This document shows, one piece after another, positions 1 through 64,000 of a stretch of 64,000 nucleotides of DNA (position 1 is its first letter; each line of letters starts with the position of its first letter). The DNA is from an uncultured Candidatus Binatia bacterium. GTDB lineage: Bacteria > Desulfobacterota > Binatia > UBA9968 > JAJDTQ01. The translations under genes and the position numbers were made by a program. Where the stretch lies: positions 416,001 through 480,000 of the forward strand of contig OZ243916.1 in the NCBI GenBank assembly GCA_965213675.1, given 5' to 3'. Under the pieces are notes generated by a model. It did not search any database. It was not told the origin of the DNA and saw only the letters and a list, made by a program, of their open reading frames with translations.

Positions 1-80
1 CCGCGGACTACAAGCGCCACCTCGTGCGGGTGCTGGGGCGCCGTGCCCTGGCGGCGGCGTGGCAGGAGGCATGCCCATGA
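1..80 (+). CDS. C-terminal fragment of FAD-binding (CoxM/XdhB-type) molybdo-hydroxylase subunit, 5' truncated
   Basis: Frame 3 reads ADYKRHLVRVLGRRALAAAWQEACP*, similar to the C-terminus (SADYRREMVRVLTRRA) of the FAD subunit at 30337-31221. Its stop overlaps the next ATG (ATGA). Confidence 0.8.
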   Translation, partial: ADYKRHLVRVLGRRALAAAWQEACP

Positions 81-2500
81 GCGTGGTGGGGAGCGACGTC
101 CCGCGGGTGGACGGCAACGCCAAGGTTTCCGGGTCGGCCCAGTACACGGCCGACATCGAGTTGCCCGGCATGCTTCATGCCAAAGCGCTGCGGAGCCCTC
201 ACCCGCACGCCCGGCTCGTCCACATCGACGCGAGCAAGGCCGCGGCTTTGCCCGGCGTCATGGCCGTCGTCACCCGCGACGACCTCGAAGGCCTGAATCC
301 CTATTACGGCGCGGTGGTGGAGGACCAGCCGGTGCTGGCCATGGACCGGGTGCGCTGCGTCGGCGACATCGTGGCCGCGGTGGCGGCGGAAGAGCGCGAC
401 ATCGCCGAGGAGGCGGTGGATCTCATCGAGGTGGAATACGAGCCTCTGCCCGCGGTTTTCGACGTGGTGGAAGCGGCGCGGCCCGAGGCGCCGGTGCTCC
501 ACGAAGGGCGCTTCGAGACCCAGGCCGCCGTCTTCCGCGAGCAACTCAACCTCAACGCCGGCGGCAACGTGTGCAGCGTATTCCGGGCCGCGGACGGGGA
601 TGTGGACGCGGGCTTCGCCGGGTCCGACGAGGTGTTCGAGAACACCTACCGCATGCCGCCGGTGCAGCATGGTCACATCGAGCCCCACGTGGCCACCGCC
701 GTGTGGGAGTCGCCCAACCGGCTGGTGGTGCATACGCCGTGCCAGAACGCGGTGGGGCTTCAGGAGCAGTTGGCGCGCATCTTCGACCTGCCCGAGAGCG
801 GCGTGCGCGTGATCGTTCCGTACGTCGGCGGCGGCTACGGCGGCAAGACCCACGCCCGCCTGGAGCCGGTAACGGCGCTCCTTGCGCGCAAGGCCGGCCG
901 GCCGGTGCAGTGGGTGCTCACCCGCGAGGAAGTGTTCCTCACCGGGCGGCGCTACGGCGGCTTCGTGCGCATGAAGACCGGCTTCAAGCGCGACGGCGCG
1001 CTGGTGGCCCGTGAAGTGGATGTCTTCTACGATCTCGGCGCCTACGCCCTTTCCGGGCCGGCCAACGCCAAGACCGGCTCCTACGTGGCCAGCGGACCGT
1101 ACCGGGTGCCCAACCGCCGGCTCACGACCTACGCGGTGTACACCAACCTGCCTCCCGCCGGCCCCTACCGTGGCGTGGGCGTGCCCCACGTGGCCTGGGC
1201 CTACGAGTCCGAGATGGACCGCATCGCGCGCCATCTCGGCATGGACCCGCTGGAGCTGCGCCTCAAGAACCTGTTGCAGGAAGGCGACATCTTCGTCACC
1301 GGCGAGGCGCTGGTGTCGGTGGGCATTTCGGACTGTCTGCGGCAGGCGGCCTCGGGCATCGGCTGGCGCGGTCGCGAGGAACAGGCGAACCCGGAGCCGG
1401 GAAACGGGGGCGGGACGGACCGCCGGACGGAGCATTCTTCCGAGGAAGTGGGCGAGGCGCCGACGGCGCGCGTCGAGCAGGCGGACAGGGCGCCATCGGG
1501 CGGGGCAGCCCGTGGCGCGCTGCGGCGTGGCAAGGGCCTTGCGGTGATCATGAAGAGCACCACCACGCCCACGGCTTCGGCCGCCAGCGTGCGCCTCAAC
1601 GGCGACGGCTCGGTGATGCTCCTCACCAGCAGCACCGAAATCGGCCAGGGGGTGCGCACGTGCCTGGCGCAGATTGTCGCCGAGCGCCTCGGCATGCCAG
1701 TGGATCGGGTTACCGTGTCCGCGCCGGACACCGACGTGACGCCCTACGACAAGTCCACCAGCTCCAGCCGCACCACCTTCCACATGGGCAACGCCGCCCT
1801 GCGCGCCGCCGAGGAAGTGCGCGACCAACTCCTGGAGGCCGGCGCCCAGGCGCTGGAGGTGGACAAGGCGGACCTCGAATTCGGCGCCGCCGGCGTGAGC
1901 GTCCGAGGCGTGCCCGACCGGAACCTGACCATCCCGCAACTGCTGCGGGTCAAGTACGGCGATTCCGTGGGCAGTGTCTTCGGGAGCTGCAACTTCCAGG
2001 TCCAGGGCGGGCTCGATCCCAAGACCGGCAAGGGCAAGGCCGCGGCCTTTTGGTTCTTTGCGGCCTGCGGCGCGGAGGTGGAGGTGGACGTGGAGACCGG
2101 CAAGGTGCGCGTGCTCGACATCGCCACTTCCGTGGATGTGGGCAAGGCCATCAACCCGCTCCAATGCTGGCTCCAGAACGAGGGCTCCATGCTGGAGGCC
2201 CTGGGGGCGGCGTTTTTCGAGGAGATGGTGTTCGAGCAGGGGCAGCCGGTGAACGGCACACTGCTGGAGTACATGCTTCCGTCCATGGAGGACCACCCGG
2301 AACGCTTCCAGTCGCTGCTGGTGGAGACGCCGCACCCCGACGGCCCTTTCGGCGCCAAGGGCGCGGGCGAGGCCGTGATTCCGGCCGTGGCCCCGGCCAT
2401 TGGCAACGCCGTGGCCAACGCCTTGGGCGGCGTCAATATCACCGAGTTGCCGCTCCGCCCGGAACGGATCGTGGCCGCGCTGGCCGAGCGCCGACTTTAA
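77..2500 (+). CDS. Xanthine dehydrogenase/CoxL-family molybdopterin-binding large subunit
   Basis: RVDGNAKVSG, RSPHPHAR, GGGYGGK, GPYRGVG, EIGQG, EVEVDVETGKV and GAKGAGE motifs. Alternative start at 71. Confidence 0.95.
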   Translation: MSVVGSDVPRVDGNAKVSGSAQYTADIELPGMLHAKALRSPHPHARLVHIDASKAAALPGVMAVVTRDDLEGLNPYYGAVVEDQPVLAMDRVRCVGDIVAAVAAEERDIAEEAVDLIEVEYEPLPAVFDVVEAARPEAPVLHEGRFETQAAVFREQLNLNAGGNVCSVFRAADGDVDAGFAGSDEVFENTYRMPPVQHGHIEPHVATAVWESPNRLVVHTPCQNAVGLQEQLARIFDLPESGVRVIVPYVGGGYGGKTHARLEPVTALLARKAGRPVQWVLTREEVFLTGRRYGGFVRMKTGFKRDGALVAREVDVFYDLGAYALSGPANAKTGSYVASGPYRVPNRRLTTYAVYTNLPPAGPYRGVGVPHVAWAYESEMDRIARHLGMDPLELRLKNLLQEGDIFVTGEALVSVGISDCLRQAASGIGWRGREEQANPEPGNGGGTDRRTEHSSEEVGEAPTARVEQADRAPSGGAARGALRRGKGLAVIMKSTTTPTASAASVRLNGDGSVMLLTSSTEIGQGVRTCLAQIVAERLGMPVDRVTVSAPDTDVTPYDKSTSSSRTTFHMGNAALRAAEEVRDQLLEAGAQALEVDKADLEFGAAGVSVRGVPDRNLTIPQLLRVKYGDSVGSVFGSCNFQVQGGLDPKTGKGKAAAFWFFAACGAEVEVDVETGKVRVLDIATSVDVGKAINPLQCWLQNEGSMLEALGAAFFEEMVFEQGQPVNGTLLEYMLPSMEDHPERFQSLLVETPHPDGPFGAKGAGEAVIPAVAPAIGNAVANALGGVNITELPLRPERIVAALAERRL

Positions 2501-2581
2501 GACTTGAACTTGTCACGTCTGCGCGTCCTTCGACTTCGCTGCGCGAGCCGCGGGACGTAGCCATACGAGCGAGGCGGCACC

Positions 2582-3109
2582 ATGCGACATCTCATCACCG
2601 CAACGGTCAATGGAAGGCAACGCGAGTTGTCGGTCAGGTCCAGCCAGACGCTGCTGGACGTGTTGCGCGACGACCTGCGGCTCAAGGGAACCCACGAGGG
2701 TTGCAGCGTGGGCGTGTGCGGCTCGTGCACCGTGCTGTTGGACGGAAAGCCGGTCAGCTCGTGCCTGATGCTCGCCGCCAACGCCGAGGGACGCGAGGTG
2801 CTCACCATCGAGGGCCTCGGCCGGGGAAGCGACCTCGATCCGGTGCAACAAGCGTTCCTGGATAAACAGGCGTTCCAGTGCGGCTTTTGTACGCCGGGCA
2901 TGATTATGGCCGTCAAGGGCCTCTTGAACGAAAACCCCAAGCCGGGCGAAGCCGAGGTGCGCGACTACCTGTCGGGCAACATCTGCCGCTGCGGCACCTA
3001 CGTCGAAGTGATGGCCGCGGTCGAGCAATTGACCCGCCGGTCCGCGGGCAGGGACGACCGGCCGGTGGACCCTGCGGGACAGGAGCAGGCGGGGACAGAG
3101 CCGGGGTAG
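2582..3109 (+). CDS. 2x[2Fe-2S] small subunit (CoxS/XdhC-like)
   Basis: GCSVGVCGSCTV..SC and QCGFCTPG..NICRC cysteine motifs. Confidence 0.95.
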   Translation: MRHLITATVNGRQRELSVRSSQTLLDVLRDDLRLKGTHEGCSVGVCGSCTVLLDGKPVSSCLMLAANAEGREVLTIEGLGRGSDLDPVQQAFLDKQAFQCGFCTPGMIMAVKGLLNENPKPGEAEVRDYLSGNICRCGTYVEVMAAVEQLTRRSAGRDDRPVDPAGQEQAGTEPG

Positions 3110-3300
3110 CTATCCCGCGGCAGGGCCGACCAGCAGCCCGCTCAGTTGCAGGAAGAGACAAGGACAGAACCGGGTTAGCCACCATGAGGCGGGAGCGACC
3201 GGTGGTCGCCCGCGGCACGCGCGTCGTATCGGCCGAAGCGATGACTCGATGCGATACTCCGACGGCCTGTGCCGCAACAGATGAACCGGGAGGCACGGCA

Positions 3301-4347
3301 ATGACCGAACGCATACTGGCGGGAACGCAGGAAGGCTTGCAAGTGTGGCGCAACCGGGGCAGCGGCTGGGAAGAACTTGACGTGCAACTTCCTCCCGGCA
3401 CGGTGGACGCCATCGACGGCCCGGCGCAACGGCCCGGGACCGTTTACGCCAGCGTGGCCGGCGAAGGGTTGTGCCGCAGCGACGACGGCGGGCAACACTG
3501 GCGCGCCGTCTTCCACGGCAACGTGCGCGCCGTCACCGTCGATCCCGTAGATCCGGACGTGGTCTACGTGGGCACCGAGCCCATCCACCTGTTCCGCAGC
3601 GAGGACGGTGGCCTGACCTGGGAGGAACTGTCCGCCTTGCAGGCGTTGCCGCCCGAGGTGCGCGCCAAGTGGACCTATCCGCGACCGCCGCATCGCGAGC
3701 ACGTCCGCCACATCTTCGTCTCTCCCGACGACCCCCGGACCCTGTACGTGTGCCTGGAACACGGCGGCATCGTGCGTACCTTCGACCGCGGCGCTTCCTT
3801 TGAGGACGTGAGCGGCGGTATCGATTATCTCGATATTCATCACATCAGCACCACGCCGGCGGGCGCGGGTCCCATGTTCGTGGCCACCGCCCAGGGCTTT
3901 TTCCGCAGCGCCGAACCGGGCACGGGCTGGCAGCGCGCGGAACACGGCATGACCCGCGACTACTTTCACGACTTCGTCTTCCTGCCGGGCGATCCGCCCG
4001 TCATGCTGGTGGCCACCGCGGACAAGTCGCCGGGTTACTGGGATCGCCCGGAGAAAGCTCAAGGGGCGCTGTTCCGCAGCCGCGACCTGGCCGGCTCCTG
4101 GGAACGGGTGGGCGTGGAGCGCGGGTTGCCCGACCGCATGCCGCAGATGGTATGGGCGCTGACCCAGCATCCCGAAGAACCGCGCCGCGTGTACGCCGGC
4201 CTGGGCGCGGTCTCCCGCGGTCGTTCCAGTGATGCCACCCAGAGAGGCAACGGCGACATCCTCGTCTCGGAAAACGACGGCGAGTCCTGGGAACGGCTGC
4301 CGCTGGAGCTTCCGGCGGACCGGGTGCTGTTGGTGCGCCCGGAGTAG
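3301..4347 (+). CDS. BNR/Asp-box repeat beta-propeller protein (YCF48/sialidase-like fold)
   Basis: Repeated Asp-boxes RSDDGGQHW, RSEDGGLTW, SENDGESW. GGAGG RBS before ATG 3301. Confidence 0.8.
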   Translation: MTERILAGTQEGLQVWRNRGSGWEELDVQLPPGTVDAIDGPAQRPGTVYASVAGEGLCRSDDGGQHWRAVFHGNVRAVTVDPVDPDVVYVGTEPIHLFRSEDGGLTWEELSALQALPPEVRAKWTYPRPPHREHVRHIFVSPDDPRTLYVCLEHGGIVRTFDRGASFEDVSGGIDYLDIHHISTTPAGAGPMFVATAQGFFRSAEPGTGWQRAEHGMTRDYFHDFVFLPGDPPVMLVATADKSPGYWDRPEKAQGALFRSRDLAGSWERVGVERGLPDRMPQMVWALTQHPEEPRRVYAGLGAVSRGRSSDATQRGNGDILVSENDGESWERLPLELPADRVLLVRPE

Positions 4348-4358
4348 AAGCCGGTGCC

Positions 4359-4473
4359 GCGGGAATTCGTGGGACACGACACTCAGGTCCTGTTTGATGA
4401 AATCGAGCGGCTGAGGGCACGACTGAGAGGGGATTTGCAGCCGTGAATTCCTGCGGCGCAAGTTTTCAGGCAA
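4359..4473. repeat. Intergenic repeat/MITE remnant
   Basis: 4393-4473 aligns ungapped with 33349-33429 (67/81 identical by manual count). 4359-4386 carries the end motif GGGACACGACACT. Confidence 0.75.
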
Positions 4474-4549
4474 GGGATGGCGCCCTTCGGTCCGCGCGCA
4501 CAGGCTGCGCCACGCGAGCCACGCAAGATCGAAGGATGCCCGCGGTACG

Positions 4550-5278
4550 ATGATCTACGCCGTTTTCGACATCGAAACCCGCATCGACAAGGCTCTGGTC
4601 AAGTCGGTCTACGCGCCTGACGACGATGTCTCTGAGCGGGTGGCGTACGAGAAGGTGCGCGCCGAGCGGCTGGCGGAGTCCGGCACCGACTTCCTGCCAC
4701 TCTCTTTCCACGTGCCCATCTCCATCGCCGTGGGCATCGTGAACAGCGACGCGACGCTCGTCGACGTGGAAACCCTGTGCGCGGACGCCTACAGCGAGGA
4801 GGCCATCGTCCGGGACTTCTGGGAGCGGGTGGAACGGTTCAGCGGCACGCTCGTGTCGTTCAACGGCCGGAACTTCGACCTGCCCGTGCTGGAGCTCCAC
4901 GCCCTGAAATACGGCTGCCGCGCACCGCGATACTTCAACGAGCGCTACGGCCACCGCTACCGTTACTCGGAGGAGCGCCACTACGACCTCTACGAATTCA
5001 TCGGCAACCACGGCGTCAACCGCATTCGCGGCGGTTTCGACCTCCTGTGCAAGCTCATCGGCCTGCGCGGCAAGGGGGCCGTGGAGGGCGCCCTGGTCCA
5101 GGACATGTGGGACGCGGGCCGTCTGGAAGAGATTCACGAGTACTGCCGCCAGGACGTGATCCAGACCTATTTCCTGCTGCTCCGGGTAGAGCGAATGCGC
5201 GGCCGCATCGACGAAAGCCAGTACGAGGCCGCTTGGGCCGCCACGGAACGCTTCCGGAAACAGCTCGAAGCGGAGTAG
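4550..5278 (+). CDS. DEDD 3'-5' exonuclease (PolB exonuclease-related, stand-alone)
   Basis: ExoI FDIET, ExoII FNGRNFDLP, ExoIII YCRQD. Confidence 0.88.
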   Translation: MIYAVFDIETRIDKALVKSVYAPDDDVSERVAYEKVRAERLAESGTDFLPLSFHVPISIAVGIVNSDATLVDVETLCADAYSEEAIVRDFWERVERFSGTLVSFNGRNFDLPVLELHALKYGCRAPRYFNERYGHRYRYSEERHYDLYEFIGNHGVNRIRGGFDLLCKLIGLRGKGAVEGALVQDMWDAGRLEEIHEYCRQDVIQTYFLLLRVERMRGRIDESQYEAAWAATERFRKQLEAE

Positions 5279-5426
5279 TTGGCGACGTCGCACCGGGCAA
5301 GGCCGCGGTGAGACGGAAGCGGCCTCCTGAAGAGGGAGATGGCGCGCCGCAAACCTGGAATGGCCATGCACCGCAGACACCCGCGCCGGGAACGGGCCTC
5401 AACAGACCGCGTGATGCAACACCGCC

Positions 5427-6671
5427 CTACCGCTCCAGCGTCTCTTTCGCCACGAAGGCCAGCAGTCCCGCGGACAACCAGAGTATCGGCGTGAGCGCGA
5501 GAAACGGCACGCCGGGATAGAACGCGTTGGCGAGCATGCCGCCAGCCAGGGGCGCGCCCAGGCCGCCCACGTCGGCCACGGTGCGGCGCATGGCCTGAAG
5601 GCGCCCGCGGGCATGGCGCGGCGCCACGTCGTAGGTGGATGTGGCGAGGCAACCCAGAGACAGCCCGTTGGCGATGCCGGTGAGGGACACCAGCACGGTC
5701 AGTTCGAGGAACGTGTCGGCCAGCGGTATGATGAGGAAGACCACCGCCGGGATCACGCTGCTCGGTACCGTCGCCCACTTCCTGCCCACCTTGTCGAGCA
5801 CAAAGCCCGCGGGAACGATCATGAGAAAGACCACCACGCCCGAGATGGAGAAGAGGGCGCCCACCTCCACCGGGGTGAATCCCAGGTACGCGCCGGCATA
5901 GAGCGGCAGCATGCTTTGAAGCGTGAGCCGGAACATCAGGCTGGCGCCGGTGGCCACGACAAGGACGGCGTAGGTCGGACGCAGCGACGGCTCCACCTCG
6001 CGGTAGAGTGCGACGATGCGGCCGAGCCAGTGGCGCGGGCCAACGCCCCTGTCTGGGCTTCGCACGGGGGGGCTCGGCGCGGCATCGGCCTTCGCGGGCC
6101 GGTCCACCGCGAGACTGCACAAGGTCGCCAGCGCGGCCCAGAGCGCGGCGGCCAGGAACACCGTGCGGAATCCCCAGGACACGGTGAGGAAGCCGCCCAC
6201 CAGCGGCCCCAGGGTCAAGCCGCCGTTGTGAACCCCGTGAAAGCCGCTCATGACCCGGCCGCGCTGAGTCTGGGCGGTGAGGTCGATGCCCGTGACCTCC
6301 CGGCCCATGGCCCATATGGCGTCGGCCACGCCGATGACGAAAAGCGCCATCAGGAGCCCGGCGAAGGAGGGGCTCGCGAATGCCCCGAGGGCGGCCAGCC
6401 CGGTGGTGGCGGCGCCGGCCACCATCATCACCCGCGGGCCGATGCGGTCGAGCATGATGCCGCTCATGGGGGTGCCGCAAAAGCGCCCCGCCGCCCACGC
6501 GGTCACGGTCTGCGCGGCCGCGCCCATGGAGATGTCGAAGGAGCCGGCCAGCACCGGGATGGTGGGCAACACCATGCCCCAGGCGAGTCCCGAGAAGAGG
6601 GCGCCGCCATAGAGCAGCGTGAAGTTGCGCAGCACGCGCGGTTCGAGTCCGGCCATGGTCACGGCGCCCAT
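5427..6671 (-). CDS. MFS transporter
   Basis: About 12 hydrophobic segments; motif A-like GIMLDRIGPR and GFVLDKVGRK. Confidence 0.9.
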   Translation of the reverse strand: MGAVTMAGLEPRVLRNFTLLYGGALFSGLAWGMVLPTIPVLAGSFDISMGAAAQTVTAWAAGRFCGTPMSGIMLDRIGPRVMMVAGAATTGLAALGAFASPSFAGLLMALFVIGVADAIWAMGREVTGIDLTAQTQRGRVMSGFHGVHNGGLTLGPLVGGFLTVSWGFRTVFLAAALWAALATLCSLAVDRPAKADAAPSPPVRSPDRGVGPRHWLGRIVALYREVEPSLRPTYAVLVVATGASLMFRLTLQSMLPLYAGAYLGFTPVEVGALFSISGVVVFLMIVPAGFVLDKVGRKWATVPSSVIPAVVFLIIPLADTFLELTVLVSLTGIANGLSLGCLATSTYDVAPRHARGRLQAMRRTVADVGGLGAPLAGGMLANAFYPGVPFLALTPILWLSAGLLAFVAKETLER

Positions 6672-6681
6672 TCACACGTTC

Positions 6682-7563
6682 TCATCGCGCCGCCCCTCCC
6701 AGCGTGATGGCCAGCGTCCCGGTCACCACCGCCAGGCTGCCGCCCACGGTGCGCCGGTTCACCATTTCGATGTTGTGCAGGAACACCACGGCGTAGAGCA
6801 GCACCCACATGGGCTGGGTGGCGACCATGGGGGTGACCAGCACCACCGGGCCGACGCTGAGGCCGGTGGTGAACAGCAGGAACCCCAGATTCTCCAGCAA
6901 GGCGGCGGCCAGGAACGGTCCCAGGGATTGTCGGTTCCACACGGGGCGGGTGGGCGTTCCCGGCAACGCCAGGTAGCTGGCGAAGGACGCCAGCGACACG
7001 GCTCCGACCACGGCCGCGAACAGGATCGGGTAGCCGTCCCCCTGCAACGAGTAGCGCGCGAGGTTGTGCACCGCGGCCGCGCTCAAGGCGCCGCCCAGGG
7101 AGTAGACGCCATGCCACCAGCGGGCGCCGGCGCGCCGCTCCTCGTCGCGCCACGAGATCAGGGTGATGCCCGCCACGATGAGGACAATGCCGGCAAGGAC
7201 CGGCAGGGTGGCGTCCTCGCCCAGGAAGCTCAGCGCCAGCAGAGTGCTGAAGAGCGGGTGGGTGGAGCGCAGGGCCGTGCCGCGGGCGGCGCCGATGCGC
7301 GCGATGCCGGTGTAGGTGAGCCAGCGCACCACGGGCATGAGAAAACCCACGAGCACGGCAGGCCACAGGAACGCGGCGCCCACGGCCGGAACCCCCGTGA
7401 AAAGCGCCACCAACGTCCACAGCACCACGGTCTGGGAGATCAGCGAGAGCAGGGTAATGGTGGTGGCGTTGGAGTATTGCAGACCCCGGCGCGCGGAGAT
7501 GATGCTGACGCCGTAGGTCCAGGCGGTCAGAAGGCCGACGGCTTGAGGCAGGTACGGCGTCAT
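6682..7563 (-). CDS. EamA/DMT-family transporter
   Basis: 293-aa hydrophobic protein with two repeats; THPLFSTLLALSFLGE motif. Confidence 0.88.
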   Translation of the reverse strand: MTPYLPQAVGLLTAWTYGVSIISARRGLQYSNATTITLLSLISQTVVLWTLVALFTGVPAVGAAFLWPAVLVGFLMPVVRWLTYTGIARIGAARGTALRSTHPLFSTLLALSFLGEDATLPVLAGIVLIVAGITLISWRDEERRAGARWWHGVYSLGGALSAAAVHNLARYSLQGDGYPILFAAVVGAVSLASFASYLALPGTPTRPVWNRQSLGPFLAAALLENLGFLLFTTGLSVGPVVLVTPMVATQPMWVLLYAVVFLHNIEMVNRRTVGGSLAVVTGTLAITLGGAAR

Positions 7564-7600
7564 GGGCGCGCGTGCGGCGCCAACCAGACCCGCCGGGCCA

Positions 7601-8662
7601 TCAGTTGCGGATGTCCTGCTGGAACCACTCCAGCGGCAATTCGTGGCCGAGGCCGTTGTCCCTGGCGTAGCGGTAGACCAGATAACCGACGGCGGCGAAC
7701 TGGATGCCGGCGGAGAAGTTGTGGTGCAGGGTGGTCTGTCCGTCGTTCTCCCGGCCCGGTTTCTCGCCCATCAACACTTCGGACAGCGTGGTGTGGTTCC
7801 GGTCGGTGTAGCGCCGCATGTAGTTCTTGTCCATGGGGCGCCGGTCGCGTTCTTCCTGCGTGCCCAGCGCGTAGTTGAACACGGCCTGGTTGGAGGTGCC
7901 GATCACCACGTCCGCCTTCTCGTAAGTCTCGTCCTCGAGTTCCTCCGGACGCACGTCCACCACGTGCATGCCGGTCTGGAGCCAGTCCGCCTGAAACAGG
8001 GGCACGCGCGAGTCCGTGCAGGTGGCGCCGATGTCGGCGCCGCTCATGGCCTCCCGCGCGGAGTTCACCGCGGTAACCTTGATCCCCAGGGTCTCCGCCA
8101 TCTTCTTCGCGTAGGCCTCCCGGTTGGCCTGGGTGGGGCTGAAAACCTTGATGTGTTCGATGGGGCGGACGGCGCAGGCGGCCATGGCATAGGTACGCGC
8201 CATGGCGCCGGATCCCAGCACGCCCATCACACGGGAGTCGGCGCGGGACAGATGCCTGACCCCGACCCCGGCGGTGGCGCCCACCCGGTAACTCTGGAGA
8301 TAGCCGTCGTTCATGATGCACAGGAGTTCGCCCGTGCGCGTGTCCACCAGCAGGATGATCCCGCAGTACTTGCCCGGTTCGACGTTGAACCAGTGTTCGG
8401 TGACCGCGCCGTTGTATTCCTGCCAAGTCATGATGTCGAGCTTGAATCGAAACGCCAGGACCGGCGGGTCCTTGATGGCGCCCAGCAGGGAGCCCCAGCG
8501 GAAGTAGTCGCCCACAGTGGCGGTGGGCGACCACAGGTCGGTGCGCGGCTGAAAAACGGCGTCGCCCTCGGCAAGCTGTTTGAGCGCGTTCTCCATGGCA
8601 TCGACGGCGTCGTTCATGCGTAGCGCCTGTTCAGCGATGCGATTGTCGATCATCAGTGGCAT
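7601..8662 (-). CDS. Ornithine cyclodeaminase/mu-crystallin family protein
   Basis: LVDTRTGE, YRVGAT, GSGAMA Rossmann motif, GRENDGQTT, AGIQF. Confidence 0.9.
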   Translation of the reverse strand: MPLMIDNRIAEQALRMNDAVDAMENALKQLAEGDAVFQPRTDLWSPTATVGDYFRWGSLLGAIKDPPVLAFRFKLDIMTWQEYNGAVTEHWFNVEPGKYCGIILLVDTRTGELLCIMNDGYLQSYRVGATAGVGVRHLSRADSRVMGVLGSGAMARTYAMAACAVRPIEHIKVFSPTQANREAYAKKMAETLGIKVTAVNSAREAMSGADIGATCTDSRVPLFQADWLQTGMHVVDVRPEELEDETYEKADVVIGTSNQAVFNYALGTQEERDRRPMDKNYMRRYTDRNHTTLSEVLMGEKPGRENDGQTTLHHNFSAGIQFAAVGYLVYRYARDNGLGHELPLEWFQQDIRN

Positions 8663-8691
8663 GGTGTTCTCCGGTGATGCGCAAGCTGCTG

Positions 8692-8850
8692 GTGTGGTGT
8701 CTGGTTAATTCGCGTCATAATCTACGGAGGATATTTTGTCGTCGGCAAGGCGCGATGACGAGCAGTGGCGGGTACCACGCGAGGAAGAGCAACGCAGCCG
8801 ACGGCGAAAAAGACCCGCAGATTATGACGCGTATTAACCAGACACCACAC
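8692..8850. mobile_element. MITE-like element with 32-bp terminal inverted repeats
   Basis: GTGTGGTGTCTGGTTAATTCGCGTCATAATCT (8692-8723) matches the reverse complement of 8819-8850 with 1 mismatch. The right end overlaps CTAG. No transposase ORF. Confidence 0.8.
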
Positions 8851-9161
8851 TAGCTCTCGTGCTAGCAGCTTTCCGCCGCGGGTGTCCAACGGTGTTCGCC
8901 CTGGGTGTTCCCCGTGTCCTGTGCCGCGCAGGTTGCGCAGGGATGACGGAAGTTGGAAGTTCGGACGGGGTCGATCCGGCGGAACGAGTCCCTGTGAGGA
9001 CAGGAACGATGTCCCACCGGCCCTGGACGCGGGCGCCCGGTCCGTGTGGGAACGTCTTGCATCCTGTGTTCGAAACAGGGTTGCGACGGGAGTCTGTGTC
9101 CGGTAGTCTTTCGCGGACCATTTGCCAGGACAATTCGTTCCGGAACAGGAGGACCGACAAC

Positions 9162-10244
9162 ATGAACAGACGTGCCCGTCGATACTTGCTTGTGGTGGCC
9201 GCGTGGGTCGCCGTGGCGCTGACATTGCCGGCGTTCAATGCCGCCGCCGCGGATCTCAGCGGCAAGACCGTTACCTGGACGATTCCGTTCAGCGAGGGCG
9301 GCGGTTCCGGCCGCTGGGCCCGTTTCGTCGAGCCGTTTCTGCGCAAGCACAGCGGCGCCGACATCCGGTTGAAGTTCGTTCCTGGTGGTGGCTCCACCAA
9401 GGGCGCGAACCTCTACGCCAAACGCGCCAAGCCGGACGGCCTGGATTTGTTGGGCACCTCGGGTTCCACCCAGTTTCCGTTCCTGCTGGGCGACAAGCGC
9501 GTGAAGTACGACTACGGCGCGTGGCGTCCGCTGCTGGCCTATGCCACGGGCGGCGTCGCGTATATCAGTCCAAAGTTGGGCGCCAAGACCGCCGCTGAAC
9601 TGGTGGCCAGTAAACCGTCGCTCAAGTACGGCTCCCAGGGCGCCACGTCGCTGGACCTCGTGCCGTTGCTGGCGTTCGAAATGCTCGGCCTCGACGTCAA
9701 GGCCGTGTTCGGCATGAAGGGCCGTTCCGCGGGTCGCAAGGCGTTCATGACGGGCGAGACCAGCATCGACTACCAGACGTCCGCGGCCTACCTGTCCAAG
9801 GTGACCCCGCTGGTGAAGGAGGGCAGCGCGCTGCCGATCCTGTCCTGGGGCGCCCTCGACGCCAAGGGCAACCTGGTTCGCGATCCCAACTTCCCGGACC
9901 TGCCGCACTTCGCCGAAGTCTATGAGCAGGTCCACGGGAAGAAGCCCTCCGGCACCTGGTTCGACGCGTGGAAGGCTTTTTTCACCGCGGGTTTCCCGGC
10001 CCAGAAGTTCGTGGTGGTCCCCAAGGACACGCCTGACGACGTGGCGAAGGCCTACGAGGACGCCTTCAACAAGATGCTGGCGGACCCGGAGTACATCGCC
10101 AACAAGGACAAGAAGATCGGCACCTACGCCCAGGTGACGGGGTCGGCGGCGGCACTGAAGTTCAAGGCGGCCACGCAGGTTCCGGCGGAGGCCCGGAAAT
10201 GGGTGCGGGATTGGCTGACCAAGAAGTACAACGTGGTTTTCTGA
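9162..10244 (+). CDS. tctC: Tripartite tricarboxylate transporter substrate-binding protein (TctC/Bug)
   Basis: Signal peptide, IPFSEGGG, PGGG, KPDG motifs; AGGAGG RBS. Confidence 0.9.
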   Translation: MNRRARRYLLVVAAWVAVALTLPAFNAAAADLSGKTVTWTIPFSEGGGSGRWARFVEPFLRKHSGADIRLKFVPGGGSTKGANLYAKRAKPDGLDLLGTSGSTQFPFLLGDKRVKYDYGAWRPLLAYATGGVAYISPKLGAKTAAELVASKPSLKYGSQGATSLDLVPLLAFEMLGLDVKAVFGMKGRSAGRKAFMTGETSIDYQTSAAYLSKVTPLVKEGSALPILSWGALDAKGNLVRDPNFPDLPHFAEVYEQVHGKKPSGTWFDAWKAFFTAGFPAQKFVVVPKDTPDDVAKAYEDAFNKMLADPEYIANKDKKIGTYAQVTGSAAALKFKAATQVPAEARKWVRDWLTKKYNVVF

Positions 10245-10314
10245 GGACCTGTCCCGCGTGTCCGCGTCCTGTGGGGCGCGGCCGCGCTCGGACGGGTTGC
10301 AGAGCCTGAAAGCG

Positions 10315-10346
10315 AGGGCGGCCGGTCTTGCACGGCCGCCCTTTTT
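10315..10346 (+). terminator. Rho-independent terminator/attenuator after tctC
   Basis: 10-bp stem AGGGCGGCCG/CGGCCGCCCT followed by a T-run. Confidence 0.75.
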
Positions 10347-10423
10347 CATTCCAGGCTCCGGGGCCGCGCGGTTCCGGGCCGGACGCGTTCCAGGCGGTGC
10401 GCCGAAGTTGGGAGGACCGCGGG

Positions 10424-12412
10424 ATGATCGATGCGCTCGTTGAAGCCTTTGCGACCCTGTTGCATGCCCAGCACATGGCCTTCCTGGTGGTGGGTGTGCT
10501 GCTGGGGCTGGTGGTGGGTATCTTCCCGGGGCTCGGCGGCATCGTCGGCCTGTCGCTGCTGATCCCGTTTCTTCACGGCATGGATCCGGTGTCCGCGCTG
10601 GCCATGCTGGTGGGGCTGGTGGCCGTCATCCCCACCTCGGACACGTTCACTTCCGTGCTCATGGGCATCCCCGGTTCCAGCGCCTCACAGGCCACGGTGC
10701 TGGATGGGTTCCCGCTGGCGCGGAAGGGGGAGGCGGCGCGCGCCCTGGGGGCGGCGTTTTCGGCCTCGCTCTTCGGCGGCCTCTTCGGCGCCGTCATCCT
10801 CACGTTTTTCGTCCTCATCGCCCGCCCGGTGATTCTGTTCTTCACCACCGCGGAACTGTTCATGCTCGCGGTGCTGGGCATTTCCATGGTCGGGGTGCTG
10901 TCGGGCAATTCCATCTGGAAGGGCGTGGCCTCCTGCGGCCTGGGACTGGTGGTGGGCGCCATCGGCGGCGCCCCGGCCACGGGCGAGGAGCGGCTCGTGT
11001 TCGGCGTGGATTACCTGGCCGACGGCATTCCCCTGGTGGTGGTGGGGCTCGGCATCTTCGCGCTGCCCGAGGTGGTGGACCTGCTGCGCGGCTCCGGCGC
11101 CATCTCCCGCGCCCACGCGCTGGGGAAGGGTTGGCTCGACGGCCTGCGGGACATGATCCGCAACCGCTGGCTGTGCCTCCGCTGCGCCGGCATCGGCACG
11201 CTCATCGGCGCCATTCCCGGGCTCGGCGGCTCGGTGGTGGACTGGATTGCCTACGGCCACGTGGTTCAGACCGCGCAGGACAAGTCGCAGTTCGGCCACG
11301 GCGACATCCGCGGCGTGCTCGCGCCGGAGTCCGCCAACAACGCCAAGGAGGGCGGCGGGCTTATTCCCACGCTGCTGTTCGGCATTCCCGGCAGCGGCAG
11401 CATGGCGGTGTTCATCGGCGGCCTGGTGCTCATCGGCCTGGAGCCCAGCCCGCGGATGCTCACGGCGGAACTGTCCACCACCTACACCATCGTGTGGAGC
11501 CTGGCCCTGGCCAACGTCGTGGGCGCGGGCCTGTGCCTGTTCCTCTCGCCCGCCATCGCGCGCCTGACCACCATCCGTTACCACCTGCTGGCGCCGTTCA
11601 TGCTCATGGTGATCTCCTTCGCCGCGTTCCAGGCGAGCCGCGACATCATGGACTTCGTCGCCCTGGTCGCCATCGGCCTCCTGGGCGTGGGCATGAAGCG
11701 CTTCGGCTGGTCGCGTCCGGCCATGCTCATCGGCTTCGTGCTCGCCGATCAGGTGGAGACCTACCTCTACCAAGCCATTCAGTTCCACGAGTGGGGCATG
11801 GCCACCCGTCCCGGCGTGTTGATCATCGGGGCCATCATCGTCGTTTCCATCTGGCTCGGCGCGCGCAACCGGCCCGACGGCGAACCCGATCCCGGCGCGC
11901 CGCAACGGCACGCGCGCGACATGACACCGCAGCTTCTTTTCGCCGGCTTCGCCGTGGCGGTCTTCGTCATCGCACTCGCGGATTCGCTGCGGCATACGCT
12001 CTTGGCGGCGGTATTCCCGGTCAGCGTGGCCGCGGTGATGCTGGTGGCCGGCCTGTGCGTGTTTCACGGTATCTGGCGCAGCGCGGGCGCCCCCACGGCG
12101 TACAACGAAGACGCGGAACGCCCGGGCGTCGAGGGCCACGAAACACCCGAACGAGGCATCTGGTACTACCTCAACTGGCTGCTCGCGCTGCTCGGGACAA
12201 CCGCCCTCGCCGGGTTCTTCATCGCGTTGAACCTGTTCTTCCTGGCGTTCCTGCGGCGGGAAGCCGGGGTGCGCTGGTCTCGCGCCGTGGTGCTCACCAT
12301 CATGGCGGACCTCGTGCTGCTGTTCCTGTCGTGGCTCATGACCCTGGATCTCCCGGAGGGCCTGCTGCAGCGCCGCGTTCCCGACCTGCCCTGGCCGCTG
12401 GGTCCGATCTAG
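10424..12412 (+). CDS. tctA: TTT large permease TctA with C-terminal TctB-like fusion
   Basis: GIFPGLGG, GIPG, DGFPLARKGEA, PESANNA motifs. About 150 extra C-terminal residues ending LDLPEGLL, a TctB-like end. Confidence 0.9.
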   Translation: MIDALVEAFATLLHAQHMAFLVVGVLLGLVVGIFPGLGGIVGLSLLIPFLHGMDPVSALAMLVGLVAVIPTSDTFTSVLMGIPGSSASQATVLDGFPLARKGEAARALGAAFSASLFGGLFGAVILTFFVLIARPVILFFTTAELFMLAVLGISMVGVLSGNSIWKGVASCGLGLVVGAIGGAPATGEERLVFGVDYLADGIPLVVVGLGIFALPEVVDLLRGSGAISRAHALGKGWLDGLRDMIRNRWLCLRCAGIGTLIGAIPGLGGSVVDWIAYGHVVQTAQDKSQFGHGDIRGVLAPESANNAKEGGGLIPTLLFGIPGSGSMAVFIGGLVLIGLEPSPRMLTAELSTTYTIVWSLALANVVGAGLCLFLSPAIARLTTIRYHLLAPFMLMVISFAAFQASRDIMDFVALVAIGLLGVGMKRFGWSRPAMLIGFVLADQVETYLYQAIQFHEWGMATRPGVLIIGAIIVVSIWLGARNRPDGEPDPGAPQRHARDMTPQLLFAGFAVAVFVIALADSLRHTLLAAVFPVSVAAVMLVAGLCVFHGIWRSAGAPTAYNEDAERPGVEGHETPERGIWYYLNWLLALLGTTALAGFFIALNLFFLAFLRREAGVRWSRAVVLTIMADLVLLFLSWLMTLDLPEGLLQRRVPDLPWPLGPI

Positions 12413-12525
12413 TGTGGTCGCGCTTCCCGGGGCACGGGTGCTTGGGCGGCGCTCGAATCGTGTTATCATTTGCCATGCCGCCTTTCAGCGCCGGTGGTGC
12501 GGGGCGGTCTGCGCACAGGTGATCC

Positions 12526-13881
12526 ATGGCCGGATTTCTCAAGAAGCTGCTTTTCTGGGTACCCGTTGGCATTGGCGTGCTCGCGGTGGTGTACGCGTTG
12601 GGTTCGCGGGAAGCGCCGCCGCGCATCGAGGCCGAGGAACGGACGACGGCCGTGCGCGTGGTGGAGGCCGTTTCCCTGCGGGTGGTGCCGCGGGCCGTGG
12701 GGCACGGCAGCGTCAAGCCGGCCAAGGTGTGGGAAGCCGTGGCCGAGGTGAGCGGCACGGTGGTCTATCGGCATCCGGAGTTGCAGCGCGGGGCGATACT
12801 CGCCGCTGGAACGAAGCTTCTGCGCATCGACCCCACGGACTACCGTCACGCCGCCGCGGAAATCGAAGCCAACATTCGCGCCGCGGATTCCCAGCTTGCC
12901 TTGCTGGACGTGCGCGCGGTGAATGCGAAACGTTCGCTGGCCATCGAGGAGCGGAACCTGGCGTTGGCGCGCAAACAGTTCGAGCGCACGCGAGAGTTGC
13001 TGCGCCGGGGCGCGGTGTCGCGTTCCGACGCGGACCGCGAGGAGCGTTCGGTGCTCGCCAGCGAGCAGGCGGTACAGAACCTGCGCAACTCCGTGCGGCT
13101 GCTTCCGGCGGAACGCGCGGCGCAGAAGGCGCAGCGCGACCGGCTCCAGTCCCAGTTGGAGACGGCCAAGCGCAACCTGAGCCGCACCACCGTGGTGGCC
13201 CCGTTTACGTGCCGCATCGCCGCGGTGAACGTCGAGATGAGTCAGTTTGCCGCCAAGGGGCAGGTGCTGGTGGAGGCGGACGGCCTCGACGTGGCCGAAG
13301 TCATCGCCCAGGTGCCCATGAGCCGCGTGCTGGCGTTGTCGCAGTCGCGCGTCGAGCGGGAGCCGGCATTGGGCGGCGGCATTCCGCGGTTGCGCGAGCA
13401 AGTCCGGGCCGTGGTGCGCCTGCGCTCAAGGGATGTCGCCGTCCAGTGGCCCGCGCGCTTCTCACGGATGAGCGACACGGTGGATCCGCGTACCCGTACG
13501 GTGGGGATCATCGTCGCGGTGGACCAGCCCTACGGGCAGTCCCAGGAGGGCCCCCGGCCGCCGCTGGTGAAGAACATGTACGTGGAGGTGGAACTTCGCG
13601 GGGAGCCCCGGCCCGACGCGGTGGTGATTCCGCGCGCGGCCCTGCGGGGTAGCCAGGTCTACGTCGCAGGGCGGGCGAACCGGCTGGAGTTCCGCGCGGT
13701 GGAAGTGAGCTTCACCCAGGCCGATTTCGTGGTCCTCCGGTCAGGACTCCAAACCGGCGAGCGCGTGGTGATCTCCGACCTGCCCTTTGCCGCCGAGGGC
13801 ATGCTTCTGCGCCCGGAACCGGATCCGGTGGTGTCGGCCAACCTGGTGGCGGAGGCCACGGGCGTGGCCCCCGTCCGGTAA
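12526..13881 (+). CDS. RND efflux membrane fusion protein (periplasmic adaptor)
   Basis: N-terminal TM anchor, AEVSGTV, LLRIDPTDY, coiled coil, VAPFTCRI, VDPRTRT, GLQTGERVV. Confidence 0.9.
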   Translation: MAGFLKKLLFWVPVGIGVLAVVYALGSREAPPRIEAEERTTAVRVVEAVSLRVVPRAVGHGSVKPAKVWEAVAEVSGTVVYRHPELQRGAILAAGTKLLRIDPTDYRHAAAEIEANIRAADSQLALLDVRAVNAKRSLAIEERNLALARKQFERTRELLRRGAVSRSDADREERSVLASEQAVQNLRNSVRLLPAERAAQKAQRDRLQSQLETAKRNLSRTTVVAPFTCRIAAVNVEMSQFAAKGQVLVEADGLDVAEVIAQVPMSRVLALSQSRVEREPALGGGIPRLREQVRAVVRLRSRDVAVQWPARFSRMSDTVDPRTRTVGIIVAVDQPYGQSQEGPRPPLVKNMYVEVELRGEPRPDAVVIPRAALRGSQVYVAGRANRLEFRAVEVSFTQADFVVLRSGLQTGERVVISDLPFAAEGMLLRPEPDPVVSANLVAEATGVAPVR

Positions 13882-13888
13882 CGATCCC

Positions 13889-16800
13889 ATGATCCGTTTC
13901 TTCGCCGGCCATCCCACGGCGGCCAACCTGCTCATGATCGGGTTCATCCTGCTGGGACTCGTTTTCGCGGGAACGGTCAAGCGCGAGACTTTTCCCGACA
14001 TCGCGTCCGATTCCGTGCGCGTGCAGATGCCTTGGCCCGGGGCTTCGTCCGCGGACGTGGAGCAGGGCATCTGCCTCAAGCTGGAGACCGCCGCGGACAG
14101 CGTGGATCAACGGGAGGAAACCCGTTGCGAGGCACGGGAAGGGTTGGCGGTGGCCACCCTGGTGATGCGCCAGGGCGGCGATCTCGAACGTTTCCTGGAA
14201 GACGTCAAGAACGAGGTGGACGGCATCCGCGACTTCCCCGCGGATGCCGAGGCCCCGGTGGTGCGCGAACTGGGGCGCGTGGACCTGGTGGCGTCCATTG
14301 CCGTGGCCGGGCCGTTGACGCCGGCCGGACTGAAGGCCTACGCGGAACGCATGAAGGATGATCTCCTGGCGATTCCGGGCGTGGCCAATGTGGACATCCA
14401 GGGCTTTTCCCAGCGCCAGATCCGGATCGAGGTCCCGGCGTCGACCATGCGTCAATTCGGTCTCAGCCTGCGCGACCTCGCCAACGCCGTGGAACGCCAG
14501 AACGTGACGCTGCCGGCAGGGTCGGTGCAAGCCCGGGACTCGACGGTGCTGATCCGCTTTGATGACGAACGGCGCACGCCGCGCACCTTCGAGGACTTGG
14601 TGGTGGTGGCCTCGGCCAGCGGCGCCGTGATCCGCCTGGGAGACATCGCCGCCATCACCGACCGCTTCGAACACGCCGAGGAGAAGAACCTTTTCAACGG
14701 CCGCCGCGCGGCCTGGCTCACGGTGGAGAAGGGCCGCTCCGATGACACCCTGAGGGTCATCGATGCCGTCCGAGCGTATCTCGACGAGCAACGGGCGCTG
14801 GCGCCGCCGAACATGGTGTTCGATATCACCCGCGACGTATCGTCCATTGTGCGCGACCGCCTGAACATGCTGTTGGCCAACGGCGGGCAGGGCCTGGTGC
14901 TGGTGTTTCTGGTCATGTGGTTGTTCTTCGGCCTGCGTTACTCCTTCTGGCTGGCCGCGGGGCTTCCGGTGGCGTTCATGGGCACCATCGCCGGCATGGC
15001 GGCCATCGGCTACTCCTTCGACATGATCACCATGGTGGCTCTTCTCATCGCCCTCGGCCTGATGATGGACGACGCCATCGTCATCGCGGAGAACATCGCG
15101 CGCCACCGTGCCGCCGGAAGCTCGGTGGTGGACGCGGCGGTGGAAGGGACGCGGGAGGTGGCCCCGGGAGTGCTGGCGTCTTTCCTCACCACCATCGGCG
15201 TCTTCGGCGCCCTTGCCTTCCTGCAAGGGAACATCGGCGCGGTCATGGCCGTTCTGCCGGTGGTGTTGATCCTGACGCTGGCCTTCAGCCTGGTGGAGGC
15301 GTTCCTGATCCTGCCGCACCACCTGCTGAGGTCGTTGCGCGCCACGCGCCACACGTCGCCTCCCAGGTTGCGGGTGCTGTTCGACGCGGGTCTGGCGCGC
15401 TTCACCGAAGGGTTTGTGGGGCGGCTGGTGGATGCGGCCGTATCCTGGCGTTACCTCACAGTGGGTTTGATTACGGGTCTGTTCCTCTTGTCCGTGGCCG
15501 CCATGGCCGGGGGTGTGGTCAAGTTCAGGACCTTTCCCGATGTCGAGGGCAACGTGGTCGAGGCCAGCCTGCTCCTCTATCCCGGGACGCCGCTGGCCCG
15601 GACCGAGGCGGTGGTGGAGCGGGTGGTGGCGGCCGTCCGGGCTGTGGACGAAGCCTACGCGGCCGAGCGACCGGACGGCCGCCGCATGGTGCGGAATATC
15701 GGAGTTCAGTTCAGCCGCAACCGGGCGGCCAATGAGACAGGCGAGCACCTGGCCACCGTCCTGGTCGATCTGGTGGGTCCGGATGCCCGCTACGCATCGC
15801 TGGACGAGATCATGAGCCGATGGCGCGCGCGCGTGGGCACACCGCCGGATGTCATCGCGCTGACCTTCGGCGAACCGCAGTTGGGGCCTGCGGGCAGGCC
15901 CATCGACATCCGGTTGGTGGGCGAGGACATGAAGTCGTTGAAGGCCGCCGCCCTGGAACTGCGCGAGTGGCTGGGCGGGTATCGCGGCGTGTTCGATCTG
16001 ACCGATGATCTGCGTCTGGGCAAGCCGGAGCTGCGCGTGCGCCTGCGCGAAGGCGCTCTGGCACTGGGAGTGAGCGCATCCGACGTTGCCGGGCAACTGC
16101 GGGCGGCGTTTCAGGGGCGCCGGGCGGGCGAGTTCCAGGTGGGGTCGGAGGACTACGAGGTGGACGTCCGCCTGTACCAGCGGGACCGGGACAGTCTCGC
16201 CGACCTCGCTCGCTTCACCGTGACCGTGCCCACCGGCGAGCAAGTGCCGCTGTACACCGTGGCTACGCTGATCTCCGAGCGCGGTTACAGCCGCATCCAT
16301 CGCGTGAACGGGCGCCGCGCCGTAACCGTCCGCGGCGACCTGGATTCGGACCAGGCCAACGCCGCGGAAATCATCGCCGATACCCAATCCCGTTTCTGGC
16401 CCGGCCTGCAGGCGCGCTATCCTGACATCCGCATGGAGTTGGAGGGGCAGGCCCGCGAATCGGCCGAGACCGGGGCGTCCCTCGGGCGTAACTTCCTGGT
16501 GGGGCTGGCCGCCATCTTTCTTCTCCTGAGCTTCCAGTTCCGCGGCTACGTCGAGCCCCTGGTCATCATGGCTTCCATTCCCGTGGGCCTCGTGGGCGTG
16601 GTCCTCGGGCACCTCGCCATGGGTCTGGAACTTTCCATGCCCAGTCTCGTGGGCTTTGTTTCCCTTGCCGGCGTCGTGGTCAACAACGCCATCGTGCTCG
16701 TGGTCTTCATCAAGACACGCCGCGCCAGCGGCGAGACCGCGGAAGCCGCGGCGCGCGGCGCGGCCCGGGACCGGTTCCGCGCCGTCCTGCTGACGTCGCT

Positions 16801-17038
16801 CACCACGGTGGCGGGGGTGCTGCCGTTGTTGCTGGAGACCAGCCTCCAGGCCCAGGTGCTGGTGCCGCTGGTCACCAGCCTGGCCTTCGGTCTCGGCGCG
16901 GCCACGTTCCAGGTGTTGTTTCTCGTGCCGGCGCTGTACTGCGTCGTGGACGACTACGGCGGCACCGTGGCGGTGGAGACCGACCTGGAGACGGAGGCGG
17001 CGCGGGTGACGCAGGCGCCCACCGCCGCAAACCCGTGA
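13889..17038 (+). CDS. RND efflux permease (AcrB/AcrD/AcrF family)
   Basis: About 1049 aa; MDDAIVIAENI, GVVVNNAIVLV, RFRAVLLTSLTT. Confidence 0.95.
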   Translation: MIRFFAGHPTAANLLMIGFILLGLVFAGTVKRETFPDIASDSVRVQMPWPGASSADVEQGICLKLETAADSVDQREETRCEAREGLAVATLVMRQGGDLERFLEDVKNEVDGIRDFPADAEAPVVRELGRVDLVASIAVAGPLTPAGLKAYAERMKDDLLAIPGVANVDIQGFSQRQIRIEVPASTMRQFGLSLRDLANAVERQNVTLPAGSVQARDSTVLIRFDDERRTPRTFEDLVVVASASGAVIRLGDIAAITDRFEHAEEKNLFNGRRAAWLTVEKGRSDDTLRVIDAVRAYLDEQRALAPPNMVFDITRDVSSIVRDRLNMLLANGGQGLVLVFLVMWLFFGLRYSFWLAAGLPVAFMGTIAGMAAIGYSFDMITMVALLIALGLMMDDAIVIAENIARHRAAGSSVVDAAVEGTREVAPGVLASFLTTIGVFGALAFLQGNIGAVMAVLPVVLILTLAFSLVEAFLILPHHLLRSLRATRHTSPPRLRVLFDAGLARFTEGFVGRLVDAAVSWRYLTVGLITGLFLLSVAAMAGGVVKFRTFPDVEGNVVEASLLLYPGTPLARTEAVVERVVAAVRAVDEAYAAERPDGRRMVRNIGVQFSRNRAANETGEHLATVLVDLVGPDARYASLDEIMSRWRARVGTPPDVIALTFGEPQLGPAGRPIDIRLVGEDMKSLKAAALELREWLGGYRGVFDLTDDLRLGKPELRVRLREGALALGVSASDVAGQLRAAFQGRRAGEFQVGSEDYEVDVRLYQRDRDSLADLARFTVTVPTGEQVPLYTVATLISERGYSRIHRVNGRRAVTVRGDLDSDQANAAEIIADTQSRFWPGLQARYPDIRMELEGQARESAETGASLGRNFLVGLAAIFLLLSFQFRGYVEPLVIMASIPVGLVGVVLGHLAMGLELSMPSLVGFVSLAGVVVNNAIVLVVFIKTRRASGETAEAAARGAARDRFRAVLLTSLTTVAGVLPLLLETSLQAQVLVPLVTSLAFGLGAATFQVLFLVPALYCVVDDYGGTVAVETDLETEAARVTQAPTAANP

Positions 17039-17166
17039 CCGGCCGCAAACCGTAACCGGACGTTTTCCGTAGAGGCGGCCGGTCGCCCGTGCCTGGAAAC
17101 TACTGGGAGGAAGGGAAACAGGTCCGCCGGAGTTGCAGTACGGGCGCGAAACGCTATTCTGGATTC

Positions 17167-17535
17167 ATGACAAACCGTGACCGCATGATCGGAACCTGGC
17201 GCCTGTACGCGTTTCGCTTCACCGACGGCGACGGCAACCCGGGTTCGACTGACGAGGCTCCGGTGGCGGGGCGGATGGAGTACACCGCCGACGGCCACAT
17301 GGCCACGGCCACGCGCCGCCCCGACGGCACCTGGTTCAGCTACTTCGGGGAGTTCGAGCTTCAGGGCGACATGGTGCTGCACCACATCGAATTGGCCTAT
17401 AATCCCGGGCTCGACGGCGCGACCACGCGGCGGGAAGTATCCTTTGAGGGTGAACGCCTCGTGTTGACCGCGGCGCCGCCGGTCATGGGCGGACCCGGCA
17501 GCCGCGCGTCGCTTGTCTGGGAAAGGATTTCGTGA
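17167..17535 (+). CDS. Lipocalin-like domain protein
   Basis: IGTWRL..., GRMEYTADGHM, SYFGEF, LVWERI pattern. Confidence 0.75.
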   Translation: MTNRDRMIGTWRLYAFRFTDGDGNPGSTDEAPVAGRMEYTADGHMATATRRPDGTWFSYFGEFELQGDMVLHHIELAYNPGLDGATTRREVSFEGERLVLTAAPPVMGGPGSRASLVWERIS

Positions 17536-18635
17536 CCATGTCGCGACAAACTGCGATCCCCTGCACGATGATGCGCGGCGGCACCTCGCGCGGGCCGTAC
17601 TTCCTGGCCGGCGACCTGCCCGCGGATGAGGCCACGCGCGATCAGGTGCTGCTGGCGGCCATGGGGTCGCCCGACTCGCGCCAGATTGACGGTGTGGGCG
17701 GAGCCACCACGCTTACCAGCAAGGTTGCCATCGTGTCCCCGTCGAACCACGCCTGGGCGGAGGTGGACTACCTTTTCGCGCAGGTGTCCGTGGACAAGGC
17801 GTTCGTGGACTACAGCCCCACCTGCGGCAACATGCTGGCGGGAATCGGTCCCTTCGCCATCGAGCACGGGCTCGTGCCATCGGACGACCCCCGGACGCGG
17901 GTGAACATTCGCAACGTCAACACCGACGCGCTCATCGAGGCGGTGGTGGAGACCCCCGAAGGAGACGTGGAGTACGACGGCGACACCGCCATTGACGGGG
18001 TCCCCGGAACTGCGGCGCCGGTACTGCTCAACTTCATGGATGTCATCGGCTCCAAGACCGGGGCGCTTTTTCCCACCGGTCAGCGGCGGGAGATCATCGA
18101 AGGCGTGGAGGTGAGTTGCGTGGACGTGGCCATGCCCATGGTGCTGGCCACGGCCGAGAGCATGGGAATTCAGGGTGACGAGGGCAAGGCCGAACTGGAC
18201 GCCCACCGGGCGCTCCTGGAGAAGCTGGAAGCCGTTCGCGTTGTGGCCGGCGAACGGATGGGGCTGGGAGACGTGCGTGGCAAGGTCATTCCCAAGTTCG
18301 GCATCCTCTCGCGGCCGCGCCGCGGCGGCGCGCTGACCTCGCGTTACTTCGTGCCCACGGACTGCCACGCGGCCCACGCCGTATCCGGCGCCATCTGCGT
18401 CGGAAGCTGCGCCCTGGTGCCCGGCACCGTTGCCGACGGCATTGCCGAAACCGGCGGCGGTTTCTCCGAGCAGGTGGAGATCGAGCACCCCAGCGGCTCC
18501 ATCACCGTGGCCTTCGAACTGAGCGGCGCCGGCGACAACTTCGCGTTGGCCAAGGCCGGCGTGATGCGAACCACCCGGAAGCTCTTCCAGGGGCAGATAT
18601 ATGTACCCGGGAGGGTGTGGCGCCCGCGCAACTGA
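17532..18635 (+). CDS. PrpF/4-oxalomesaconate tautomerase family isomerase
   Basis: MRGGTSRG, GSPDSRQIDGVGG, TSKVAIV, CGNML, HPSG, MRTTRKLFQG. Start may be ATG 17538. Confidence 0.93.
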   Translation: MTMSRQTAIPCTMMRGGTSRGPYFLAGDLPADEATRDQVLLAAMGSPDSRQIDGVGGATTLTSKVAIVSPSNHAWAEVDYLFAQVSVDKAFVDYSPTCGNMLAGIGPFAIEHGLVPSDDPRTRVNIRNVNTDALIEAVVETPEGDVEYDGDTAIDGVPGTAAPVLLNFMDVIGSKTGALFPTGQRREIIEGVEVSCVDVAMPMVLATAESMGIQGDEGKAELDAHRALLEKLEAVRVVAGERMGLGDVRGKVIPKFGILSRPRRGGALTSRYFVPTDCHAAHAVSGAICVGSCALVPGTVADGIAETGGGFSEQVEIEHPSGSITVAFELSGAGDNFALAKAGVMRTTRKLFQGQIYVPGRVWRPRN

Positions 18636-18758
18636 GCCGGCCTCCGCGCCCTTGGAGGCTGGACTGTCCGTTCGCCTGGAACGCAGCGGGACACAGCCGA
18701 AGGAGATCAGAACATCGCGTGGTCCCGAAGGGGGCCGATGCGACCCTTGGGGTGCGTG

Positions 18759-19931
18759 ATGTACGTGACGTTCCTCGAATGTGCGCGTTGCGGCATGGAG
18801 CATGAGCGCGGGAAGCTGCACAACCTGTGCCGGGAATGCGCCAGCCCGCTGCTGGTGCGCTACGACCTTGAGCAAGCGGGGCGGACCCTGACGCGCGCGA
18901 GCTTGCGGGAGCGGGTGGCAAGCCTTTGGCGCTATCGCGAGGTGCTGCCGGTGACCGACGGCGCCGCGGTCACTACGTTGGGGGAGGGGTGGACGCCGCT
19001 GGTACACGCCCGGCGGTTGGGTGATCGGCTGGGTATGAGCCGGCTGCTGCTCAAGGACGAGTCCTTGAACCCCACCGGCTCCTTCAAGGCCCGCGGCATG
19101 ACCGCGGCGGTGTCCATGGCCCGGGAACTGGGGGCGAAGCGCCTGGCCGTGCCGTCGGCGGGTAATGCCTCCGGAGCGCTGGCCGCTTACGCGGCGAAGG
19201 CAGGCCTGGAGGCGCACATCTACATGCCGCAGGACGCATCGCAGGTCAGCATCGTGGAATGCCGGCAATATGGCGCGGACGTGGTGCTCGTGGACGGCTT
19301 CATCAACGACTGCGGGCGCATCATCGGGGAGAACAAGGAGCGCGAGGGCTGGTTCGAGGTATCGACCCTGAAGGAGCCCTACCGGGTCGAGGGCAAGAAG
19401 ACCATGGCCTACGAGCTGGCCGAGCAGTTGGACTGGACGCTGCCGGACGTCGTGCTATACCCCACCGGCGGCGGCACCGGGCTCATCGGCATGTGGAAGG
19501 CCTTTGACGAGATGGAGGCACTGGGCTGGATCGATTCCCGGCGCCCGCGCATGGTCTCGGTCCAGGCCGAAGGCTGCGCGCCCATCGTCGAGGCATTTCA
19601 GGCAGGGGCGGACGAGGCGCAACCGGTGACGCGACCGGACACGGTGGCCGCCGGTCTCCGGGTACCCGTGGCCATCGGCGACTTCATGCTTCTGCGCATC
19701 CTGCGGGCGAGCGGCGGCTCGGCGGTGAGCGTGTCCGACGCTGAAATTCTGGAGGACGTGCGGGAGATCGGCGCCACCGAGGGCATCTTCGTGGCGCCAG
19801 AGAGTGCGGCCTGCCTCGCGGGCCTGCGCCGGTTGCTGGAGCGCGGCGCCGTGGACCCGGACGAGCGCGTGGTGCTGATGATTACCGGGTCCGGACTCAA
19901 ATACCCGCACTTGTGGAGCGAGTCTTCTTGA
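18759..19931 (+). CDS. thrC: Threonine synthase-family PLP enzyme
   Basis: N-terminal CxxC..CxxC, LGEGWTPL, NPTGSFKARG (PLP Lys), PSAGN, EGKKT, PTGGG. Confidence 0.88.
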   Translation: MYVTFLECARCGMEHERGKLHNLCRECASPLLVRYDLEQAGRTLTRASLRERVASLWRYREVLPVTDGAAVTTLGEGWTPLVHARRLGDRLGMSRLLLKDESLNPTGSFKARGMTAAVSMARELGAKRLAVPSAGNASGALAAYAAKAGLEAHIYMPQDASQVSIVECRQYGADVVLVDGFINDCGRIIGENKEREGWFEVSTLKEPYRVEGKKTMAYELAEQLDWTLPDVVLYPTGGGTGLIGMWKAFDEMEALGWIDSRRPRMVSVQAEGCAPIVEAFQAGADEAQPVTRPDTVAAGLRVPVAIGDFMLLRILRASGGSAVSVSDAEILEDVREIGATEGIFVAPESAACLAGLRRLLERGAVDPDERVVLMITGSGLKYPHLWSESS

Positions 19932-20027
19932 AGGCTCTTGCGGGCGTCCGCGGTGACGCCCGCAAGCGTGAAATGGCGGGTTCAGACCGGCCGGTCGGAT
20001 GACTTGGACCGGGGAGAGGATGACAAC

Positions 20028-20843
20028 GTGACGTCCATCGAGAAATGGCCCGATGATGCCAAGGTGGCGGTGCTGGTGACGCCGATGTTCGAAACCTGGT
20101 CGGTGGGCAAGGCGCCGTCCTATTCGCCCATGTCCTCGCCCCTCAAGCCGGGGGTGGTGGACCGGCTCGGGGTGTCCTGGTCGGAGTATGGCGGGCGCAC
20201 GGGCGTGTGGCGCTTCATGAAGATATTCCGGGAGTTCGAGGTGCCGGCCACGGTATGCGTGAGCGGGCGCTCGGCGGAGATGTTTCCCGAAGCGGTCCGG
20301 GCGCTGCATGACAACGGGCACGAGTTGGCAGGACACTCCTACACCCAGGACACCTTCCTCACCGATCTTTCCGCGGAGGAGGAGAAGGCGGTGATCGGGC
20401 GCTGCTTCGATCTCATCGAAGCGGTGGCCGGCGTGAGGCCGGTGGGCTGGCTGAGCCCCAGGGCGACGCCCACGGAGCACACCGCGGGGTTCCTGGCGGA
20501 AGCCGGTTGCGTCTGGCACGGCGATTACAACGACACCGATGTGCCCTACCGCATCGTTACCGGCGCGGGGGACATCGTGGCCATTCCCCACAGCGACTTT
20601 GCCGACAACCGGGTGCTGCGGGGCAGTCCGCGCGATTTCCTCAACGTCTACAAGGATACCTTCGACTTCCTGTACCGGTCCGACGCACCTGAGATGATCA
20701 ACCTCACCGTCCACGCGCACTTCGGCGGTCGCCCCATGATCGCCAGCATGCTGACCGAAATCCTCCGTTACATGAAGGGCTTCTCACGGGTCTGGTTCGC
20801 GCGCCACGACGAGGTGGCGCGCTGGATGTTGAAGCAAGGGTAG
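20028..20843 (+). CDS. Polysaccharide deacetylase (PuuE/allantoinase-like CE4) family protein
   Basis: WPDDAKVAV, EYGGRTGVWR, GHELAGHSYTQ, GWLSP, VWFARHDEVA. GTG start after GAGAGGA. Confidence 0.88.
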   Translation: MTSIEKWPDDAKVAVLVTPMFETWSVGKAPSYSPMSSPLKPGVVDRLGVSWSEYGGRTGVWRFMKIFREFEVPATVCVSGRSAEMFPEAVRALHDNGHELAGHSYTQDTFLTDLSAEEEKAVIGRCFDLIEAVAGVRPVGWLSPRATPTEHTAGFLAEAGCVWHGDYNDTDVPYRIVTGAGDIVAIPHSDFADNRVLRGSPRDFLNVYKDTFDFLYRSDAPEMINLTVHAHFGGRPMIASMLTEILRYMKGFSRVWFARHDEVARWMLKQG

Positions 20844-20934
20844 GACGTCCTCTGGCTGCCCGCTTTCCCGGAAATGGCACACTCGTGGGTCCGGTTTCCC
20901 TCTCCCAGCGCGTCGGCTCCAAGCCGACATGGGA

Positions 20935-20957
20935 GATTCCCGCGGAAGGCGGGAATC
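20935..20957. repeat. REP-like palindrome between convergent genes
   Basis: GATTCCCGC-GGAAG-GCGGGAATC perfect 9-bp stem. Confidence 0.6.
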
Positions 20958-21012
20958 CCGGGGCGCGCTGAGCCTGTCCTCGCTTCCAGCTTCTGCAACA
21001 TTGGGGTTTCAC

Positions 21013-21588
21013 TTACCCCAGCGGTATGTCCACGCCGTTGAGGGTCAGCTCCGGCACCACTTCCACGGGCCGCCGCAGCGTGTTGGTGGTGTAACAGGAG
21101 CGTTCCAGCGCCTCGGTGAACTCGACGATGCGCTCCTGACTGTCCGGACTTTGCAGATCGAGCCGATACACGAGCCGGGTGCACGCCGAGGGGACGTCCG
21201 ACAGCCCGAACTTGCCTTTCTGGTCGAACTCGCCGCGCACCGACATCTCCGCGCGCTCAATGCGGATTTCCATGAATGACGCCAACTGCGTCACTTGGCT
21301 GAGCATTCAGAAGCCGATGGACGCGATGAAATATTGCAGCGGGGCCGCGCCCTTGCCGGTGCCGCCGCGCGACTCTGGCTCGTCGCACAGGATGGTGTAA
21401 CCTTCCGACGTCCTGGCTTCCTTCAGGTGGTCGTTGACCAGGCGGATGCGCGCCTCATGCACTGTGACCGCCTTGGACGGATCCTCCCGGTAGACCTTCT
21501 GCCGCCGTTCGAATACGGCCTTGTGGCGCCGGTAGTCGATGGAGCAGCAGCCGGGATCGTCGAATTCCCGTTCTTCGTCAATGGCCAT
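21013..21588 (-). CDS. OsmC/Ohr-like protein, probable selenoprotein (Sec94 at UGA 21307-21309), 191 aa
   Basis: ORFs 21307-21588 and 21013-21306 are contiguous in one frame: DEPESRGGTGKGAAPLQYFIASIGF-UGA-MLSQ...ERSCYTTNTL. The UGA occupies the first conserved OsmC Cys position and a hairpin follows it. Confidence 0.85.
21275..21295 (-). promoter_or_regulatory. Putative bacterial SECIS hairpin
   Basis: On the mRNA: AGUGACGC-AGUUG-GCGUCAUU. The apical loop starts 19 nt after the UGA, with G at loop position 2. Confidence 0.7.
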
Positions 21589-21770
21589 GTTTCCTCCGTT
21601 TCCGTTGGCTGATCCCCGTTTCTTCCCTGGAATGGTTCCCGCATGTCAAGCCGCGGCGGCCACGATTGCTTCGGGCCTTCTAAACAACAGATGGGTTTTC
21701 GATTAGACTTGAGGGCGGGGGCGATGGCCCGGAACGCGCGCCTCACGAAATTTTCGAGTTCAGGGGACCC

Positions 21771-23120
21771 ATGCCACAAGACCTGAGAAGCTATCTGGAG
21801 TTGGTGGAATCCAGGGACGACCTGGTCCGCATCGCGGATCCCGTGGACCCGCGTTACGAAGTGAGCGCACTGGTGGCGAAACTGGCGCGGGTACGGCGCC
21901 GCCGGCCGGTGCTCCTCCTGGAGAACGTCAAGGGCAGCGCGTTCCCGGTGGTGACCAACCTCCATGCCGGCCGCCGGCGCATGGCATTGGCCATGAACAG
22001 CGAACCGCGGGACGTTCAGCGCGCGTTTCTGCGGGCCATGGAGCGCCCGGTGGCGCCCGTGGTGGTGGACAGCGGGCCGGTCAAGGATGTGGTGCATACG
22101 GGCGCCGGCGTGGACCTGCTGGCGCTGCCGCAGATCGTCCATCATGCCGCGGACGCCGGCCCCTACATCACCGCCGCCATCTCCTTCGCCCGGGACCCGG
22201 AGAACGGCGCCTGGAACTGCGCCTACAACCGCCTGATGATCATGGGGAAGGACCGCACGTCCATCCACATTACCGCGTCCAAGCACCTGTGGGAGTTCTA
22301 CCAGAAGGCGGAGGCCCGGGGGGAGGCGCTGCCCGTGGCCTTTGCCGTGGGCGTTCACCCCGCCATCGGTCTGGGCGCCCTGGCCATCGGCTCCATCGAC
22401 GAAGACGAGCGCGCCATCATGGGCGGTGTCCTGGGGGAGCCGCTGGAACTGGTGCGCTGCGAGACCTCGGACCTGCTGGCGCCGGCCCACGCCGAGATGA
22501 TCCTGGAAGGGGAGATTCTTCCCGGTGAGCGCACTCCCGAGGGGCCGTTCAGCGAGTTCACGGGCTACAGCCTTGGGGAGCGCCAGCGCGAGGTGGTGCG
22601 CTACCACGCCGTGACCATGCGCGAAGGAGCGCTGTTCCACGACATCTCCGTGGCCCAGGTGGACCATCTGCTGCTGTCCACCATTCCCATGGAAGCCAAC
22701 CTCTACCGCGCCGTGCGCGCCATGGTTCCCTCTGTGACCGCGGTGCGCGTGCCCGCGCCCTACAGTTGCTACGTCGCCATCGAACAGCGCGTCTCCGGCC
22801 AGGCCAAGAACGCCATCCTGGCGGTGCTGGGCGCAGACATGTACATCAAGCGCGTGGTGGTGGTGGACCACGACGTCAACATCTTCGACGACCGCGAAGT
22901 AGCCTGGGCCCTGGGCACCCGCTGCCAGGCGGACCGCGACATCACGGTGATCTCCAATACCCGCGGCTCCGACCTCGACCCGTCCACCGACTCGGACGGC
23001 CACACCGCCAAGTGGGGCATCGACGCCACCGCCAAGCCCTCCCTGGCCGCGTACACGCCGCGAAACCGCATCCCGCGGGACGTGCTGGAAGGCATCGACC
23101 TGGACAAGCTGGGGCTCTGA
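21771..23120 (+). CDS. UbiD-family (prFMN-dependent) decarboxylase
   Basis: DLRSYL, DAGPYIT, YNR, EGPFSE, VVVVDHDVNI, WALGTR, LDPS, KWGIDAT. Confidence 0.93.
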   Translation: MPQDLRSYLELVESRDDLVRIADPVDPRYEVSALVAKLARVRRRRPVLLLENVKGSAFPVVTNLHAGRRRMALAMNSEPRDVQRAFLRAMERPVAPVVVDSGPVKDVVHTGAGVDLLALPQIVHHAADAGPYITAAISFARDPENGAWNCAYNRLMIMGKDRTSIHITASKHLWEFYQKAEARGEALPVAFAVGVHPAIGLGALAIGSIDEDERAIMGGVLGEPLELVRCETSDLLAPAHAEMILEGEILPGERTPEGPFSEFTGYSLGERQREVVRYHAVTMREGALFHDISVAQVDHLLLSTIPMEANLYRAVRAMVPSVTAVRVPAPYSCYVAIEQRVSGQAKNAILAVLGADMYIKRVVVVDHDVNIFDDREVAWALGTRCQADRDITVISNTRGSDLDPSTDSDGHTAKWGIDATAKPSLAAYTPRNRIPRDVLEGIDLDKLGL

Positions 23121-23249
23121 AAGCCCGCCCCGCAAGTACCGTGACCGGCTGTGGTGGGACGATGTCGGGACGATGCCCCGTCGGGGCTGTTGCGGGCGAC
23201 CGCTTGGCCAGCCTGCTTCCCGGGGACACGCCGTTTGCCGACTGCGTTG

Positions 23250-24077
23250 GCTGCGTCTGAAGATTTTCCTTCGCACGGATCAGGCCGACGAAAACCGCAT
23301 CGCCGACTTCCCGGACGCATCCAAGGTGCTGTCTTCCTCGGCGGAACTGGGTTGGCCCGCGCGCGAACTCTACGGCCTGTTGTGGCAGTGCCTGATCAAC
23401 GGGGCGACCGGGGACCAGTTTCGGGCCTTCCTCGCCCAGGAGGGCTGGCCTTCCGCGGAAATTGCAGGCCAAACGCTGTATCACGTTCCACGTCGACTTG
23501 TTTCCGCCGACGACGCTCAGCGCCGGAAATTTTACGAGATCTCCGGACCGTGGACGGGCCGGAACGCAAAGCGCGGCTTTCCCTACACATGGATTCCCAA
23601 CCACTTGGGAGATACAAGAGGCCAGGTAAGTCCACGGTCGTTTCTTGTCGCCTTGCGTGAAGCCGCTCGGGACACGGCGGAGCGCCACCCGGAGCATGAC
23701 CACGCGCTGCACTTCGAGAGCATCAAGCACGGCGTGCAGAAGGTGTCCAGCATACGGGTTGCCGAAATCAGGGAGGACTATCCATGGATGCCCGCGTACT
23801 CGCCCCGCTCGTAGGCATGATGGTTCCATGTGGATTCGAGGCAATTGTCGAGCGCTGGAACCGGGAGAGGAGTCTGAAACTCCTGATTGAGGATTCCCAA
23901 CAGGATGAGATCAAGCTTCCGCCTCGTCACGCCGACCATGGGGCGGACGGAGTTCTCCAGGACCTCGAATCGCTGGGCGTGTTCCAGCCCCTGTACGACG
24001 GGCGCGTGAATATCCCCGACGTGTTCCGGGTTGGCCATGGCCTGGGCCGCAAGGGCGGCGTGAAACCGGCCCAATGA
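23250..24077 (+). pseudogene. Truncated, frameshifted C-terminal remnant of a P-loop ATPase-type protein
   Basis: Reads LKIFLRTDQ...NHLGDTRGQVSPRSFL...EIREDYPW, shifts frame near 23790, then VLAPLVGMMVPC...RVNIPDVFRVGHGLGRKGGVKP. No N-terminus or Walker A; lower GC. Family recalled, not searched. Confidence 0.55.
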
Positions 24078-24103
24078 CCAGGACGCCTCCTCCTGGGCGG
24101 CGT

Positions 24104-24367
24104 TCAGGCGCGGGAACCCCGGCCCATCAAGTGCTCGAACCGAGGCATCCAGGACTGTTCCCGAAACTCTTCGTCGAACACGTCCGCGAACTTCACGGGC
24201 TCCGTCATGTACGGCGGACCCTGGGCTCTCTGAAACAGCGTCAGCGGAATGATGGGTGACAACTTCGCGCAGCCGGCCCGCCGTTCCTCGTCCCAGAGAT
24301 CCATGCAGGACTTCAACAACTGGAGCCGCACCCACGGATCCGGGTGGGAATTCCGGTCTTCTCGCAT
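24104..24367 (-). pseudogene. Rpn/YhgA-like (Transposase_31) nuclease fragment
   Basis: SHPDPWVRLQLLK..DLWD...LSPIIPLTLFQ...FADVF...WMPRFEHL resembles the Rpn core after the EHQS motif. Only 87 codons. Confidence 0.55.
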
Positions 24368-24556
24368 TACATTCTGGTACTGTGGGAGCTCGTCGGACTA
24401 ATCAAGAATCTGCTGCGAGGCATGGAGTTGGGTCCATTTCCGGTTGGATTTTCGTCCAATATTACCAATATTTTCCTCAAATCCGCCCGAAACTGGCCTC
24501 CAGTTCTCGGCCTCTCGCTACGATTCGATAAATCCGACAGGCTCCCAGCGATCATC

Positions 24557-25972
24557 ATGGACCATCCTGAACCGGTCGAGCCGACTCGAAACTTCGTCTG
24601 TCTGCTGGAGGACACGGCCGCGCGCTTCCCGGAGAAGGCCGCGCTGGTCTGTCCCGAAGAGACGCTCACTTACAGAGTGCTGCACGAACGCGCCGCGGGC
24701 TTTGCGCGGGAACTCGCGGGCCGGGGGGTTCGGCCCGGCGACCGGGTGGCGCTGGTGTTGCCCAATCACTGGAGCTACGCGGCCGCGCTGCTGGGCGCCT
24801 GGAAGCTGGGCGCCACCGCGGCACCGTTGAGTCCGTTGCTGAAATCCGGGGAGCGGGACGCGATCCTGGCGGACGTGGAACCGGCCGAGGTGGTGGAGCG
24901 TGTGGAGGCGCGGGCGGGCGCGTGGGACACCGCGACGGAAACGGCCGCGCCAAGCCACTTCGGCTACAGCTCGGGCAGCACCGGCCGGCCCAAGGGCGCG
25001 GTCTTCAGCCACGGGGCGCTGGCCTTCGCCAACCACTCCTGGGCGGATATGATGGCGCTGGCGCCGGAAGACGTGGTGCTGTCGGTGCTGCCACTGCCCC
25101 ATTCCTTCGGCCTGAACGGCTCTCTGCTGGCGCCGCTGCTCAGAGGCGCCACGGTGGTGCTGCCCGGCGGTTTCGCCCCGGCCGCGGTGCTTGCCGCCAT
25201 GCAGGAACACCGCGTCACGCTGTTCCTGGGGGTGGCCACGATGTTCCGGCGGCTCCTGAGCGCTTCGGATTTCGCGGACGCGGACCTGTCTTCGCTGCGT
25301 CTCTCGGTGTCGGGCGCGGCGCCGTGTCCCTGGGACCTGGCTTCGGAATGGCGCCGCCGGGCCGGCCACCGCATCCTCCGAGGCTACGGCATGACCGAGT
25401 TGTTCCGGCCCATCTCGTACTTGGCGTCGGAGACGGAGGATCGCCCGGAGTGCATCGGTCGGGCGGTTCCGGGCGTGGACATCCGGGTGGTTGCGGACAC
25501 GGAAACAGGAACCGGGGGCGGCGACACGGGGGAACTGTGGATCAGGACCCCGGCCGCCATGCAGGGCTACTGGAACGACCCGGCGCCGGCGCTGGAGGAT
25601 GGCTGGTTCCGCACCGGGGATCTTGCCCGGATCTCCGCCGGCGGGTACGTGGAAATCACCGGACGCATCCGGGAACGCATCCTCCGGGGCGGATATTCGG
25701 TCTTTCCCCAGGAAGTCGAGGCGGTGCTGGTCGCGCACCCGGACGTTGCCGAGGCCGCGGTGGTGGGGGTGCCGCACCCGGAACTGGGCGAAGAGGTGGC
25801 GGCGTTCGTGGTGGTGAAACCGGGCGCCAAGCCGGGAACGGACGCCCTGGCGGCCTACTGTGCGGACCGGCTGGCCCGCTTCAAGTATCCGCGGCACATC
25901 CGTTTCGTGCCCGAGTTGCCCAAGGGGGCGACCGGAAAGGTATTGAAGGCGGAATTGCGAAGCGGCTGGTGA
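24557..25972 (+). CDS. AMP-dependent acyl-CoA synthetase/ligase
   Basis: YSSGSTGRPKG, GYGMTE, GWFRTGDL, GYSVFPQEVE, LPKGATGK. Confidence 0.92.
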   Translation: MDHPEPVEPTRNFVCLLEDTAARFPEKAALVCPEETLTYRVLHERAAGFARELAGRGVRPGDRVALVLPNHWSYAAALLGAWKLGATAAPLSPLLKSGERDAILADVEPAEVVERVEARAGAWDTATETAAPSHFGYSSGSTGRPKGAVFSHGALAFANHSWADMMALAPEDVVLSVLPLPHSFGLNGSLLAPLLRGATVVLPGGFAPAAVLAAMQEHRVTLFLGVATMFRRLLSASDFADADLSSLRLSVSGAAPCPWDLASEWRRRAGHRILRGYGMTELFRPISYLASETEDRPECIGRAVPGVDIRVVADTETGTGGGDTGELWIRTPAAMQGYWNDPAPALEDGWFRTGDLARISAGGYVEITGRIRERILRGGYSVFPQEVEAVLVAHPDVAEAAVVGVPHPELGEEVAAFVVVKPGAKPGTDALAAYCADRLARFKYPRHIRFVPELPKGATGKVLKAELRSGW

Positions 25973-25983
25973 GGGGAAGAAAA

Positions 25984-26012
25984 GGGGAGGGGAGCCGCGG
26001 GTTCCCCTCCCC
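25984..26012. terminator. Hairpin between convergent genes
   Basis: GGGGAGGGGAGCC-GCG-GGTTCCCCTCCCC. Confidence 0.65.
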
Positions 26013-26024
26013 GTCATCCTGCGA

Positions 26025-27074
26025 CTACTTCTTCGCTTGACTGACCAGGAAGGACAGGCTCTCCTTGACCTCTGGCGGCATGTTGATGATCCCGTCCACG
26101 AGTTTCTCTACCTCCGGACCCGGCACATAGGTGAACACGAGTTTCGCCTTCTTGGCTTCAGCCAGCAGTTGGGGGTCCTTCACGGTTTTCTCGTAGGCTT
26201 TCCGCAGGATTTCCACGCGGTCTTTGGGCGTGCCCGGCGGCAGCGCCAGCATCCTCTGGAACGCCATCTGGAACGCCCATGAGTTGTAGAGCTTGAGACC
26301 TTCCTCGTTCAGCACGTCCTTGAACAGCGGAATGTTCTGGATCTCCGGATCCGGATAGCTGTGGCTGTGGATGACGAAGGGAACCAGTTTCTGGTCGCCC
26401 TCGGCGTCCAGCATGCTTCGGGCGGTCACCCTCATGGACTCCCACTGGGAGCAGAAGCCGTCCACCTCTCGTCCTTCCAGCGCCAGCCGTATGGTGGCCG
26501 TGCCCCGGTACCCGGTGATGATCTTCAAGTTGGTGCCCAAGGCCTTGTTGAGAATCGCCGGGATGTCGTGGCCGGTGGAGCCGGCCCGGGTGGCGCCGAT
26601 TTTGATGGGCTCCTTGGAGTTGACGACGTCTTTCCACGTGGTCTTGCCGGTGAAAGCCATCATCATGCACACGATCTCGCCCCGGCTGGGGGCGCCGACC
26701 CATTCCAGCTTGTCGAAGGGCACCGCGCCGGCCTTCTTGTCGCCCAGTGCCGACTGCACGATGAGCGAGTTGTTGAACACCGCGCCGCTGAGCCCGTCGG
26801 GTTTGGCGCGCCGGCCGATGTAGTTGGCGGAGATGAGGCTGCCGGCGCCGGTCATGTTCTGAACCAGCGTGGTGGGGTTGCCGGGGACGTACTTGCCGAA
26901 GTAGCGGGCGATCAGCCGGGTGTAGGTGTCGTAGCCGCCTCCGGGAGAGAAGCCCACGATGAAGCGGAATGTCTTGCCCTTGTAGAAGTCTTCGGCGCGT
27001 CCCTCGGGCGCCGCGAACAGGGCCGCGCCCCCGATGATGGCCGCGGCCAGAAAGGATAGACCTTTGCGTGTCAT
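26025..27074 (-). CDS. tctC: Orphan TctC/Bug substrate-binding protein
   Basis: Signal peptide; FYKGKT..VGFSPGGGYD..R; NMTGAGS; KPDG; PPGTPKDRV. Confidence 0.92.
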   Translation of the reverse strand: MTRKGLSFLAAAIIGGAALFAAPEGRAEDFYKGKTFRFIVGFSPGGGYDTYTRLIARYFGKYVPGNPTTLVQNMTGAGSLISANYIGRRAKPDGLSGAVFNNSLIVQSALGDKKAGAVPFDKLEWVGAPSRGEIVCMMMAFTGKTTWKDVVNSKEPIKIGATRAGSTGHDIPAILNKALGTNLKIITGYRGTATIRLALEGREVDGFCSQWESMRVTARSMLDAEGDQKLVPFVIHSHSYPDPEIQNIPLFKDVLNEEGLKLYNSWAFQMAFQRMLALPPGTPKDRVEILRKAYEKTVKDPQLLAEAKKAKLVFTYVPGPEVEKLVDGIINMPPEVKESLSFLVSQAKK

Positions 27075-27232
27075 GGATGTCCCTCCGTTTCGGTTTTGCC
27101 GGCGTTGCCGGCGCCAAGCCCCCTTGGCTACAGAAGTGGGCCTGTCATGTCAAGGCGCGCGGTCAGCGCATTGAGAAATGCGCCGGCCGGTGTTATGGGA
27201 TGACGGTAGACAAACCAGGGAGGTACTTGTTT

Positions 27233-27466
27233 ATGGCAGATTCCATCGTTCTGTTCACTCAGCCCGGTTGACCGCCTTGTCATCGAGAGAAGGAGTATCT
27301 TTCTCAAAAAGGCGTTGATTTCGTGGAGAAGAATATTCGTGAGGACCAGGACGCCCTGAAGGACCTGCTGGCCCGGGGCTTCCAGAGTACGCCGGTGGTC
27401 ATCATCGACGGGGAGGCGGTGGTCGGTTTCGATCAGGATCGGATCGACACGCTTCTCGGGCTCTGA
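27233..27466 (+). CDS. Glutaredoxin/NrdH-like redoxin, probable selenoprotein (UPPC; Sec13 at UGA 27269-27271), 77 aa
   Basis: With read-through: MADSIVLFTQPG-U-PPCHREKEYLSQKGVDFVEKNIREDQDALKDLLARGFQSTPVVIIDGEAVVGFDQDRIDTLLGL*. GGGAGG RBS, cis-Pro STP motif and VGFD motif present. Confidence 0.9.
27273..27314 (+). promoter_or_regulatory. Putative bacterial SECIS hairpin
   Basis: Lower stem CGCCTT/AAGGCG; upper stem GAGAAGGA/TCTTTCTC with (A)GUA(U) loop about 22 nt after the UGA. Confidence 0.72.
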
Positions 27467-27586
27467 TCCGAAGACCGTGCCCGGGGTTTCCGAACCACGG
27501 TGGCGGGCGGCGCGGCGTGCGCCGGATGGCTTGTTCGGTTGGTCGAATCGTGGCGCGTCGCAGGGACACGGGAAACGCACCTGCGG

Positions 27587-27649
27587 TCGCGCCTTGCCGA
27601 CAACGAAAAAAACCTGCGCAACTTGTCGCAGGAATTTACGGGACACGAC
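27587..27649. repeat. MITE remnant, same family as 8692-8850 and 33434-33465
   Basis: 27587-27601 is the exact reverse complement of 8741-8755. 27618-27649 is 29/32 identical to 33434-33465. Confidence 0.75.
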
Positions 27650-29867
27650 CCTTGGCCTTGAGCGCCTTGACGATCTTTTCCGGTGTGAGCGGAAGGTCGT
27701 GGATGCGCACGCCCACGGCGTCGAACACGGCGTTGGCCATGACCGCGGGTGGCGGAATGATGGGCGGTTCGCCCACCCCTTTGGCGCCCAGTGGCCCAGA
27801 CGCGCAGGGGTGCTGGATGAGGCGCACATCCACTGCGGGGGCGTCCAGCGCGCTGAATATCTTGTAGTCCAGCAGGTTGGGATTATCCATTTTCCCGCGG
27901 GTGAAGGTGCATGCTTCGCTGAGAGCCTGCCCCAGCCCTTGCAGGACCCCGCCTTCGATCTGACCGCGCACCGACAGCGGATTGACCGCGGTGCCCACAT
28001 CCTGCGCCGCCACGTAGCGCAGGATGCGTACGTGGCCCGTCTCCGGGTCCACCTCCACCTCGGCCGCGTGGGCCGCCATGGCGGGGTGCGGGGTGAGCTG
28101 CGACACGGACTGTGCGCTCACGATGGGGCCGCGCGCGTGCTCCAGGGCCATCTGACCCACCTCCCGCAGCGTCACGGAGCGCTCCGGGCTACCCTTGACG
28201 AATACCTTGTTGCCGTCGAGTTCCAGGTCGCCGGCGTCGGCTTCGAGCCGATCCGCGGCCACCTGCTGAATCTGCCGCTTTGCCTCCCGGGCCGCCTGCA
28301 GCACCGCGCTGCCCATGCTCTTGAGCGCCTGACTGCCCGCGCTGAGGGTGGAATGGGGCGCGAAGTCGGTGTCCGCGGTGCGCACATGCACGTCGTCCAG
28401 GGACACGCCCAGCACTTCCGCCGCGATCTGGGCCAGTGAGGTGCTCGCCCCGCTCAGGTCCACCAACCCGGTGAGGATGGCGACGGTGCCGTCCTCGTTG
28501 AGCTTCACGCCGGCGCTGGAGGCCATGCCGCCCACGAGCCAGTGGGCCATGGCCACGCCGCGTCCGATGTGCTTCCGCCGCGGTTTCGGGGCCGCGTTCA
28601 GGGCCTCCGCCGCCGTGAGCAGCGTTTCCCTGGCGTGCACGTCCTCGAGCCGGACGCCGGCAGGGGTCTCGTCGCCGTCCACCATGGCGTTCCGCAGCCG
28701 CATCTCCACGGGGTCGACGTCCAGCTCCCGGGCGATGATGTCCATCTGCGACTCCGAAGCGAAGGCGAGCTGCGGCCCGGCCGGCCCGCGGTAGGCGCCG
28801 CACGTCGGCGTGTTGGTGTAGACGCAATAGCTGTCGATCCTGAGGTTGGGGATGCGGTAGGGGCCTGGCGCGCGCACCGCCGCGCCCTGGCTGATCATGA
28901 CGCCCGAGCCGGAGGAGAAACCGGTCCCCAGCACCACTTCGATTTCCCGCGCCGTGATGGCGCCGTCGTTCCTGACGCCGGTCTTGTAGCGGAGGTGAAA
29001 CGGATGCCGCGGGTTGGTGGTCTGGAAGTCCTCGCTCCGGCTCATGACGATGCGCACCGGGCGCCGCGCCTTGCGCGCCAGGGCCACCGCCGCGGGCTCC
29101 ACCGTGGGCGACAGCTTGCCGCCGAAGCCGCCGCCGATCTCGGTGGGGATCACCCGTACCTTGGTCATGGGCATGCGCAGGATCTGCGCGATGGCGGCGC
29201 GCAGCGGGAACTGCGCCTGGGTGGGCGCCCACACGGTGGCCTTGCCCGAAGCGTCGAAGCGCGCCAACGCGGTGTGCGGCTCGATGTAGGTCTGATGCAC
29301 CATGGGGGCGTGGAAGCGGTGCTCGAAGATCCGGTGGGCTTCGGCGAAACCACGCTCCACGTCGCCGCGCACGATCCGCTTGTGGCCGCAGACGTTGCCA
29401 CGGCGGTCCAGGTCCGGCTGCGACCAGTATTCGGCGTAGTCCTCGTGCAGCAGCGGCGCGTCCGGCGCCATGGCCTCCAGTCCGGAGGTCACCGAGGGCA
29501 GCACCTCGTAGTCCACCTCGATGAGCCGTGCCGCCTCCTCCGCGGTCTCCTCGTCCATCGCCGCCACCGCGGCGATGCGGTCGCCGGCGTAGCGCACCTT
29601 GGTGGTGGCGAAGTAGGCTTCATCGCGGACGAAGCGGCCGCAGCGGATGTCCGGCAAATCGGCCGCGGTGACCACCGCCCGGACGCCGGGCAACCGCTCG
29701 GCGCCCTCGGTGCGGATGGCGGTGATGCGGGCGTGGGCATGCGGGCTCAACACCATCTTGCCGCACAGCACCCGGCCGCCGGGTGAGACGTCGGCGCCGA
29801 ACACCGACTGTCCGGTGACCTTCTCCATGATCTCGACCCTGGGAAGCTCCTGACCGACGACTCTCAT
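27636..29867 (-). CDS. Xanthine dehydrogenase/CoxL-family molybdopterin-binding subunit
   Basis: EKVTG, SPHAHAR, GGGFGGK, GAYRGPAG, EVEVDPETG, GQIEGG, GAKGVGE. Confidence 0.95.
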   Translation of the reverse strand: MRVVGQELPRVEIMEKVTGQSVFGADVSPGGRVLCGKMVLSPHAHARITAIRTEGAERLPGVRAVVTAADLPDIRCGRFVRDEAYFATTKVRYAGDRIAAVAAMDEETAEEAARLIEVDYEVLPSVTSGLEAMAPDAPLLHEDYAEYWSQPDLDRRGNVCGHKRIVRGDVERGFAEAHRIFEHRFHAPMVHQTYIEPHTALARFDASGKATVWAPTQAQFPLRAAIAQILRMPMTKVRVIPTEIGGGFGGKLSPTVEPAAVALARKARRPVRIVMSRSEDFQTTNPRHPFHLRYKTGVRNDGAITAREIEVVLGTGFSSGSGVMISQGAAVRAPGPYRIPNLRIDSYCVYTNTPTCGAYRGPAGPQLAFASESQMDIIARELDVDPVEMRLRNAMVDGDETPAGVRLEDVHARETLLTAAEALNAAPKPRRKHIGRGVAMAHWLVGGMASSAGVKLNEDGTVAILTGLVDLSGASTSLAQIAAEVLGVSLDDVHVRTADTDFAPHSTLSAGSQALKSMGSAVLQAAREAKRQIQQVAADRLEADAGDLELDGNKVFVKGSPERSVTLREVGQMALEHARGPIVSAQSVSQLTPHPAMAAHAAEVEVDPETGHVRILRYVAAQDVGTAVNPLSVRGQIEGGVLQGLGQALSEACTFTRGKMDNPNLLDYKIFSALDAPAVDVRLIQHPCASGPLGAKGVGEPPIIPPPAVMANAVFDAVGVRIHDLPLTPEKIVKALKAKGRVP

Positions 29868-30337
29868 GATTCCTTCGCTGCCTCCATGACCGCCTGGATG
29901 ATGGTACCGTAGCCGGTGCAGCGGCACAGGTTGCCGGCGATGGCGTGGGTCACCTCCTCGCGGGTGGGGGAAGGGTTGCGGTTCAGCAGGGCCTTGCCGG
30001 CCATGAGCATGCCCGGCGTGCAATAGCCGCACTGGGCTGCGCCGGCGGCGGCGAAGGCGCGCTGCAGCGGATGCAGAGACTCACCGTCGGCCAGCCCCTC
30101 CACCGTTTCCACGCTCCGGCCGTCCGCTTCCACCGCGAACACCAGGCAGGCATCCACCAGCCGCCCGTCGAGCGTTACCGAGCAGGCGCCGCATTCGCCC
30201 TCGCCGCAACCTTCCTTGGTACCGGTGAGATCCAGGTCGTCGCGCAGGAAATCCAGTAGCGAACGGGTCACCGGCACTTCCTCCAGGAACGGCTCGCCGT
30301 TGACGGTTACCGTGATACGGATGCGTGGAGTCTCCAT
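29864..30337 (-). CDS. 2x[2Fe-2S] small subunit (CoxS-like)
   Basis: GTKEGCGEGECGACSV, QCGYCTPG, NLCRCTGY. Confidence 0.95.
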   Translation of the reverse strand: METPRIRITVTVNGEPFLEEVPVTRSLLDFLRDDLDLTGTKEGCGEGECGACSVTLDGRLVDACLVFAVEADGRSVETVEGLADGESLHPLQRAFAAAGAAQCGYCTPGMLMAGKALLNRNPSPTREEVTHAIAGNLCRCTGYGTIIQAVMEAAKES

Positions 30338-31221
30338 CAACCCTCGCCGCGCGCGCGCCGGAACGCGCTCCGGATGGCCCGCCGGGTCAACACCCGGACC
30401 ATCTCCCTGCGATAATCCGCGCTCGCGCGCACGTCGTCGATGGGCCGGGCGTCGGTGGCGGCGCATTCTCCCGCCTCCTCCACGACATGCTCGTCCAGAC
30501 GTGCGCCCGCCAGTCGTTTCTCCGCCGACGTCGAGCGCAGCGGCGTGGGTCCCACAGCTCCCAGCGCGATGCGCGCCTCCGCGATGGTGTCGGGATCGTC
30601 TGGGTCCAGCCGCACGAACGCCGCGCAGTTCACCAGCGCGATGTCCATGGCGGTGCGCACACAGCGCTGGAACGCGCTGCCCGAGCGGGCCGGCAAGGCG
30701 GGAAGGCGCACGCCCGTGAGCAGTTCGCCGGGTCGCAGCACCGTCCGGCCCGGACCGAGGAACAGTCGCTCCACCGGTATGTTCCGGGCTTCATGGGCGG
30801 CCGCGGCCTGCGCCACCGCGCCCAGCGCCATCAGGGGCGTGGCCGTGTCCGCGGCCGGGGACCCGTTGGCGAGATTGCCGCCCACGGTGGCGCGGTTGCG
30901 GGTCTGAATCGAGCCCACCACCCGGGCCGCTTCCGCCAGGGCTTGGTAACCTTCCCGAACCACGGCCGCCGTCGAGATAGTTTCCATCAAAGCCAGAGCG
31001 CCGACGCGCACACCGTCCTCAGCGGCCGTCAATGCATCCAGGCCCGGGATCCGTTTGAGGTCGATGACCATGTCCGGCAGCGTCTGCCGCCGCTCCATCC
31101 TGAGAAAGAGGTCCGTCCCCCCGGCCAGGGGAACAGCCTCGGGGCTCATTAACGCCAGCGCCTCGTCGAGGCCTCGGGGGGCATGGTAGCGAAAGGGGTT
31201 CATGCGTTCAGTGGGATTCAT
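30337..31221 (-). CDS. FAD-binding medium subunit (CoxM-like)
   Basis: LAGGTDL, RNRATVGGNL, SPAAD, ARPIDDVRASADYR. Start could be 31203. Confidence 0.95.
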   Translation of the reverse strand: MNPTERMNPFRYHAPRGLDEALALMSPEAVPLAGGTDLFLRMERRQTLPDMVIDLKRIPGLDALTAAEDGVRVGALALMETISTAAVVREGYQALAEAARVVGSIQTRNRATVGGNLANGSPAADTATPLMALGAVAQAAAAHEARNIPVERLFLGPGRTVLRPGELLTGVRLPALPARSGSAFQRCVRTAMDIALVNCAAFVRLDPDDPDTIAEARIALGAVGPTPLRSTSAEKRLAGARLDEHVVEEAGECAATDARPIDDVRASADYRREMVRVLTRRAIRSAFRRARGEG

Positions 31222-31581
31222 CGCACTTTTCCGGGGGTGGTGCAATGCGACCGCGAAGGCAGGCCAAAGGGAGAATAGCGAGTGGGGGGCCTGCGGGACG
31301 GCGAGTCCGCCGGCAGGGGGCTGTCTTGGCGGAAGGACGGCATTCCTGATAACTCTTGGCAATCGGGAAGTTTCCACCTGATGGAAGGGGACAAAGGTAC
31401 ATGGCCCTGTTCGGCGGATTCGACGGCTTGAATGGTCGTCGGAGTCTGCCATCTTCGAGGCGGGAGAAATCCCGGACCGCGACTACCTTGTCAGGTTGGT
31501 GAAGTGATCCTGGTTCACGAATGCGCTGTACCGTGAACGAGAGCCCCTCGACGGAGCCTTGGTTCGAGAAGGACGATTGAG

Positions 31582-32187
31582 ATGATGAAAACGAAAACAA
31601 GCGACACTGTGTTGTTCCGCGGTTGTGCCTCCGTCCGGAGCCTCGCCGTTTCTCCCGGAACCACCGTGGGGGCTGTCGGTGGTGCGCTCCTTCTCGCGCT
31701 GTGGTGCATGCCGCTTTCGGCGTTCGGTGCGTCTCCGGACCTCAAGACCCCGGCGCCGGTGATCTATCTTGCGGACAACCTGGGTGAGAAGGACAGGCTG
31801 GGTTGGTGTATCGACACCGTCGGGCGGGGGTTTAGCGAACGCCTGCATACCCACTCGTGCAAGCCGCGGGGCGGCGATGTGCAGTTCCGCTACGATGGGG
31901 AGTCGCGACGGATCGCTTCGGCCACCTACGATGGCAAGTGCGCCACGCTGGCGGCGCCGGCCGCCGCGGGGGTGTCACTGGGTCTGGTGGATTGCGCGAG
32001 TGATTCCGCCGCCCAGATGTTCGACTATGACGCCAAGGCCATGGAGTTCCGGCCCGGGGCCGACAAGACGCTGTGCCTGGTTGCGGGGGCGGCCAGCCGG
32101 TCCGCCGGGCCGTACATGTCTCGAGCCCTCGAGCTCGCTTCGTGCGCGGCTACGGATCCGGCGCGCAAGCAGTGGCGCATCAAGTGA
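31582..32187 (+). CDS. Secreted ricin-B/beta-trefoil lectin-like protein
   Basis: Hydrophobic signal-like segment; three Cys-paired repeats ending QF, QMF and QW (WCIDT..SC..QF; KC..DC..QMF; LCL..SC..KQW). True start uncertain. Confidence 0.7.
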   Translation: MMKTKTSDTVLFRGCASVRSLAVSPGTTVGAVGGALLLALWCMPLSAFGASPDLKTPAPVIYLADNLGEKDRLGWCIDTVGRGFSERLHTHSCKPRGGDVQFRYDGESRRIASATYDGKCATLAAPAAAGVSLGLVDCASDSAAQMFDYDAKAMEFRPGADKTLCLVAGAASRSAGPYMSRALELASCAATDPARKQWRIK

Positions 32188-32271
32188 GAAGGGGTCCTGA
32201 GTCCGGCCGCGTGTGAATTCACGGAACGCCCGCGGCCGCATGACCAGCCCTGCGCAACCCGCGGTGGGTGG

Positions 32272-33321
32272 ATGACAAGCCAATCCAGGACGGTGGGCCG
32301 CGGCAGCCGCGACAATCCCCAAAATCGCTTCGAGCCCATCGCCTTCGTGCCGGACGATGCCCCCGAGGGGGCTGCGACCCGCTTCTTCAGGGACACGTCC
32401 CGGTCCATCATCGCGTACAATGACAGCCCCGACGTGGGCTTCGACGCCAGCGTCAATCCATACCGCGGATGCGAGCACGGTTGCATCTACTGCTATGCCC
32501 GGCCCACCCACGAGTATCTGGGCTTCTCCGCCGGCCTGGACTTCGAGTCGAGGATTCTGGTGAAGGAGGACGCGCCGGCCCTCTTGCGGAAAGAGTTGTC
32601 CGCGTCCCGGTGGAAGCCTCAGGTGGTGGCCCTGTGCGGGGTGACCGATCCCTATCAGCCGGTGGAGCGGCGGCTGGAGTTGACACGCGGCTGCCTCAAG
32701 GTGCTGGCCGAGTTCCGCAATCCGGCGGCCTTGGTCACCAAGAATCATCTGGTGACCCGGGACGTGGACGTGCTCGGAGAACTGGCGGCGCGCGACGCCG
32801 CGGTGGTGTTCATTTCGGTGACGACGCTTGACCGGGACCTGTGCGGGCGCATGGAGCCGCGGGCCTCCCAGCCGCACCTCCGTTTGAACGCCATCCAGGC
32901 CCTCAAGCAGGCAGGCATTCCGGTGGGCGTCATCGTGGCGCCGGTGATCCCGGCCCTCACCGACCACGAACTGCCGGCGATCCTCGCCGCGGTGGCGGAA
33001 GCCGGGGCCGCCTGCGCGGGCTACTCGCTGCTGCGCCTGCCCTTCGGCGTCAAGGATCTGTTCGCGAGTTGGTTGGAGGAGAACTATCCCGACCGCAAGG
33101 ACAAGGTGCTGAACCGCATCCGCGACATTCGCGGCGGCAAGCTCAACGACGCGGGTTTCAACACGCGCAACACAGGGCAGGGGATCTTCGCCGAGCAGGT
33201 GGAGGCGTTGTTCGCCGGCGCTTGCCGCAAGCTGGGCTTGTCGCGCCGGAGCTGGAACCTGTCCACGGCCTCGTTCCGGCGCCCCACCGCGCAACGGTCC
33301 CTCTTCGGCGACGACTTGTAG
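32272..33321 (+). CDS. Radical SAM protein, PA0069/Rv2578c (spore photoproduct lyase-like) family
   Basis: NPYRGCEHGCIYCYARPTHEY, TDPYQPVE, MEPRAS. Confidence 0.93.
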   Translation: MTSQSRTVGRGSRDNPQNRFEPIAFVPDDAPEGAATRFFRDTSRSIIAYNDSPDVGFDASVNPYRGCEHGCIYCYARPTHEYLGFSAGLDFESRILVKEDAPALLRKELSASRWKPQVVALCGVTDPYQPVERRLELTRGCLKVLAEFRNPAALVTKNHLVTRDVDVLGELAARDAAVVFISVTTLDRDLCGRMEPRASQPHLRLNAIQALKQAGIPVGVIVAPVIPALTDHELPAILAAVAEAGAACAGYSLLRLPFGVKDLFASWLEENYPDRKDKVLNRIRDIRGGKLNDAGFNTRNTGQGIFAEQVEALFAGACRKLGLSRRSWNLSTASFRRPTAQRSLFGDDL

Positions 33322-33348
33322 CGGCCACCGGCGGCCGCCCCACAATGA

Positions 33349-33465
33349 TTTGACGAGATCGAGCGGCCGAAGGGACGGATGAGAGCGGATTTGCAGCCTT
33401 GAAGTCCTGCGGCGCAGGCTTCGAGGCAACCCGGCAACTCATCGCAGGAATCTACGGGACACGAC
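33349..33465. repeat. Intergenic repeat/MITE remnant
   Basis: Shares an 81-nt block with 4393-4473 and a 32-nt end with 27618-27649. Internal hairpin GCCTTGAAGTCCTGC/GCAGGCTTCGAGGC. Confidence 0.75.
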
Positions 33466-33466
33466 G

Positions 33467-34231
33467 TCAGGGCATCAGTTCGCCACCGTTCACGCCCACG
33501 ATCTGACCGGTCATGTAGCTGCTGGCCGGGCTCAGCAGAAAGACCGCCAGGTCCGCCACTTCGCTCGGCTCGCCCAACCGTCCCATGGGCACCAGCCTGG
33601 AACGTTCCGACTTGCGTCGCTCCAGCGCGTCGCCCGCAAGGCCGCGGCGCCACATGGGGGTGTCGATGGGTCCCGGCGCCAGCGCGTTGATGCGGATGCC
33701 GTGCTCCGCCACCTCCCGCGCCACGGCCTTGGTGAGGGCGGCGATGCCCGCCTTGGCCGCGGAGTAGTGGGACGCCCATTCCTGCCCCTTGAGCCCGTGC
33801 ATGGAGGAGAGGCTGGCGATGACGCCGAACTTCGCTTCCATCATGAACGGCAGGGCCGCGCGGATGCAGTAGAAGGTACCGTTGAGATGCACGTCGATCA
33901 TGCGTGCCCAGTCTGCGTCGCTGATTTCGTGCGCGGGCTTCTGCTGGGAGATGCCGGCCACGTTCATGAGGTAGGCCAAACCGCCGAACTCGGCGTGGGC
34001 CCTGGCGATGGCGGCGTTGACCTGTTCCGAGCGGGTTACGTCCAGAGTCAAGGGCAGGGCGGTGCCACCCCCGGCGGTGATGCGCGTGGCGGTGTCCTCC
34101 GCCTTGGCGCCGTCCACGTCGGTGACGGCCACCCGGACCTTCTGTTCCCCCAGCTTGAGCGCGATGGCCTGCCCGATGCCGCTTCCGGCCCCCGTCACGA
34201 ATGCGCTGCCGCCGTCCATGTCCCAGTGCAT
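33467..34231 (-). CDS. SDR family oxidoreductase (FabG-like)
   Basis: TGAGSGIG, NVAG, YSAAK, NALAPG, YMTGQ. Confidence 0.95.
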   Translation of the reverse strand: MHWDMDGGSAFVTGAGSGIGQAIALKLGEQKVRVAVTDVDGAKAEDTATRITAGGGTALPLTLDVTRSEQVNAAIARAHAEFGGLAYLMNVAGISQQKPAHEISDADWARMIDVHLNGTFYCIRAALPFMMEAKFGVIASLSSMHGLKGQEWASHYSAAKAGIAALTKAVAREVAEHGIRINALAPGPIDTPMWRRGLAGDALERRKSERSRLVPMGRLGEPSEVADLAVFLLSPASSYMTGQIVGVNGGELMP

Positions 34232-34444
34232 GAGAAACACCTCCGAAGTCCAGTTTCGCAGCCGTGCGAAACCAGGAATCTGTAATCCAAGGGCGTCCGT
34301 CGATTTCCCTTCGCGATGTCGAAGGACTGTCCCACGGCGCAGGTTTCTAACACTCCGGCGTCGCGACGGTCAAACCTGCGCCCTGGCGGCCCTGATTCGC
34401 ACCTCGAGGGCCGATCTGGTACACCGGCCGCGGGAGGAAACCAC

Positions 34445-35398
34445 GTGGAATATCGTCAACTTGGAACTTCGGGTTTGCGGGTTTCGGCCATCGGACTGGG
34501 CACCAATCGGTTCGGTTCGCCGAAGCTGCCGCAGGAGCAGGTCCACGCCATCATGGACGCGGCGGCGGACTTGGGCGTCAACTTCATCGACACGTCCAAC
34601 AGTTACCAGGGCGGGCGCTCCGAAGAGACCCTGGGCGCGGCGATGAAGGGTCGCCGGGACCGCTTTGTGGTGGCCACCAAGTTCTTCTTTCCCACGGGCG
34701 ATGGAACCAACGACCGCGGCACCTCGCGCTACCATCTCATGAACGCTGTCGAGGGAAGCCTCCGGCGTCTTCAGACCGACCACATCGACGTCTATTACAT
34801 CCACCGCTGGGACGCTTCGACGCCCATCGAGGAGACCCAGCGGGCGCTGGACGATCTGATCCGTCAGGGAAAGGTGCGCTACATCGGCGCATCCGATTTC
34901 GCGTCGTGGCAACTGGCGCGGGCCAACGTCGTCGCCGAGTTCCGTGGCTGGACGGCCTTTGCCGTGCTCCAGTCGCACTACCACATGCTGGAACGCGAGG
35001 TGGAACGGGAGGTGCTCCCGTATTGCCGGGCCCACGGCGTGGGTTTCGTGCCGTATTTTCCGCTGGCTGGCGGGTTTTTGACGGGCAAGTACGTCAAGGG
35101 CGAGAAGCCGCCGCCCGGTTCCCGCGGGGAAACCCAAGCCTACGTGCAGCAGTACATGACCGACCGTCGCTACGATACCGTGGCGCGGTTGCAGCGTTGG
35201 GCGGAAGCTCGGGGACGGGGGATGCACGAACTGGCGCACTCCTGGCTTCTGGCGCAGCCGCGGATCTGCTCGGTGATATCCGGCGCTACCCGCCTGGAGC
35301 AGTTCCAGGCCAACGTGGCGGCCATGGAGTGGGCGTTGACGCCGGCGGAAGTCGCCGAGGTGAATGAGATGCTGGAGCCGGGACGCACGGTGACGTGA
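34445..35398 (+). CDS. Aldo/keto reductase
   Basis: RQLGTSGLRVSAIGLGT, FIDTSNSY, ATKF, SLRRLQTDHID, GKVRYIG. GTG start after GGAGG. Confidence 0.95.
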   Translation: MEYRQLGTSGLRVSAIGLGTNRFGSPKLPQEQVHAIMDAAADLGVNFIDTSNSYQGGRSEETLGAAMKGRRDRFVVATKFFFPTGDGTNDRGTSRYHLMNAVEGSLRRLQTDHIDVYYIHRWDASTPIEETQRALDDLIRQGKVRYIGASDFASWQLARANVVAEFRGWTAFAVLQSHYHMLEREVEREVLPYCRAHGVGFVPYFPLAGGFLTGKYVKGEKPPPGSRGETQAYVQQYMTDRRYDTVARLQRWAEARGRGMHELAHSWLLAQPRICSVISGATRLEQFQANVAAMEWALTPAEVAEVNEMLEPGRTVT

Positions 35399-35476
35399 GA
35401 AACCGCGCCGGGTGAAATCGCCCGGCCCCGCCACGGGCGGGATGGCGGCGGGTGTGGGCCGCCGCGGGGCGTGCCG

Positions 35477-35956
35477 TCAGTGCAGAACCCGCATGGAAGG
35501 CTTGAGCTCGATGACCGCCATGTCGGCCGTGTTCACCGACGCCGTTTCAGGCTTGCTTCGACGGGTGGTTTCGTTCAGCAACAGCACCACCATGCGCCAC
35601 AACTCCTGCTTTTCCACGGGCGCGTGCAGCAGCAGGTCGGCGCCCGCCGCAAGGGCCCGGCGATGCTCCGGTATCAGGGCGCCCGAGAGCATCAGGATGA
35701 CGGGGGTGTGCGGGTGCGCCGGCAGCTTTCGAATGGCCTTGCAGAGTTCGAAGCCGTTGAGCGGACCCTTGAGGAAAGCGTTCACCAGGAACAGATGAAC
35801 CTCGTGCGCCGCGGTCCTGGACAACGCCTCGCGGCCCTCGCTGGCTCCCAGGATTTCGATGGCGGGAGACAGCTCCTGCAAATACCTTGACAGGGTTGCC
35901 TGCTGGCTTGTGTAGCTGTCGGCAACGAGAATGCTGGGTCGTACTCTGCGTGGCAT
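35477..35956 (-). CDS. Stand-alone atypical (pseudo-)receiver domain protein
   Basis: REC pattern ILVAD, GREAL, NGFELCKAIR, TPVIL, ALAAGAD. The phospho-Asp position is Asn and the conserved Lys is Ala. Confidence 0.75.
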   Translation of the reverse strand: MPRRVRPSILVADSYTSQQATLSRYLQELSPAIEILGASEGREALSRTAAHEVHLFLVNAFLKGPLNGFELCKAIRKLPAHPHTPVILMLSGALIPEHRRALAAGADLLLHAPVEKQELWRMVVLLLNETTRRSKPETASVNTADMAVIELKPSMRVLH

Positions 35957-36338
35957 GGTGCCCCCGTGACTACGCTGAACTCGGGCCCGCCGGCCTGAGT
36001 GATCTGTCGGTTCCGAGTGCCGCGGGACCTCATCCCGGGGACTCGCTCCAGAAACGCAATCCGCAGTCAATAGTGCGGAACAGCCTCTGTCAAGAGTTCA
36101 ACGGGCGAAAAATGCCCGCCCTCATGCAAAAGCCCGAAGAGGCTCGGTAGCGCCGCTGTGGCTGGGCCCATGACGTTTGCCGCATGGAGCTTGCGCCGCA
36201 GAGACAGCGACCCGCCGGTCGCTCCTGCCTTGGTCTATAACACCACTGGAGCCGTGCGCTTGAACGCGATCACTTGCGGCCGTCCATTCCGGCGGCGCAG
36301 GCTCCTGGCATTGCGGTTCGGTGGCGCAGACTCCCGGG

Positions 36339-37148
36339 TCAGGCGTGCTGGAGAAACTCTCGCATCGCCGCATGGGCCGCGTCCGGACTGGCGAAGAAAT
36401 AGCTGTGGCGTTCCCCGGAAAGCACCACAAGGCGGGCTCCGGGGATGCCTTTCTCGAGAGTCTCGGACGATGTCCGATGGGACAGGTCGCTGGTGACATT
36501 GCGGTCGTGTTCGCCGACGAGGATCAGGACAGGGCAGCGGATCTCGCCGAGGCGGTCGCTGGTATCATGTCCTTGCCGCGCCAGCAGGTGGCGGAAGTAG
36601 AACTCCACCGGTCCCATGTTGGCCATGCGCACGCGCAGGTAGTTCTCCACGCGGTCCGGGTGACGCTCCGCGAATTCCTCGGTGAATCCCACCAGGATGG
36701 AGTGGTCGCGGACATATTTCTCGTACCCCCATTCCACCATCTCCGTCGCGATCATGAGCGGGATGCCCTTGGTGTGGGGGTACGCGGCGCCGGTGGACGC
36801 CAGGACCAGCGCCTTGATCCGTTCGGGGTGGTCCAATGCCATGACCTGGGCCACGCGCCCGCCCATGGAATGGCCGCAGACGACGGCCTCGCCCACGCCG
36901 AGGTGGTCCAGCACGGCCATGGCGTCTTCCGCGAACGTCCGGGTGGTGAAGGGCATGGACGGCTTTCCGGACCGTCCCGTGCCGCGGTAGTCCATGGTGA
37001 TGACCTGATGGTCGCGAGAGAACTCCGGCACCTGATGGATCTTCCACACCTCGCCGTCGCAATGGGTCTCGCTCAGGAACAGCAAAGGCGCGCCTTCACC
37101 GTGGACCTCGTAGTAGAGTTCGGTGTCGTTGACGGGCAGCAAGGGCAT
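36339..37148 (-). CDS. Alpha/beta hydrolase (enol-lactonase/MenH-like)
   Basis: LYYEVHGEG, DYRGTGRS, GHSMGG, GEHD, ERHS. Confidence 0.92.
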   Translation of the reverse strand: MPLLPVNDTELYYEVHGEGAPLLFLSETHCDGEVWKIHQVPEFSRDHQVITMDYRGTGRSGKPSMPFTTRTFAEDAMAVLDHLGVGEAVVCGHSMGGRVAQVMALDHPERIKALVLASTGAAYPHTKGIPLMIATEMVEWGYEKYVRDHSILVGFTEEFAERHPDRVENYLRVRMANMGPVEFYFRHLLARQGHDTSDRLGEIRCPVLILVGEHDRNVTSDLSHRTSSETLEKGIPGARLVVLSGERHSYFFASPDAAHAAMREFLQHA

Positions 37149-37218
37149 GAAACCTCCAGCGGTTGCAGTTCAGTTGGAGCCGGACGCAAGCGGCGCCCAT
37201 ACCTCAGGGCCGATACGC

Positions 37219-38400
37219 TCAGTCCATGTAACCGGTCTTCAACGCCCACAGCCAGGCGTAGGTGATCTTCTCGTTGTAGAGCGCCCAGTGGCCCATGTGG
37301 GTGTACTTGGGCACCAGCCCCACGTGGACCCGGGCGCCGCCGGCCGCGTATTTGCCGGCCATGTACATCTCGCGCTTGTCGCCCAGGCTCTTGCCGCCGA
37401 GCCAGTGGCCGTGGTCGTTCTCACCCACCATGAGCAGCACCTTGAGGTTCGCCAGCCACCCGGCAGGGGGGTCCTGCAGGTGGTCGAAGTATTCCTCCCG
37501 CGGTAGCCCGGTGACGCGCACGTATTCCTCCAGCCGCTCCGGGAAGACGTTGTGCTGGTTGTCGCGCAGGCCGATCTTGATCTGTGGCCGGGTCTTCTCG
37601 GTGAGGCGAAAGAAGTCATCCATGCGGCCCCAGGGCGTCAGCTCCGGCAGGTCCTCGTAGTGGGACCGCCGGTACGCCTCCACCGTGCGCCGGGAGATTT
37701 GTGTCAGGCCGTAGGGCTTGGGTGACTCCATGCCCGTGTTCTCGCGCCATTCCCGGCGCCAGCCGTCGGGTCCGCCGCTGCCCCATCCGACGATGCCGAT
37801 GACGTCCGCCTCATGGGCGAAGCGGGTCAGGTGGGCGGCCATGGGGCCGCCGGTAGAGTGGCCGAAGGCGATGAGGCGGCGCCCGCGCAGGTGGCGGTCG
37901 GTGAGTTGTCCGGCGCCCTGGAGGATGACGTTGAAGGTGCATTTGAGCAGCCGGTCCTGAAGCTCCTCCTCGCCGATCTCCACGTCGAGGAGATAGACCG
38001 GGGTCCGCTCCGCAATGGGCTTGTCCCATGCGCCACCCGGCGGCCACAGGCCCGGGTAACTGAGGGTCAGCACGGTGAAGCCCTGGGCCGCCAGCCGCCG
38101 CGCCAGGCCGGGGCGGCCGTCCGGGGTGACGTCCATCACCGTCTCGTTGGCGCCGCCGCCGTGGAAGACGACAAAGGCGGGACGGTCGTCGCGCTCGGGC
38201 GCCGGGGTGTAGAGGGAGCCGTGCATGTCCCACTCGTAGCCGTTGCGCTGGTAACGCTCCACCACTCCGGTGACGGTGTAGGCGCCGTCCTCGTCCGGCG
38301 GCGGCATGCCGAGCCAGTCGTCCCAGCCGATGGGAACAAGGGTGTCGTCGGCCTCGAGGGCATGGGTGAAGGCCTGGGTTCCGGGCGGTGGTTCGGGCAT
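37219..38400 (-). CDS. Uncharacterised alpha/beta-hydrolase-fold protein
   Basis: VFHGGG, LAAQGFTV, FGHSTGG nucleophile elbow, GEND, THMGH; AGGAG RBS. Confidence 0.75.
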   Translation of the reverse strand: MPEPPPGTQAFTHALEADDTLVPIGWDDWLGMPPPDEDGAYTVTGVVERYQRNGYEWDMHGSLYTPAPERDDRPAFVVFHGGGANETVMDVTPDGRPGLARRLAAQGFTVLTLSYPGLWPPGGAWDKPIAERTPVYLLDVEIGEEELQDRLLKCTFNVILQGAGQLTDRHLRGRRLIAFGHSTGGPMAAHLTRFAHEADVIGIVGWGSGGPDGWRREWRENTGMESPKPYGLTQISRRTVEAYRRSHYEDLPELTPWGRMDDFFRLTEKTRPQIKIGLRDNQHNVFPERLEEYVRVTGLPREEYFDHLQDPPAGWLANLKVLLMVGENDHGHWLGGKSLGDKREMYMAGKYAAGGARVHVGLVPKYTHMGHWALYNEKITYAWLWALKTGYMD

Positions 38401-38507
38401 GTTATTCTCCTGATCCGGGTGTCCTGTGCGGCCGGACGGCCGCCAATCTTGTGGGCGTATAGCGGGAACCGCGGCGTAAGACAACGCGGCGATCCGGAGG
38501 GCGCATC

Positions 38508-39386
38508 TTGGAATTGGGTCTTTCCCTGTTTTCGACGGAGTTGTCGGGTCCCGTGGGCGCCATCGCCCGGGAGGCGGAGACGCTGGGCTTCGAGTCCCTG
38601 TGGTTTCCCGAGCACATGCTCATGCCGGTCCACTATGAATCGCGCTACAAGCGCACCGCGGACGGCAAGGTGCCCGAATCCTTCGGACATCTGCCGGATC
38701 CATTTATCGCCGCGGCCATGGCCGCCCAGGCCACGGAGCGGCTGCGCGTGGCCACCGGCATCTGCATCCTGCCCCAGCGGGACATCATCGCCACGGCCAA
38801 GGCGGCCGCCACCCTGGACCTCCACAGCGGCGGACGCTTCATCATGGGCGTGGGCGCGGGCTGGTTCCCGGAGGAGGCGGAGATCCTGGGGGTCCCGTTC
38901 AAGCGTCGCTGGAAGATGCTGCGCGAGGGCGTCGAGGCCCTGCGGGAACTGTGGACCGCGGAGGAGTCTGCCTTTGAGGGCGAATTCATCCGCTTTCCGC
39001 CGGTGCGGCTTTTCCCCAAGCCGGCGCAGAAGCCCCATCCGCCCATTCATCTCGGCGTCCACGATCCCAGGTACGCCCCCGCCCGGGTGGCGCGCTACGC
39101 CGATGGCTGGTGTCCCGGCGACTTGGCGCCCGACGAGGCTGGAGAGGCCGTGGAGCGGGTCCGGCGGACGGTGCGCGAACACGGGCGCGACCCCGGCGAG
39201 ATCGCCTTCTCGGTGGTGGTGACCCCGGGCGACGGGTTTCCCGGACCGGACGACATGCGCCGGTACCGGGACGCGGGAATGCGCCGGATCGTGCTGCGGG
39301 TGATGGGGGCGGTGACCGGCAGCGGCGTGGAGGCGGTGCGGCGGCTGGAACCCTACCTGGAGCAGGCCCGGCTCGTGGAGCCTTGA
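38508..39386 (+). CDS. LLM-class (probably F420-dependent) oxidoreductase, Rv2161c-like
   Basis: GFESLWFPEH, DPF, AKAAATLDLHSGGR, GVGAGW, PKPAQKPHPP, YADGW. Confidence 0.9.
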   Translation: MELGLSLFSTELSGPVGAIAREAETLGFESLWFPEHMLMPVHYESRYKRTADGKVPESFGHLPDPFIAAAMAAQATERLRVATGICILPQRDIIATAKAAATLDLHSGGRFIMGVGAGWFPEEAEILGVPFKRRWKMLREGVEALRELWTAEESAFEGEFIRFPPVRLFPKPAQKPHPPIHLGVHDPRYAPARVARYADGWCPGDLAPDEAGEAVERVRRTVREHGRDPGEIAFSVVVTPGDGFPGPDDMRRYRDAGMRRIVLRVMGAVTGSGVEAVRRLEPYLEQARLVEP

Positions 39387-39513
39387 GAAGTTGCGGGCGT
39401 TGCCCGGCGCCACGCCTGTGGGCCTGTCCAGACAGGCCGCGGGCGCCAGGCACGGGTCCCTGGACAACCCATCCGGGCCTGTACATCCGCAGACCCCCGA
39501 CCGGACGGACCCC

Positions 39514-40374
39514 CTATCCGGACAGGCCGTGGACGGCAAGCACCACGCCGCCCAAGCACCAGCAATAGCCCGCAAACCACGTGAGCCTGCGCGCCAGCAG
39601 CAGTTTCAGCAAGGCGCCGATGCTGGCGTAGCCGGTGGCGAACGCCGCGGCAAAGGCGAGCACGTATCCCGGGACGTTGACATCCCGCGCGCCATCCATG
39701 CCGTGGGCGAGCCATTGGAGCGCGAAGGCTCCCAGGACGGCCGGGACCGAGAGCAGAAAGGAATAACGCAGGGCGAAGGCGCGCCCGAGTCCCGAGAAGA
39801 CGCCCGCGGCCACGGTGGCGCCGGAGCGGGAAATGCCGGGGACGATGGCCAGGCCCTGGACGAGGCCGATGAGGAGCGCTTGGCGCACACGCATGTGGCG
39901 GAGATCCGCTGGCCGCTCCCGCGCGCGGTCGGTGGCGCACAGCACGGCCCCGGTCACCAGGAGCATGCCCGCCGCGGTGGTGACACTGGAGAAGAGGGCT
40001 TCGAGGGCGTCCCGGAATAGCAGTCCCACCAGGGCGGTGGGCACGGTGCCGGCGGCGACAAGCCAGAGAAGCCGGAGGGCCGCGGGTTCGGCTCTGCGCG
40101 GCCGGATCGCGGCGCGGACCAGCGGCCCCACGTCCCGCCGGAACCAGGCCAGCACGGCGCCCAGGGTCGCGAGATGCACGGTGGCGTGGAACAGCACGCC
40201 GGGCTCGTCGAAGCCAGGCAGCCAGGACTGAAGGAGCACCAAGTGGCCGGAACTGCTCACCGGCAGGAACTCGGTCAGCCCCTGGAGGGTTCCGAGCACG
40301 ACCAGCGTCAAGGTAGGGGTCACGGTTCCTCGCAGGGCATGGGTTTCCTCGGCGGAATCGTCACTATTCCCCAT
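39514..40374 (-). CDS. uppP: Undecaprenyl-diphosphate phosphatase
   Basis: QGLTEFLPVSSSGHL and PGISRSGAT motifs. Start uncertain. Confidence 0.95.
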   Translation of the reverse strand: MGNSDDSAEETHALRGTVTPTLTLVVLGTLQGLTEFLPVSSSGHLVLLQSWLPGFDEPGVLFHATVHLATLGAVLAWFRRDVGPLVRAAIRPRRAEPAALRLLWLVAAGTVPTALVGLLFRDALEALFSSVTTAAGMLLVTGAVLCATDRARERPADLRHMRVRQALLIGLVQGLAIVPGISRSGATVAAGVFSGLGRAFALRYSFLLSVPAVLGAFALQWLAHGMDGARDVNVPGYVLAFAAAFATGYASIGALLKLLLARRLTWFAGYCWCLGGVVLAVHGLSG

Positions 40375-40663
40375 GCGGGTCCGCCAAGCAAGATCGATGC
40401 GGACGGCGCCGCTTCAGCCGCCCCAGGGGGGCGCGCGCGATACCGCGGGGATGGAACGGCGCGTTTGACAAACCGCTCCCGGATCAAGTCCAATGGCGAC
40501 TTTTCGCGAACGGGCTTCATCCTGGTGTGCGGGCAGCGGCCCGGAACGGACACGGGTCTTGCCGGCAACGGCCCGGGCTGCCCGAGGCACGCGATCATGA
40601 ATCGGAAATGGACCGGTTCTGTGCCGGCGGAGGGAAGGCCCCGCGATCACGGAAGGAAGTGCC

Positions 40664-41743
40664 ATGACGGCGTTTGAAGGCAGGCTCAGCCTCCAGTTCG
40701 TCACCCATCTGGCGAACCACACCACGGTCAACCGCTTCGTGGAGCTGGCCGCGCTGGCATGCGAACGGGGTTTTCAGCGCATCTGGCTCAACGACAACGC
40801 GCGTTACCGCAGCCAGGTGGTGGTGCTTTCCGCCATCGCCGCGCGCGTGCCCATCGGCGTGGGCACGGCGGTGCTGGTGCCGTACTTTCACCATCCCATC
40901 GAGGTGGTGGATTCGCTGGCGTCCCTGTCCGAATTGAGCGACGGGCGCGAGGTGGGATTCGGACTGGCGCGCGGTTCCACCACCCAGACGCCACAGCACG
41001 TGATCATGCGCCGGCCCCTGGCGCTGGTGCGCGAGCTGGCCGTGTTCGTGTCGCGGGCGCTGGCAGGGGAGAGCGTGGCCTATGGGGATTTTCCGGTGCT
41101 GTGCGAGCATTTCCACTTCAATCCCGACGGCCGGTTCCAGTTGGCGTTCACGCCGAAGTCGCCGGTGACGCTCTATTCGGGCGGCAACGGGCCGCGGTCC
41201 TTGCGCATGGGCGGTCAGGTCATGGACGGCCTCATCAGCTCCGGCACCTTCATCCCCATGCTGCGGGCGGGCCGGCTCAAGGGAATGCTCGCGACGGCGG
41301 AAGCCGGCGCCCGCGAGGTCGATCCGCACAAGAGGCTGCGCAAGATGGTGGAGCTCAACGTGTCCGTGTCGCGGGACCGGGCCGCGGCCATGGAGTTTCC
41401 CAAGCGCCAGGTGGCCCACTCGATCCCGCAGTGGGAGTCCCTGGGGTTCACTCCGGACGAATATGCCCGCCTTGGTGTGGAACGGCGGACGGTGCTCGAA
41501 CTGAAAGACGCCTTCGCCCAAGGCGCCACCATCGAGGAAGCCGCGGCGCTCGTGACCGAGCCCATGGTGCTGGCGTACTACGTTGCCGGCACGCCGTCCG
41601 AGGCTGCGGAGCAGGTGGTGGAACTGGCCCGGCAGGCCCAGGACCTGGGCTACGACGAGATCGCCTTTGCCAAGCTGGGTCCCGACTACGAGGAAGCCAT
41701 CGAAGTGCTGGCGGAGAGCGTGATGCCGCGGCTCGGCGCGTAG
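40664..41743 (+). CDS. LLM-class flavin/F420-dependent oxidoreductase (Mer-like), paralogue 1
   Basis: GFQRIWLND, GTAVLVPY, SLSELSDGR, GLARG, GNGPRSL. Confidence 0.85.
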   Translation: MTAFEGRLSLQFVTHLANHTTVNRFVELAALACERGFQRIWLNDNARYRSQVVVLSAIAARVPIGVGTAVLVPYFHHPIEVVDSLASLSELSDGREVGFGLARGSTTQTPQHVIMRRPLALVRELAVFVSRALAGESVAYGDFPVLCEHFHFNPDGRFQLAFTPKSPVTLYSGGNGPRSLRMGGQVMDGLISSGTFIPMLRAGRLKGMLATAEAGAREVDPHKRLRKMVELNVSVSRDRAAAMEFPKRQVAHSIPQWESLGFTPDEYARLGVERRTVLELKDAFAQGATIEEAAALVTEPMVLAYYVAGTPSEAAEQVVELARQAQDLGYDEIAFAKLGPDYEEAIEVLAESVMPRLGA

Positions 41744-41807
41744 GCGGGCCAGGAGTTTGCGACGCGGAGGCAAGTCGGCCGGCCGCCGACAAGGAAAGGG
41801 AAACACC

Positions 41808-42887
41808 ATGGCGGCATTCAACGGGATGCTAAGTCTTCAGTTCGTCATTCACCTGGCCAACCGGTACTCGGTGAACCAGCTCGTGGAACTGGCCGGGTTG
41901 GCGCACCAGCGCGGCTTCGAGCGCATCTGGGTCAACGACAACGCGCGTTATCGGAGTCAGGTGGTGGTGCTGTCCGCCATTGCGGCGCGTGTTCCGGTGG
42001 GCATCGGCACCGCCATCCTGGTGCCGTACCTGCACCATCCCATCGAGGTCGTGGATTCGCTGGCGGCATTGTCGGAGTTGACGGAGGGTCGCGAGATCGG
42101 CTTCGGCCTGGCCCGCGGCGACCTGGCGCAGACGCCGCAGCACGTCGTCGTACGCCGGCCCATCGCGCTGGTGCGCGAGTTGGCCGTGTTTACGCGCCGC
42201 GCGCTCGACGGCGGGCGGGTTCCCTACGGCGATTTCCCGGTGCTGTGCGACTACTTCAACCTGAATTCGTCCGGCAGTTTCCAGTTGGCGTTCGCGCCGA
42301 GGTCTCCGGTGGTGATGTACTCCGGCGGCAACGGGCCGCAGTCGCTGCGCATGGGCGGCCAGGTCATGGACGGACTCATCAGTTCCGGAACCTTCATTCC
42401 CATGCTGCGGGCGGGCCGGTTGAAGGAGATGCACGAGTTGATCGAGGCCGGCGCCCGCGAGGTCGATCCCCACAAGAAGCTGCGCAAGATGGTGGAACTC
42501 AATGTGTCGGTCTCGCGCGACCGCGCCGCCGCCATCGAGTTTCCCAAACGGCAGGTGTCTCATTCGATCCTGCAATGGGAAGCGCTCCGGCTCACCGACG
42601 AGGAATACCGCCGGCTGGGGGTGGAACGCCGGCAGGTGCTCGAACTCAAGGAAGCGTTCGCGCGCGGCGCCACCGTGGAGGAGGCCGCGGCGCTGGTCAC
42701 CGAGGCGATGGTTCTGAACTACTACGTGGCGGGCCGGCCGGACGAGGTGGCCGACCAGATTGTCGATCTCGCCGGACAGGCCCAGGAGTTGGGCTACGAC
42801 GAGATCGCCTTCGCCAAGCTGGGTCCCGACTACGAGGAAGCCATCGAAATGCTGGCGCAGAGCGTGATGCCGCGGCTGCGGCGGTAA
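41808..42887 (+). CDS. LLM-class flavin/F420-dependent oxidoreductase, paralogue 2
   Basis: Same length (359 aa) as 40664-41743 with long identical stretches. Confidence 0.85.
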   Translation: MAAFNGMLSLQFVIHLANRYSVNQLVELAGLAHQRGFERIWVNDNARYRSQVVVLSAIAARVPVGIGTAILVPYLHHPIEVVDSLAALSELTEGREIGFGLARGDLAQTPQHVVVRRPIALVRELAVFTRRALDGGRVPYGDFPVLCDYFNLNSSGSFQLAFAPRSPVVMYSGGNGPQSLRMGGQVMDGLISSGTFIPMLRAGRLKEMHELIEAGAREVDPHKKLRKMVELNVSVSRDRAAAIEFPKRQVSHSILQWEALRLTDEEYRRLGVERRQVLELKEAFARGATVEEAAALVTEAMVLNYYVAGRPDEVADQIVDLAGQAQELGYDEIAFAKLGPDYEEAIEMLAQSVMPRLRR

Positions 42888-43085
42888 CGCTCGCCGCAGG
42901 CTGCGGCCGCGTCCAACGTACTCCCGCCGGGTCGTGGCGCGTCCACAAGCGGCGCGCCGTGCCGGGAATGTTTGCCGGCGGGGGGTTCCGTCGGCTATGG
43001 ATGGGTCTGCGTCAAGGCAAGCGCGCCGTGCGTGCGCGTTCAAGTTTCAAATACGTTCAAGTTCCAACCAAGGAGTCACGTAATC

Positions 43086-44033
43086 ATGGGAACGACACTT
43101 GTCACCGGAGTGGGCCTCGTGGGCACCTCGTTTGCGCAGTGGGCGCTGAAACGCGACGAGAAGCTGGTCTTCTACGACTTCATGCCGCGCGCCGAGTACC
43201 TGCATCGGAAGCTGGGCGCCGCGGACGTGGAAGTGGTGCAGAAGGACATCCGGGACCTGCCGGCCCTCACGGAGGCGATGCTGCGCTTCCGCCCGGAGAC
43301 CGTGGTGCACACCGCCGGGCTAATCGGCGGGCGGGTGGTGGAGTCGCTTTACAACGGCATGCAAATCAACGTGATGGGGACCATCAACGTGCTCGAAGCC
43401 GCGCGCCTCACGGGAGTGAAGCGTTTCGTGCTGATCAGCACCTTCGGGGCCTATGACCGCCGGCGTACCGGGGATCAGCCCACCCACGAGGACATGCCGC
43501 GGGGCCCGGGCGCCGGGTACGGCAACTCCAAGGCCACCAAGGAGCTGATGGCGGAGGCCTACCAGCGCCTGTACGGTTTCGAACTGCTGACCCTGCGGCT
43601 GGCCAATGCCTACGGCCTGGGACATTTCTGGGGCGGGTCCGGCGGCGGTGAGAAGGTGCAGATGCTCCTGGAGGCGGGGCTTCGCGGCGAGGTAGCGCGG
43701 ATTCCCCAAGCCCAGACCATGACCTTCGAGTACGTCTACGCCAAGGACATGGGACGCGCCGTGGACCTGGCGGCCACCGCGCCCATGCCGGAGAAGACCA
43801 CCTTCAATATCGGCTCCGGCGCGTTGACGACTTTCGACGAGCTGGTGGCGGCGGTGGAGCGGCAGTTTCCCCGGCTGGAGGTGGAAGTGATTCCCGGACG
43901 GCCGCCGGATGTGGCGGCCACCGCGCCGCTGGATATCTCCAGGGCGAAGCAATACCTGGGCTGGGAGCCGCGGTACACCATGGATGCGGCGTTCGAGGAC
44001 TACGCCGGGGATCTCCGGGCGGTCATGGAGTGA
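43086..44033 (+). CDS. NAD-dependent epimerase/dehydratase (extended SDR)
   Basis: LVTGVGLVG, HTAG, NVMGT, YGNSK, RLANAYG, LGWEPR. Confidence 0.9.
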   Translation: MGTTLVTGVGLVGTSFAQWALKRDEKLVFYDFMPRAEYLHRKLGAADVEVVQKDIRDLPALTEAMLRFRPETVVHTAGLIGGRVVESLYNGMQINVMGTINVLEAARLTGVKRFVLISTFGAYDRRRTGDQPTHEDMPRGPGAGYGNSKATKELMAEAYQRLYGFELLTLRLANAYGLGHFWGGSGGGEKVQMLLEAGLRGEVARIPQAQTMTFEYVYAKDMGRAVDLAATAPMPEKTTFNIGSGALTTFDELVAAVERQFPRLEVEVIPGRPPDVAATAPLDISRAKQYLGWEPRYTMDAAFEDYAGDLRAVME

Positions 44034-44047
44034 GAGGCGGCGGCGCC

Positions 44048-44713
44048 ATGGAATTGCTTCACTGCGTATACGAACCCGAGGGCGAGGGGCCGCATCCGAC
44101 GATTCTGGCGCTGCACGGGCGCGGCGCCAACGCCACGGACCTCCTGGGGCTGGCGCCACATCTTTGCGGCGGGGTGTTCCGCGTCATTTGCCCGCAGGCC
44201 CCGCTGGAGGTGGCGTTGGCCCCGGGCATGACCGGGTATGCCTGGTTCCCCATGTCTTTGGGGGGTGAGATCGATACCGCGGCCTTCCTTTCCGCCCGTG
44301 ACCGGCTGCGGACGTTCCTGGATCAGTGCACCCGGCGCTACGCCGGGGACGGCGGCAAGCTGGTCCTGCTGGGCTTCAGTCAGGGCGGAGGCATGGCCTA
44401 CAGCCTGGGGTTGTCCGAACCCGACCGTTTCGCCGGCATGTGCGTGCTCAGTTCGTGGTTGCGCGAGGCGACGCTGGACGCCCTCGGCGTGTCCGACCGG
44501 GTGGATTCCCTTCCGACCCTGGTACAACACGGGACGCGCGATGAGCTGATCGAGCTGGCCCGCGCCAAACACTCCATGACCCTTCTCAAGAAGCTGCGCG
44601 TCCCGGTGGACTACCGCGAGTATGACATGGGACACGAGATCACCTCCCGCAGTCTGGCGGACCTGTCCGGGTGGCTGCAGGACAAGGTTCGGGCACAGGC
44701 CATTTCCCTTTAG
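44048..44713 (+). CDS. Phospholipase/carboxylesterase (Abhydrolase_2)
   Basis: LHGRGAN, GYAWF, GFSQGG, HGTRD, MGHEI. Confidence 0.92.
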   Translation: MELLHCVYEPEGEGPHPTILALHGRGANATDLLGLAPHLCGGVFRVICPQAPLEVALAPGMTGYAWFPMSLGGEIDTAAFLSARDRLRTFLDQCTRRYAGDGGKLVLLGFSQGGGMAYSLGLSEPDRFAGMCVLSSWLREATLDALGVSDRVDSLPTLVQHGTRDELIELARAKHSMTLLKKLRVPVDYREYDMGHEITSRSLADLSGWLQDKVRAQAISL

Positions 44714-44734
44714 GATAACTAGGATCGATGGAAG

Positions 44735-44782
44735 CGGCGCCCTTCGACCTCGCTCCGCTGGCGTGCAGGACGAAGGGCGCCG
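44735..44782. repeat. REP-like hairpin between convergent genes
   Basis: CGGCGCCCTTCG...CGAAGGGCGCCG 12-bp stem. Related CCTTCG motifs near 2527 and 4484. Confidence 0.55.
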
Positions 44783-44885
44783 ACCTTGCGGTAAACGACA
44801 GGATCGGCGGCACCGCCACCCCCGGCCGAAGGGTGCGCCACGGATCGCTATTCACTGACCTTTTCTGCAGCGTTGGAGGAATGCT

Positions 44886-45740
44886 TCACGCCAGGTAGAT
44901 GGTGACGACGCCGGTGATCACGAACAGGGTGGCAATGCCGGTGCGCAGGTTGACCTGCTCGATGTCGCGGGAAAAGAGCAGCGTGCCCAGCAGCACCCAG
45001 AGCGGGGCGATGCACACGATGGGTCCCACCACCACCACGCTGCCCTTGCCCAGCGCCGACACCAGCGACCAGATGCCCACGGCCTCGAACACGCCGGTGA
45101 CCAGAAACCACGGCATGGCGCGCCGGTCCGGCGCGAGTTGGGCGCGCGCCTTCGGGTTCAGCAGGTTCAGGAGCATGGGCACGAGGGCCGCGGTCCCCAT
45201 CACGGCGCTGAGCAGCAACGGCTCGTTGGCCACGGTGAGGCCGTAGCGCCGCAGCGGATGGTTGAGGCCGGCGCTGAGGGATGCCGCCATTGGGAAGACC
45301 ATCTCCCAGGTTCGGAAGCGTTGCTGCTGCGGTTTCCAGGAGATGAGACTGATGCCCGCCACCACAAGTGTCGTGCCGGATATCAGGACGGGCGTCACCG
45401 TCTCCTGGAGCAGCAGCACGGCGAGCGTGGTGCTGAACAGCGGATTGGTGGCCTGCACCGTGCTGGTGACCGACGCTCCCAGGCGCGCCACGCCGGTGTA
45501 GGCGCAGAGCCGGGTGACGAGTTGCAGCCAACCGCCGGCGGCGAAACAGGCGACGGCCACCAGAGGCAGGCTGCGCAGCCCCCCGGTCATGAAGGCCACC
45601 AGCCACAGGATGACGGTATTCACGCTCAGCGCCACATAGGCGGCGGTGACGGGCGTGGAGTGGACCAGCCCGCGCCGGGTGGTGAGGAAGCATCCCGCGT
45701 AGAAGACCGACGTGACCAGGGCGAGGAGACGGGCCGTCAT
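44886..45740 (-). CDS. EamA/DMT-family transporter
   Basis: Hydrophobic; NPLFSTTLAVLLLQE; paralogous to 6682-7563. Confidence 0.88.
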   Translation of the reverse strand: MTARLLALVTSVFYAGCFLTTRRGLVHSTPVTAAYVALSVNTVILWLVAFMTGGLRSLPLVAVACFAAGGWLQLVTRLCAYTGVARLGASVTSTVQATNPLFSTTLAVLLLQETVTPVLISGTTLVVAGISLISWKPQQQRFRTWEMVFPMAASLSAGLNHPLRRYGLTVANEPLLLSAVMGTAALVPMLLNLLNPKARAQLAPDRRAMPWFLVTGVFEAVGIWSLVSALGKGSVVVVGPIVCIAPLWVLLGTLLFSRDIEQVNLRTGIATLFVITGVVTIYLA

Positions 45741-45861
45741 GGGCCGTCATCCTGACCTGCTCCCAATCTTCTTGACACTGAATCCCCGGGGCGGTTACGG
45801 TTGATGGGAAAGTGGCGCACCGGCTTGCGAGTCTAGGTGAATTCCGCCGAGGAGACAAATC

Positions 45862-46950
45862 ATGGCACGGAACGGACATCGCCTGGTGGTGGACGCGGAC
45901 GCCCACGTCCTTGAGACCGAGCGTACCTGGGACTACCTGGAAGGGTCCGACAGGAAGTTCCGACCCGCGCTGTTCGGCTCACCCGACGTGGACATGCAGT
46001 ACTGGGTCCTGGACGGCAAGATCCGCGGCGCGCGTTTCGCCACCTTGAGCGAGCAGCAACTCGAAGCGCTGTCCGAGAAGGCGGGCCGCCGGCTCACCAC
46101 CCCGCGGGCCGCTCGCGAGATGGACGATGTGGATCTGCGCCTGGCCCACCTCGACGAGTTGGGCGTGGACGTGCAGGTCATGCACAACACCATGTGGATC
46201 GAGCGGGTGACGGACCGCGCCGACGCCGAAGTCGCCTTGTGTCTGGCATGGAACCGCTGGATGGCGGATGTGTGGAAGGCGGGGCAGGGACGGCTCCGGT
46301 GGTCCTGTGTAATCCCGGCCATGGCCCTTGATGAAGCCGTGCCACAGATGCGCTTCGCCCGGGAGCACGGCGCGGTGGCGGTGTGCATGCGCCCGTTCGA
46401 AGGGGACCGTCACTTGGTGGACCCGTACTTCTATCCGGTGTTCCAGGAAGCCGCCGACCTGGACATGGCCATCGGCGTTCACATCGCCAACGCCAGCACC
46501 GGACTCGTGGGGCAACTCCGGCCGCGCTACGACAGGAGCGGCGGTTTTGCGCCGTTCCGCGTGCCCACGGTGGTCACGTGCCTTTCGCTCGTCATGAGCG
46601 AGGTGCCGCAGGTCTTCCCCAAGCTTCGCTGGGGTTTCATCGAGTCGTCGGCGCAATGGATACCGTGGATCGTCAACGAGGCCCGGCGGCGTTCCGGAAC
46701 GGCGGACTATCCGGACAATCCCCTCAAGGAATACCATGTGTACGTCACCGCCCAGTGCGATGACGACTTCCCGTTCGTCCTGAAGTATGCGGGCGAGGAC
46801 AATATCGTCATCGGCACCGACTACGGCCACACCGACGCCTCCAGCGAGGTGGACGCCATTACCCGCTTCAAGGCGGATCCGACGGTGGCGGACGCCGCGC
46901 GCTGGAAGATTCTGAGCGACAATCCGAGCGCGCTCTACGGCATCGCGTAG
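45862..46950 (+). CDS. Amidohydrolase_2 family protein, paralogue 1
   Basis: DADAH, LDELGVDVQV, WNRWMAD, GVH, PKLRWGFIE, GTDYGH. Confidence 0.9.
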   Translation: MARNGHRLVVDADAHVLETERTWDYLEGSDRKFRPALFGSPDVDMQYWVLDGKIRGARFATLSEQQLEALSEKAGRRLTTPRAAREMDDVDLRLAHLDELGVDVQVMHNTMWIERVTDRADAEVALCLAWNRWMADVWKAGQGRLRWSCVIPAMALDEAVPQMRFAREHGAVAVCMRPFEGDRHLVDPYFYPVFQEAADLDMAIGVHIANASTGLVGQLRPRYDRSGGFAPFRVPTVVTCLSLVMSEVPQVFPKLRWGFIESSAQWIPWIVNEARRRSGTADYPDNPLKEYHVYVTAQCDDDFPFVLKYAGEDNIVIGTDYGHTDASSEVDAITRFKADPTVADAARWKILSDNPSALYGIA

Positions 46951-46994
46951 CGGCGCGCTCTATCCCACAGGACCTCATACAAAGGAGAAGGAAC

Positions 46995-48083
46995 ATGTCT
47001 GGCAACGGCACGACCCTGGTGGTGGACTCGGACGCCCACGTGGTGGAGACCGAGGCCACGTGGAACTATCTGGACGCCTCCGAGAAGAAGTTTCGCCCGC
47101 AGCTTTTCGGCTCTCCGGAGGATCGGACCACGCAGTACTGGGTGCTGGACGGCAAGGTCCTGGGATTCCGCTTCCAGAGCCTGAGCGAGCAGCAGCTCGA
47201 CGAAGTGTCGGCCAAGGCCGGCAGACAGATGCAGACACCGCAGGAAGCCCGGGAACTGCGCGATGTCCAATTGCGGCTGGATCACCTGGACAAGCTCGGC
47301 ATCGACGTTCAGGTGCTTTACAACACCATGTGGATCGAGCAGGTGACCGATCGCGCCGATGCCGAGATCGCGCTGTGCGCGAGTTGGAACCGCTGGATGG
47401 CGGACGTCTGGAAGCAGGGGGGCGGGCGTCTCCGGTGGGTGTGCGTGGTTCCCGCCATGACCTTGAGCGAAGCGGTGGAGCAGATCCGCTTCGCCCGGGA
47501 GAACGGCGCGGTGGGCGTGTGCCTGCGGCCCTTCGAGGGCGAGCGCCACCTGGTGGACCCGTATTTCTACCCGATCTTCGACGAGGCGCAGCGGCTCGAC
47601 ATGATGATGGGCATCCACATCGCCATCGGCAGCCCGCGAATGGCGGCCCAGTTTCGGCCGCGCTACGACAGCGGCGGCGGCTTGCCGGTGTTCCGCATCC
47701 CGACGGTGTCCACCTGCTTCACGCTGATGATGAGCGAGGTGCCCAGGACGTTTCCGGACCTGCGCTGGGGTTTCATCGAGTCGTCCGCCCAGTGGGTGCC
47801 CTGGGTGGTCAACGAGACCATCCGCCGCTCGGGCACGGCGGCCTACCCGGACAACCCCATGAAGGCCTTCAACGTCTACGTGTCGGCCCAGACCGACGAC
47901 GACTTCCCCTACGTGCTCAAGTACGCGGGCGACGACAACATCGTCATCGGCACCGACTACGGCCATACCGACGCCTCCAGCGAGGTGGACGCGTTCACCG
48001 TATTCAAGGGCACCGGCGGCATCAGCGAAGATCAGAAGCGCAAGATCCTGAGCGACAACGCCCGGGCGCTCTACGCGGTGTAG
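46995..48083 (+). CDS. Amidohydrolase_2 family protein, paralogue 2
   Basis: DSDAH and GTDYGHTD; same length (362 aa) as the upstream copy. Confidence 0.9.
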   Translation: MSGNGTTLVVDSDAHVVETEATWNYLDASEKKFRPQLFGSPEDRTTQYWVLDGKVLGFRFQSLSEQQLDEVSAKAGRQMQTPQEARELRDVQLRLDHLDKLGIDVQVLYNTMWIEQVTDRADAEIALCASWNRWMADVWKQGGGRLRWVCVVPAMTLSEAVEQIRFARENGAVGVCLRPFEGERHLVDPYFYPIFDEAQRLDMMMGIHIAIGSPRMAAQFRPRYDSGGGLPVFRIPTVSTCFTLMMSEVPRTFPDLRWGFIESSAQWVPWVVNETIRRSGTAAYPDNPMKAFNVYVSAQTDDDFPYVLKYAGDDNIVIGTDYGHTDASSEVDAFTVFKGTGGISEDQKRKILSDNARALYAV

Positions 48084-48102
48084 GGTTTCGGAGTGACTGG
48101 CG

Positions 48103-48140
48103 GATAGGGGCCGGGACGGCGCGTCGTCCCGGCCCCTATC
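48103..48140. terminator. Hairpin between convergent operons
   Basis: Perfect 16-bp stem GATAGGGGCCGGGACG/CGTCCCGGCCCCTATC. Confidence 0.75.
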
Positions 48141-48710
48141 TCATCGCGCGCCCACCAGGATCGACGCCTGGTAGCAGATGCTGGTGAAGAGCGGGCTGGT
48201 GCTCAGGCCGGTCCAGACGAAGAGCTTGCCCTCGGCGAAGAAGATGTGCATGCCGCAGTCGAACGCCAGCACCACCGCGCCGAGCACGGTCGCGGTGATG
48301 GAGACCACCGCCAACCAGCTCTCTCCGGCGCTCTTCAAGTAGAGGAATGTCATCAGCCCTACGCCGAACTGGAAGCCGACGAGCCAGATGGCCACGGCGA
48401 AGGCCAGGATCCAGCCGATGATGCCCGCGGTGCGGCGCCGTTCCTCCGCCGGGTCGAGGGTTTCGCCTTCCTGCTCCAGGAGCGACGCGTTGAAGACTTC
48501 CGCTTCGCTTCCGTCCGCCGGGGCGGGCTTTTCGCCGGCCCCGATCCACTGCCGCGCAAGCTGAAGCGCCAGCAGCGCCGCGGTGGGCAGGCCGATCATC
48601 CACGCCATGAGACTGGCCTGCAACTCCCAGCGGGAGGCTTCCCACAGTCCCAAGACCATCATCAGGAGCAATGCGCCCGTGAAGGCGATGGAGTACCCGC
48701 GGAAACTCAT
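48141..48710 (-). CDS. tctB: TTT small permease TctB
   Basis: 189-aa membrane protein MSFRGYSIAF...; overlaps the tctA stop (ATGA). Confidence 0.85.
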   Translation of the reverse strand: MSFRGYSIAFTGALLLMMVLGLWEASRWELQASLMAWMIGLPTAALLALQLARQWIGAGEKPAPADGSEAEVFNASLLEQEGETLDPAEERRRTAGIIGWILAFAVAIWLVGFQFGVGLMTFLYLKSAGESWLAVVSITATVLGAVVLAFDCGMHIFFAEGKLFVWTGLSTSPLFTSICYQASILVGAR

Positions 48711-50311
48711 GGGACCGGCGCCGCCGCGGCCCGCCGGCGCCGGCGGTCGTTGATGAGCGGCCAGGCGATGCTCGCGATGATGACGCCCAGGATGATGAGC
48801 ACCCCTGGGCGCGCGAGGAAGCTGAACTCGTAGCGCGACCACGTGATCCACAGATAGTTGTCCGCCAGGCGCCCCAGCACGAGACCCAGCAGGAGTGCCG
48901 GGCGGGACCAGTCGAACACCACCATGAGCCAGCCCAGGGCGCCGAAGATCAGCGTGATGACGATGTCGCCGATGCTGTTGCTGTGGGTGTAGGAGCCCAG
49001 ATAGATGAACAGCAGCAGCGGCGGGATCAGCAGCGTTCCCTTGATGCGCGTGAGCCGGGCCAACTGGTTCAGGAACAGGAAGCACACGGACACGGTTATG
49101 ACGTTGGACACGACCAGCACCCACACCAGGGACAGGGTCACGTCCAGGTCCTTGGTCAGCATGGAAGTGCCGGGGCGCAGTCCCAGGATCAGAAAAGCGC
49201 CCAGCAGAATGGCGGTGGTGACGTTGCCGGGGATGCCGAAGGCGATGGTGGGGATGAGCGCGCCGCCGAGCGTCGAATTGTTGGCCGCGCCGGGACCCAC
49301 CACGCCCTCGATGACGCCGGTGCCCACTTGGTCCTGCTTGCCCGCGGACTGCATGGCGTGGGCGTACGCCACCCACTGGGAAACCGGTCCGCCCATGCCC
49401 GGGATGATGCCGATGTAGGTGCCCATGGCGCTGCAGCGGATCACCAGCCACCAGTGGCGCAGCGCGTCCTTCACTCCCTGGAGCACCCCGCCCAGACGCC
49501 CCACGCGGGCCTGCGCGATGCTGCCCCCCTTGGTGGCCAGGTCGATGATCTCGGGGATGGCGAAGAGCCCCACCGTGGCGGGCACGAGCCCGATGCCGGC
49601 GCCGCCGGTCTCGCCGCCGCCCCAGAGGTAGATGAAGCCGAAGGTGTAACGCTCGGTGGCGGTCTGGAGGTCGAGGCCCACCAGCGAGAAGATGAAGCCC
49701 AGCCCGCCCGCGGCCAGCCCCTTGACCACGCTGCCGCCGCTCAGCGCCCCCACGAAGGTCACGCCCGCCACCGTGAGCATGAAGAACTCCGGCGTGCCCA
49801 GCGCCAGGACCAGCGGGGTCACGATGGGGATGGCCACGGCGATGGCGCAGGCGCCCACCAGGGCGCCCATGAGCGAGCTCATGAGCGAGGCGCCGAGAGC
49901 GCGTCCCGCCTCGCCTTTCTTGGCCATGGGGTGGCCTTCCACGATGGTGGAGGCGGTGGATCCCTCGCCGGGAATGCCGAAGAGGATGGAGGTAATGTCG
50001 CCGGTGGTGGCGGTCACGGCCATCATCCCCAGCAGAAAGGAGAACGCCTCCACCGCGTCCATCTTGAGCTGGAACGCGAAACCGAGCATGAGGGCCATGG
50101 TCACCGGTCCGCCGAGACCGGGCAGCATGCCCACGGCGAAACCGATCAGGTTGCCCAGCAGCAGGTAGCCGAAGGCGGGCCAGGCGAAGACCCGGAGGAG
50201 GCCCTTCACGGAGGCCGCGCCGATCTCCGCGGCCATGCCCTGGGCCATGAAGATCCACAGCGCCAGGACAGTCAGGACGGCGAGCCCGGTGAGGCGGCGG
50301 TTGGCGGTCAC
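48707..50311 (-). CDS. tctA: TTT large permease TctA
   Basis: GMLPGLGG, GIPGE, EGHPMAKKGEAGRAL, AANN, FGIPG. Confidence 0.93.
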   Translation of the reverse strand: MTANRRLTGLAVLTVLALWIFMAQGMAAEIGAASVKGLLRVFAWPAFGYLLLGNLIGFAVGMLPGLGGPVTMALMLGFAFQLKMDAVEAFSFLLGMMAVTATTGDITSILFGIPGEGSTASTIVEGHPMAKKGEAGRALGASLMSSLMGALVGACAIAVAIPIVTPLVLALGTPEFFMLTVAGVTFVGALSGGSVVKGLAAGGLGFIFSLVGLDLQTATERYTFGFIYLWGGGETGGAGIGLVPATVGLFAIPEIIDLATKGGSIAQARVGRLGGVLQGVKDALRHWWLVIRCSAMGTYIGIIPGMGGPVSQWVAYAHAMQSAGKQDQVGTGVIEGVVGPGAANNSTLGGALIPTIAFGIPGNVTTAILLGAFLILGLRPGTSMLTKDLDVTLSLVWVLVVSNVITVSVCFLFLNQLARLTRIKGTLLIPPLLLFIYLGSYTHSNSIGDIVITLIFGALGWLMVVFDWSRPALLLGLVLGRLADNYLWITWSRYEFSFLARPGVLIILGVIIASIAWPLINDRRRRRAAAAPVP

Positions 50312-50336
50312 GCGGGTGGTTCCGGCACGTCGGCGT

Positions 50337-51416
50337 TCACGGCTTCTGCGCCATGGCCTTCAGTAGCGCGACGGCTTCAGGATCGCTCTTCTGGATCTCC
50401 ACCACCCGGTCGATGATGGCCTGGGCCTGGGGTGCGTTGAGGGAGATCAGCTCGAAACCGATGGCCTTCTTGAAGTGGGCGCGCATGGCGGGGTCTTTGA
50501 GGAAGCGGTCGAAACTCGCCGCCATGGTGTCGAAGGTGGCGTCGGGGACGCGCGGCGCGTAGACCCAGCCGCGCCGGACGCCCGCCAGGAAGGCCAGGGT
50601 CTCCATGGCGCGGTAGCGCACGTCCTTGCGGATGGACTCGCCCTTGATCTCCAGGACGATCTCGAAATAGGTGGGGATGTCCGGCAGACGCGGATCCCGG
50701 ATGATCTTGCCGTCCTGAACGGTGCCTTCCTGGGCCAGGGGAACGACGATGCCCTCCTTGATCATGGGCTCCACCGCGGTGAAGTAGGCGCTCTGGCTGT
50801 CGTTGGTCATGCCCAACTCGCCCCGGCGAATGGCCGCGCGCATGTCGCCGCTGCTGCCGTAGCCCGTCACCACCTTGTGGTCGTTGCCGAGGATTTTCAT
50901 GAGCAGCCGCGGCAGCATGGCGCGCGGGCTCTGGATCGACGTGGTGCCGAAGAATATCTTCTTCTTGAGGCCGGCCAATTCGGCGCCCTTGCGGATGCCC
51001 AACTCCTTGCTGGCGAAGGCGATGGTGGTCTCGCGCACGCCACCGAGCCAGCGCAGCTTGGCCAGCTCGAACCGGACCTTGTCGGGCTTGAAGATGGTGT
51101 CCGTGACCGACGTCGAGAACTGTCCGATGACAGTGCCGTCGGTGGGCGCGGAGTTGTAGACCCAGTTCTCGCCGACGATGCCGCCGCCGCCGGGCATGTT
51201 GCGTATGATCATCGTGGGGTTGCCCGGGATCTGTGCGCCCATGAACGGCAACATCTGGCGCGCCATGATGTCGGCGGCCCCGCCCACGCTGTAGGGGATC
51301 AGGATGGCCACCGTCTTGCCTTCGAAGGACACCTCGGCCACGGTCCGGGTGGCGCTTCCGAACAGAAGGCACAGGGCGACGGCAACGGTTGCGAGAGCTG
51401 TGGAAAGTCGTTTCAT
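50337..51416 (-). CDS. tctC: TTT substrate-binding protein TctC/Bug
   Basis: Signal peptide, IPYSVGGAAD, NMPGGGG, APTDG, LPDIPT. Confidence 0.92.
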   Translation of the reverse strand: MKRLSTALATVAVALCLLFGSATRTVAEVSFEGKTVAILIPYSVGGAADIMARQMLPFMGAQIPGNPTMIIRNMPGGGGIVGENWVYNSAPTDGTVIGQFSTSVTDTIFKPDKVRFELAKLRWLGGVRETTIAFASKELGIRKGAELAGLKKKIFFGTTSIQSPRAMLPRLLMKILGNDHKVVTGYGSSGDMRAAIRRGELGMTNDSQSAYFTAVEPMIKEGIVVPLAQEGTVQDGKIIRDPRLPDIPTYFEIVLEIKGESIRKDVRYRAMETLAFLAGVRRGWVYAPRVPDATFDTMAASFDRFLKDPAMRAHFKKAIGFELISLNAPQAQAIIDRVVEIQKSDPEAVALLKAMAQKP

Positions 51417-51688
51417 GGAGTGCTCCTTCCTGGGTTGATCCAAGGCCCTTGTATTGCGGGCCGGCGCTCCGTGTCAACCGCAAAGGCGTCCGGGAGTGTA
51501 CGGCATGCTCGTGAGGCAGGGCCAGGCGCCGGGCTCGGTTTGACAACCCACGGCCCTTCGGCTAAGAACGCCGAATCTTCGTAGGCTCCAGTCGATACTG
51601 TCCTGCGCCGCGAACGACCGCACGTCCGTAGGGAGTTCGTTGGCGGCACGGCAAAGTCGTACCCAACCCATTTGCAAAGAGGTGACAC

Positions 51689-53134
51689 ATGCCCAAGAGC
51701 TTGGGATCGTTTCTGGAAGACTGCCGGCGTGAGATTCCCAACGAGGTGGTCCACGTGACAAAGCAGGTGGACCCGGCGCACTACGACGTGAGCGCGCTCA
51801 TCAAGCACCTCGACGAGATGCGCAAGTTCCCCATCCTGGTCTTCGACAACCCGCTGAACCTGCACGGGCAGCAGTCGGAGATCAAGCTGGCCATGAACTG
51901 CGAGATCTCCCAGGGCAAGACCCAGGTGGCCCTTGGGTTGGACAAGAGCACGAGCCGGGAAGTCATGACCGACATCTGTCTGGAGCGTGAGGAGCATCGT
52001 GTGGAGCCGGTGGTCATCGAGCGCGATCAGGCGCCGGTCATGGAGAACGTGCAGACCGGCAAGGACGTCGACATCTACCAGATCCCGGTGATGCGGCACC
52101 ACTACATGGACGGCGGCCCCTACATCGTCATGTCCACCATTACCAAGGAACGGACTTCCGGCATCTACAATTGCTCGTATCACCGCATGGAGGTGAAGTC
52201 GCCGCAAAGCACCGCGCTCTACGCGTCGCCGCGCCACCTGTGGAAGATCTTCAAGGACTACGAGGACAACAACCTGGAATGTCCGGTGGCCACGGTGCTG
52301 GGACACCATCCGGCGTACCACATGGGGGCGTGCTACAGCGGCCCGTTCGAGGTGAGCGAGTTCGACATCATCGGCGGCTACATGCAGGAGCCGCTGCGCC
52401 TGACGCCCTCCTCCACCTGGGGCGACAACTTCCTGATCCCGGCGGACGCCGAGGTGGTCATCGAGGGCCTGTTGCAGCCCAACAAGCGCGTGGTGGAAGG
52501 TCCCTTCGGCGAGGCGCCGGGGTACCTCGGGCCGCAGCGCTACTCCACCTGCGTGGAATACAAGGTGACGGCCATGAGTTGGCGCAAGGGCGCCATGTTC
52601 CAGTCCATCATCACCCCGGAGGGGGACAAGCCGTGGATGGACCTGCCGCGGGAGGGCGCCTATTTGCGCCGTTGCCGCGAGGCCGTGCCGGGTGTGACCG
52701 CGGTGTGCAAGATGGGCCGCCACGCCCACTACAACGTGTTCATTTCCATGAAGAAGATGTCGGAAGGCGACCCCGGGCGCGCGGCGGCGGCGGCCCTGAC
52801 CTTCGACCACACCAAGAACGTCTTCGTGTTCGACGAGGACATCAACGTGTACAATCCCACGGACATCCTGTGGGCGCTGGCCACACGCGTACAGCCGCAT
52901 CGCCAGATATCGATCCTGAAACCGCTTTTCCGCGGCAACTTCCTCGATCCGTCCCTGGTGGACGAAATCAAGACCTCCGGGATGATCGTGGACGCGACGC
53001 GGCCGCTGGACCGGCCGTTCTCGCCGGTGTCCAAGGTGCCGGACGAGGCCATGGAGCGGGTCAAGGTCGAGGACTTCATTCCAGGCGAGATCGTGTCGCA
53101 TATTCCCATCGACCGTACCACGTACTGGTCGTAA
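51689..53134 (+). CDS. UbiD-family decarboxylase
   Basis: DGGPYI, YHR, EGPFGE, VFDEDINV, WALATR, LDPS, DATRP. Confidence 0.93.
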   Translation: MPKSLGSFLEDCRREIPNEVVHVTKQVDPAHYDVSALIKHLDEMRKFPILVFDNPLNLHGQQSEIKLAMNCEISQGKTQVALGLDKSTSREVMTDICLEREEHRVEPVVIERDQAPVMENVQTGKDVDIYQIPVMRHHYMDGGPYIVMSTITKERTSGIYNCSYHRMEVKSPQSTALYASPRHLWKIFKDYEDNNLECPVATVLGHHPAYHMGACYSGPFEVSEFDIIGGYMQEPLRLTPSSTWGDNFLIPADAEVVIEGLLQPNKRVVEGPFGEAPGYLGPQRYSTCVEYKVTAMSWRKGAMFQSIITPEGDKPWMDLPREGAYLRRCREAVPGVTAVCKMGRHAHYNVFISMKKMSEGDPGRAAAAALTFDHTKNVFVFDEDINVYNPTDILWALATRVQPHRQISILKPLFRGNFLDPSLVDEIKTSGMIVDATRPLDRPFSPVSKVPDEAMERVKVEDFIPGEIVSHIPIDRTTYWS

Positions 53135-53272
53135 CCAACTCTGTTCCGTTGTCGTGCGGCTCTTGACGGCGTCCCTCGGCGCCGAGTCAAGTGTGGGGCG
53201 AACGCTGCCGTTGGTCTCGGGTGAGCCGAAGGGCGCATTCCGTCGATTCATTCAGAACGAAAGGAACCCCTC

Positions 53273-53419
53273 ATGGGTCAGGCTGTTGAAGTCACTTGTC
53301 CGAAATGCGGTGAGAAATTCGTTGTGAACCCGCACATGCTGGGCTCGGGCATGGAGTTCCACTGCCCCTTCTGCAGCGCCTACTTCCCCGAGGAAGAAAG
53401 CCCTCACATCTGGAAGTAG
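53273..53419 (+). CDS. Small zinc-ribbon protein (48 aa), not in ORF track
   Basis: MGQAVEVTCPKCGEKFVVNPHMLGSGMEFHCPFCSAYFPEEESPHIWK*; two CxxC motifs; GAAAGGA RBS. Confidence 0.82.
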   Translation: MGQAVEVTCPKCGEKFVVNPHMLGSGMEFHCPFCSAYFPEEESPHIWK

Positions 53420-53449
53420 GAGAGTTCGTCGCCCCACGATTTCTTCGAT

Positions 53450-54388
53450 TTGGGGCGCCTCCTCGCCTTCCGGGAGGCGCTGGAACGCGTCGCGGCCGCG
53501 GATGCGCCCGCCGCCGTCCTGATGCGCGGCCGGGAGCCGGCCCGGGGCGGCCGCGTGGGCGTCCTGCCGGGTTCCTTCAATCCCCTCACCGCCGCCCATC
53601 TGGAGCTGGCGCGGGCGGCCCGGCGGCGCTTCGAGCTGGACACCGTCGTCTTCTCCATCAGCAGCGTCATCGTCGACAAGGAACGGGTGGAAGGGCTGTG
53701 CCGCGAGGACCGGCTGCTGCTGCTTTCGTTGGTGGCGCAGGACGATCCCGGAACCGCGGTGGCGGTGGTCAACCGCGGCCTCTATTCCGGGCAGGCGCCT
53801 GCGTTCCGCGCGTGTTTCGGCGATGACGCGGATCTGTGGTTCATCGTGGGCATGGACAAGGTGCTGCAGATCTTCGACCCCCGATACTACGAGGACCGCG
53901 ATGCCGCGCTGGACAAGCTCTTCGCCCACGTGCGGCTCATCGCCGCCAACCGCGAGGCTTGGGACGTCGAGGCGCTGCGCGCACTGCTGGACCGGCCCGA
54001 CAACGCGCCCTACAGGGACCGGGTGCAACCGCTGGCGTTGCCGCCGCGCCTGCGGCATCAATCCTCCAGCGCCGTGCGCCGGAGCGTCGGGGGCGGGGAG
54101 CCAACCGGCGACGCGGTCTCGCGCCCCGTGCGCGAGTTCATCGAAGCCACGGGCGCGTACCGGGAACCCTACGAGTTGCGCCTGGCGGCGCTCGACATGC
54201 TTTATCCCGTGCGTGAATGGGCGGCGCGGGAAGTCGCGTTGGATGTCTTGATGGCGCGGGCGGCGGATGCCGCGGGTGGCGGGACGGTGCGCGAACTCCT
54301 GCGCGCGCCGCTGCCGCCCGAGGAGTTCAAGTCCCGGCTGAGCGCGCTGGGTCTGGCGCGCTCCCGCGTCCAGGCGCCTGCGCCGTAG
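53450..54388 (+). CDS. Cytidylyltransferase-superfamily nucleotidyltransferase (NadD/NMNAT-like)
   Basis: PGSFNPLTAAH (HIGH variant), FIVGMDK, SSSAVR. Start uncertain. Confidence 0.82.
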   Translation: MGRLLAFREALERVAAADAPAAVLMRGREPARGGRVGVLPGSFNPLTAAHLELARAARRRFELDTVVFSISSVIVDKERVEGLCREDRLLLLSLVAQDDPGTAVAVVNRGLYSGQAPAFRACFGDDADLWFIVGMDKVLQIFDPRYYEDRDAALDKLFAHVRLIAANREAWDVEALRALLDRPDNAPYRDRVQPLALPPRLRHQSSSAVRRSVGGGEPTGDAVSRPVREFIEATGAYREPYELRLAALDMLYPVREWAAREVALDVLMARAADAAGGGTVRELLRAPLPPEEFKSRLSALGLARSRVQAPAP

Positions 54389-54595
54389 AAACAGCGGCCC
54401 GACGAACTCCCGCAGGGGCGAAAACCCCACTCGATCCATCCACTTCAACGGGGTCGCTTGCGACCGCGTATTCCGCCGGCGCAAGCTCCGGGCCGCGGCC
54501 ACGCAACCGGCGAGACACTCGCGCCGTTGCGCGTCCGACCCGCGCCCGGCGCCCCCGTGCACGAGCTCCGTACACGATGATGGCGGGCCGGAATT

Positions 54596-55669
54596 TCACC
54601 ATGCCGCCAACTCCCCGCCGTGGCCGGCGCGGACGCGCCCCAGTTCATAGCGCGATTCGTTCACTTCGTAGCCGCCGCGCACTGGGTCCTCGGCCAGCAG
54701 CAGGGGGGTGTCGAGGTCGATCCACTGGAAGGCGCCGGTGCCGGCCGCCAGATGGACGCTGAAGCCCATGGCCAGACGCGTCTCCACCATGCCGCCGATC
54801 ATGAGGCCGAGACCCGAGGCGCGGGCGATGGCGATGATCTCCAACGCCTGAACCACGCCGCACTTGGCGAGCTTGATGTTGATCACCTGCGCGAGACCGT
54901 GGCGCGCGATGCGCGCGGCGTCCTCGGCGGAGCGGCAGGATTCGTCCGCCGCCACGGGTACGCCCGCCTCCCGCGCCAGGCGCGCCAAGCCGTCCCAGTC
55001 CTCCCGCGGCACCGGTTGCTCCAGGAGCGCGGGCTCCAGTCCCAGGCGGCGTAGCGCGCCGAGCACGGCCAGCGCCTGGCGCGCGTCGTAGCCTTCGTTG
55101 GCGTCGAGGATGAGACGGCACCCCGGGTGGCCGCCGCAGATCGCGCGAACGCGCGCGATGTCGCCATCGACATCGCCGCCGACCTTGGTCTTCAGCGTGG
55201 TGAACCCGCGGGCGCGGTATTCCGCGGCCAAGGCGCGGGCCTGTGCGGGATCGCAGATGGGAATGGTGATGTCCGTTTCCAGGGACGCGGACGCGCCGCC
55301 GAAGTATTCGAAAAGGGGAACGCCGTGGGTGCGCGCGAGGGCGTCGAAAAGCGCCATCTCCAGGCCAGCCCGGACCGTGGGAAAGCCCTCCAGGGTGGCC
55401 GACAACGCGGCCAGGAGCGGACGCCAGCGCTGCGCTTCCTTGCCGGTCCACGACGCGCCAGCCCGACGCGCCGCCGCCAGCGCCGTGGCCTGAGTTTCCG
55501 GCGTCACCGTGGGCAGGGTCGGAATCTCCCCCCAGCCACTCACGCCGTCGGCGAGATCCAGCCGCACGGCGACGTTGGCGACCGTGTCCAGGCGCGCCCC
55601 GGCAATGGTGAAAGGCGCCTTGAGCGCCACGTCCAGGGGGTGGGCTTCGATGCGGGTGATGCGCGGCAT
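54596..55669 (-). CDS. L-Ala-D/L-Glu dipeptide epimerase (enolase superfamily)
   Basis: PFTIA, KTKVG, LDANEG, LEQP, ADES, NIKLAK, GGMVET, DLDTP. Confidence 0.92.
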   Translation of the reverse strand: MPRITRIEAHPLDVALKAPFTIAGARLDTVANVAVRLDLADGVSGWGEIPTLPTVTPETQATALAAARRAGASWTGKEAQRWRPLLAALSATLEGFPTVRAGLEMALFDALARTHGVPLFEYFGGASASLETDITIPICDPAQARALAAEYRARGFTTLKTKVGGDVDGDIARVRAICGGHPGCRLILDANEGYDARQALAVLGALRRLGLEPALLEQPVPREDWDGLARLAREAGVPVAADESCRSAEDAARIARHGLAQVINIKLAKCGVVQALEIIAIARASGLGLMIGGMVETRLAMGFSVHLAAGTGAFQWIDLDTPLLLAEDPVRGGYEVNESRYELGRVRAGHGGELAAW

Positions 55670-55883
55670 GGGGGTTCCGGGCGGGTGACACCGGAGGCGT
55701 ACAGATCAGTGTGGCGTTTCACGCATGCGTTGGCAAGTGACGAATCCCGCGAGAGAGGAGCCTCAAGTCGGCGGACCGGGAGAAGGCGAAGGCCCGTCGC
55801 TTCATCGGCCCGGATCTGTTACGTTCCCGGGCATCGCAGTGCGCGGACGTTGCGCCTGCGCGGCGTGCCAGGGAGGACCGAGC

Positions 55884-56681
55884 ATGATTTCCGAGGTCGA
55901 GTTCGCTGCCGGCAAGAAGGGGTATCTGGCGAAACCCGCGGACGGCGGCCGCCACCCAGCCGTGATCCAGCTCCATGAACGCTACGGCGTCGTCCAGCAC
56001 ACCACGGACATCGCCGAGCGTCTGGCGCGGAACGGCTACGTGGTTCTGGCGCCCGACATGTTTTCCCGTTTCACGGGAGACCGGGAAGCGTTGGCGCGCG
56101 GCGACATCGGCGCCGGCATCCGCGACGACGAGGCGCTGGCGGATCTGGACGAGTGTGTCCGTTACCTGCGCGGTCTCGACGAGGTCGACGGCGGGCGCCT
56201 GGCGGTGATGGGCGTGTGCCAGACGGGCCGGCAACCCCTGCTGGCGGCGGCCCATCGCAACGACCTGCGCTGCGCGGTGGTGTTCTACGGCGGCATCTAC
56301 CAGCGCGACTGGGAATCCCACGAGGAGCGTCCCACCCCGGTGGGGGAGTTCATCCAGCGCTTGTCCTGCCCGGTGCTGGGGGTATTCGGCGACAGCGACC
56401 ACATCATCTCGGTGGACGACGTGCGTCGTTTCCGCCGCGCCCTGGAGGACGCCCGGAAGACCTACTGCATTCGCATCTTCCGCGACGCGCCCCACGGCTG
56501 GCTCAACGACACCATGCCGGGGCGTTACCGGCCGGAAGCGGCGGAAGACGCCTGGGCGCTGTTGTTCCGCTTTCTCCAGCGGCACATGGCCGGGGAGGCC
56601 GACGCGTCGCGCGTGGAATGGGAGTTCGAGGGCGACGTCCCCGCCGCATACGACTTCTCCAGGATGGTGCGGCTGGCCTGA
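55884..56681 (+). CDS. Dienelactone hydrolase family protein
   Basis: HERYG, GYVVLAPD, GVCQTG, VFYGG, GDSD, APHGW. Confidence 0.9.
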   Translation: MISEVEFAAGKKGYLAKPADGGRHPAVIQLHERYGVVQHTTDIAERLARNGYVVLAPDMFSRFTGDREALARGDIGAGIRDDEALADLDECVRYLRGLDEVDGGRLAVMGVCQTGRQPLLAAAHRNDLRCAVVFYGGIYQRDWESHEERPTPVGEFIQRLSCPVLGVFGDSDHIISVDDVRRFRRALEDARKTYCIRIFRDAPHGWLNDTMPGRYRPEAAEDAWALLFRFLQRHMAGEADASRVEWEFEGDVPAAYDFSRMVRLA

Positions 56682-56846
56682 ATTCCCTGGCGTGTCCTTT
56701 CGCCCACGGACGGCTCGCCAACCTCACGACCACCGGATACGAACGGCGCGCGGCCCGCGTTTCGTTTGGTTTCCCGGAGATTATTGCTTAAGTTGAGTCA
56801 CCCGGAGTTGCTTGAATCGAGTCATTCAGATTGCATTCAGAGTGTC

Positions 56847-57467
56847 ATGGGGCGGAGTTTTGCGGAAACGGGAGGCCTACGCGTGAGCCCCGGACGCACA
56901 TGGCTGTGCAGGTTGCTGCTGGCGGCGTGTTGCCTGGTGCCGTCCGTGTGGGCCGAGGAGGGTCCGAGGGCCGGGATCGAGCAGGCCCTGCGCGCCGGGC
57001 TCGCGATCCTCGCCGACGCCAGTCTTCCGGAGGAAGCCAGGATCAACGGCGTCCGAGGGGTGATCATGCCCCTGTTCGATTTCTCCGAGATGGCGCGGCG
57101 TTCCCTGGGCTCGCACTGGCGTCGCCGGACGCCGGAAGAGCGGGAAGAGTTCGCCCGGCTTTTCGGCGCGCTCCTGGAGAAGACCTATACCAGCCGCATC
57201 GCCGCGTTCCAGGGCCAGCGAGTACAGGTCACCGGCGAGGAGATCGACGGGGGCTACGCCCAGGTGGAAACCCAGGTCCTGGACCAGGAGGGACGCAGGT
57301 ACGACCTGGACTATCGCCTGCGCCGCGTGGAGTCCAACGGCAAATGGCTCGTCTATGACATCATTTTCCAGGACATCAGCCTGGTCAACAACTACCGCGC
57401 GCAGTTCAGCCGCGTGATCAACCGGAGTTCGTATGACAACCTGGTGGCCAGGCTTCGCGCGCGGTAG
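56847..57467 (+). CDS. mlaC: MlaC/Ttg2D phospholipid-binding periplasmic protein
   Basis: FDFSEMARRSLGSHW, WLVYDI, ISLVNNYRAQF. Start uncertain. Confidence 0.9.
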   Translation: MGRSFAETGGLRVSPGRTWLCRLLLAACCLVPSVWAEEGPRAGIEQALRAGLAILADASLPEEARINGVRGVIMPLFDFSEMARRSLGSHWRRRTPEEREEFARLFGALLEKTYTSRIAAFQGQRVQVTGEEIDGGYAQVETQVLDQEGRRYDLDYRLRRVESNGKWLVYDIIFQDISLVNNYRAQFSRVINRSSYDNLVARLRAR

Positions 57468-57529
57468 CGCGCGTGTCCTGTGCCATGTGCGCTGAGGCCC
57501 GGTTGTCCGACCGGTTGCGCCGAGGACCC

Positions 57530-58267
57530 ATGCAGGAGAAATCGGTTCCGTCCGTGCCCAGGAGAGCGTCCACGCTCGTGCTCGTGCGTCCGGGGCAAGG
57601 CGGGGCGTTCGAGATCTTCATGACGAGACGGCCCCGGGAGATGCGTTTCCTCGGGGGCTTCTTCGTCTTTCCGGGGGGCGCCGTCAAAGGGACGGATGCG
57701 TCGCCGGCCATGCTGGACATGTGTCGCGGGCTTGCGCCCGCGGACGCCCGCGCGCGCCTGGGGGACGAGTTGAGCGCCGAGGACGCCATGGGCCATTGGG
57801 TGGCGGCCATTCGCGAGTTGTACGAGGAAGTGGGGGTGTTGCTGTGCGCCACCCGGGAAACCGGCGCGGCCGTCACCCTGGATACCTGCGAACGCGTGGT
57901 GGCGCGGCGCGCGGCGCTGCTGCGCCGTGAGGTGAGCTTTGCGGAACTGCTGGGCTCCGAAGGGCTTTGCTGCGATGTGGGCAAGCTCGTCTATTTCTAT
58001 CACCGCACCACCCCCGAGCGTTACGCCATGCGCTTCGACACCCGCTTTTTCCTCGCCGCTCTGCCGGAGGGACAGACGCCGCTGGAGGTATCGGAGGAGG
58101 TGACGGAAAGCCTCTGGCTCACCCCGGCCGAGGGGTTGCAGCGGGCCGGGCGCGGACGCATGGCCATCATCCCGCCGACGTTGGCGACCCTGCGCACCCT
58201 GGCGGAACTGGAAACATGGGACGCGCTGTGCCGGGACTTCGCCTTGCCGCTGCCAGAGAACGCATGA
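57530..58267 (+). CDS. NUDIX hydrolase (NUDT19-like)
   Basis: VFPGG..D, AAIRELYEEVG, TP..RFDTRFF, IIPPT. Confidence 0.9.
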   Translation: MQEKSVPSVPRRASTLVLVRPGQGGAFEIFMTRRPREMRFLGGFFVFPGGAVKGTDASPAMLDMCRGLAPADARARLGDELSAEDAMGHWVAAIRELYEEVGVLLCATRETGAAVTLDTCERVVARRAALLRREVSFAELLGSEGLCCDVGKLVYFYHRTTPERYAMRFDTRFFLAALPEGQTPLEVSEEVTESLWLTPAEGLQRAGRGRMAIIPPTLATLRTLAELETWDALCRDFALPLPENA

Positions 58268-58304
58268 ACCTGCCCGGGAGGGTTGGGAGGGAGCAGTCGA
58301 TACC

Positions 58305-59951
58305 ATGAGAACGGTGGACGTGATCGCCCGGATCCTGAAGCGCGAGGGGGTCTCCTACCTGAGCGCCTTTCCCACATCGAACCTGATCGAAGCGGCCGCC
58401 GCCGCCGGCATCCGGCCGATCATCTGCCGTCAGGAACGGGTGGGGGTGGGGATCGCGGACGGCTACAGCCGGGTCCACAACGGCACGCCGCCGGGGGTGT
58501 TCGCCATGCAGTTCGGGCCTGGGGCGGAGAACGCCTACGCGGGCGTGGCCACGGCCTTCTCGGACGCCGTGCCCGTGCTGCTGCTGCCCCTGGGACACGC
58601 GCGTGAACGGGACGGCGTCTTCCCTCAGTTCAGTTCTGTTCGCAACTACGCGCCGGTAACCAAGTTCGTGGAGCAGGTCACCACCGCGGACCGGGTGGTG
58701 GATACCATGAGGCGGGCGTTCGCGCGGCTCAAGATGGGGCGTCCCGGCCCGGTGATGGTGGAGATCCCCGCGGACGTGGCCGGCGAGGAACTCGATGGCG
58801 CAGCGGTGGACCGCTATCGTCCGGTGAAGGCGGCGGTATCGCAGGCGGACCCGCGCGACGTGACGGCCGCGGCCAAGGCGCTGCTGGACGCGCGGGATCC
58901 GGTGATCCTGGCGGGTCAAGGGGTGCTGTACGCGGAGGCGGCCCCCGAGTTGCTGGAGCTGGCGGAACTCACCGGCGTACCCGTGGTGACCACCATGGGC
59001 GGCAAAAGCGCGTTCCCCGAGTCCCACCCGCTGGCGCTGGGCAGCGCTTCCGGCGTCATGAACCGGCCGGTGTACCACTTCCTCAAGAAGGCCGACGTGG
59101 TGCTGGCGGCGGGCACGAGCCTCACCCGCCATCCCATGACCACGCCGGTTCCGGCGGACAAGACCTTCATCCAGGTGACGGACGATCCCATCGACGTGGG
59201 CAAGAACTACGACGTGGAGCATCCGGTCATCGGCGACGCCAGGCTGGTGCTGCGGCAGTTCGTGGAGGCGGCGAGGGACCTGCTGAACGGGCGTTCCCGC
59301 GACCACCGTGCCGCCGCCGGCGCCATCGCCGAATTGCGCGCCGCGTGGCTTGCCGAGTGGAACGCGAAGCTCACCTCCGACGCCGTGCCCATCAACCCGT
59401 ACCGGGTCGTCGCCGAGTTCATGGGCGCGGTGGACCCGGCGCAAGCCATCGTCACCCACGATTCCGGCAGTCCGCGGGACCAGATCATGCCCTTCTATCG
59501 TTCCGCCGGGCCGCGCTCCTACCTCGGTTGGGGCAAGTCCCACGGCTTGGGCACCGGCCTGGGATTGAATCTCGGCGCCAAGCTGGCGGCGCCGGACAAG
59601 TTCGTGGTGAACTTCATGGGCGACGCCGCCTTCGGCATGACCGGGCTCGATTTCGAGACCGCGGTGCGCTCAGACCTGCCGATCCTGACCATCGTGCTCA
59701 ACAATTCCACCATGGCGGTGGAGACGCGCCACATGACCGTGTCCCACGAGCGTTACGGCAGCCGCGACCTGGGCGGAAACTATGCGGACATGGCCCGCGC
59801 CATGGGCGGTTGGGCCGAGCGCGTGGAGGACCCGGCGGACGTGGGCGCCGCCGTCGTGCGCGCCCGGCGCGCCACCGAAGAGGGCAGGGCCGCGCTGCTG
59901 GAGTTCATCACCAGCGCCGAGATCGAGTATTCCCACAAGGGCGCCTTCTGA
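58305..59951 (+). CDS. Thiamine-pyrophosphate-requiring enzyme (acetolactate synthase-like)
   Basis: RQERVG..ADGY, GPGAEN, GRPGPV, GDAAFGM...LNN. Confidence 0.92.
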   Translation: MRTVDVIARILKREGVSYLSAFPTSNLIEAAAAAGIRPIICRQERVGVGIADGYSRVHNGTPPGVFAMQFGPGAENAYAGVATAFSDAVPVLLLPLGHARERDGVFPQFSSVRNYAPVTKFVEQVTTADRVVDTMRRAFARLKMGRPGPVMVEIPADVAGEELDGAAVDRYRPVKAAVSQADPRDVTAAAKALLDARDPVILAGQGVLYAEAAPELLELAELTGVPVVTTMGGKSAFPESHPLALGSASGVMNRPVYHFLKKADVVLAAGTSLTRHPMTTPVPADKTFIQVTDDPIDVGKNYDVEHPVIGDARLVLRQFVEAARDLLNGRSRDHRAAAGAIAELRAAWLAEWNAKLTSDAVPINPYRVVAEFMGAVDPAQAIVTHDSGSPRDQIMPFYRSAGPRSYLGWGKSHGLGTGLGLNLGAKLAAPDKFVVNFMGDAAFGMTGLDFETAVRSDLPILTIVLNNSTMAVETRHMTVSHERYGSRDLGGNYADMARAMGGWAERVEDPADVGAAVVRARRATEEGRAALLEFITSAEIEYSHKGAF

Positions 59952-59992
59952 TTGGGACCGCGCTGGCGGCCCGGAGGCGTTGAAAGGATTCC

Positions 59993-62683
59993 ATGCGAAG
60001 ATCCATCGGTTTGATCGCGCTGGGCGCGTTTATCCTGTTCTCACTGGTCGGCGAGGCCATCTACCTCTACACGGACTATCTGTGGTTCGGTGAGATCGGC
60101 TACTACGGAGTATTCGTCAAGACGTTGTGGATCAAGGTGTTGCTGGGGGTGGTCTCCGGGGTACTGTTCTTCGCCCTCTTCTACGGCAACATCAAGCTGG
60201 CGGCGCGCCGGCGCGAAGGGGTGTTGCCGCTTCAGACCAGCAATCCCGAGGTGCCGGGTTTCGAGGAGCTGGATCCGTTGATTCGCCGGCTGTTGCTGCC
60301 GGTGGCGCTGGTGCTGGGTTTCCTGGCGGCGCCCCAGGCGGCCATGCACTGGGAGTCGGTGCTGCTCTACTTCAACGGGGTTCCGTTCGGCATGCAGGAC
60401 CCGCTCCTGGACAAGGATATCGGCTTCTACCTGTTCGAGCTTCCGGCCATGGACGCGGTCTACCGCTGGTTCCTGGTGGCCTTGGGCGTGATCCTGGTGG
60501 CCACGGCCTTCGTCTATCTCCTCTACGGTGGCGTCCAGTACTCCGAGAACGGGCTCACCGTACACCCCGCCGCCAAAATGCATCTGTCGGTGCTGCTGGC
60601 CCTGGTGCTGCTGGTTCAGTGCGGTGGCTATCTGCTCGACGTCTACAAGCTGCTCAATTCGCACAACGGGGTGGTGTTCGGCGCGGGCTACACCGACATT
60701 CACGCACGCTTGCCGGCGTTGCGCGTGCTCGCGGTGGCGGCGGCGCTGGTGTCGGCGCTGTGCCTGGTGCAGATGCGCCGGCCCGGGCTGCGGCTCCTGT
60801 TCATGGGCCTCGGCGCCCTGGCGGTGGTCCACGCCGTGGGGATGTACGCCTATCCGTCCTTCCTGCAGCAGTTCCACGTCGTCCCCAATGAATTGGTGGC
60901 GGAGACCCCTTATATCGAGCGCAACATCCGCTCCAGCCGGCATGGCTACGGCCTCGACCGGGTCGAGGCCCAGGAGTTCCCGGTGAACGAAGTGCTCACG
61001 GTGGACGACCTGCAGCAGAACGACGCCACCGTCAAGAACATCCGTCTGTGGAACTACCAGCCGCTCTTGTCCACCTATGCGCAGTTGCAGCAGATCCGCA
61101 CCTACTACGAGTTCGTGGACGTGGACAACGACCGCTACAAGATCGACGGCGAGTACCGTCAGGTGATGCTGTCGGCGCGGGAGCTGTCCCACGAGCAGCT
61201 TCCGAGCCGCATCTGGATCAACGAGCACCTGGTGTACACCCACGGCTACGGCGTCGTGTTCAGCCCGGTGAACCAGATCAGCAAGGAGGGGCTGCCCGAG
61301 TTCTTCGTCAAGGACATCCCGCCAGTGTCCAACGGCTTCATCAAGGTGACGCGGCCGGGGATCTATTTCGGCGAGGTGGCCAACGACTACGTGTTCGTGA
61401 ATACGCGGGCGCGCGAGCTGGACTACCCGGCAGGCGACAAGAACGTCTACACTACCTACGAGGGCGGCGGCGGGGTGCCGTTGAGCTCTTTCTGGCGCAA
61501 GCTCCTGTTCTCCGCGCGCTTTGCGACCCTGCGCATCTCACTGTCCAACGACCTCACACCGGAGAGTCGGATACTGTACCATCGCCGCATCCAGGACCGG
61601 GTGCGGAAGCTGGCGCCGTTCCTGGAGTTCGACGAGGATCCCTACCTGGTGGTGACGCCGGAGGGGCGGCTCTTCTGGATCATCGACGGCTACACCACCT
61701 CCGACCGCTACCCCTACTCCGAGCCCACGGAAGGAATCGGCAATTACATTCGCAATTCGGTGAAGACGGTGGTGGACGCCTACAACGGCTCGGTGGACTT
61801 CTACATTGCCGACGCCGGCGACCCTGTGGTGCAGGCCTACGCCAGCGGGTTCCCCGGACTGTTCAAGCCGCTGGAGGCCATGCCCGACGCGCTGCGCGCC
61901 CACGTGCGCTATCCGCAGGACCTGTTCAAGGTGCAGGCCCGGATGTACGCCACCTATCACATGCAGGATCCGCAGGTCTTCTACAACAAGGAGGATCTGC
62001 TGAGCATCCCGAGTCGCACGGTGGACGAGGAAGACCAGCCGATAGAGCCGTACTACACCATCATGCGCCTGCCGGGGGAGGAGAACGAGGAGTTCGTGCT
62101 GCTGCTGCCCTTCACACCCAACAACCGCGACAACATGCGCGCGTGGCTGGCGGCGCGCAGCGACGGCACCCACTACGGCAAGCTCCTGGCCCTCAACTTC
62201 CCCAAGGCCCGGTTGGTCTACGGCCCCAAGCAGGTCGACGCCCGCATCGACCAGGACGCCTTCATCTCCCAGCAGTTGAGTCTGTGGGGCCAGCGCGGCT
62301 CGGAGGTCATTCGCGGCAGCCTGCTGGCCATCCCCATCCAGGATTCGCTGCTGTACGTGCAGTCGCTGTACCTGGCGGCGGAACAGGGCTCGCTGCCCGA
62401 GTTGAAGCGGGTGGTCGCGGTGTTCGGCAACCGCATCGCCATGCGCGAGAATCTCGAGGATGCATTGCGCGAGCTGTTCGGTTCCACGGTCACGGCGGAC
62501 GGGGCGACGCCCGCGCCGGAGGTCACGCCCGCGGTGGCGACCGGGGAGGACGGCGACCCCTCGGTGCGCGCGCTGGAGCAATACCAGCGCTCGATGGAGC
62601 GCCTGCGCGCCGGCGATTGGGCCGGCTTCGGGGATGCGTTGCGTCAGCTCGAGCAGTCGCTCCAGGCGATGCAGAAGCCTTGA
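59993..62683 (+). CDS. UPF0182 family membrane protein
   Basis: TDYLWF, GAGYTDIHA, NIRLW, WINEHLVYTHGYG, NYIRNSVK, GDWAGFG. Confidence 0.95.
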   Translation: MRRSIGLIALGAFILFSLVGEAIYLYTDYLWFGEIGYYGVFVKTLWIKVLLGVVSGVLFFALFYGNIKLAARRREGVLPLQTSNPEVPGFEELDPLIRRLLLPVALVLGFLAAPQAAMHWESVLLYFNGVPFGMQDPLLDKDIGFYLFELPAMDAVYRWFLVALGVILVATAFVYLLYGGVQYSENGLTVHPAAKMHLSVLLALVLLVQCGGYLLDVYKLLNSHNGVVFGAGYTDIHARLPALRVLAVAAALVSALCLVQMRRPGLRLLFMGLGALAVVHAVGMYAYPSFLQQFHVVPNELVAETPYIERNIRSSRHGYGLDRVEAQEFPVNEVLTVDDLQQNDATVKNIRLWNYQPLLSTYAQLQQIRTYYEFVDVDNDRYKIDGEYRQVMLSARELSHEQLPSRIWINEHLVYTHGYGVVFSPVNQISKEGLPEFFVKDIPPVSNGFIKVTRPGIYFGEVANDYVFVNTRARELDYPAGDKNVYTTYEGGGGVPLSSFWRKLLFSARFATLRISLSNDLTPESRILYHRRIQDRVRKLAPFLEFDEDPYLVVTPEGRLFWIIDGYTTSDRYPYSEPTEGIGNYIRNSVKTVVDAYNGSVDFYIADAGDPVVQAYASGFPGLFKPLEAMPDALRAHVRYPQDLFKVQARMYATYHMQDPQVFYNKEDLLSIPSRTVDEEDQPIEPYYTIMRLPGEENEEFVLLLPFTPNNRDNMRAWLAARSDGTHYGKLLALNFPKARLVYGPKQVDARIDQDAFISQQLSLWGQRGSEVIRGSLLAIPIQDSLLYVQSLYLAAEQGSLPELKRVVAVFGNRIAMRENLEDALRELFGSTVTADGATPAPEVTPAVATGEDGDPSVRALEQYQRSMERLRAGDWAGFGDALRQLEQSLQAMQKP

Positions 62684-62729
62684 CCGAGGGCCACGCGACT
62701 CAGCGGCGGGCGGCCATACGAGAGGGCTT

Positions 62730-63566
62730 ATGAGAAGCATGACCGGCTTTGGCCAAGCCATTTTGCAGGACCGGCGCGTCAAGGTCTCCGTACAGATTCG
62801 CAGCGTCAACCATCGCCACGCGGACATACACCTGCGCGTGCCCAAACTCTACCTGAGCCTGGAGGACGCGCTGCGGGAGCAGGCGCGTACGAAGATTCAC
62901 CGGGGGCGCGTGGACATCTACGTGGACCGGACCCCCCTCAAGGGGCGCGGTTACCGGGTGGAGGTGGACGACGCCCTCATGGAGCAGTATTGCGCAGCGC
63001 TCCGGCGCATCAAGGAACGCTTTCAACTCCAGGGTGACATCGATCTCCAATTGGTGCCGCGCCTGCCCGATCTCTTCCAGTTCAAGGAACCGGAGGAGAT
63101 CGACGCGAGCGAGCGCCGGCTCACTCTGCGCGCGCTGGACGCGGCCGTGAAGGCGCTCACGCGGTCGCGGGACCGGGAGGGGCGCAACCTCAAGCGCGAC
63201 ATGATCGCGGAGGCGCGCCGGCTCACTCAAACGGCCCGGCAGCTCGGCAAGAGCGCGGCGTCCATCGACCAGCGTCTCCAGGAGCAGAACGCCGCGGCCA
63301 ATCCCGTCGGCGAGGCCGGCAGCAGCGCGTTCAAGGGCAGCATCAACGAGGAGGTGGTACGGCTCCGCAGCCACGTGGAGATGCTGGCTGGCCTGATGCG
63401 CGAGCGCGAGCCGGTGGGCAAGAAGATCGATTTTCTGCTTCAAGAAGTGCAGCGCGAGTTGACCACCATCGGCGCCAAGGCGCCGCAACTCGAAGTGGTG
63501 CGGCTGGTCCTGGGGGGGAAGGAAGGCGTGGAGAAGATCCGCGAGCAGGTGCAGAACGTGGAATGA
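62730..63566 (+). CDS. yicC: YicC/YloC family endoribonuclease
   Basis: MRSMTGFG, RSVNHR, RGRVD, EEVVRLRSH, GKKIDFLLQE, EKIREQVQNVE. Confidence 0.93.
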   Translation: MRSMTGFGQAILQDRRVKVSVQIRSVNHRHADIHLRVPKLYLSLEDALREQARTKIHRGRVDIYVDRTPLKGRGYRVEVDDALMEQYCAALRRIKERFQLQGDIDLQLVPRLPDLFQFKEPEEIDASERRLTLRALDAAVKALTRSRDREGRNLKRDMIAEARRLTQTARQLGKSAASIDQRLQEQNAAANPVGEAGSSAFKGSINEEVVRLRSHVEMLAGLMREREPVGKKIDFLLQEVQRELTTIGAKAPQLEVVRLVLGGKEGVEKIREQVQNVE

Positions 63567-64000
63567 CGCTCTCGATTCGCAGCTTCACCAAACGCCGTCC
63601 GGGCATCGTCTTCATCGTGTCGGCGCCGTCGGGAGCGGGCAAGACGACGCTGACCCGCAAGGTCCTGAACCGCCACCCCGAGATGAGCCTGTCGGTGTCG
63701 TGCACCACCCGCAAGCCGCGTCCGGGCGAGGTTCGGGGCAGGGACTATCATTTCGTGTCGGAGCGGGATTTCAGGCGCAGGCTTGAGGCCGGCGACTTCG
63801 CCGAGTGGGCGGAGGTGCATGGATGCCTCTACGGCACGCCGCGGCGCGCGCTGGAACGGCAGCTCCACAAGGGACAGGACGTGCTGCTGGACATCGACGT
63901 GCAGGGGGCGCGGCAGATCAAGCAACACTTTCGCAGCGCCGTGGCGGTATTCGTCCTGCCGCCGTCGCTGAAGGAGTTGCGCCGGCGGCTGGCGGCGCGG
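63563..64000 (+). CDS. gmk: Guanylate kinase (3' truncated by window edge)
   Basis: VSAPSGAGKTT, SVSCTTRKPRPGE, DYHFVS, EWAEVHG, LLDIDVQGA, LPPSL. Confidence 0.95.
   Translation, partial: MTLSIRSFTKRRPGIVFIVSAPSGAGKTTLTRKVLNRHPEMSLSVSCTTRKPRPGEVRGRDYHFVSERDFRRRLEAGDFAEWAEVHGCLYGTPRRALERQLHKGQDVLLDIDVQGARQIKQHFRSAVAVFVLPPSLKELRRRLAAR

Follow-up and report, generated by a model that had tools for sequence, protein, structure and literature searches.

OsmC-like selenoproteins were reported from the Sargasso Sea metagenome by Zhang, Fomenko & Gladyshev (2005; PMC1088965), whose report, in the excerpts consulted here, describes three sequences assigned to COG1765 with the motif UxxT and includes a SECIS figure. 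The family is also listed with this motif in the relevant passages of a review from 2022 (PMC9312934) and of another from 2026 (PMC13188914). A sequence-only reading of the locus described below had termed such proteins known from metagenomes but poorly characterised; the first part of this stands, whereas the second understates a family that has the curated model NF041052 and a place in the 2022 and 2026 reviews. In a literature search with subscription journals largely outside its coverage, neither a functional study of OsmC-like selenoproteins nor anything relevant on selenocysteine (Sec) in Binatia was found. As OsmC-like selenoproteins have been published since 2005 and are covered by a curated model, the protein presented here is largely an ordinary find, and the new points are modest ones: a distinct clade, the motif UxxS, an N-terminal Cys-Cys motif and the presence of the protein in public sets as truncated halves.

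The window that was analysed comprises 64,000 nucleotides of contig OZ243916.1 (positions 416,001 to 480,000; assembly GCA_965213675.1) from an uncultured Candidatus Binatia bacterium. Its predicted selenoprotein shares with the published family, as far as the excerpts of PMC1088965 describe it, the OsmC fold, Sec at the first conserved Cys, the occurrence of Cys homologues and a SECIS directly downstream with a G in a small apical loop. The published OsmC-like selenoproteins carry UxxT in these excerpts, as does a paralogue class termed class A below, whereas the copy in the window has UxxS together with the Cys-Cys motif. The sources differ as well, with Candidatus Binatia MAGs here and marine plankton for the published family in the same excerpts.

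One reading frame across an in-frame UGA

On the minus strand, at 21588..21013, an ORF of 93 aa (21307..21588) ending in ...LQYFIASIGF and an ORF of 97 aa (21013..21306) starting with MLSQVTQL... abut in frame, with a single TGA (21309-21307) between them. When this TGA is read through, a complete 191-aa OsmC-like protein results (21013..21588, minus strand; ATG at 21588-21586, TAA stop at 21015-21013), which contains U94, CDEPESRGGTGKGAAP and the segment ERSCYTTNTL. A Shine-Dalgarno sequence GGAGG (21593..21597, minus strand) lies 4 nt 5' of the ATG and is likewise found ahead of the corresponding start codon in most orthologues. The in-frame UGA (21307..21309, minus strand), read as Sec94, stands where OsmC-family proteins have their first conserved Cys, the peroxidatic one, and Cys165 (TGT, 21094..21096, minus strand), an invariant alignment column, stands where they have the second, resolving Cys. 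Near the N-terminus, Cys14-Cys15 (21544..21549, minus strand) form part of the motif GCCSIDYRRHK, which is specific to the clade of the window's protein. The Pfam OsmC model PF02566 matches residues 76-177 with 53 bits (cut-off 27.5) and thus spans the TGA, and the NCBIfam model NF041052, named "OsmC-related (seleno)protein", scores 135.2 bits on the read-through protein (cut-off 95) and 126.9 bits for the gene in a six-frame search of the genome. The locus is, judged from its sequence, one 191-aa selenoprotein gene, which standard gene prediction splits at the UGA; the two abutting in-frame ORFs and the 191-aa read-through product with its second Cys, claimed in the earlier reading with no strand named, are borne out as U94 and C165 on the minus strand.

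The codon opposite U94 in homologues

NF041052 was searched in the genome of the window and in 60 relatives (61 genomes), and members over the cut-off were detected in 58 of the 61, mostly several in each. Among the matches listed over the cut-off, all but seven stop-free ones have an in-frame TGA, and three have a second stop in addition. For the alignment, 67 loci were used, namely the 31 best-scoring matches and 36 picked by class from the listed matches, and 60 of them had TGA opposite U94, whereas the remaining seven, which are all of the stop-free forms, had TGC or TGT there, with neither Trp nor any other non-Cys residue at this place in the 67 loci. The surrounding motif is YF.AS.GF[U/C]M.SQ. 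The suggestion that homologues be checked for Cys or UGA at position 94 has hence given a uniform answer, with TGC/TGT in 7/7 stop-free forms and TGA in 60/60 others.

A plain reading would be that the TGA terminates translation and that the locus is a pseudogene or two independent small ORFs. This might be suggested by the ATG directly 3' of the TGA, which opens the second ORF, and by the public protein sets, in which the clade of the window's protein has no full-length member and is represented just by pieces of 105-110 aa (83-95% identity), next to Cys-type proteins of 181-182 aa (33-39% identity). However, each half would be half of an OsmC domain, with the Pfam match running across the TGA, and other classes have CTG or CTC, not ATG, as the codon following the TGA. 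Moreover, TGA, frame and 3' hairpin are kept in all 60 TGA-bearing loci (source genome set of 14 genera), and the stop-free homologues have Cys at the site. Termination at this TGA is consequently regarded as very improbable.

Selenocysteine machinery, genetic code and assembly

The genome is a Candidatus Binatia MAG of 4.53 Mb in 21 contigs, 97.7% complete with an estimated contamination of 8%. Outside the window, selA (592.7 bits), selB (378.6 bits) and selD (377.3 bits) lie adjacent at C1:2713784-2718389 (loci L001, L002 and L010), all over the curated cut-offs, and a tRNA-Sec over its cut-off (75.2 bits) is present in two copies at C1:323217-323307 and C4:3174-3264 (L014 and L015). The Sec machinery that the earlier reading had proposed to look for is thus present throughout, with selA, selB, selD and tRNA-Sec above curated cut-offs. 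The two equally scoring tRNA-Sec copies may be due to a genuine gene duplication, to a contig present twice or to contamination. As a separate observation, SelD too is a selenoprotein, its gene having one in-frame TGA in the context AAGUAAKLGP, with a 3' hairpin GUGCAG/CUGCAC and the loop GUC.

A genome-wide reassignment of TGA to Trp or Gly (NCBI tables 4 and 25) would also allow read-through, and no support for it was found. TGA ends 27 of the 45 high-GC3 ORFs of at least 300 aa in the window, both flanking genes included, and is the commonest stop; in addition, homologues have Cys at the site and never Trp or Gly, and the Sec machinery of the genome is complete. Reassignment was therefore ruled out as far as such ORF statistics allow, and it is the least probable of all readings considered.

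Since the source genome is a MAG with an estimated contamination of 8%, it could further be asked if sequencing or assembly went wrong at the TGA, or if the codon is a TGC/TGT that varies between strains. Against this, TGA stands at the aligned codon in 22 further assemblies of the same genus and in three orthologues outside the genus. Contigs of four public runs from two studies also cover 21307-21309, and none of the differences listed for them falls there (45 lesser differences lie outside those listed; several contigs have 0 differences, and three of the four runs may represent the source sample). The earlier reading had named TGC or TGT in reads as a sign of error, and at these three positions none was found among the differences listed for contigs of the four runs. 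An error or strain variant is accordingly given hardly any weight, less than termination at the TGA.

A conserved hairpin downstream of the UGA

In bacteria, Sec insertion depends on a SECIS directly 3' of the UGA, which is bound by SelB together with Sec-tRNA(Sec). From RNA folding, comparison and third-position entropy, a SECIS element is predicted at 21270..21298 (minus strand). It consists of an 8-bp stem AGUGACGC/GCGUCAUU with one G-U pair (arms 21295-21288 and 21282-21275), the apical loop AGUUG (21287-21283) and, below this stem and a 2-nt bulge, a 3-bp lower stem CCA/UGG, by which the structure reaches 21298-21270. Folding of the RNA thereby recovers the hairpin of 8 bp with an AGUUG loop 19 nt past the UGA that had been noticed from the letters. 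Folding of the single 63-nt segment gave no excess over shuffled sequences (z = -0.79; 34 of 200 shuffles fold as well), and comparative tests were therefore used for the hairpin.

The 67 loci yielded 40 distinct 48-nt segments counted from the codon (33 with TGA and seven with Cys; the U of UGA is nt 1). A hairpin of at least 6 bp with a 5' arm starting at nt 15-19 was present in all 33 distinct TGA-bearing segments, and G24-U25 lay within the apical loop in 31 of these, the two exceptions having a GCUU loop. The stems themselves read GUGACGC/GCGUCAU in the clade of the window's protein, UUUCCC/GGGAAA in class A, CUGACGCG/CGCGUCAG in L087/L088 and AGCGACG/CGUCGCU in L078/L086; stem sequences thus differ by class, whereas the hairpin structure is preserved. 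None of the seven Cys forms has GU at nt 24-25, and six of them form stems of only 3-5 bp; one Cys form has an 8-bp stem, which is located elsewhere (nt 21-40). The MFE alone fails to separate Sec from Cys forms, as one Cys form reaches -14.1 kcal/mol. A second line of comparison comes from synonymous variation in 23 orthologues, which belong to one genus and are therefore not independent: the third-codon-position entropy has a mean of 0.575 over the gene and its minimum of 0.188 at codons -2..+9, where the third position varies in just 4 of 12 codons, and this minimum coincides with the hairpin.

The bSECIS model, as given in the legend of Fig. 2 of PMC13188914, allows 3-9 nt in the loop and 4-16 bp in the stem, and asks for an MFE of at most -7.5 kcal/mol, a G at loop position 1 or 2 that is mostly followed by G or U, and a spacing between UGA and loop of 16-37 nt. 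The hairpin in the window agrees with all four constraints of this model, with a loop of 5 nt and a stem of 8 bp, G2-U3 in the loop, a spacing of 19 nt and an MFE of -13.1 kcal/mol (nt 11-45). An Rfam scan of 21150-21400 (E <= 10) returned no SECIS family and just a chance-level match to Glutamine-II (12 bits vs 33). The claim of a SECIS-like hairpin is upheld in that the structure fits the published bacterial model and keeps the same register in 33/33 distinct TGA forms, and the comparative data support its assignment as a SECIS directing Sec insertion at UGA94. From these sequence comparisons, we consider it nearly certain that UGA94 is decoded as Sec.

Fold and redox residues

Ohr/OsmC proteins use their first Cys as the peroxidatic and their second as the resolving residue, with a catalytic Arg and Glu near the former; lipoyl proteins serve as reductants, and homodimerisation is textbook for the fold. 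An AlphaFold2 model of the window's protein from an alignment of 23 sequences has a mean pLDDT of 85.6, with residues 1-13 below 50, and places residue 94 within a long helix (83-105) and Cys165 where the helices 151-164 and 166-172 join. Foldseek against the PDB led to 62 matches at E <= 0.001, headed by 1lql, 3cje and many Ohr/OsmC structures, and the alignment profile matches 3cje at E 1.3e-17 with both Cys aligned. The profile alignment places U94 opposite the first of the two conserved Cys in 3cje, 2opl, 9wo1, 1lql and 1vla, and C165 falls opposite the second one in 3cje, 9wo1, 1lql and 1vla, 2opl having only the first.

The closest solved structure by profile is thus Jann_2040 from Jannaschia sp. 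CCS1 (3cje), which is also the second-best fold match (TM 0.71 normalised by the target; 18% identity in the fold alignment) and has C..TQ where U..SQ is found here. It differs in having Cys in place of Sec and a length of 167 aa, and its aligned part is without the CC-bearing N-terminus. Both 3cje and 2opl, the closest solved relatives, come from structural genomics, and no assay is mentioned in their titles. With the Ohr/OsmC hydroperoxide reductases (1n2f, 6ebg, 1qwi and 1vla), the window's protein has the fold in common and, by position, the redox residue pair (1vla), and among the PDB titles is that of an Ohr interacting with dihydrolipoamide. For the subfamily of 1lql, hydroperoxide reductase activity is reported from Mycoplasma.

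The differences from Ohr/OsmC are the replacement of the peroxidatic Cys by Sec, the absence of an invariant Arg or Glu and a score below the cut-off of the Ohr equivalog. Over 23 family members of all classes, invariant columns are only M1, D69, P83, Y86, U/C94, Q98 and C165, and no column has an invariant Arg or Glu; the Ohr equivalog NF052637 gives 18.2 bits against its cut-off of 240. The protein is, to judge by fold, residue and profile comparisons, one that resembles Ohr/OsmC peroxidases yet lies outside the Ohr equivalog.

A distinct clade with an N-terminal Cys-Cys motif

Close relatives with 85-94% identity occur in 18 MAG records titled Candidatus Binatia, Deltaproteobacteria, Thermodesulfobacteriota or Syntrophobacterales bacterium, and a sample of 300 further genomes from this phylum (201 genera) gave a single match at E <= 1e-20, which is 43% identical and has TGA too. 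The copy in the window belongs to a distinct clade that is mostly confined to its own order. Proteins of this clade are 189-191 aa long and have Sec at residues 92-94, whereas class A has 161 aa with Sec62 in the same-genus orthologues and the Cys forms have 182 aa. A class A protein is also the second OsmC-like selenoprotein of the genome (L022, C1:3453001-3453423, 176 bits, ULLT). Counted from its own first in-frame ATG, L022 would have its Sec76 in a protein of 175 aa; the SECIS of L022 has the stem UUUCCC/GGGAAA and the loop GGUACG, and class A was observed in 27/27 same-genus genomes searched. After Sec, the clade of the window's protein has UMLS (UxxS), whereas class A has UxxT, and the NF041052 score is 127-135 bits for the window's copy vs about 176 for class A.

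The window's copy is N-terminally about 30 aa longer than class A. Its motif CC[S/T/A]IDY..HK near the N-terminus is kept in 26/26 clade orthologues (23 within the genus and three outside; three taxonomic families), and adjacent Cys upstream of the Sec/Cys site were found in 0/41 other family members examined. In the model, Cys14-Cys15 adjoin the N-terminal residues 1-13 of low confidence. The former description of an unusual N-terminal extension (GCCS) can thus be kept for the Cys-Cys motif, which is clade-specific, but not for the extension itself, as the Cys types of 182 aa share one.

Independently of the classification, small shares of the stretch's words are present in many sponge-metagenome runs (X5-X21, 12 studies), and contigs of X5 are 85-99% similar to parts of the gene, among them the segment with TGA and hairpin. 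No RNA data set is listed among the public runs, which has no bearing on expression of the gene. Relatives of the window's organism probably live in sponges.

Genomic neighbourhood and 3' region

On the plus strand, the gene is flanked by a divergent UbiD-family decarboxylase gene (21771-23120), a gene for a polysaccharide-deacetylase-domain protein (19938-20843) and one for a PLP-dependent (PALP) enzyme (18738-19931), which are syntenic in 18/18, 16/18 and 15/18 same-genus loci respectively, where all 18 loci represent one genus and the misses include loci ended by contig ends. Outside the genus, the deacetylase neighbour is kept in two loci, and UbiD is absent in L107, the sole locus with enough flank, two loci being too short upstream. 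Neighbours of L107 and of the paralogue L022 are a metallo-beta-lactamase-fold protein, a solute-binding protein or proteins with no Pfam match. As no functional hint remained outside the genus, the neighbourhood was rejected as a clue to function.

The 3' untranslated region (20900..21012, minus strand) has strong hairpins (MFE -55.5 kcal/mol, z -2.79), among them an 11-bp hairpin GGGAUUCCCGC/GCGGGAAUCUC without a U-tract, and these may be a terminator or part of a repeat element. A consensus scan of 20700-21900 for promoters and terminators gave no promoter and no terminator in 20900..21012; its one terminator-like site lies inside the coding region and is at chance level. Just 3' of the gene, the 38 nt at 20973-21010 have a second copy in the genome (C1:1118784-1118821, three mismatches) and match several unrelated contigs with raised depth in runs X1-X3. 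This segment looks like a small dispersed intergenic repeat.

Possible catalytic role

At UGA94, the hairpin beginning 11-14 nt downstream would be bound by SelB with Sec-tRNA(Sec), so that Sec would be inserted and no termination would take place. The product would be a redox protein of the OsmC fold, most likely a homodimer like the solved relatives. By analogy with the family, the selenolate of Sec94 would attack a hydroperoxide to give a selenenic acid, which Cys165 may resolve to a selenenylsulfide, and a thiol donor would then re-reduce the enzyme, be it a lipoyl protein, a thioredoxin-type protein or possibly Cys14-Cys15 of the clade. For the statement as a whole, namely that the UGA is read as Sec and that the protein has a redox role at Sec94/Cys165, we estimate a probability of roughly 0.85. 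The least secure step is the peroxide and thiol chemistry, which is taken over from the family by analogy and against which the missing invariant Arg/Glu and the Ohr equivalog score (18 bits vs 240) have to be counted.

Alternatively, the protein may be a real selenoprotein but not a peroxidase, with Sec94/Cys165 and the flexible Cys14-Cys15 (and His22) handling another substrate such as a persulfide or polysulfide, a disulfide, or a soft metal or metalloid, and with the vicinal Cys as a relay or binding arm. Such a function would be in line with the family alignment, in which Arg and Glu are not invariant, and with the CC motif in all 26 orthologues from three taxonomic families. It could also be indicated by Gln98, four residues after Sec, which is invariant and not tied to Ohr/OsmC chemistry. 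In the excerpts of the original report, the assignment is to COG1765 as a 'predicted redox protein' (PMC1088965). Nevertheless, the fold and both redox residues match the OsmC/Ohr hydroperoxide reductases, to which the activity reported from Mycoplasma for the 1lql subfamily can be added, and neighbours from metal or sulfur metabolism were not seen at the loci examined. A non-peroxidase function is thus a minority reading, though one with a real share of the probability, and the peroxidatic role of Sec94 with Cys165 as resolving residue is preferred.

A bolder proposal, which we regard as speculative and less probable still than the non-peroxidase function, would be that the clade represents a three-centre selenoenzyme, in which the Cys14-Cys15 arm might act as a redox relay or in soft-metal or metalloid hand-over to Sec94-Cys165 of the same or the partner subunit. 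Redox tails with adjacent Cys or Sec are known from thioredoxin reductase (GCUG, and SCCS in insects), and mercuric reductase has a C-terminal Cys-Cys. These tails likewise have an adjacent Cys pair on a predicted flexible segment with a separate buried redox centre, as GCCS would have here. In contrast to them, the GCCS arm is N- and not C-terminal and belongs to an unrelated fold, and a redox role of the pair or its reach to the Sec site would be a proposal by analogy. If true, a three-centre OsmC-fold protein would be independent of lipoyl-protein reductants or would act on a substrate other than peroxide.

Implications for the family and its hosts

The current understanding of Sec decoding is unchanged by the selenoprotein of the window. 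For annotation, the protein and about 25 orthologues are public as truncated halves, and part of the redox equipment of an uncultured lineage is therefore under-reported. Nearly every genome searched in the order of the window's organism has one to several genes for Sec-containing OsmC-like proteins among the matches listed. The paralogue classes, with the same Sec site and different SECIS stems, and the hairpin-free Cys forms together provide a natural series for the co-evolution of SECIS and protein, and the Cys-Cys arm found in the window's clade offers biochemistry a definite lead that can be tested.

Follow-up and report, generated by a model that had tools for sequence, protein, structure and literature searches.

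We regard it as highly probable that the window, a 64,000-nucleotide stretch of a Candidatus Binatia genome, carries two selenoprotein genes that belong to known families, are transcribed separately and are independent of each other, and that the genome around them is rich in selenoproteins. The first gene encodes an OsmC-related protein (21013..21588, minus strand; 191 codons including Sec94; stop TAA at 21013-21015), whose in-frame TGA lies at 21307..21309 on the minus strand in the context ASIGF-U-MLSQ. The second, on the plus strand, encodes a glutaredoxin-like (Grx-like) protein of YruB/NrdH-like character (27233..27466; 77 codons; stop TGA at 27464-27466), with its in-frame TGA at 27269..27271 in the context TQPG-U-PPCH, giving the active site U13-P-P-C16. 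That both TGAs fall at a redox-Cys position with a SECIS hairpin just downstream had been proposed in the original prediction, and homologues, structures and conservation all bear this out. The selenoprotein calls are supported because the family matches span the TGA, because U aligns with Cys in relatives and because the Sec machinery is present. Both families have been known as selenoproteins since 2005: the portion of the Sargasso Sea selenoproteome study available to us (PMC1088965) lists OsmC-like (UxxT) and Grx (UxxC) selenoproteins, and both families also appear in Table 1 of PMC13188914.

Translated through its TGA, the OsmC-like ORF matches Pfam OsmC with 53 bits and, at 135.2 bits, exceeds the cut-off of 95 for NCBIfam NF041052, with residues 45-185 corresponding to positions 5-144 of the 144-position model; roughly 45 extra N-terminal residues lie outside that model. 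In three full-length Cys homologues U94 is matched by the first conserved Cys, and it stands opposite the first Cys of the OsmC-family chains 2opl, 3cje and 1lql in the PDB, which have Cys at both redox positions, similarity to these solved members being weak (E = 7e-6 to 9e-4). A second, resolving-type Cys is found at residue 165 and is invariant in the homologue alignment. Homologues were collected with a word-based protein search, which returned 6 matches for OsmC and 14 for Grx. At the nucleotide level, the Sec codon is TGA in 16/16 close orthologous loci, a single TGA is present in all 17 same-genus matches, and six OsmC-Sec relatives from other genera, at 38-62% identity, retain both the TGA and the downstream frame; distant homologues have TGC or TGT at this position in 16/16 cases. 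The genome contains two OsmC-family genes, both of them Sec forms, the second (C1:3452965-3453450) having a UxxT motif.

Read through its TGA, the Grx-like ORF reaches 55.5 bits on Pfam Glutaredoxin (PF00462; gathering threshold 22.9). It matches PDB 7c10 with E = 4e-20, placing U opposite the first Cys of the CPHC motif, and UPPC likewise aligns with the CPPC of PDB 3zij, in keeping with a U-x-x-C motif where helix 1 begins. The protein reaches no NCBIfam cut-off, the best score being 74.4 bits on TIGR02196 (cut-off 88.55), followed by 58 bits on the NrdH model TIGR02194, again below its cut-off (85.75). Nor is it a member of the UXX-star selenoprotein family: it scores 51.6 bits on NF041212 against a cut-off of 66, and beyond its terminal TGA the frame stays open for a long way, no stop lying two codons on, so that the C-terminal U-x-x-stop arrangement is absent. 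The protein is nearest to short YruB/NrdH-like redoxins and to 7c10 rather than to classical GSH-dependent Grx3, and from these likenesses we infer a general U-P-P-C disulfide reductase that resembles the YruB/NrdH-like type without being filed in those families. One TGA is present in 46/46 orthologues, at 62-95% identity, and the Sec codon is TGA in 14/14 orthologous loci. The genome has four PF00462 matches, and the window Grx is the only one with a TGA. Another gene of this genome, L016, has both the UXX-star score and the C-terminal U-x-x-stop.

Each Sec codon is followed by a hairpin within the coding region, and the predicted apical loops, AGUUG for OsmC and AGUAU for Grx, were recovered as described. 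The OsmC element (21275..21295, minus strand; -9.7 kcal/mol) has an 8-bp stem (AAGUGACGC/GCGUCAUU region) capped by AGUUG at 21283-21287, the loop beginning 19 nt past the UGA (22 nt from its U). Over 12 distinct sequences, 87% of cells in the stem are paired, compared with 13-47% when the partner is slid, and two pairs are altered on both sides in a way that preserves pairing. Synonymous entropy in this gene is 0.14 bits within the hairpin versus 0.54 bits outside it, and 8/10 positions within the hairpin use a single codon versus 49/135 outside. The Grx element (27274..27313, plus strand) consists of an upper stem (27287-27294/27298-27305) closing the loop GUA (27295-27297), and a lower 4-bp stem (27274-27277/27310-27313); the upper stem can be drawn with 8 bp and loop GUA, which begins 23 nt past the UGA, or with 7 bp and loop AGUAU once the A-U closing pair is opened. 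In 17 distinct sequences the upper stem is paired 100% of the time, with 7/8 pairs invariant and one switching between G-U and A-U, while pairing in the lower stem reaches 88%, one pair having altered on both sides. Rare codons (CUU, UCU, AAA/AAG) are frozen within the hairpin, and at genus level 9/14 of its positions use a single codon versus 6/43 outside. Compared with shuffled sequences neither fold is unusual taken alone (OsmC z = -0.9, Grx z = -0.8); both hairpins stand above chance because of conservation, in that the TGA is kept and synonymous change suppressed, and not because of fold energy.

Both elements are instances of the published bacterial SECIS model, which the text of PMC13188914 accessible to us gives as N1(0-1)-G-[G|U]-N-N2(0-1) at a distance of 16-37 nt from the UGA, with a 3-9 nt apical loop, a 4-16 bp upper stem, a G in the first two loop positions and a minimum free energy of at most -7.5 kcal/mol. 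OsmC (AGUUG, 8 bp, spacing 19) and Grx (GUA, 8 bp, spacing 23) both fit, and we see no substantive difference from this bSECISearch consensus: the Grx upper stem alone, at -7.0 kcal/mol, falls just short of -7.5, and the element passes once the conserved lower stem is counted (centroid -10.8 kcal/mol). An Rfam search over 20500-28000 with E up to 1 returned no matches.

The genome encodes what is needed to read these codons. tRNA-SeC genes are present on C1 and C4, and selB (378.6 bits), selA (592.7 bits) and selD (377.3 bits), all above their cut-offs, cluster at C1:2713784-2718494; the selD gene itself carries one TGA. Family-checked selenoprotein genes number at least 18 (19 Sec codons), all from already catalogued families, a lower bound drawn from two non-exhaustive genome scans and not counting any formate dehydrogenase. 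The first genome-wide scan for in-frame TGAs used a codon model seeded on ORFs poor in R/H/P/G and missed the window Grx because its codon signal is weak (10.8 in frame versus 12.9 in the antisense frame under the genome codon model); two earlier codon models, trained partly on antisense “shadow” ORFs, chose the wrong strand for the OsmC gene and were discarded. The second scan, with looser coding limits and a hairpin filter, recovered the window Grx and added three genes. Candidates L017, L022 and L024 were ruled out as adjacent genes sharing a frame, and L029 and L030 as having no domain that spans the TGA. A hairpin of the same type follows 18/19 Sec codons (18 genes), against a background of 20.8% at random in-frame CDS positions and 18.3% at true TGA stops. 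Both MsrA genes of the genome are Cys forms. A literature search on Binatia/Binatota selenoproteins returned nothing relevant.

In favour of the TGAs being inactivating nonsense mutations in pseudogenes, or codons for Trp or Gly in an alternative code, public gene calls split or truncate both genes: 12/14 Grx database matches begin past the TGA and the other 2 have W at it, while 2/6 OsmC matches start directly after it. The W in the two Grx homologues is, however, the TGA translated under another code, and the TGA and downstream frame are held in every orthologue examined, for Grx down to 62% identity. Homologues have Cys at the position, not Trp or Gly, TGA is the normal and commonest stop of the genome (1077/1889 long ORFs), and the full Sec machinery is encoded. 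We give this explanation a negligible probability; on the evidence of sequence and its conservation, both are genuine selenoprotein genes. A different question is whether their loops represent a lineage-specific SECIS with an AGU apex, as the original prediction suggested; the Binatia SelB would then prefer A before G-U. The claim survives in part, since AGU is well above background: it is the commonest apex (AGU 7, GGU 4, CGU 3, no GU 4, no hairpin found 1, across 19 Sec codons), compared with 0.6% of 625 background hairpins and only ~4% of NGU apices among them, shares that were scored in this one genome, and 7 of the 10 AGU-apex matches found in 1073 in-frame TGA candidates have passed the family check as selenoprotein genes. 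A mild preference is thus possible, but AGU is absent from 12/19 Sec sites, and only the G-U is conserved. In OsmC-Sec orthologues 7 rows have A at the apex position and 5 have G, forming A-U or G-C pairs around an invariant G-U (12/12), and in those of other genera the apex is G|GUA|C in 5 and A|GUG|U in 1. At four of the seven AGU sites the A merely supplies the 5' side of a closing A-U pair, and in Grx the AG doubles as the end of a conserved Glu codon. The general model already fits, accepting any N1 at that place in its published form (PMC13188914, as far as its text was available), and we consider a lineage-specific AGU determinant unlikely.

It had also been proposed that the two proteins form a Sec-to-Sec relay, with the Sec-Grx dedicated to reducing the selenenylsulfide of Sec-OsmC and both proteins together serving and protecting the neighbouring UbiD-type and molybdenum enzymes. 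A true relay of this kind would interest selenoprotein researchers to a moderate degree, and several observations are compatible with it. Both genes lie on one contig in 14/17 same-genus genomes, there always 4.2-7.8 kb apart, and all 14 sufficiently long loci keep Grx near OsmC; the exclusive use of Sec among the OsmC-family genes and the uniqueness of the TGA among the PF00462 matches point the same way. There is also a precedent, in that a selenoprotein Grx adapted to reducing selenoprotein MsrA was reportedly described by Kim and colleagues in 2011. The remaining evidence points away from a relay. Four genes separate the two, which are read from opposite strands, and the neighbours of each on either side lie on the strand opposite to its own; therefore neither is part of an operon, and co-transcription with neighbours is impossible. 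A promoter and terminator scan favours neither view: it gave 1 promoter-like site where 0.8 were expected, and 2 terminator-like sites where the expectation was 5.7. Known selenoprotein clusters (grdA-grdB, prdB-prdC, frhA-frhD-hdrA, and Sec-Grx with Sec-MsrA) share with the window the proximity of selenoprotein genes, one being a Sec-Grx, but they are operons, whereas the window genes are divided by strand and by four unrelated genes, and lie near each other in one genus only. That adjacency belongs to a nine-gene syntenic block confined to the genus. Grx is present in 21/21 same-genus genomes and in ~25/28 genomes from other genera of the order, whereas 17/21 same-genus genomes have an OsmC orthologue and the search found none in the other four, which are 98-99% complete and all have Grx. 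Where genomes of other genera carry a related OsmC-Sec gene (six cases), Grx is either 594 or 931 kb off or on another contig, and 0/17 Cys-OsmC loci have Grx inside 10 kb; in other genera Grx is instead flanked by an M28 peptidase (7/8 loci), with DLH on the opposite side and, in four, also isochorismatase-family hydrolases. Among 18 random sites, a pair this close arises with P = 0.37. Moreover, the documented biological reductants of Ohr/OsmC, at least in the portion of PMC5384416 available to us, are lipoyl groups and lipoylated proteins. Neither co-transcription nor adjacency beyond close relatives, the marks by which we would recognise a functional pair, is found, and we take the proximity of the two genes to reflect inherited gene order rather than a functional unit. 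We consequently think a dedicated relay very improbable. The same low expectation attaches to a narrower version, in which the Sec-Grx was recruited within this one Binatia genus to reduce the Sec-OsmC selenenylsulfide and the conserved 4-8 kb spacing reflects not an operon but a neighbourhood under shared regulation; if true, such recruitment would be the second natural tandem use of selenocysteine, after Sec-Grx with Sec-MsrA.

Taking the two as independent selenoproteins, their expected modes of action follow from family knowledge. During translation, SelB carrying Sec-tRNA(Sec) would bind the short G-U-tipped hairpin ~20 nt after the UGA, which would then be recoded as selenocysteine; the Grx gene's own TGA stop and the other TGA stops of the genome would lack such a hairpin in the proper place and so terminate normally. 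The OsmC-related protein is most likely a two-residue peroxidase, an activity carried over from the wider Ohr/OsmC family: Sec94 would attack a hydroperoxide to give a selenenic acid, Cys165 would resolve this to a selenenylsulfide, and an external dithiol, in the family a lipoylated protein, would probably reduce the bond. This is the cycle of hydroperoxide attack, intramolecular bond formation and reduction expected from its likeness to the Ohr/OsmC Cys peroxidases (E. coli OsmC, Xylella Ohr), with which it shares a pair of redox residues, here separated by 71 residues where the available text of PMC5384416 gives “approximately 60”; it differs from them in having Sec for the peroxidatic Cys and in belonging to an uncharacterised subgroup (a literature search found no characterised member of NF041052). 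With the OsmC-like selenoprotein family it shares the OsmC fold signature, Sec for the first catalytic Cys, a retained second Cys and a SECIS with G in a small apical loop directly past the UGA; published members are UxxT, whereas the window copy is U-M-L-S (UxxS). The Grx-like protein shares with selenoprotein glutaredoxins, as represented in the parts of PMC1088965 and PMC13188914 available to us, a thioredoxin-fold Grx domain, an N-terminal UxxC and a SECIS in the coding region, and the Sec of its U-P-P-C would presumably be the attacking residue in disulfide reduction.

Beyond correct annotation the significance of these genes is slight: standard gene callers split or truncate both, and with their recognition a Binatia genome regains two redox proteins. 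The wider set of Sec codons, with G-U at the SECIS tip in 14/19, may prove more useful, as it could help to adjust gene finders that rely on SECIS elements to uncultured lineages with GC-rich genomes.

The OsmC-related selenoprotein gene (hereafter the OsmC gene; minus strand, 21588 to 21013) is complete if a TGA at 21309-21307 is taken as Sec (..PLQYFIASIGF-U-MLSQVTQL..), and the glutaredoxin-like selenoprotein gene (Grx; plus strand, 27233 to 27466) has its TGA at 27269-27271 (MADSIVLFTQPG-U-PPCHREKEY..). When read through, the OsmC gene matches Pfam OsmC at 53 bits and NCBIfam NF041052, ‘OsmC-related (seleno)protein’, at 135.2 bits (cut-off 95), while Grx matches Pfam Glutaredoxin at 55.5 bits; its highest-scoring NCBIfam family is a glutaredoxin-like one of YruB type, whose cut-off of 88.55 exceeds the 74.4 bits obtained. 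The original prediction placed both UGAs on the redox Cys, and this is correct: a Cys aligns opposite the U of the OsmC gene in three full-length homologues and in PDB chains 2opl, 3cje and 1lql, with the second family Cys retained as C165, and in PDB 7c10 the U of Grx faces the leading Cys of the CPHC motif. On the genome’s codon model the score of Grx is barely positive and does not exceed that of its antisense frame; its SECIS stem is made of A/U-ending codons, as is much of the gene, and Grx is expected to escape automated gene finders.

The assembly that holds the window (4.53 Mb, 65.7% GC) contains a tRNA-SeC gene and a selA-selB-selD cluster, all above curated cut-offs, with one TGA inside selD itself; such a genome should be able to read UGA as Sec. 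TGA is otherwise its commonest stop, terminating 1077 of 1889 long ORFs. Among 33 related OsmC loci, one of which stops short of the site, TGA is present in 16/16 close loci (86-94% identity) and TGC or TGT in 16/16 distant loci covering the site (30-36% identity); Grx copies within related OsmC loci all carry TGA (14/14). Sampling 301 genomes of the class gave one TGA in each of 46 Grx orthologues (62-95% identity), and the 17 OsmC orthologues of the same genus likewise each have one. Public Grx protein predictions begin downstream of the TGA in 12 of 14 cases and show W there in two, and two public OsmC predictions begin at the Met immediately after the TGA. P0007 and P0008, Grx database homologues at 65-66% identity, read ..QPG-W-GPC.., the Sec TGA being rendered as Trp, presumably because gene calling on these short contigs used a code with TGA=Trp. 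An OsmC-like match with 42% identity that spans only residues 79-187 and contains one TGA and one TAA (G219:C5:155890-156216) may be a decayed OsmC copy.

The hairpin of the OsmC gene has an 8-bp stem and an AGUUG loop starting 19 nt past the UGA (-9.7 kcal/mol); that of Grx has an 8-bp stem, a GUA loop under an A-U closing pair (AGUAU if opened) starting 23 nt past the UGA, and a conserved 4-bp lower stem beneath the upper one. As folds alone they are unremarkable (z = -0.9 and -0.8, respectively): of 3000 in-frame positions drawn at random, 625 have a hairpin that fits a simplified form of the published SECIS model, as do 197 of the 1077 genuine TGA stops. Support for both putative elements comes from evolution, not from fold strength. 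Where the encoded amino acid is invariant, a single codon is used at 8/10 positions inside the OsmC hairpin versus 49/135 elsewhere (the window and those 8 loci, out of 16, whose alignments lack gaps), and at 9/14 inside the Grx hairpin versus 6/43 elsewhere (22 same-genus sequences), the Grx stem consisting of CUU, UCU and AAA/AAG codons that are fixed down to 66% protein identity. Across 12 distinct sequences, 87% of cells in the OsmC stem are paired, versus 13-47% with the partner slid, and two pairs are altered on both sides; across 17 distinct sequences, every cell of the Grx upper stem is paired (100%), one pair switching between G-U and A-U. With TGA and hairpins conserved and Sec machinery in the genome, both UGA genes hold up as real selenoprotein genes, and sequence comparison confirms them as new members of long-known families, predicted to be recoded by an ordinary bacterial SECIS.

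A genome-wide scan for TGAs lying in frame between two stretches with coding signal, followed by an NCBIfam and Pfam check, yielded as a lower bound 18 genes with 19 Sec codons and a family match across the TGA, the window’s two included. Those outside the window, given with the TGA position on contig C1, are a GrdB-family gene (C1:11973), a PrdB-like gene (C1:182291), a BCP peroxiredoxin (C1:574234), a second peroxiredoxin, Prx (C1:1006951), a UGSC-family gene (C1:1241595), an AhpC/TSA UxxC redoxin (C1:1471380), a UXX-star family 1 gene with two Sec codons (C1:1514891 and 1515068), a DUF3179 protein (C1:1650357), an ArsC/Spx-family gene (C1:2286533), SelD (C1:2717493), and rhodanese-like (C1:2910602), ResA/TlpA-like (C1:2958368), DsbA-like (C1:3217531), second OsmC-related (C1:3453148), deiodinase-like (C1:3533954) and CMD/AhpD-like (C1:3742746) genes. 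A 2026 review already tabulates the families of all 16 (PMC13188914). The UXX-star family 1 gene, which is glutaredoxin-like (L016; G000:C1:1514855-1515070 plus the next 9 bases), has Sec codons at residue 13 (F-U-PYT) and at the C-terminus (GGS-U-A-V-stop); a model-type hairpin was sought after the first and not found, and after the second, a GC-rich hairpin whose loop reads GGUC lies in the 3' untranslated region. A tRNA-SeC gene is also present on C4, and the small contigs C3, C4, C12, C17 and C19 duplicate some C1 sequence, C12 carrying the second Prx selenoprotein gene and C3, C17 and C19 repeating other candidates; such repeats are in line with the 8% contamination or redundancy on record, so both tRNA-SeC genes may be one and the same.

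The shared AGU loop had also been proposed as a lineage-specific SECIS consensus for which the genome could be scanned. A model-type hairpin follows 18 of the 19 Sec codons, with an apex (the hairpin tip) of AGU in 7, GGU in 4, CGU in 3 and G without GU in 4; G-U thus stands at the apex for 14/19. AGUAU of Grx and AGUUG of the OsmC gene are plain instances of the bacterial consensus, which PMC13188914 gives as N1(0-1)-G-[G|U]-N-N2(0-1), in which N1 pairs with N2, at a distance of 16-37 nt from the UGA; that the small apical loop has a conserved G was described as early as 2005 (PMC1088965). Because AGU is the apex of just 0.6% of background hairpins and 7 of 10 AGU-apex matches of the scan are real selenoprotein genes, we keep a mild local preference for AGU as a minor rival reading. 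Against it, not only does the published consensus already cover both loops, but OsmC-Sec genes (relatives with TGA) from other genera of the same order have the apex G|GUA|C five times and A|GUG|U once; throughout 12/12 OsmC-Sec rows G-U is invariant, and the base before it varies and co-varies with its partner. The ordinary bacterial SECIS remains our preferred reading.

Inherited gene order, in a genome rich in selenoproteins, is the best reading of why the OsmC gene and Grx lie so close together. The neighbours of the OsmC gene (minus) are genes for a polysaccharide deacetylase (+) and a UbiD-family protein (+), those of Grx (plus) an ORF of 349 residues (-) and the gene for a molybdenum hydroxylase large subunit (-), and four genes separate the two; because the flanking genes are all on the opposite strand, neither is able to share a transcript with the other or with any neighbour. 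The whole block (CoxS, CoxL, Grx, 349-residue ORF, AMP-ligase, UbiD, OsmC, deacetylase, PLP enzyme) is syntenic within the genus, which accounts for a Grx-OsmC distance of 4.2-5.9 kb in 14/14 loci long enough to show it and 4.2-7.8 kb in 14/17 genomes (different contigs in the other three), these being overlapping sets of close kin and not independent counts. In simulations with 18 selenoprotein genes and a 3.97-Mb contig, 37% contained a pair no more than 5,960 nt apart; 43.5 kb separate the next-closest real pair.

Comparison of related genomes found the two genes adjacent in this one genus only, and there not in every genome. No OsmC orthologue was found in 4 of 21 same-genus genomes (98-99% complete), all four of which have Grx. 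In six other-genus genomes with a related OsmC-Sec gene (41-60% identity), Grx lies 594 or 931 kb off or on another contig, two of the six OsmC contigs being shorter than 6 kb, where closeness to Grx is possible. Grx was found within 10 kb of 0/17 Cys-OsmC loci (distant relatives with TGC/TGT), and eight other-genus Grx loci had no neighbour from the window within 1.5 kb. The original prediction went on to propose a Sec relay from Grx to the OsmC-like protein. Tandem use of Sec reportedly has a precedent in a Sec-Grx serving a Sec-MsrA; in this genome both MsrA genes are Cys forms. The opposite-strand flanks, the four intervening genes and the four genomes lacking an orthologue of the OsmC gene argue against such a relay, as do the biological reductants of Ohr/OsmC proteins, which PMC5384416 gives as protein-borne lipoyl groups. 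As far as genomic comparison can tell, neither the relay nor its supposed service to UbiD and molybdo-enzymes finds support in gene order, co-occurrence or family biochemistry.

Between the two selenoprotein genes lie ORFs of 213 residues (23173-23814, +) and 349 residues (26025-27074, -), for which Pfam matches were sought at E up to 1e-5 and none was found; the latter, conserved in the genus block, resembles a secreted solute-binding protein, judging by its sequence only. Among the other-genus Grx loci (L087-L094, about 1.5 kb each side), 7/8 adjoin a divergently oriented M28 peptidase gene; on the other side of Grx, on the same strand, a dienelactone hydrolase gene follows directly in three and beyond an intervening isochorismatase-family gene in four. 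This M28 peptidase/dienelactone hydrolase neighbourhood of Grx is more widely conserved than that of the window.
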